Of a stretch of 12,148 nt of DNA, positions 1-12,148 are shown piece after piece; within the stretch, counting starts at the first letter, position 1; each line of letters begins with the position of its first letter. The DNA lies in assembly GCA_037440825.1 (NCBI GenBank), contig JBBITJ010000007.1, forward strand, positions 1 through 12,148. The letters are read 5' to 3'. The DNA is from Candidatus Micrarchaeota archaeon (GTDB taxonomy: Archaea > Micrarchaeota > Micrarchaeia > Anstonellales > Bilamarchaeaceae). The notes beneath the pieces were generated by a model. The model was given only the letters and a program-made list of their open reading frames with translations, made no database searches and was not told the origin of the DNA. Both the position numbers and the translations under genes were made by a program.

Positions 1-1
1 T

Positions 2-79
2 GCTAATGCAGGTGATTTTGTGGAAGAAGCGAAAAATGACGCTGATAAGAGGAAGGCGGGCGGAACGTGCGGAAGGTGA
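2..79 (+). CDS. Possible 3' end of an upstream gene (partial, ...ANAGDFVEEAKNDADKRKAGGTCGR*)
   Basis: Frame 2 is open from the window edge to TGA 77-79. That stop overlaps the AGGTGAT SD of the next gene, as in the coupled junctions at 11883-11888 and 12088-12093. Too short to identify. Confidence 0.4.
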   Translation, partial: ANAGDFVEEAKNDADKRKAGGTCGR

Positions 80-83
80 TGCG

Positions 84-359
84 ATGACGATGAAAGAGGT
101 AACGGTAATTACGAAAGGGATGACCTGCGCGTCGTGCGAGCGCACCATATCGAATGCGCTCAAGAAGGTGGATGGCATAAAGGATGCGAGAGCTGATTAT
201 GCCACCGAAACCACGAAAATAACGTACGACGGATCCAAGGTCGACATGGACAAGATAAAGGAGGCCGTGGAATCCGTGGGCTACGATTTCGGCGGCGAGG
301 CCAAGGGCGGAGGCAAGAAAGGGGAGAAGGACGGATTCAAGTTCCCCTTCTTCAAGTAG
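84..359 (+). CDS. Heavy-metal-associated (HMA, CopZ-like) metal chaperone
   Basis: GMTCASC metal-binding motif and the C-terminal 'AVESVGY' typical of HMA domains. SD AGGTGAT at 74-80 favours ATG 84 (or 90) over the ORF-track start at 6. Confidence 0.9.
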   Translation: MTMKEVTVITKGMTCASCERTISNALKKVDGIKDARADYATETTKITYDGSKVDMDKIKEAVESVGYDFGGEAKGGGKKGEKDGFKFPFFK

Positions 360-368
360 CGTGATTCC

Positions 369-1532
369 ATGGAGCATCAGAACACCGGGCACGGAGGCCA
401 GGAGAAGGGCAAAATCCCCTATGGCCTGCTTTTCTTGTTTATCGGGGTAGCCGCGATTTCATACGTGTTCTTCGCTTACGGCAAGAGCGCGGAAAGGCTG
501 TCGCTTACGGGCGACATTTCGCTTCTCCTGCTGTTCGCGTTCGGGCTCGTGACAGGGCTGCACTGCGTGGGCATGTGCGGCAGCTTCGTCGTGGCATATT
601 CGTCCAAGAAGGAAGGCGGGATATCGCAGGATCGGGCTTCGCATCTGAAATACGGCGCGGGCAAGCTCATCTCATACACCGTCATCGGAGGCATATTCGG
701 GCTCATAGGCTCAGTGATATCTTTCAGTTCGGAGATACGGGGTGCGATAGGCGTGCTCGCAGGGCTCTTCCTGATAATCTACGGGCTGAACATGCTCAAC
801 ATCTTCCCCGTGCTCAGGAAGCTCCAGCTCAGGCTGCCTTCGTTCGCGAACATGGAGAACCAACAGGAAGGGAAGGGACCGTTCGTGATAGGCCTTGCGA
901 ACGGCTTGTTCCTCGCGTGCGGGCCTTTGCAGGCTATGTACATCTACGCCGCAGGCACCGGGAGCGCGATAAACGGCGCGCTCGCGCTGCTGGCATTCGG
1001 AGCAGGAACGCTGCCGTTCATGATGCTGTTCGGGTTCAGCCTAAGCAGCCTCGCCACGCACCTCCACAAGATAATCAAGTTCTCCGGCGCTCTGGTCGTA
1101 GTCTTGGGACTGATAATGGCCAACACGGGTCTGACGATGCTGGGCCACGGCATAGACCTGTTTCCCAAGGAGGCGGGCACTGGCACGCTGACCAATTCCA
1201 CTTCCACAGAGCAGGTGCAGACCATAAGGATGGTGGTGAACGACGCTGACTGGACTCCGGATACATTCAACCTCCAGAAGGGCGTGAAGGTGCACTGGGT
1301 CATAGATGCGGTGAAGCTATCCTCGTGCGGCGGGGAGATGATATTCCCGAACTACGTGCAGTACATGAAGATAGACGGACCGCTGCCTAGCAACGTCTGG
1401 GTGGAGGGAAACACGCTGCACATCAAGCCGAACCTGGGCGAAAACGTGCTGGAATTCACGCCTACTGCTGCAGGCACATGGTCCTGGAGCTGCTGGATGG
1501 GGATGATTCCCGGAACGTTCGTCGTGAAATGA
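369..1532 (+). CDS. DsbD_2 / TauE-SafE-like polytopic membrane protein with C-terminal cupredoxin-like domain
   Basis: About 7 hydrophobic segments with the HCVGMCG and LACGPLQAM motifs of this family. The soluble tail has SSCGG...EFTP...WSCWMGM. It lies 9 nt downstream of the HMA gene. Confidence 0.85.
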   Translation: MEHQNTGHGGQEKGKIPYGLLFLFIGVAAISYVFFAYGKSAERLSLTGDISLLLLFAFGLVTGLHCVGMCGSFVVAYSSKKEGGISQDRASHLKYGAGKLISYTVIGGIFGLIGSVISFSSEIRGAIGVLAGLFLIIYGLNMLNIFPVLRKLQLRLPSFANMENQQEGKGPFVIGLANGLFLACGPLQAMYIYAAGTGSAINGALALLAFGAGTLPFMMLFGFSLSSLATHLHKIIKFSGALVVVLGLIMANTGLTMLGHGIDLFPKEAGTGTLTNSTSTEQVQTIRMVVNDADWTPDTFNLQKGVKVHWVIDAVKLSSCGGEMIFPNYVQYMKIDGPLPSNVWVEGNTLHIKPNLGENVLEFTPTAAGTWSWSCWMGMIPGTFVVK

Positions 1533-1536
1533 TGCG

Positions 1537-2427
1537 CTAGAGGTTGCCCACTTCCAGCAGCAGCTCTTCCATATTTTTCGTTTTTGCTATCCTTCCCCTG
1601 AATTCCGAGATGTTGGGAATCGCACGGAACATCTCGAAAGCCTTGAGCCTGCAGTCGAACAGCCCGGCTCCGCCGTATTTTTCCGCGAATTTCACGTATT
1701 CGAAGAACATTTTCTTCTTCTCTTCCTTGGTTTCCGGCTCCTTCCCTGAGAATACGAGAGGATTCTGTATGGCAGCCCTTCCTATCATGAATGAGTCGCA
1801 GTATCCTTCCTTCACGAGCTTCTTGCCCTGCGCGAGCGTTTTTATGTCGCCGTTGCCCACAACCGGAATGTCCGAAGCTTCCTTCACGGTTTTTATCGCG
1901 CCCCAATTAGCTGTTCCGGAATAGCCCTGCTTCGCAGTCCTGCCGTGCACGGCGATGAAATCCGCTTCCTGAGCGCACTCCGTAAATTCCAGCGTCTTTT
2001 CCATGGTGGGTGCGAGCCTCATCTTCACCGAAATAGGGAAATCGGTTTTTCTTAGCGCAGCCACTATTTCGCCTATAAGTTTCGGCTTCTCCAGCAAAGC
2101 CGCGCCTCCCCCTGTACCAAATGCGTTGCGCGAAGGGCAGCCCGCGTTCACGTCGAGCCATTTCACGTACGGGAAGCCGCCTGCGATTATCCGGGCCGAG
2201 GCGAGGAACTCTTCGGGCCTGGAGCCTATTAGCTGCACCCCCAGGAATTTTTCCTCTCCGCTGATTTCTATTTTCAGCTGTTCCAGCCTTTTCGTGCTCT
2301 GTGAAAGCGCTGAAACCGAGACAAGCGGCGCAATCGTTGCCTTGCACCCGTGCTTCTGCGCCATCATCCTGAGCGGAAGCGTGGTGTATTCGTGGAGCGG
2401 CGCGAGGTAGTGCGGCTTCAGCCTCAT
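1537..2427 (-). CDS. tRNA-dihydrouridine synthase (Dus family, FMN TIM barrel)
   Basis: Motifs YLAP, VQLIG, DVNAGCP (catalytic Cys), GGGAALL, SVKMR, VHGRT, GNGDI and MIGRAA. Start placed at ATG 2427 because it forms an ATGA overlap with the upstream stop (2424-2426); the alternative start is 2436. Confidence 0.92.
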   Translation of the reverse strand: MRLKPHYLAPLHEYTTLPLRMMAQKHGCKATIAPLVSVSALSQSTKRLEQLKIEISGEEKFLGVQLIGSRPEEFLASARIIAGGFPYVKWLDVNAGCPSRNAFGTGGGAALLEKPKLIGEIVAALRKTDFPISVKMRLAPTMEKTLEFTECAQEADFIAVHGRTAKQGYSGTANWGAIKTVKEASDIPVVGNGDIKTLAQGKKLVKEGYCDSFMIGRAAIQNPLVFSGKEPETKEEKKKMFFEYVKFAEKYGGAGLFDCRLKAFEMFRAIPNISEFRGRIAKTKNMEELLLEVGNL

Positions 2428-2816
2428 CTCATCCACTCCGCATTGCGTGCGAGCCTCTTTTTCCGCGCATCGTCAAGCGAAAGCCACGCGTATCCGAGCC
2501 CCGCGGCTGGTTTTGCGAACGCGTTCTTCGCAGTCGCCCTGAACACAAGCGCCGGAATCCATTTCTTGAATCTGCGCGTGCCGGAGTTGTGCCTCGCTTC
2601 GTGGATCACTTCGTGCACCTGCGCGTCTATCCCCAGTTGGATCGAGAAAACGTCCTTGAGCGCGGACACTGGGTCAGAGCTCTGCGGAATCACGGCGCAC
2701 GGAAGCTCGAATTCCTCGCTTTCGTTGCGCGTCCGCTTAACGAACAGATATCTTCCCCTGTCCTCAAGCGCCCCGATGACGAGCACTGACGGCTTGGGCA
2801 TAGGCCTGATTTTCAT
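2424..2816 (-). CDS. Nudix-fold protein with degenerate Nudix box
   Basis: The layout VLVIGALEDRGRYLFVKR...FELP...QLGI...YAWLSLDD matches the Nudix fold. The GX5EX7REUXEEXGU box reads CAVIPQSSDPVSALKDVFSIQLGI, without the catalytic Glu residues. Confidence 0.75.
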   Translation of the reverse strand: MKIRPMPKPSVLVIGALEDRGRYLFVKRTRNESEEFELPCAVIPQSSDPVSALKDVFSIQLGIDAQVHEVIHEARHNSGTRRFKKWIPALVFRATAKNAFAKPAAGLGYAWLSLDDARKKRLARNAEWMR

Positions 2817-2832
2817 GGAAAAACTAGTCCCG

Positions 2833-3570
2833 TTATTTCTTCTCCCTGAGGGCGAGCTCCTTGTCCACGAGCTCGTCGAGCACGTCCATCGGGATGTACC
2901 TCCTCCCGGCTATCTTCACATGCGGAACCCTGTTCCTATCCAGCCTCCTTTCGAATGCGTTCCTCTTTATCCCTATTCCGGACTTGTGGAGCTGCCCTAT
3001 TGCCTGGCTCACCGTGTAATAGTTTTTCGCCACGTGCGTGAGCGCGTCCACCGCGTCGTGCGGTATGAGGCGCTTGGTCCCGATTTTAACGGAAGGTATG
3101 GATTTCTTCTCCACTCTCCCTATGAATGCGCGGTAGTTGATCTTCGGGTTGAATTTTCTGTATACCTCGAAGGCGTCCTTCACGGAATAGAAGTCGTCCC
3201 TGATGTTCATCATCGTGTTGAGCGCGTCTATCGGTATGTACCTCTTCTTCCCCACCTTTATAGAAGTTATGGTTCCCCTCTCCACGCGGCCTCCGAATGC
3301 GCGGAAGGATATGTCGAAGCCGTTCTGCCTCAAGAGCTCGTATGCGCCTTGGATGGTGTAAAGACCCTTCTTCTCGAGCGCGTCCTCGTTGAGTTCCTTT
3401 TTCTGGTAGAGCTTCTGCGCCTCGTTGAAGATGTTCGCCAACGAAGATGATATCGAGCTCTGCCTCTCCTCGTACGAGTGGGTTATCTTGTCAAGGTTTA
3501 TGTTCTTGAGCTTGTCAACGTATTCGTCGTCAATCTTCCGGTCTATTATGATTTTTTTTCCTCTTGGCAT
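2833..3570 (-). CDS. DNA-binding protein with three tandem excisionase/BldC-like (HTH_17, MerR-type wHTH) repeats
   Basis: Three 57-aa repeats Y[TS]xxxA...RAF/NAF..R.[ED]...[IV]..[IV]K[VI]...R.IP...[LV]. ATG 3570 is preceded by a GGTGG SD; the ORF-track GTG 3606 is less likely. Confidence 0.85.
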   Translation of the reverse strand: MPRGKKIIIDRKIDDEYVDKLKNINLDKITHSYEERQSSISSSLANIFNEAQKLYQKKELNEDALEKKGLYTIQGAYELLRQNGFDISFRAFGGRVERGTITSIKVGKKRYIPIDALNTMMNIRDDFYSVKDAFEVYRKFNPKINYRAFIGRVEKKSIPSVKIGTKRLIPHDAVDALTHVAKNYYTVSQAIGQLHKSGIGIKRNAFERRLDRNRVPHVKIAGRRYIPMDVLDELVDKELALREKK

Positions 3571-3614
3571 GGGGAACCACCGTTTTCCTGAACTATAAAA
3601 TTCCACAGTTTTAC

Positions 3615-3655
3615 ATTATTGACCTATCAATTATTACTATGAGCACATTTATAAA
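3615..3655 (-). promoter_or_regulatory. Putative promoter (TATA TTTATAAA 3648-3655) plus imperfect inverted repeat (3615-3634) for the wHTH-Nudix-dus cluster
   Basis: AT-rich gap with TTTATAAA about 80 nt upstream of ATG 3570. ATTATTGA-ccta-TCAATTAT sits where transcription would start. Confidence 0.5.
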
Positions 3656-3657
3656 CA

Positions 3658-4920
3658 TTACTGGGATTCGCCGAACTTTTCACGAATGTAATTCACCACT
3701 ATCAGCAGCACTATTATACCCACGCCTATACCTATTATCGTGAGCGGATCTATGGATATCCCGCCGCCTTCCCCTCCTTGCTGGCCGTTCGTCTCCCCTC
3801 CCGAGGGCTCCTCGCCGCTATCCGTAACATGCTTCATGGAGAAATAGCCTCGGATGCTCTTTATATTGCCGCTGTTGTCCATCACGTCGACGAACAGCTC
3901 CACCACGCCGTCCGTGTCCTCGTTCACCAGGTACGCCTCGAAGAGGTTCGCGTCCTTCACGAACACCGGCGCCACGAATTCCTTCCCGCCTGTGGAGTAC
4001 TCGACCTTTATCCCGTCCGGCGCTATCCCGCTCGCCCTGTCCTCCGCGTCCACTATGTTGAGCACGAGCACTATCCTGCCATCGTCGTTCTTGAGCTCCA
4101 TGCTGAGTATGGTCGGTGCATGGACGTCGTATATAACGAAATACGTCTGCTGCACCGCAAGGTCCGTGTCCAGAGTTTCCTCGACCCCGTTGTAGATTGC
4201 CTTTATTCGCGGCTTGCTTGTGAAGAGCTTGCGCAGCACCAGCGTTCCGTTCGCATCCACCTCGTACGGCAGGCCGTCCACCGTGAGCGAGGCATTCAGG
4301 GGATCTCCGTTGTCGTTGACCACGTATATGTAAAGGTCGTAGAGCGGGATCTGGAAAGTGTAATTCGTGTCGTTCTGGAAATCTATGCTGCGCACAAGCA
4401 CGCTGTTGCCGTACCTGAGCGTGATGTTCATCGGGCCCTTTCCAAGCACCATGGTCGCGCTGCCGTCGCTCCGCGTGGTCGCATTCATGCTCCTCGCGCT
4501 TATGGTGCCGCCCTGGAGCACGTTGCCATTGTTGTCCATCACCTTGACGAACAGGATGTATGCGTCGAGCTTCATGTCTACTGTGGGGCCGTGCTGGTCC
4601 ACCCTGACTTTTTTCTCGAGCTTCTGGTTGTCGTAGGCGGCGATTATGGTGTACTCGCAATCCACCCTTTCATCCAGTACCTCCTGGTTGAGGAACGTGA
4701 AAGAAGTTAGGCCGTTGGAATCCGTTATGTGCGGCAGGGTCGTCGCATATCCTTTGCTGGTCGTGGAATCGACCTGGTATGTGACCTGGACGCTCGCGTT
4801 AGGGAGAGCCCGTCCCATGCCGTCTATGACCTGCACCACCACCGTCTCCTCGAATCCCGCTTTGCATTCCGCTGCGAAAAGGAACGGCGCGAGCAGCAGG
4901 AGGAACAGCGCAACTCTCAT
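3658..4920 (-). CDS. Type-I membrane-anchored surface protein with repeated beta-sandwich (carboxypeptidase-regulatory/Ig-like) domains
   Basis: Signal peptide MRVALFLLLLAPFLFA. Three V.V.D..G..L-type domain starts (VQVIDGMGRALPNA, VKVMDNNGNVLQGG, IYVVNDNGDPLNA). A DVHAPTI...VMDNSGN Ig-like domain, a Gly-rich linker, a C-terminal TM helix with a short charged tail, and 7 N-x-S/T sequons. Start placed at ATG 4920 rather than 5073. Confidence 0.8.
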   Translation of the reverse strand: MRVALFLLLLAPFLFAAECKAGFEETVVVQVIDGMGRALPNASVQVTYQVDSTTSKGYATTLPHITDSNGLTSFTFLNQEVLDERVDCEYTIIAAYDNQKLEKKVRVDQHGPTVDMKLDAYILFVKVMDNNGNVLQGGTISARSMNATTRSDGSATMVLGKGPMNITLRYGNSVLVRSIDFQNDTNYTFQIPLYDLYIYVVNDNGDPLNASLTVDGLPYEVDANGTLVLRKLFTSKPRIKAIYNGVEETLDTDLAVQQTYFVIYDVHAPTILSMELKNDDGRIVLVLNIVDAEDRASGIAPDGIKVEYSTGGKEFVAPVFVKDANLFEAYLVNEDTDGVVELFVDVMDNSGNIKSIRGYFSMKHVTDSGEEPSGGETNGQQGGEGGGISIDPLTIIGIGVGIIVLLIVVNYIREKFGESQ

Positions 4921-4950
4921 GTTTTCCACGGCTTCAATATATTGTAGAAA

Positions 4951-5016
4951 ATTTAAAAACCGAACTAGCCCCTCTGAGAGGGCTGAAAGTGGGGTTCTGT
5001 GACAATCGTTTAAAAA
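4951..5016. promoter_or_regulatory. Divergent promoter region: two TATA-like boxes flanking a GC-rich inverted repeat
   Basis: Minus-strand TTTTTAAAT at 4951-4959 lies about 30 nt upstream of ATG 4920. Plus-strand TTTAAAAA at 5009-5016 precedes SD GAGGTGA 5052-5058. AGCC(C)CTC-tga-GAG-GGCT lies at 4967-4984 between them. Confidence 0.5.
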
Positions 5017-5160
5017 CATTTCCGTGCATAGAATCCATATCAATAGCAAACGAGGTGAAAGTTGTGAACGCAACCAAAGGGTGTTTGGAAATCTAATAGT
5101 GGATTAGCAGCAGCTAGTTTTAGTTATCTGAAAAAAAGAGGGCGCCCAAATTCTGTCGGA

Positions 5161-5313
5161 ATGTTCGAAGCGAAAAAGATGCGCGAGTTGTACCTCTACG
5201 AGCGCTACTCGCTGCGCCAACTGGCTTCGATGTTCAACGTCTCCCGCATGACCGTGTGGAGGGCCGTGTGGACCGGCTTCGAGTTTCCAGCCAAAAGGAT
5301 GAACGCGCGGTGA
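5161..5313 (+). CDS. Small resolvase/Hin-type helix-turn-helix protein (start uncertain; frame open from 5068)
   Basis: Not in the ORF track. It translates as (KKRGRPNSVG)MFEAKKMRELYLYERYSLRQLASMFNVSRMTVWRAVWTGFEFPAKRMNAR*. The GRP arm plus SLRQLASMFNVSRMTVWRAV is a typical HTH_7-like pattern. Confidence 0.75.
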   Translation: MFEAKKMRELYLYERYSLRQLASMFNVSRMTVWRAVWTGFEFPAKRMNAR

Positions 5314-5385
5314 GCAGGAAGCTCGCAACCGGCGCTGGCGCAATGCTTTCGACGGATTATCCTTACGAGGCAGCATACTAAGCGA

Positions 5386-5419
5386 GGAAAAGAGGCGCTG
5401 TCTCACACCTTTGAGCGTC
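5386..5419 (-). terminator. Possible terminator after gyrA
   Basis: On the minus strand, GACGCT-N14-AGCGCC is followed by TCTTTTCC immediately after the gyrA stop. Confidence 0.3.
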
Positions 5420-7841
5420 ATTGCTGCGCCTGCGCGGCGCCCTCGTTTTCATTTTCCTGCTGCACTACTGCAAAAGACGCGACCTTCTCGCCTTCGTCCA
5501 GCCTTATTATGCGCACTCCCTGCGTGTTCCTTCCTATCACGCGTATGTCCTTCACAGGAGAGCGTATGGTCTGGCCCTTGGAGCTTATCACTATCATATC
5601 GTTGCTGTCGTCCACGGATTTCACGCCCACGACCTTTCCGGTCTTGGCTGTGCAGTCCATGTTGGTCACTCCCATGCCGCCCCTGGCCTGCACCCTATAC
5701 TCCGAGAACTCGGTCCTCTTTCCGTATCCGTTCTCCGTAATGGTGAGCACGTGCGGCTTGTCGCATATCGTCGCGCCTATGACCTCGTCATTTTCGCGCA
5801 GCCGTATGCCTATCACGCCCTGGCCGGTCCTTCCGATCTCGCGCGCGTCGTTCTCGTTGAACCTTATCGCGTAGCCGTCGCGGGTTGCGATGAACACCTC
5901 GCTGTTCCCGCTGGTTTTCTTCACGTCAATAAGCGAGTCGCCTTCCTTGAGCGTTATGGCTATTATGCCTCCCTTGCGGGGGTTCGCGAACGCGTCGCAG
6001 CAGATCCTCTTCACTATGCCGTTGCGCGTGACCATCACGAGGAACTCCTTATCCGAGAATCCTTCCATGCTTATCCACGAGCTGACCTTCTCGTCCTTGA
6101 GCTCGAGCATGTTCACTATGGGCTTGCCGCTCGCGTACCTTCCTCCTTCAGGAATGTTGTACGCCTTGAGCCAGTGCACTCTTCCCTTGTCTGTGAAAAA
6201 GAGCATGTAGTTGTGCGTCTTGGTCACCACCACATCCTCCACGAAATCCTCCTCCTTGGTCTCCGTTCCCACGACGCCCTTTCCGCCCCTCTTCTGCGTC
6301 CTGTATTCCTGCAGCGGCACGCGCTTCACGTATCCCCTGTGGCTTATGAAAACCACGACCTCTTCGTTCGGTATGAGGTCCTCCACTGTGCGCTCGTCCA
6401 TGCTTTCCTCGATCTGCGTCCTTCTCGCGTCCGCGTACCTCTTCCTCACGTCCGCGAGCTCGTCCTTTATTATCGCGAGTATCTTTCTCTCGTCGCCGAG
6501 CACGCTTTCGAGCCACGCTATGAGCTTCTTCAGCTCCGCGAGCTCGTTCTCCAGCTTCTCCCTTTCCAGCCCTGTGAGCGCCCTGAGCTTCATCTCCACT
6601 ATCGCGTCGGCCTGCTTCTCGCTCAGCGCATAGCCTTCGATGAGCCCTGCTTTCGCGGCCTTCACATCACTGCAGGATTTGAGGAAAGCGATTATCCTGT
6701 CTATGTTCTTCAGCGCGATCATAAGTCCTTCGAGTATGTGCGCCCTCGCCTCTGCCTGCGCCTTCTCGAATATGCAGCGCTTGCGCACGATCTCCTGCCT
6801 GAACGCCACGAACAGCCTGAGCATCTCGTAGAGCGAAAGCGTCTTTGGCGCGCCGTTCACGAGCGCGAGGTTGTTTATTCCGAAAGAGCTTTCCAGAGGG
6901 GTGTTGGCGTAGAGCTGGTTCAGCACCACGTCCGCTGACGCGTCCTTCTTGAGCTCTATCACGACCTCCATGCCGTCCTTGTCGCTCCTGTCGTGTATCC
7001 CTGAAATACCCTCCACTTTCTTCTCCTTGACAGCATCGGCTATCGCGTCTATTATCGCGACCTTGGTTATCTGGTAGGGGATCTCCCTTATGATGAGCTT
7101 CCTGTTCTTCTCGTCGTTCTCTATTTTCGCCCTTATGCGGATTATTCCCTTCCCGGTCTTGTACGCGTCGTATATCCCGGTTTTGCCAATTATCGTTCCG
7201 CCTGTGGGGAAGTCCGGGCCGGGGACCATCTGCAGCACCTTGGCTTCGTCGGCGCCGTCTATCACCGCCACGAGTGCATCCGTTATCTCGCCTAGGTTGT
7301 GCGGCGGTATGTTGGTCGCCATTCCTACTGCTATTCCAGAGGAGCCGTTGATCAACAGGTTGGGGATCTTGGATGGGAGCACAGTGGGCTCCTTCAGCGT
7401 GCCGTCGAAGTTTGGCGTGAAAGCCACGGTCTCCTTGTCCAGGTCGGCCAGCATCTCCTCCGCGAACTTCTTCATCCTCACTTCCGTGTAACGCATCGCA
7501 GCCGCGTTGTCTCCGTCTATGGAGCCGAAGTTCCCCTGGCCGTCCACGAGCGCGTAGCGCATGCTGAAGTCCTGCGCCATCCTGACCAATGAATCGTAGA
7601 TCGCGGCGTCGCCGTGCGGGTGGTACTTACCAAGGACTTCCCCCACCACTCTTGCGCTCTTCTTGTAGGGCTTGTCGTGCGTGTTCCCGAGCTCGTTCAT
7701 CGCATAAAGTATGCGGCGGTGCACAGGCTTGAGACCGTCGCGTATGTCCGGAAGCGCCCTTCCCACGATCACGCTCATGGCGTAGTCGAGGTAGGATTCC
7801 TTCATGTCCTGCTCTATGGGGCGGTCTAGTATTCCGGTCAT
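5418..7841 (-). CDS. gyrA: DNA gyrase subunit A
   Basis: [34 protein letters not shown], active-site AAAMRYTE and [14 protein letters not shown]. The beta-pinwheel CTD has the GyrA-box QKRGGKG, which indicates gyrase rather than ParC. AGGTG SD at 7850-7854. Confidence 0.98.
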
Positions 7842-7907
7842 TTCCTGAGCACCTAATCAGCATTATTTATCGTCGTAAAAATACCTTATTCATATTGCAT
7901 GTCGAGG

Positions 7908-7931
7908 TTTAAAAAGGTTGGGCTACAGCCC
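7908..7931 (-). promoter_or_regulatory. Putative gyrA promoter (TATA TTTTTAAA 7908-7915) with adjacent palindrome GGGCT-ac-AGCCC (7920-7931)
   Basis: TATA-like box about 70 nt upstream of the gyrA ATG in an AT-rich gap. Confidence 0.45.
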
Positions 7932-8027
7932 TTTCGAATAACCGAAAACCACCAAAAAACACAAGGTATCTAAAGCCAGAAATCCACAATTAAGGATTGG
8001 GTTTCCCGCTCGCATCAACTAATGAAA

Positions 8028-8125
8028 ACTACTCAGTCCGCACGTCTCTCATCATCGCCCCCGCGTGGCTTTTTACGGCTTAGGCAGGAAGCTCGGTGAT
8101 CACTTCCATCATCACAAAGGAGTAT
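8028..8125 (-). ncRNA. Box C/D guide sRNA (2'-O-methylation guide candidate)
   Basis: Minus strand, in order: C box GTGATGA (8115-8109), 12-nt guide TGGAAGTGATCA, D' CCGA (8096-8093), 37-nt linker closed by a GCTTCC(T)GC/GCGGGGGC stem, C' ATGATGA (8055-8049), 12-nt guide GAGACGTGCGGA, D CTGA (8036-8033). TATA-like TATAATAAAT lies at 8145-8136 upstream and a T4 run follows box D. Confidence 0.8.
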
Positions 8126-8248
8126 TATCTATTCTATTTATTATAGCTTATGCTGCCAAGCAAGCAGCAATGCGAACAAAATATCCAGGTTTCCATGGGC
8201 GCAGATGCTCGGCCCGAATATATAAGAGTTCCATTTTTGTGCGGGCCG

Positions 8249-9286
8249 CTATGGACATGCCTCGAACTCGCAGTAAGGAGGGACGCGGCCCACGTAGGAG
8301 CCGTCGGCGCACTTCATTATGTCCTGCGAGCAGTAGGCGCACGGAGGTATGTCGTCTATGCACCCCGTGTTGTTAAGCATGAGCGGGATTTCCGGCTGGG
8401 AAGGCGTGGCGTTGCCCTCTGCTGCAGGCGGGCAGGGCACGAACCTGCACGCGGGCGGGACGCGGCCCACGTAGGAGCCGTCGGCGCACTCGAGCAGGTC
8501 CTCCGGGCATAGGATGCACGATTTCACGTCCTCCTCGCACGCCCTCGTCTCGTTGGAATAGATGAAGAGCCTCCTGTCGGGAGTCTTGCACTCCGTTCCA
8601 TTCGTGCCTTCTACGGCGAAGCCGGACGCAATGCACTCGGCGAACGTGGTTATCCTGGAATAATTGACCTCCGGACAGGGTGCGAATTCGCATTCCGGCG
8701 CGACCCGCCCGACGTAAGCGCCGTTGGCGCACAGCTTCGCGTCCTGCGGGCATTCCCCTGAATTCTTCATGAATACCTTGCCGTCGGGGGTGCTGCACGT
8801 CGGCGGATCGGATCCGATTACGGCGAAGCCGGCTGCAGCGCATTCCTCGAAAGACGCGATTCCGGAATAGTCCTGCTCTGGGCAGGCCGCGAAGCCGCAT
8901 TCGGGCGGGACTTGCATGGAAAACGAGCCGTCCCAGCATTCTATCGCCTCGTTGGAGCAGTTGCCATCCGCGGAGGCATTGAGGAATACCCTCCCTTCTG
9001 CAGTCTTGCATCGCTGCGGCGAGGTGCCCTCCACAACGTAGCCGGCATCCACGCAGTCGTCGAAAGACGATATCGTGCCGTTGGTCGCACCAGACAGGTT
9101 GCTTGAAGGGCACGGAGCGAACTCGCAGCGCGGCGGGATCCTGCCCACGGAAGAGCCGTCCGGGCAGACCCTCGCTTCCTGTGTGCATGCCGCCCCTGCG
9201 CCTGAAGCCTGGTTGTACACTTGCGTCGCAACGAGCGCGAGCGCCACCAGCACCGTGAGAACGATCAGGATGTCGCGGCTTTCCAT
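8249..9286 (-). CDS. Membrane-anchored/secreted cysteine-rich modular repeat protein
   Basis: N-terminal hydrophobic helix. Five 4-Cys modules (CxxD/ExxxCxDGSxVGRVPPxCxFxxCP) and three 2-Cys modules (IxxFxE/DCxxxGxxVxGxxPxxCxTxDGxxF). 30 Cys and 9 N-x-S/T sequons. TATAAA at 9313-9308 upstream. Confidence 0.88.
   Translation of the reverse strand: MESRDILIVLTVLVALALVATQVYNQASGAGAACTQEARVCPDGSSVGRIPPRCEFAPCPSSNLSGATNGTISSFDDCVDAGYVVEGTSPQRCKTAEGRVFLNASADGNCSNEAIECWDGSFSMQVPPECGFAACPEQDYSGIASFEECAAAGFAVIGSDPPTCSTPDGKVFMKNSGECPQDAKLCANGAYVGRVAPECEFAPCPEVNYSRITTFAECIASGFAVEGTNGTECKTPDRRLFIYSNETRACEEDVKSCILCPEDLLECADGSYVGRVPPACRFVPCPPAAEGNATPSQPEIPLMLNNTGCIDDIPPCAYCSQDIMKCADGSYVGRVPPYCEFEACP
8280..8490. 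repeat. 34-bp perfect direct repeat (8280-8313 and 8457-8490) inside the Cys-rich gene
   Basis: GGGACGCGGCCCACGTAGGAGCCGTCGGCGCACT occurs twice and encodes CADGSYVGRVP in the last two 4-Cys modules. Confidence 0.95.
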
Positions 9287-9307
9287 GGCCCAAAGTCGGT
9301 TCCGCGC

Positions 9308-9389
9308 TTTATATTGGTTGCGTTTCCATCCGCATCCAGGAACGTTTTTATACTTTCTTCACCCTTATAAGAGCGCTAATTCGGTGGGA
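9308..9389. promoter_or_regulatory. Divergent promoter between the Cys-rich gene and the pentose phosphate operon
   Basis: Minus-strand TATAAA at 9313-9308. Plus-strand TTTTATA (about 9346-9352) and TTATAA (9365-9370), with a GGTGGGA SD at 9383-9389 before ATG 9394. Confidence 0.5.
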
Positions 9390-9393
9390 TTCG

Positions 9394-10065
9394 ATGAAGG
9401 CTGCTAATTTGAAAACTAGGGACGTGGAAGTCATCCCTGCCGTATTGGTGAAGACCAGGGACGCGCTGCTCGAATCCATAAAGAAAGTGAGTCCCTACGT
9501 AAAAACGATTCATATAGATGTGATGGACAACAAATTCGTTCCTAATCTTACAGTAGGGCTGAATGAGCTCAAGAATATGCCCGAGAACGTGCAGTATGAA
9601 TTCCACTGGATGGTGAAGAACCCTGAGCAGTGGATCAAGGGCATCATGGGCGGGCACATCCACCTCGTGCATGTAGAGACGATTGATGGAAATTGGGATG
9701 CAGTGAAGAAAGCGGTGAAGGAAGCCGGAGGGACGCTGGGATTGGCGATAAATCCTGAAACGCCTCTGGAGAAAATACTGCCGTACGCAAAGGGCGCGGA
9801 ACGGATTTTGGTAATGTCCGTGCATCCAGGATTTTCCGGCCAGAAATACATCAAGGAAGTGGAGGAAAAAATCTCGTTCTTGAGGAGGGAATTCCCGCAA
9901 CTCAACATAGAAGTGGACGGCGGAATCAACGCGGAAACTGTCGCTTCGGCGATCAAGGCAGGCGTGGACAAGATCGCTGCGGCGAGCGCGATATTCAACG
10001 CTGGGGACGTAGGTGCGGCGATTGAGAAGCTGAAGAAGATTGCAGGCGATGCAAATGCGCACTAA
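9394..10065 (+). CDS. rpe: Ribulose-phosphate 3-epimerase
   Basis: HIDVMDNKFVPN, EFHWMV, VHVE, GLAINPETP, LVMSVHPGFSGQKY and IEVDGGIN motifs. Confidence 0.96.
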   Translation: MKAANLKTRDVEVIPAVLVKTRDALLESIKKVSPYVKTIHIDVMDNKFVPNLTVGLNELKNMPENVQYEFHWMVKNPEQWIKGIMGGHIHLVHVETIDGNWDAVKKAVKEAGGTLGLAINPETPLEKILPYAKGAERILVMSVHPGFSGQKYIKEVEEKISFLRREFPQLNIEVDGGINAETVASAIKAGVDKIAAASAIFNAGDVGAAIEKLKKIAGDANAH

Positions 10066-10909
10066 AATAACCAACATAAAGCAGCTCCACCTCATCGCGA
10101 ACACTATAAGGCAGGACGTGATAAGGATGCTGCACGAGGCGAAGAGCGGCCATTCCGCAGGCTCCATCGGACTCGTGGACATTTTCACGGCATTGTATTT
10201 CAACGTGCTATACCATGACCCCAAAAACCCGGAGTGGGAAGGACGAGACAGGCTCATACTTTCCAACGGCCACGTGTGCCCGGTGCAATACGCGGCGCTC
10301 GCGAACGCGGGCTATTTCCCCAAGGAGGAGCTCATGACGTTGAGGAAAATGGGCTCGAGATTGCAGGGCCATCCGCACAGGGGAACGCTTCCGGGAATAG
10401 AGAATTCCTCAGGTCCTCTGGCGCAGGGGCTTTCCCAGGCAGTCGGGATGGCGATAGTCGCCAGGGCTGAGAAGAAGAAATGGCGCGTGTACTGCATAAC
10501 GAGCGACGGCGAGCAGCAGGAGGGTCAGAACTGGGAGGCAGTGATGCTGGCTGCGAAGTACAAGCTCGGAAACCTCACCGCGATAATGGACCGCAACAAC
10601 ATACAGATAGACGGATTCACCGAGGAAGTGATGCCTCTAGAGCCCTTGGCTGAGAAGTACAAGGCGTTCGGCTGGAACGTGATAGAGATAGACGGGCACA
10701 ACATACAGAAGATAATTGACGCATGCGAGGAGAGCAAGGCGATATACGAGAAGCCTACAATGATAATAGCCCACACCATCCCAGGAAAGGGCATACCATT
10801 CATGGAATTCCTGACCGAATGGCACGGAAAGACCCCGAGCAGCGAAGAGAAGGAGAAGGCGATAGAAATACTGCTCGAAAACAGGAAGGAGATAGAAAAC
10901 GAGTCGTGA
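10055..10909 (+). CDS. Transketolase, N-terminal (ThDP-binding) subunit
   Basis: SGHSAGS, DRLILSNGH, LQGHP, SSGPLAQG, ThDP motif SDGEQQEG...DRN and WHGK. Start is ATG 10055 or 10049, overlapping the end of rpe. Confidence 0.95.
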   Translation: MRTKITNIKQLHLIANTIRQDVIRMLHEAKSGHSAGSIGLVDIFTALYFNVLYHDPKNPEWEGRDRLILSNGHVCPVQYAALANAGYFPKEELMTLRKMGSRLQGHPHRGTLPGIENSSGPLAQGLSQAVGMAIVARAEKKKWRVYCITSDGEQQEGQNWEAVMLAAKYKLGNLTAIMDRNNIQIDGFTEEVMPLEPLAEKYKAFGWNVIEIDGHNIQKIIDACEESKAIYEKPTMIIAHTIPGKGIPFMEFLTEWHGKTPSSEEKEKAIEILLENRKEIENES

Positions 10910-10913
10910 GAGC

Positions 10914-11888
10914 ATGCTTAATCCTGAAATGCACCTTGACATGAACGGAAAGCCGGCGGCGTTGCGCGACGGGTTCGGCAAGGCTTTGGTCGAGCTGGGC
11001 GAGAAGGATCCCAACGTGTGGGTGCTCACCGCTGATGTCGCGGAATCCACCCGGGTGCACTGGTTCGCGGAGAGATTCCCGAAGAGGTTCGTGCAGGTGG
11101 GCATCGCGGAGCAGAACATGGCTTCAGTGGCTGCAGGCATTGCGGCATGCGGAAAGACTGCATTCATATCCGCGTTCGGGGCTTTCAACCCCGGAAGGAA
11201 TTTCGACCAGATTAGGGTTTCAGTGTGCTACAACAACGTGAAAGTCATAATACACGGCTCGCACGCCGGGATAACGGTGGGGCCCGACGGCGCCACGCAC
11301 CAGATTCTCGAGGACCTGGCGATGATGAGGGCGCTGCCGAACATGACGGTGATAGTGCCTGCTGACATGGAGGAGGCGAAGAAGGCCACGTTCGCCGCCC
11401 ATGCTGGCAAAGGTCCTGCATACATACGCACAAGCAGGGAGAAGGTACCCACCATCACCACCGCGGGCACGCCGTTCGAGGTAGGGAAGGCGAACGTTTT
11501 GCGCGACGGCAAGGACGTGGCGATATTAGCGTGCGGAGTGGAAGTTTACCATTCGTTGAAGGCGGCTGAGCTGCTGGAGAAGGACGGTATAAGCGCTGCC
11601 GTGATCAACGTGCACACGCTCAAGCCCATAGACACCGCGACAATAGTGAAATACGCGGAGAAGTGCAGGCTCGCTGTTTCAGTGGAGGAGCACCAAGTGA
11701 TAGGAGGACTCGGCTCCGCTGTCGCTGAAGTGCTTAGCGAAGTTGACGGAGTCCCGCTCAAGAGGCACGGAGTCTACGACAGGTTCGCCGAATCAGGTCA
11801 AGCGCCTGAGCTGATGAAGAAATACAAACTGGACGCTCAAGGAATTTATGAGACCGTAAAGGAAGCAGTGGCGTATTACAAAAGGTGA
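10914..11888 (+). CDS. Transketolase, C-terminal (pyrimidine-binding/C-terminal) subunit
   Basis: RDGFGKAL, GIAEQNM, GPDGATHQ, GPAYIR, TLKPID and VEEHQVIGGLGSAVAE. It begins 4 nt after the N-subunit stop. Confidence 0.95.
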   Translation: MLNPEMHLDMNGKPAALRDGFGKALVELGEKDPNVWVLTADVAESTRVHWFAERFPKRFVQVGIAEQNMASVAAGIAACGKTAFISAFGAFNPGRNFDQIRVSVCYNNVKVIIHGSHAGITVGPDGATHQILEDLAMMRALPNMTVIVPADMEEAKKATFAAHAGKGPAYIRTSREKVPTITTAGTPFEVGKANVLRDGKDVAILACGVEVYHSLKAAELLEKDGISAAVINVHTLKPIDTATIVKYAEKCRLAVSVEEHQVIGGLGSAVAEVLSEVDGVPLKRHGVYDRFAESGQAPELMKKYKLDAQGIYETVKEAVAYYKR

Positions 11889-11892
11889 TTTG

Positions 11893-12093
11893 ATGCCAGA
11901 ATGCGAACATGCTGATAAAAGCTGGGACCACAATTTCTTCGAATGCATGAATAAAGGAAAATGCGGGGACAAGGTCGTAGCGTATCCCGGATTTGTGATA
12001 TGCGCAAGAAGCCCGATAATGGCAGAGCACATAATCAAGGACGTGAAGACGGCGAGGGCGCCTGTAGTGAAGGAACTGAGCAGAATCAGGTGA
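11893..12093 (+). CDS. Small hypothetical protein (66 aa, 4 Cys)
   Basis: Fills the gap between transketolase and transaldolase exactly. AGGTGAT SD overlaps the upstream stop, and its own stop lies within the AGGTGA SD of the next gene. Confidence 0.7.
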   Translation: MPECEHADKSWDHNFFECMNKGKCGDKVVAYPGFVICARSPIMAEHIIKDVKTARAPVVKELSRIR

Positions 12094-12097
12094 AAAA

Positions 12098-12148
12098 ATG
12101 AAATTCTTTCTTGACACGACGAACATAGATGAGATAAAGAAATACGCC
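12098..12148 (+). CDS. Transaldolase / fructose-6-phosphate aldolase family protein (5' partial)
   Basis: ATG 12098 after an AGGTGA SD. MKFFLDTTNIDEIKKYA matches the N-terminus of the short TalC/MipB family, and the pentose phosphate operon context fits. Truncated by the window edge. Confidence 0.85.
   Translation, partial: MKFFLDTTNIDEIKKYA

Follow-up and report, generated by a model that had tools for sequence, protein, structure and literature searches.

The DNA between a cysteine-rich membrane-protein gene and gyrA quite probably contains a genuine box C/D sRNA gene that has escaped annotation, about 90 nt long and belonging to a Micrarchaeota (DPANN) archaeon. In the window (the whole 12,148-nucleotide stretch of DNA that was analysed), minus-strand positions 8115-8033 read GUGAUGA-N12-CCGA-N37-AUGAUGA-N12-CUGA, which is 83 nt from box to box. 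A sequence-only reading had described four boxes and two 12-nt guides on this strand, and all of them are found at the positions it gave. The parts of the candidate, its flanking signals and the downstream gene are as follows.

8137..8146, minus strand: TATA-like box CTATAATAAA, 21 nt upstream of box C (sequence reading; putative function)
8109..8115, minus strand: box C, GUGAUGA (DNA GTGATGA), perfect RUGAUGA consensus
8097..8108, minus strand: D' guide TGGAAGTGATCA (RNA UGGAAGUGAUCA), 12 nt (sequence pattern)
8093..8096, minus strand: box D', CCGA, with GA retained and C in place of the U of CUGA
8056..8092, minus strand: linker, 37 nt (sequence reading)
8084..8092, minus strand: 5' arm of the linker stem, GCUUCCUGC, predicted stem I of the internal K-turn (fold and register tests)
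8065..8083, minus strand: linker loop CUAAGCCGUAAAAAGCCAC, 19 nt (fold and sequence reading)
8057..8064, minus strand: 3' arm of the linker stem, GCGGGGGC, after which G8056 opens the G-A-U bulge (fold and register tests)
8049..8055, minus strand: box C', AUGAUGA (DNA ATGATGA), perfect consensus
8037..8048, minus strand: D guide GAGACGTGCGGA (RNA GAGACGUGCGGA), 12 nt (sequence pattern)
8033..8036, minus strand: box D, CUGA (sequence pattern)
8025..8028, minus strand: T4 run that may act as an archaeal terminator, 4 nt after box D (sequence reading)
5418-7841, minus strand: gyrA, downstream of the element

Box C (RUGAUGA) and box D (CUGA) sit close to the 5' and the 3' end, respectively, the internal D' and C' boxes preserve the nucleotides that form the tandem G.A pairs, and the guide spacers from C to D' and from C' to D are 12 nt each, inside the 10-12 nt range given for archaeal box C/D guides in the available part of PMC7994747. 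The GTGATGA of box C is the sole occurrence of this heptamer in the window, both strands counted. A pattern of the architecture (RUGAUGA, 10-14 nt, NNGA, 3-60 nt, NUGAUGA, 10-14 nt, CUGA) had a single match within the window, namely the candidate sRNA, and was present in none of 3000 first-order Markov simulated windows (both strands). When one mismatch was permitted in C', the looser pattern matched the candidate sRNA alone in 1.285 Mb (the window plus 80 loci), with no match in 91.6 kb of Micrarchaeota, 207 kb of other DPANN archaea, 382 kb of other archaea, and 593 kb of bacterial loci, which served as the negative control; no further match to the architecture existed in these 1.18 Mb of other archaeal and bacterial DNA. 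The architecture is far beyond chance expectation.

The two ends of the linker pair with each other, GCUUCC(U)GC with GCGGGGGC, in 8 pairs with one bulged U and a 19-nt loop, and ViennaRNA gives the same helix when the linker is folded in isolation. This helix begins right after the A of D' and stops 1 nt before C', so that G8056 together with the A and U of C' makes a 3-nt bulge, which is followed by G.A, A.G, U.C and G-C against CCGA. Read from the letters, the C'/D' pairing is a K-turn layout with a C-G pair beside the bulge, and the linker pairing and the 3-nt GAU bulge in K-turn register that had been described earlier are thereby borne out. At the sequence level C'/D' is able to form a K-loop or an internal K-turn, and by the best reading the internal motif is a stemmed K-turn, not a K-loop. 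A stem in K-turn register with 8 pairs or more appeared in 36 of 20000 shuffles of the linker and in 84 of the 24222 37-mers of the window. The folding energies were unremarkable, both for the linker (MFE -11.3 kcal/mol, z = -0.06 against shuffles) and for the whole 98-nt stretch (z = +0.81, with 157 of 200 shuffles folding equally well or better); therefore, it is the motif architecture and the register that carry the case, and thermodynamic stability does not. The naked RNA has other pairing partners as well: GUGAU of box C can pair with AUCAC across the junction of the D' guide with D' (8094-8115, minus strand), GUGAUCAC is an 8-nt palindrome (region 8094-8115 / 8087-8107, minus strand), GGAAGU of the D' guide is complementary to GCUUCC of the linker-stem 5' arm (8087-8107, minus strand), and the MFE folds of the naked RNA are dominated by these alternative helices, box C with the D' guide and the D' guide with the linker arm.

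No terminal stem joining boxes C and D was found beyond what the flanks yield, U8117.G8032 and an isolated C8120-G8029, and the predicted start leaves almost no 5' leader. Many accepted archaeal sRNAs likewise have very short terminal stems. A terminal stem is named as one requirement for L7Ae binding in the available part of PMC7994747. The stem arrangement of the candidate is reversed, in that the usually stemmed C/D motif is almost stemless and the usually stemless C'/D' motif is stemmed. The sequence-only reading had called an RNA of about 90 nt with a long insert atypical; the candidate is indeed longer than usual, but its stemmed C'/D' is only partly new, as the introduction of PMC8413462 describes archaeal C'/D' motifs that fold as either an internal k-turn or a k-loop. 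The length of 83 nt with a stemmed insert is unusual and in principle not unheard of.

Compared with archaeal sRNAs of the Pyrococcus, Sulfolobus and Pyrobaculum type, the candidate is alike in its RUGAUGA and CUGA boxes at both motifs and its two 12-nt guides, and the N+5 rule and the L7Ae, Nop5 and fibrillarin partners are presumably common to both. Archaeal sRNAs are "generally about 50 nt" in the text available from PMC6009581, and the archaeal sR models of Rfam have 54-57 positions, whereas the candidate measures 83 nt box to box because of its linker stem-loop. Archaeal sRNAs are further described as having their K-turn at C/D, with C'/D' folded as a K-loop (PMC6009581 and PMC7994747, parts available), whereas the candidate has an 8-bp stem with a 19-nt loop at C'/D' in place of the short K-loop, and its terminal stem is nearly absent. 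Eukaryotic C/D snoRNAs with a C'/D' stem I, such as the yeast snR51, snR41 and snR54 constructs of PMC8413462, have the same helix flanking the internal kink and form a K-turn there, as far as the accessible part of that paper goes. However, it describes eukaryotic C'/D' boxes as mostly degenerate and often without a G.A pair, whereas the candidate has a perfect consensus C', retains both G.A pairs and has symmetric halves as in archaea. The circularly permuted or circular Pyrobaculum sR57a and sR57b carry the same strong helix "inside" with the open side at the termini, and permuted family members as well as circular sRNAs are described in Pyrobaculum in the sections seen of PMC6009581. The candidate has the appearance expected if a stem-ended sRNA had been copied in permuted form, and no unpermuted relative of it is known.

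A permissive Rfam search of 7850-8260 returned seven matches, all seven to CD-box families: sR1, sR44 (twice), sR18, sR14, sR3 and snoZ30. The best, sR1, had E = 0.018 and 18.1 bits against a threshold of 45; none of the matches in this region reached the gathering score, which places the element outside the existing CD-box families, and the window as a whole gave nothing from Rfam at gathering thresholds and nothing from ARAGORN. The snoZ30 match had E = 5.8. We rejected two half-mer RNAs or a second sRNA starting from C', for which the sequence further downstream offers just a degenerate UUGAUGC and lacks a D box at the required spacing.

The candidate has flanking signals of its own. A TATA-like box and a following U-tract, also mentioned in the sequence-only reading, are located as described (8146-8137 and 8028-8025). 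With the spacing that is usual between a TATA-like box and the start in archaeal promoters, the predicted transcription start lies within a few nt of G8115, and with the T4 run as terminator the RNA would be about 90 nt long. Comparable A/T boxes precede other genes in the window, the G+C content of which is 55%. A scan for promoters and terminators of the bacterial type was uninformative for an archaeon. The element is intergenic and on the same strand as both of its neighbours, 133 nt after the cysteine-rich membrane-protein gene and 191 nt before gyrA, and four small ORFs that overlap it had no Pfam match. A mobile element was considered and rejected: there were no direct or inverted repeats in 7800-8320, and blastn against plasmids and phages gave no match.

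The proteins most similar to this GyrA carry the names Candidatus Micrarchaeota, Micrarchaeia or Bilamarchaeaceae and share 88, 86, 81, 80, 78, 77 and 76% identity, with the bulk of the further relatives at 65-68%, in agreement with the DPANN host guessed earlier from the sequence. The GyrA genome scan comprised 80 loci from genomes other than the source genome, five of them from Micrarchaeota: L002 (88% GyrA identity), L003 (77%), L004 (76%), L005 (66%) and L010 (63%). In these five gyrA loci (91.6 kb) neither the strict nor the relaxed pattern had a match, and blastn-short gave only chance matches of 11-18 nt. Covariance model R2, built on the RNA with the K-turn pairs and the stem, gave six matches with E = 2.7-7.9 in the five loci with filters off (91,571 bases), one of them within gyrA; a run with default filters on the remaining 75 loci gave nothing better than E = 0.86, in a bacterial contig. 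This homologue negative is weak, since the gyrA loci of the relatives were what was covered and synteny stops at about 7921, just upstream of the gyrA promoter. Indeed, nucleotide similarity to L002 extends through gyrA and the promoter before it and ends abruptly at window position 7921, which places the sRNA and the cysteine-rich gene in a rearranged segment. The place upstream of gyrA is taken in L002 and L004 by a DUF2207 gene of divergent orientation, in L003 by 475 nt of A/T-rich spacer that lacks the boxes, and in L005 and L010 by gyrB. gyrB is thus directly before gyrA in the more distant L005 and L010, and absent from that place here and in L002-L004. The gyrA promoter and leader at 7842-7921 (minus strand), conserved with L002 5486-5565, contain CTTTTTAAAC, ACATGCAATA, TTTTACGACGATAA and an SD-like TAGGTGCT.

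As to the core proteins, a Pfam scan of the five related loci detected no fibrillarin, Nop5 or L7Ae in 73 of their 78 ORFs (the five gyrA ORFs excluded), nor did a motif scan of these loci; the loci make up about 2% of each genome, too little to speak for absence. PMC8481954 reports fibrillarin in more than 90% of the archaeal taxa that it surveyed, and fibrillarin (COG1889) and a Nop5-type protein (COG1498) are within the 38 single-copy genes for archaeal genome completeness in PMC9258230, according to the parts available of these two papers. In the main texts of the open literature that was searched, C/D guide RNAs of DPANN archaea are hardly documented beyond Nanoarchaeum equitans, and for Micrarchaeota no C/D sRNA is described and fibrillarin is not mentioned. 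The literature searched also gave no joint description of an archaeal box sRNA, fibrillarin and an "internal stem".

The two perfect-match targets proposed in the sequence-only reading are exact reverse complements of the guides. These targets are UGAUC-ACUUCCA for the D' guide and UCCGC-ACGUCUC for the D guide (the hyphen follows the nucleotide addressed), and under the N+5 rule that nucleotide is a cytidine in both, the C of ...GAUC-AC... and the C of ...CCGC-AC..., respectively. No rRNA gene was present in any of the fetched loci, and the target proxies were the E. coli rrnH rRNA operon, an rRNA operon on a Halococcus dombrowskii plasmid and 21 tRNAs of archaeal loci. Against the proxy rRNAs and tRNAs the guides reached at most 9/12 matches with internal mismatches, the longest perfect run being 6 bp; among the 21 tRNAs the best match was 8.5/12. 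The best site of the D' guide in both rRNA proxies was the 16S 3' tail GGAUCACCUCCU (9/12, at most 6 contiguous pairs, internal A.C mismatch), which falls short of the assignable target that had been implied for this guide. SD-like AGGTG and GGTGGGAT before gyrA and rpe suggest that the 16S tail of this organism is probably standard. For the D guide the best site in E. coli 16S was 1398-1409 (9/12, internal U.C and A.A mismatches), with C1402 as the N+5 nucleotide, and in Halococcus this site is outside the best eight. We take C1402 of 16S to be a conserved ribose-methylated (2'-O-methylated) position. About two 9/12 matches per guide are estimated to occur by chance in about 4.5 kb, and both 16S sites, the 3' tail for the D' guide and 1398-1409 for the D guide, were rejected as chance-level 9/12 matches. 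The minimum guide-target match in the Pyrobaculum study was 8 bp, and accepted sRNAs often carry guides for which no target can be recognised, 292 of 1052 guides in that study (PMC6009581, part available). Within the window, the perfect target of the D' guide has four non-self sites with 2 mismatches each, at 1189, 1545 and 5663 (plus strand) and at 9425 (minus strand), giving five matches including self when 0.82 are expected and 0 of 200 shuffles reach five; only the site at 1189 falls on the sense strand of a gene (a DsbD-like ORF), and the excess is probably a composition effect. The perfect target of the D guide has one non-self site in the window.

A substantial share of the weight we give to a real sRNA goes to an orphan or non-methylating role. 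Such an RNA would form a C/D RNP and be young, decaying, or active as an RNA chaperone or in some other role, and would not methylate rRNA or tRNA. Neither guide has a convincing target in any proxy, no homologue was seen in the five relatives, the gene sits in a segment that is absent from the closest relative L002 (GyrA 88% identical), and dual-orphan sRNAs exist in Pyrobaculum, as the seen part of PMC6009581 states. However, the target negative rests on proxies and not on the organism's own rRNA and tRNAs, and the perfect boxes and two guides of exactly 12 nt argue against decay, so that we hold the orphan to be a minority possibility, rather unlikely but deserving real weight. A guide of "inside-out" construction, in which the sole stable helix closes C'/D' and the terminal C/D stays open, seems to us improbable. 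It could have come about when a stem-ended sRNA was circularised and re-inserted, which makes the gene a circular permutation; the RNA could function as a circle; or the L7Ae of Micrarchaeota could require stem I like eukaryotic Snu13, in which case the sRNAs of this lineage would carry eukaryote-like stemmed C'/D' motifs and assemble as mono-RNPs, not di-RNPs.

The readings that dispense with a guide RNA fare worse still. The element might be a cis-acting, L7Ae-binding K-turn in an mRNA, in the 3' UTR of the cysteine-rich gene or in a long gyrA leader, given that it has the orientation of both neighbours and lies close to them, that the internal motif is a full K-turn with stem I, and that L7Ae is reported to bind archaeal mRNAs (PMC5539422, part available). 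For such a role a single K-turn is enough, whereas the four boxes and two exact 12-nt spacers make a complete guide-RNA architecture, and gyrA has its own promoter region, conserved with L002 and starting only at about 7921; we therefore regard a cis element as very improbable. That short motifs came together by chance in intergenic DNA is scarcely credible: the boxes are short, and no conservation, target or Rfam family was found, but the simulated windows and the archaeal and bacterial control DNA gave no second instance, and the stem register is independently at p ~0.002-0.0035. A genuine box C/D sRNA gene is the reading we prefer.

For this preferred sRNA, we infer transcription, protein binding and methylation as follows. 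An RNA of about 90 nt would run from about 8115 to about 8025, either transcribed from the TATA-like promoter in front of it or cut out of a longer transcript. L7Ae would bind the tandem G.A motifs of C/D and C'/D', and a Nop5 dimer with two fibrillarins would bridge both motifs across the two 12-nt guides. Each guide would then base-pair with an RNA substrate, and 2'-O-methylation would fall on the substrate nucleotide that faces the fifth guide base, counted upstream from D' or D. For now this is one well-formed candidate gene. If confirmed, it would mean that RNA-guided 2'-O-methylation is retained in reduced DPANN genomes, and it would be a seed for finding further guides. Moreover, a stemmed internal K-turn with a stemless terminal motif makes a test case for the nucleation of L7Ae and Nop5 on guide RNAs, and the same stem arrangement could show whether the choice of mono-RNP or di-RNP assembly depends on having a K-loop or a K-turn.

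When characterizing the surroundings of the element, we noted several further features. The ORF directly upstream (345 aa, 9286-8249, minus strand, stop codon 8251-8249) has an N-terminal hydrophobic segment and at least five cysteine-rich repeats C-x-DGS-x-VGR-x-PP-x-C-x-F-x-x-CP, alternating with F-x-x-C-x-x-AG-[FY]-x-V-x-G modules; it had no Pfam match, and its local G+C is about 63% vs 55% in the window. A 6-bp hairpin, UGCUGC-N7-GCAGCA, at 8169-8151 (minus strand) lies between the stop codon of this ORF and the TATA-like box of the sRNA, and a second strong TATA-like sequence, TTATATATT, occurs at 8225-8217 (minus strand), followed by a T-rich run ATTTTGTT. These features at 8151-8225 may serve to terminate the upstream gene or to provide another start site, for a longer sRNA precursor. 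Several close GyrA relatives are 950-1270 aa long with intein domains (PF14890, PF14528), and the GyrA of this window is without an intein. In addition, a pentose-phosphate cluster occupies 9394-11888 (plus strand), with a ribulose-phosphate 3-epimerase gene and then a split transketolase, the N- and C-terminal halves of which are encoded apart, in two ORFs; as called, the first of these overlaps the epimerase ORF. In L002, transketolase and transaldolase genes lie about 10 kb away, on the other side of gyrA.
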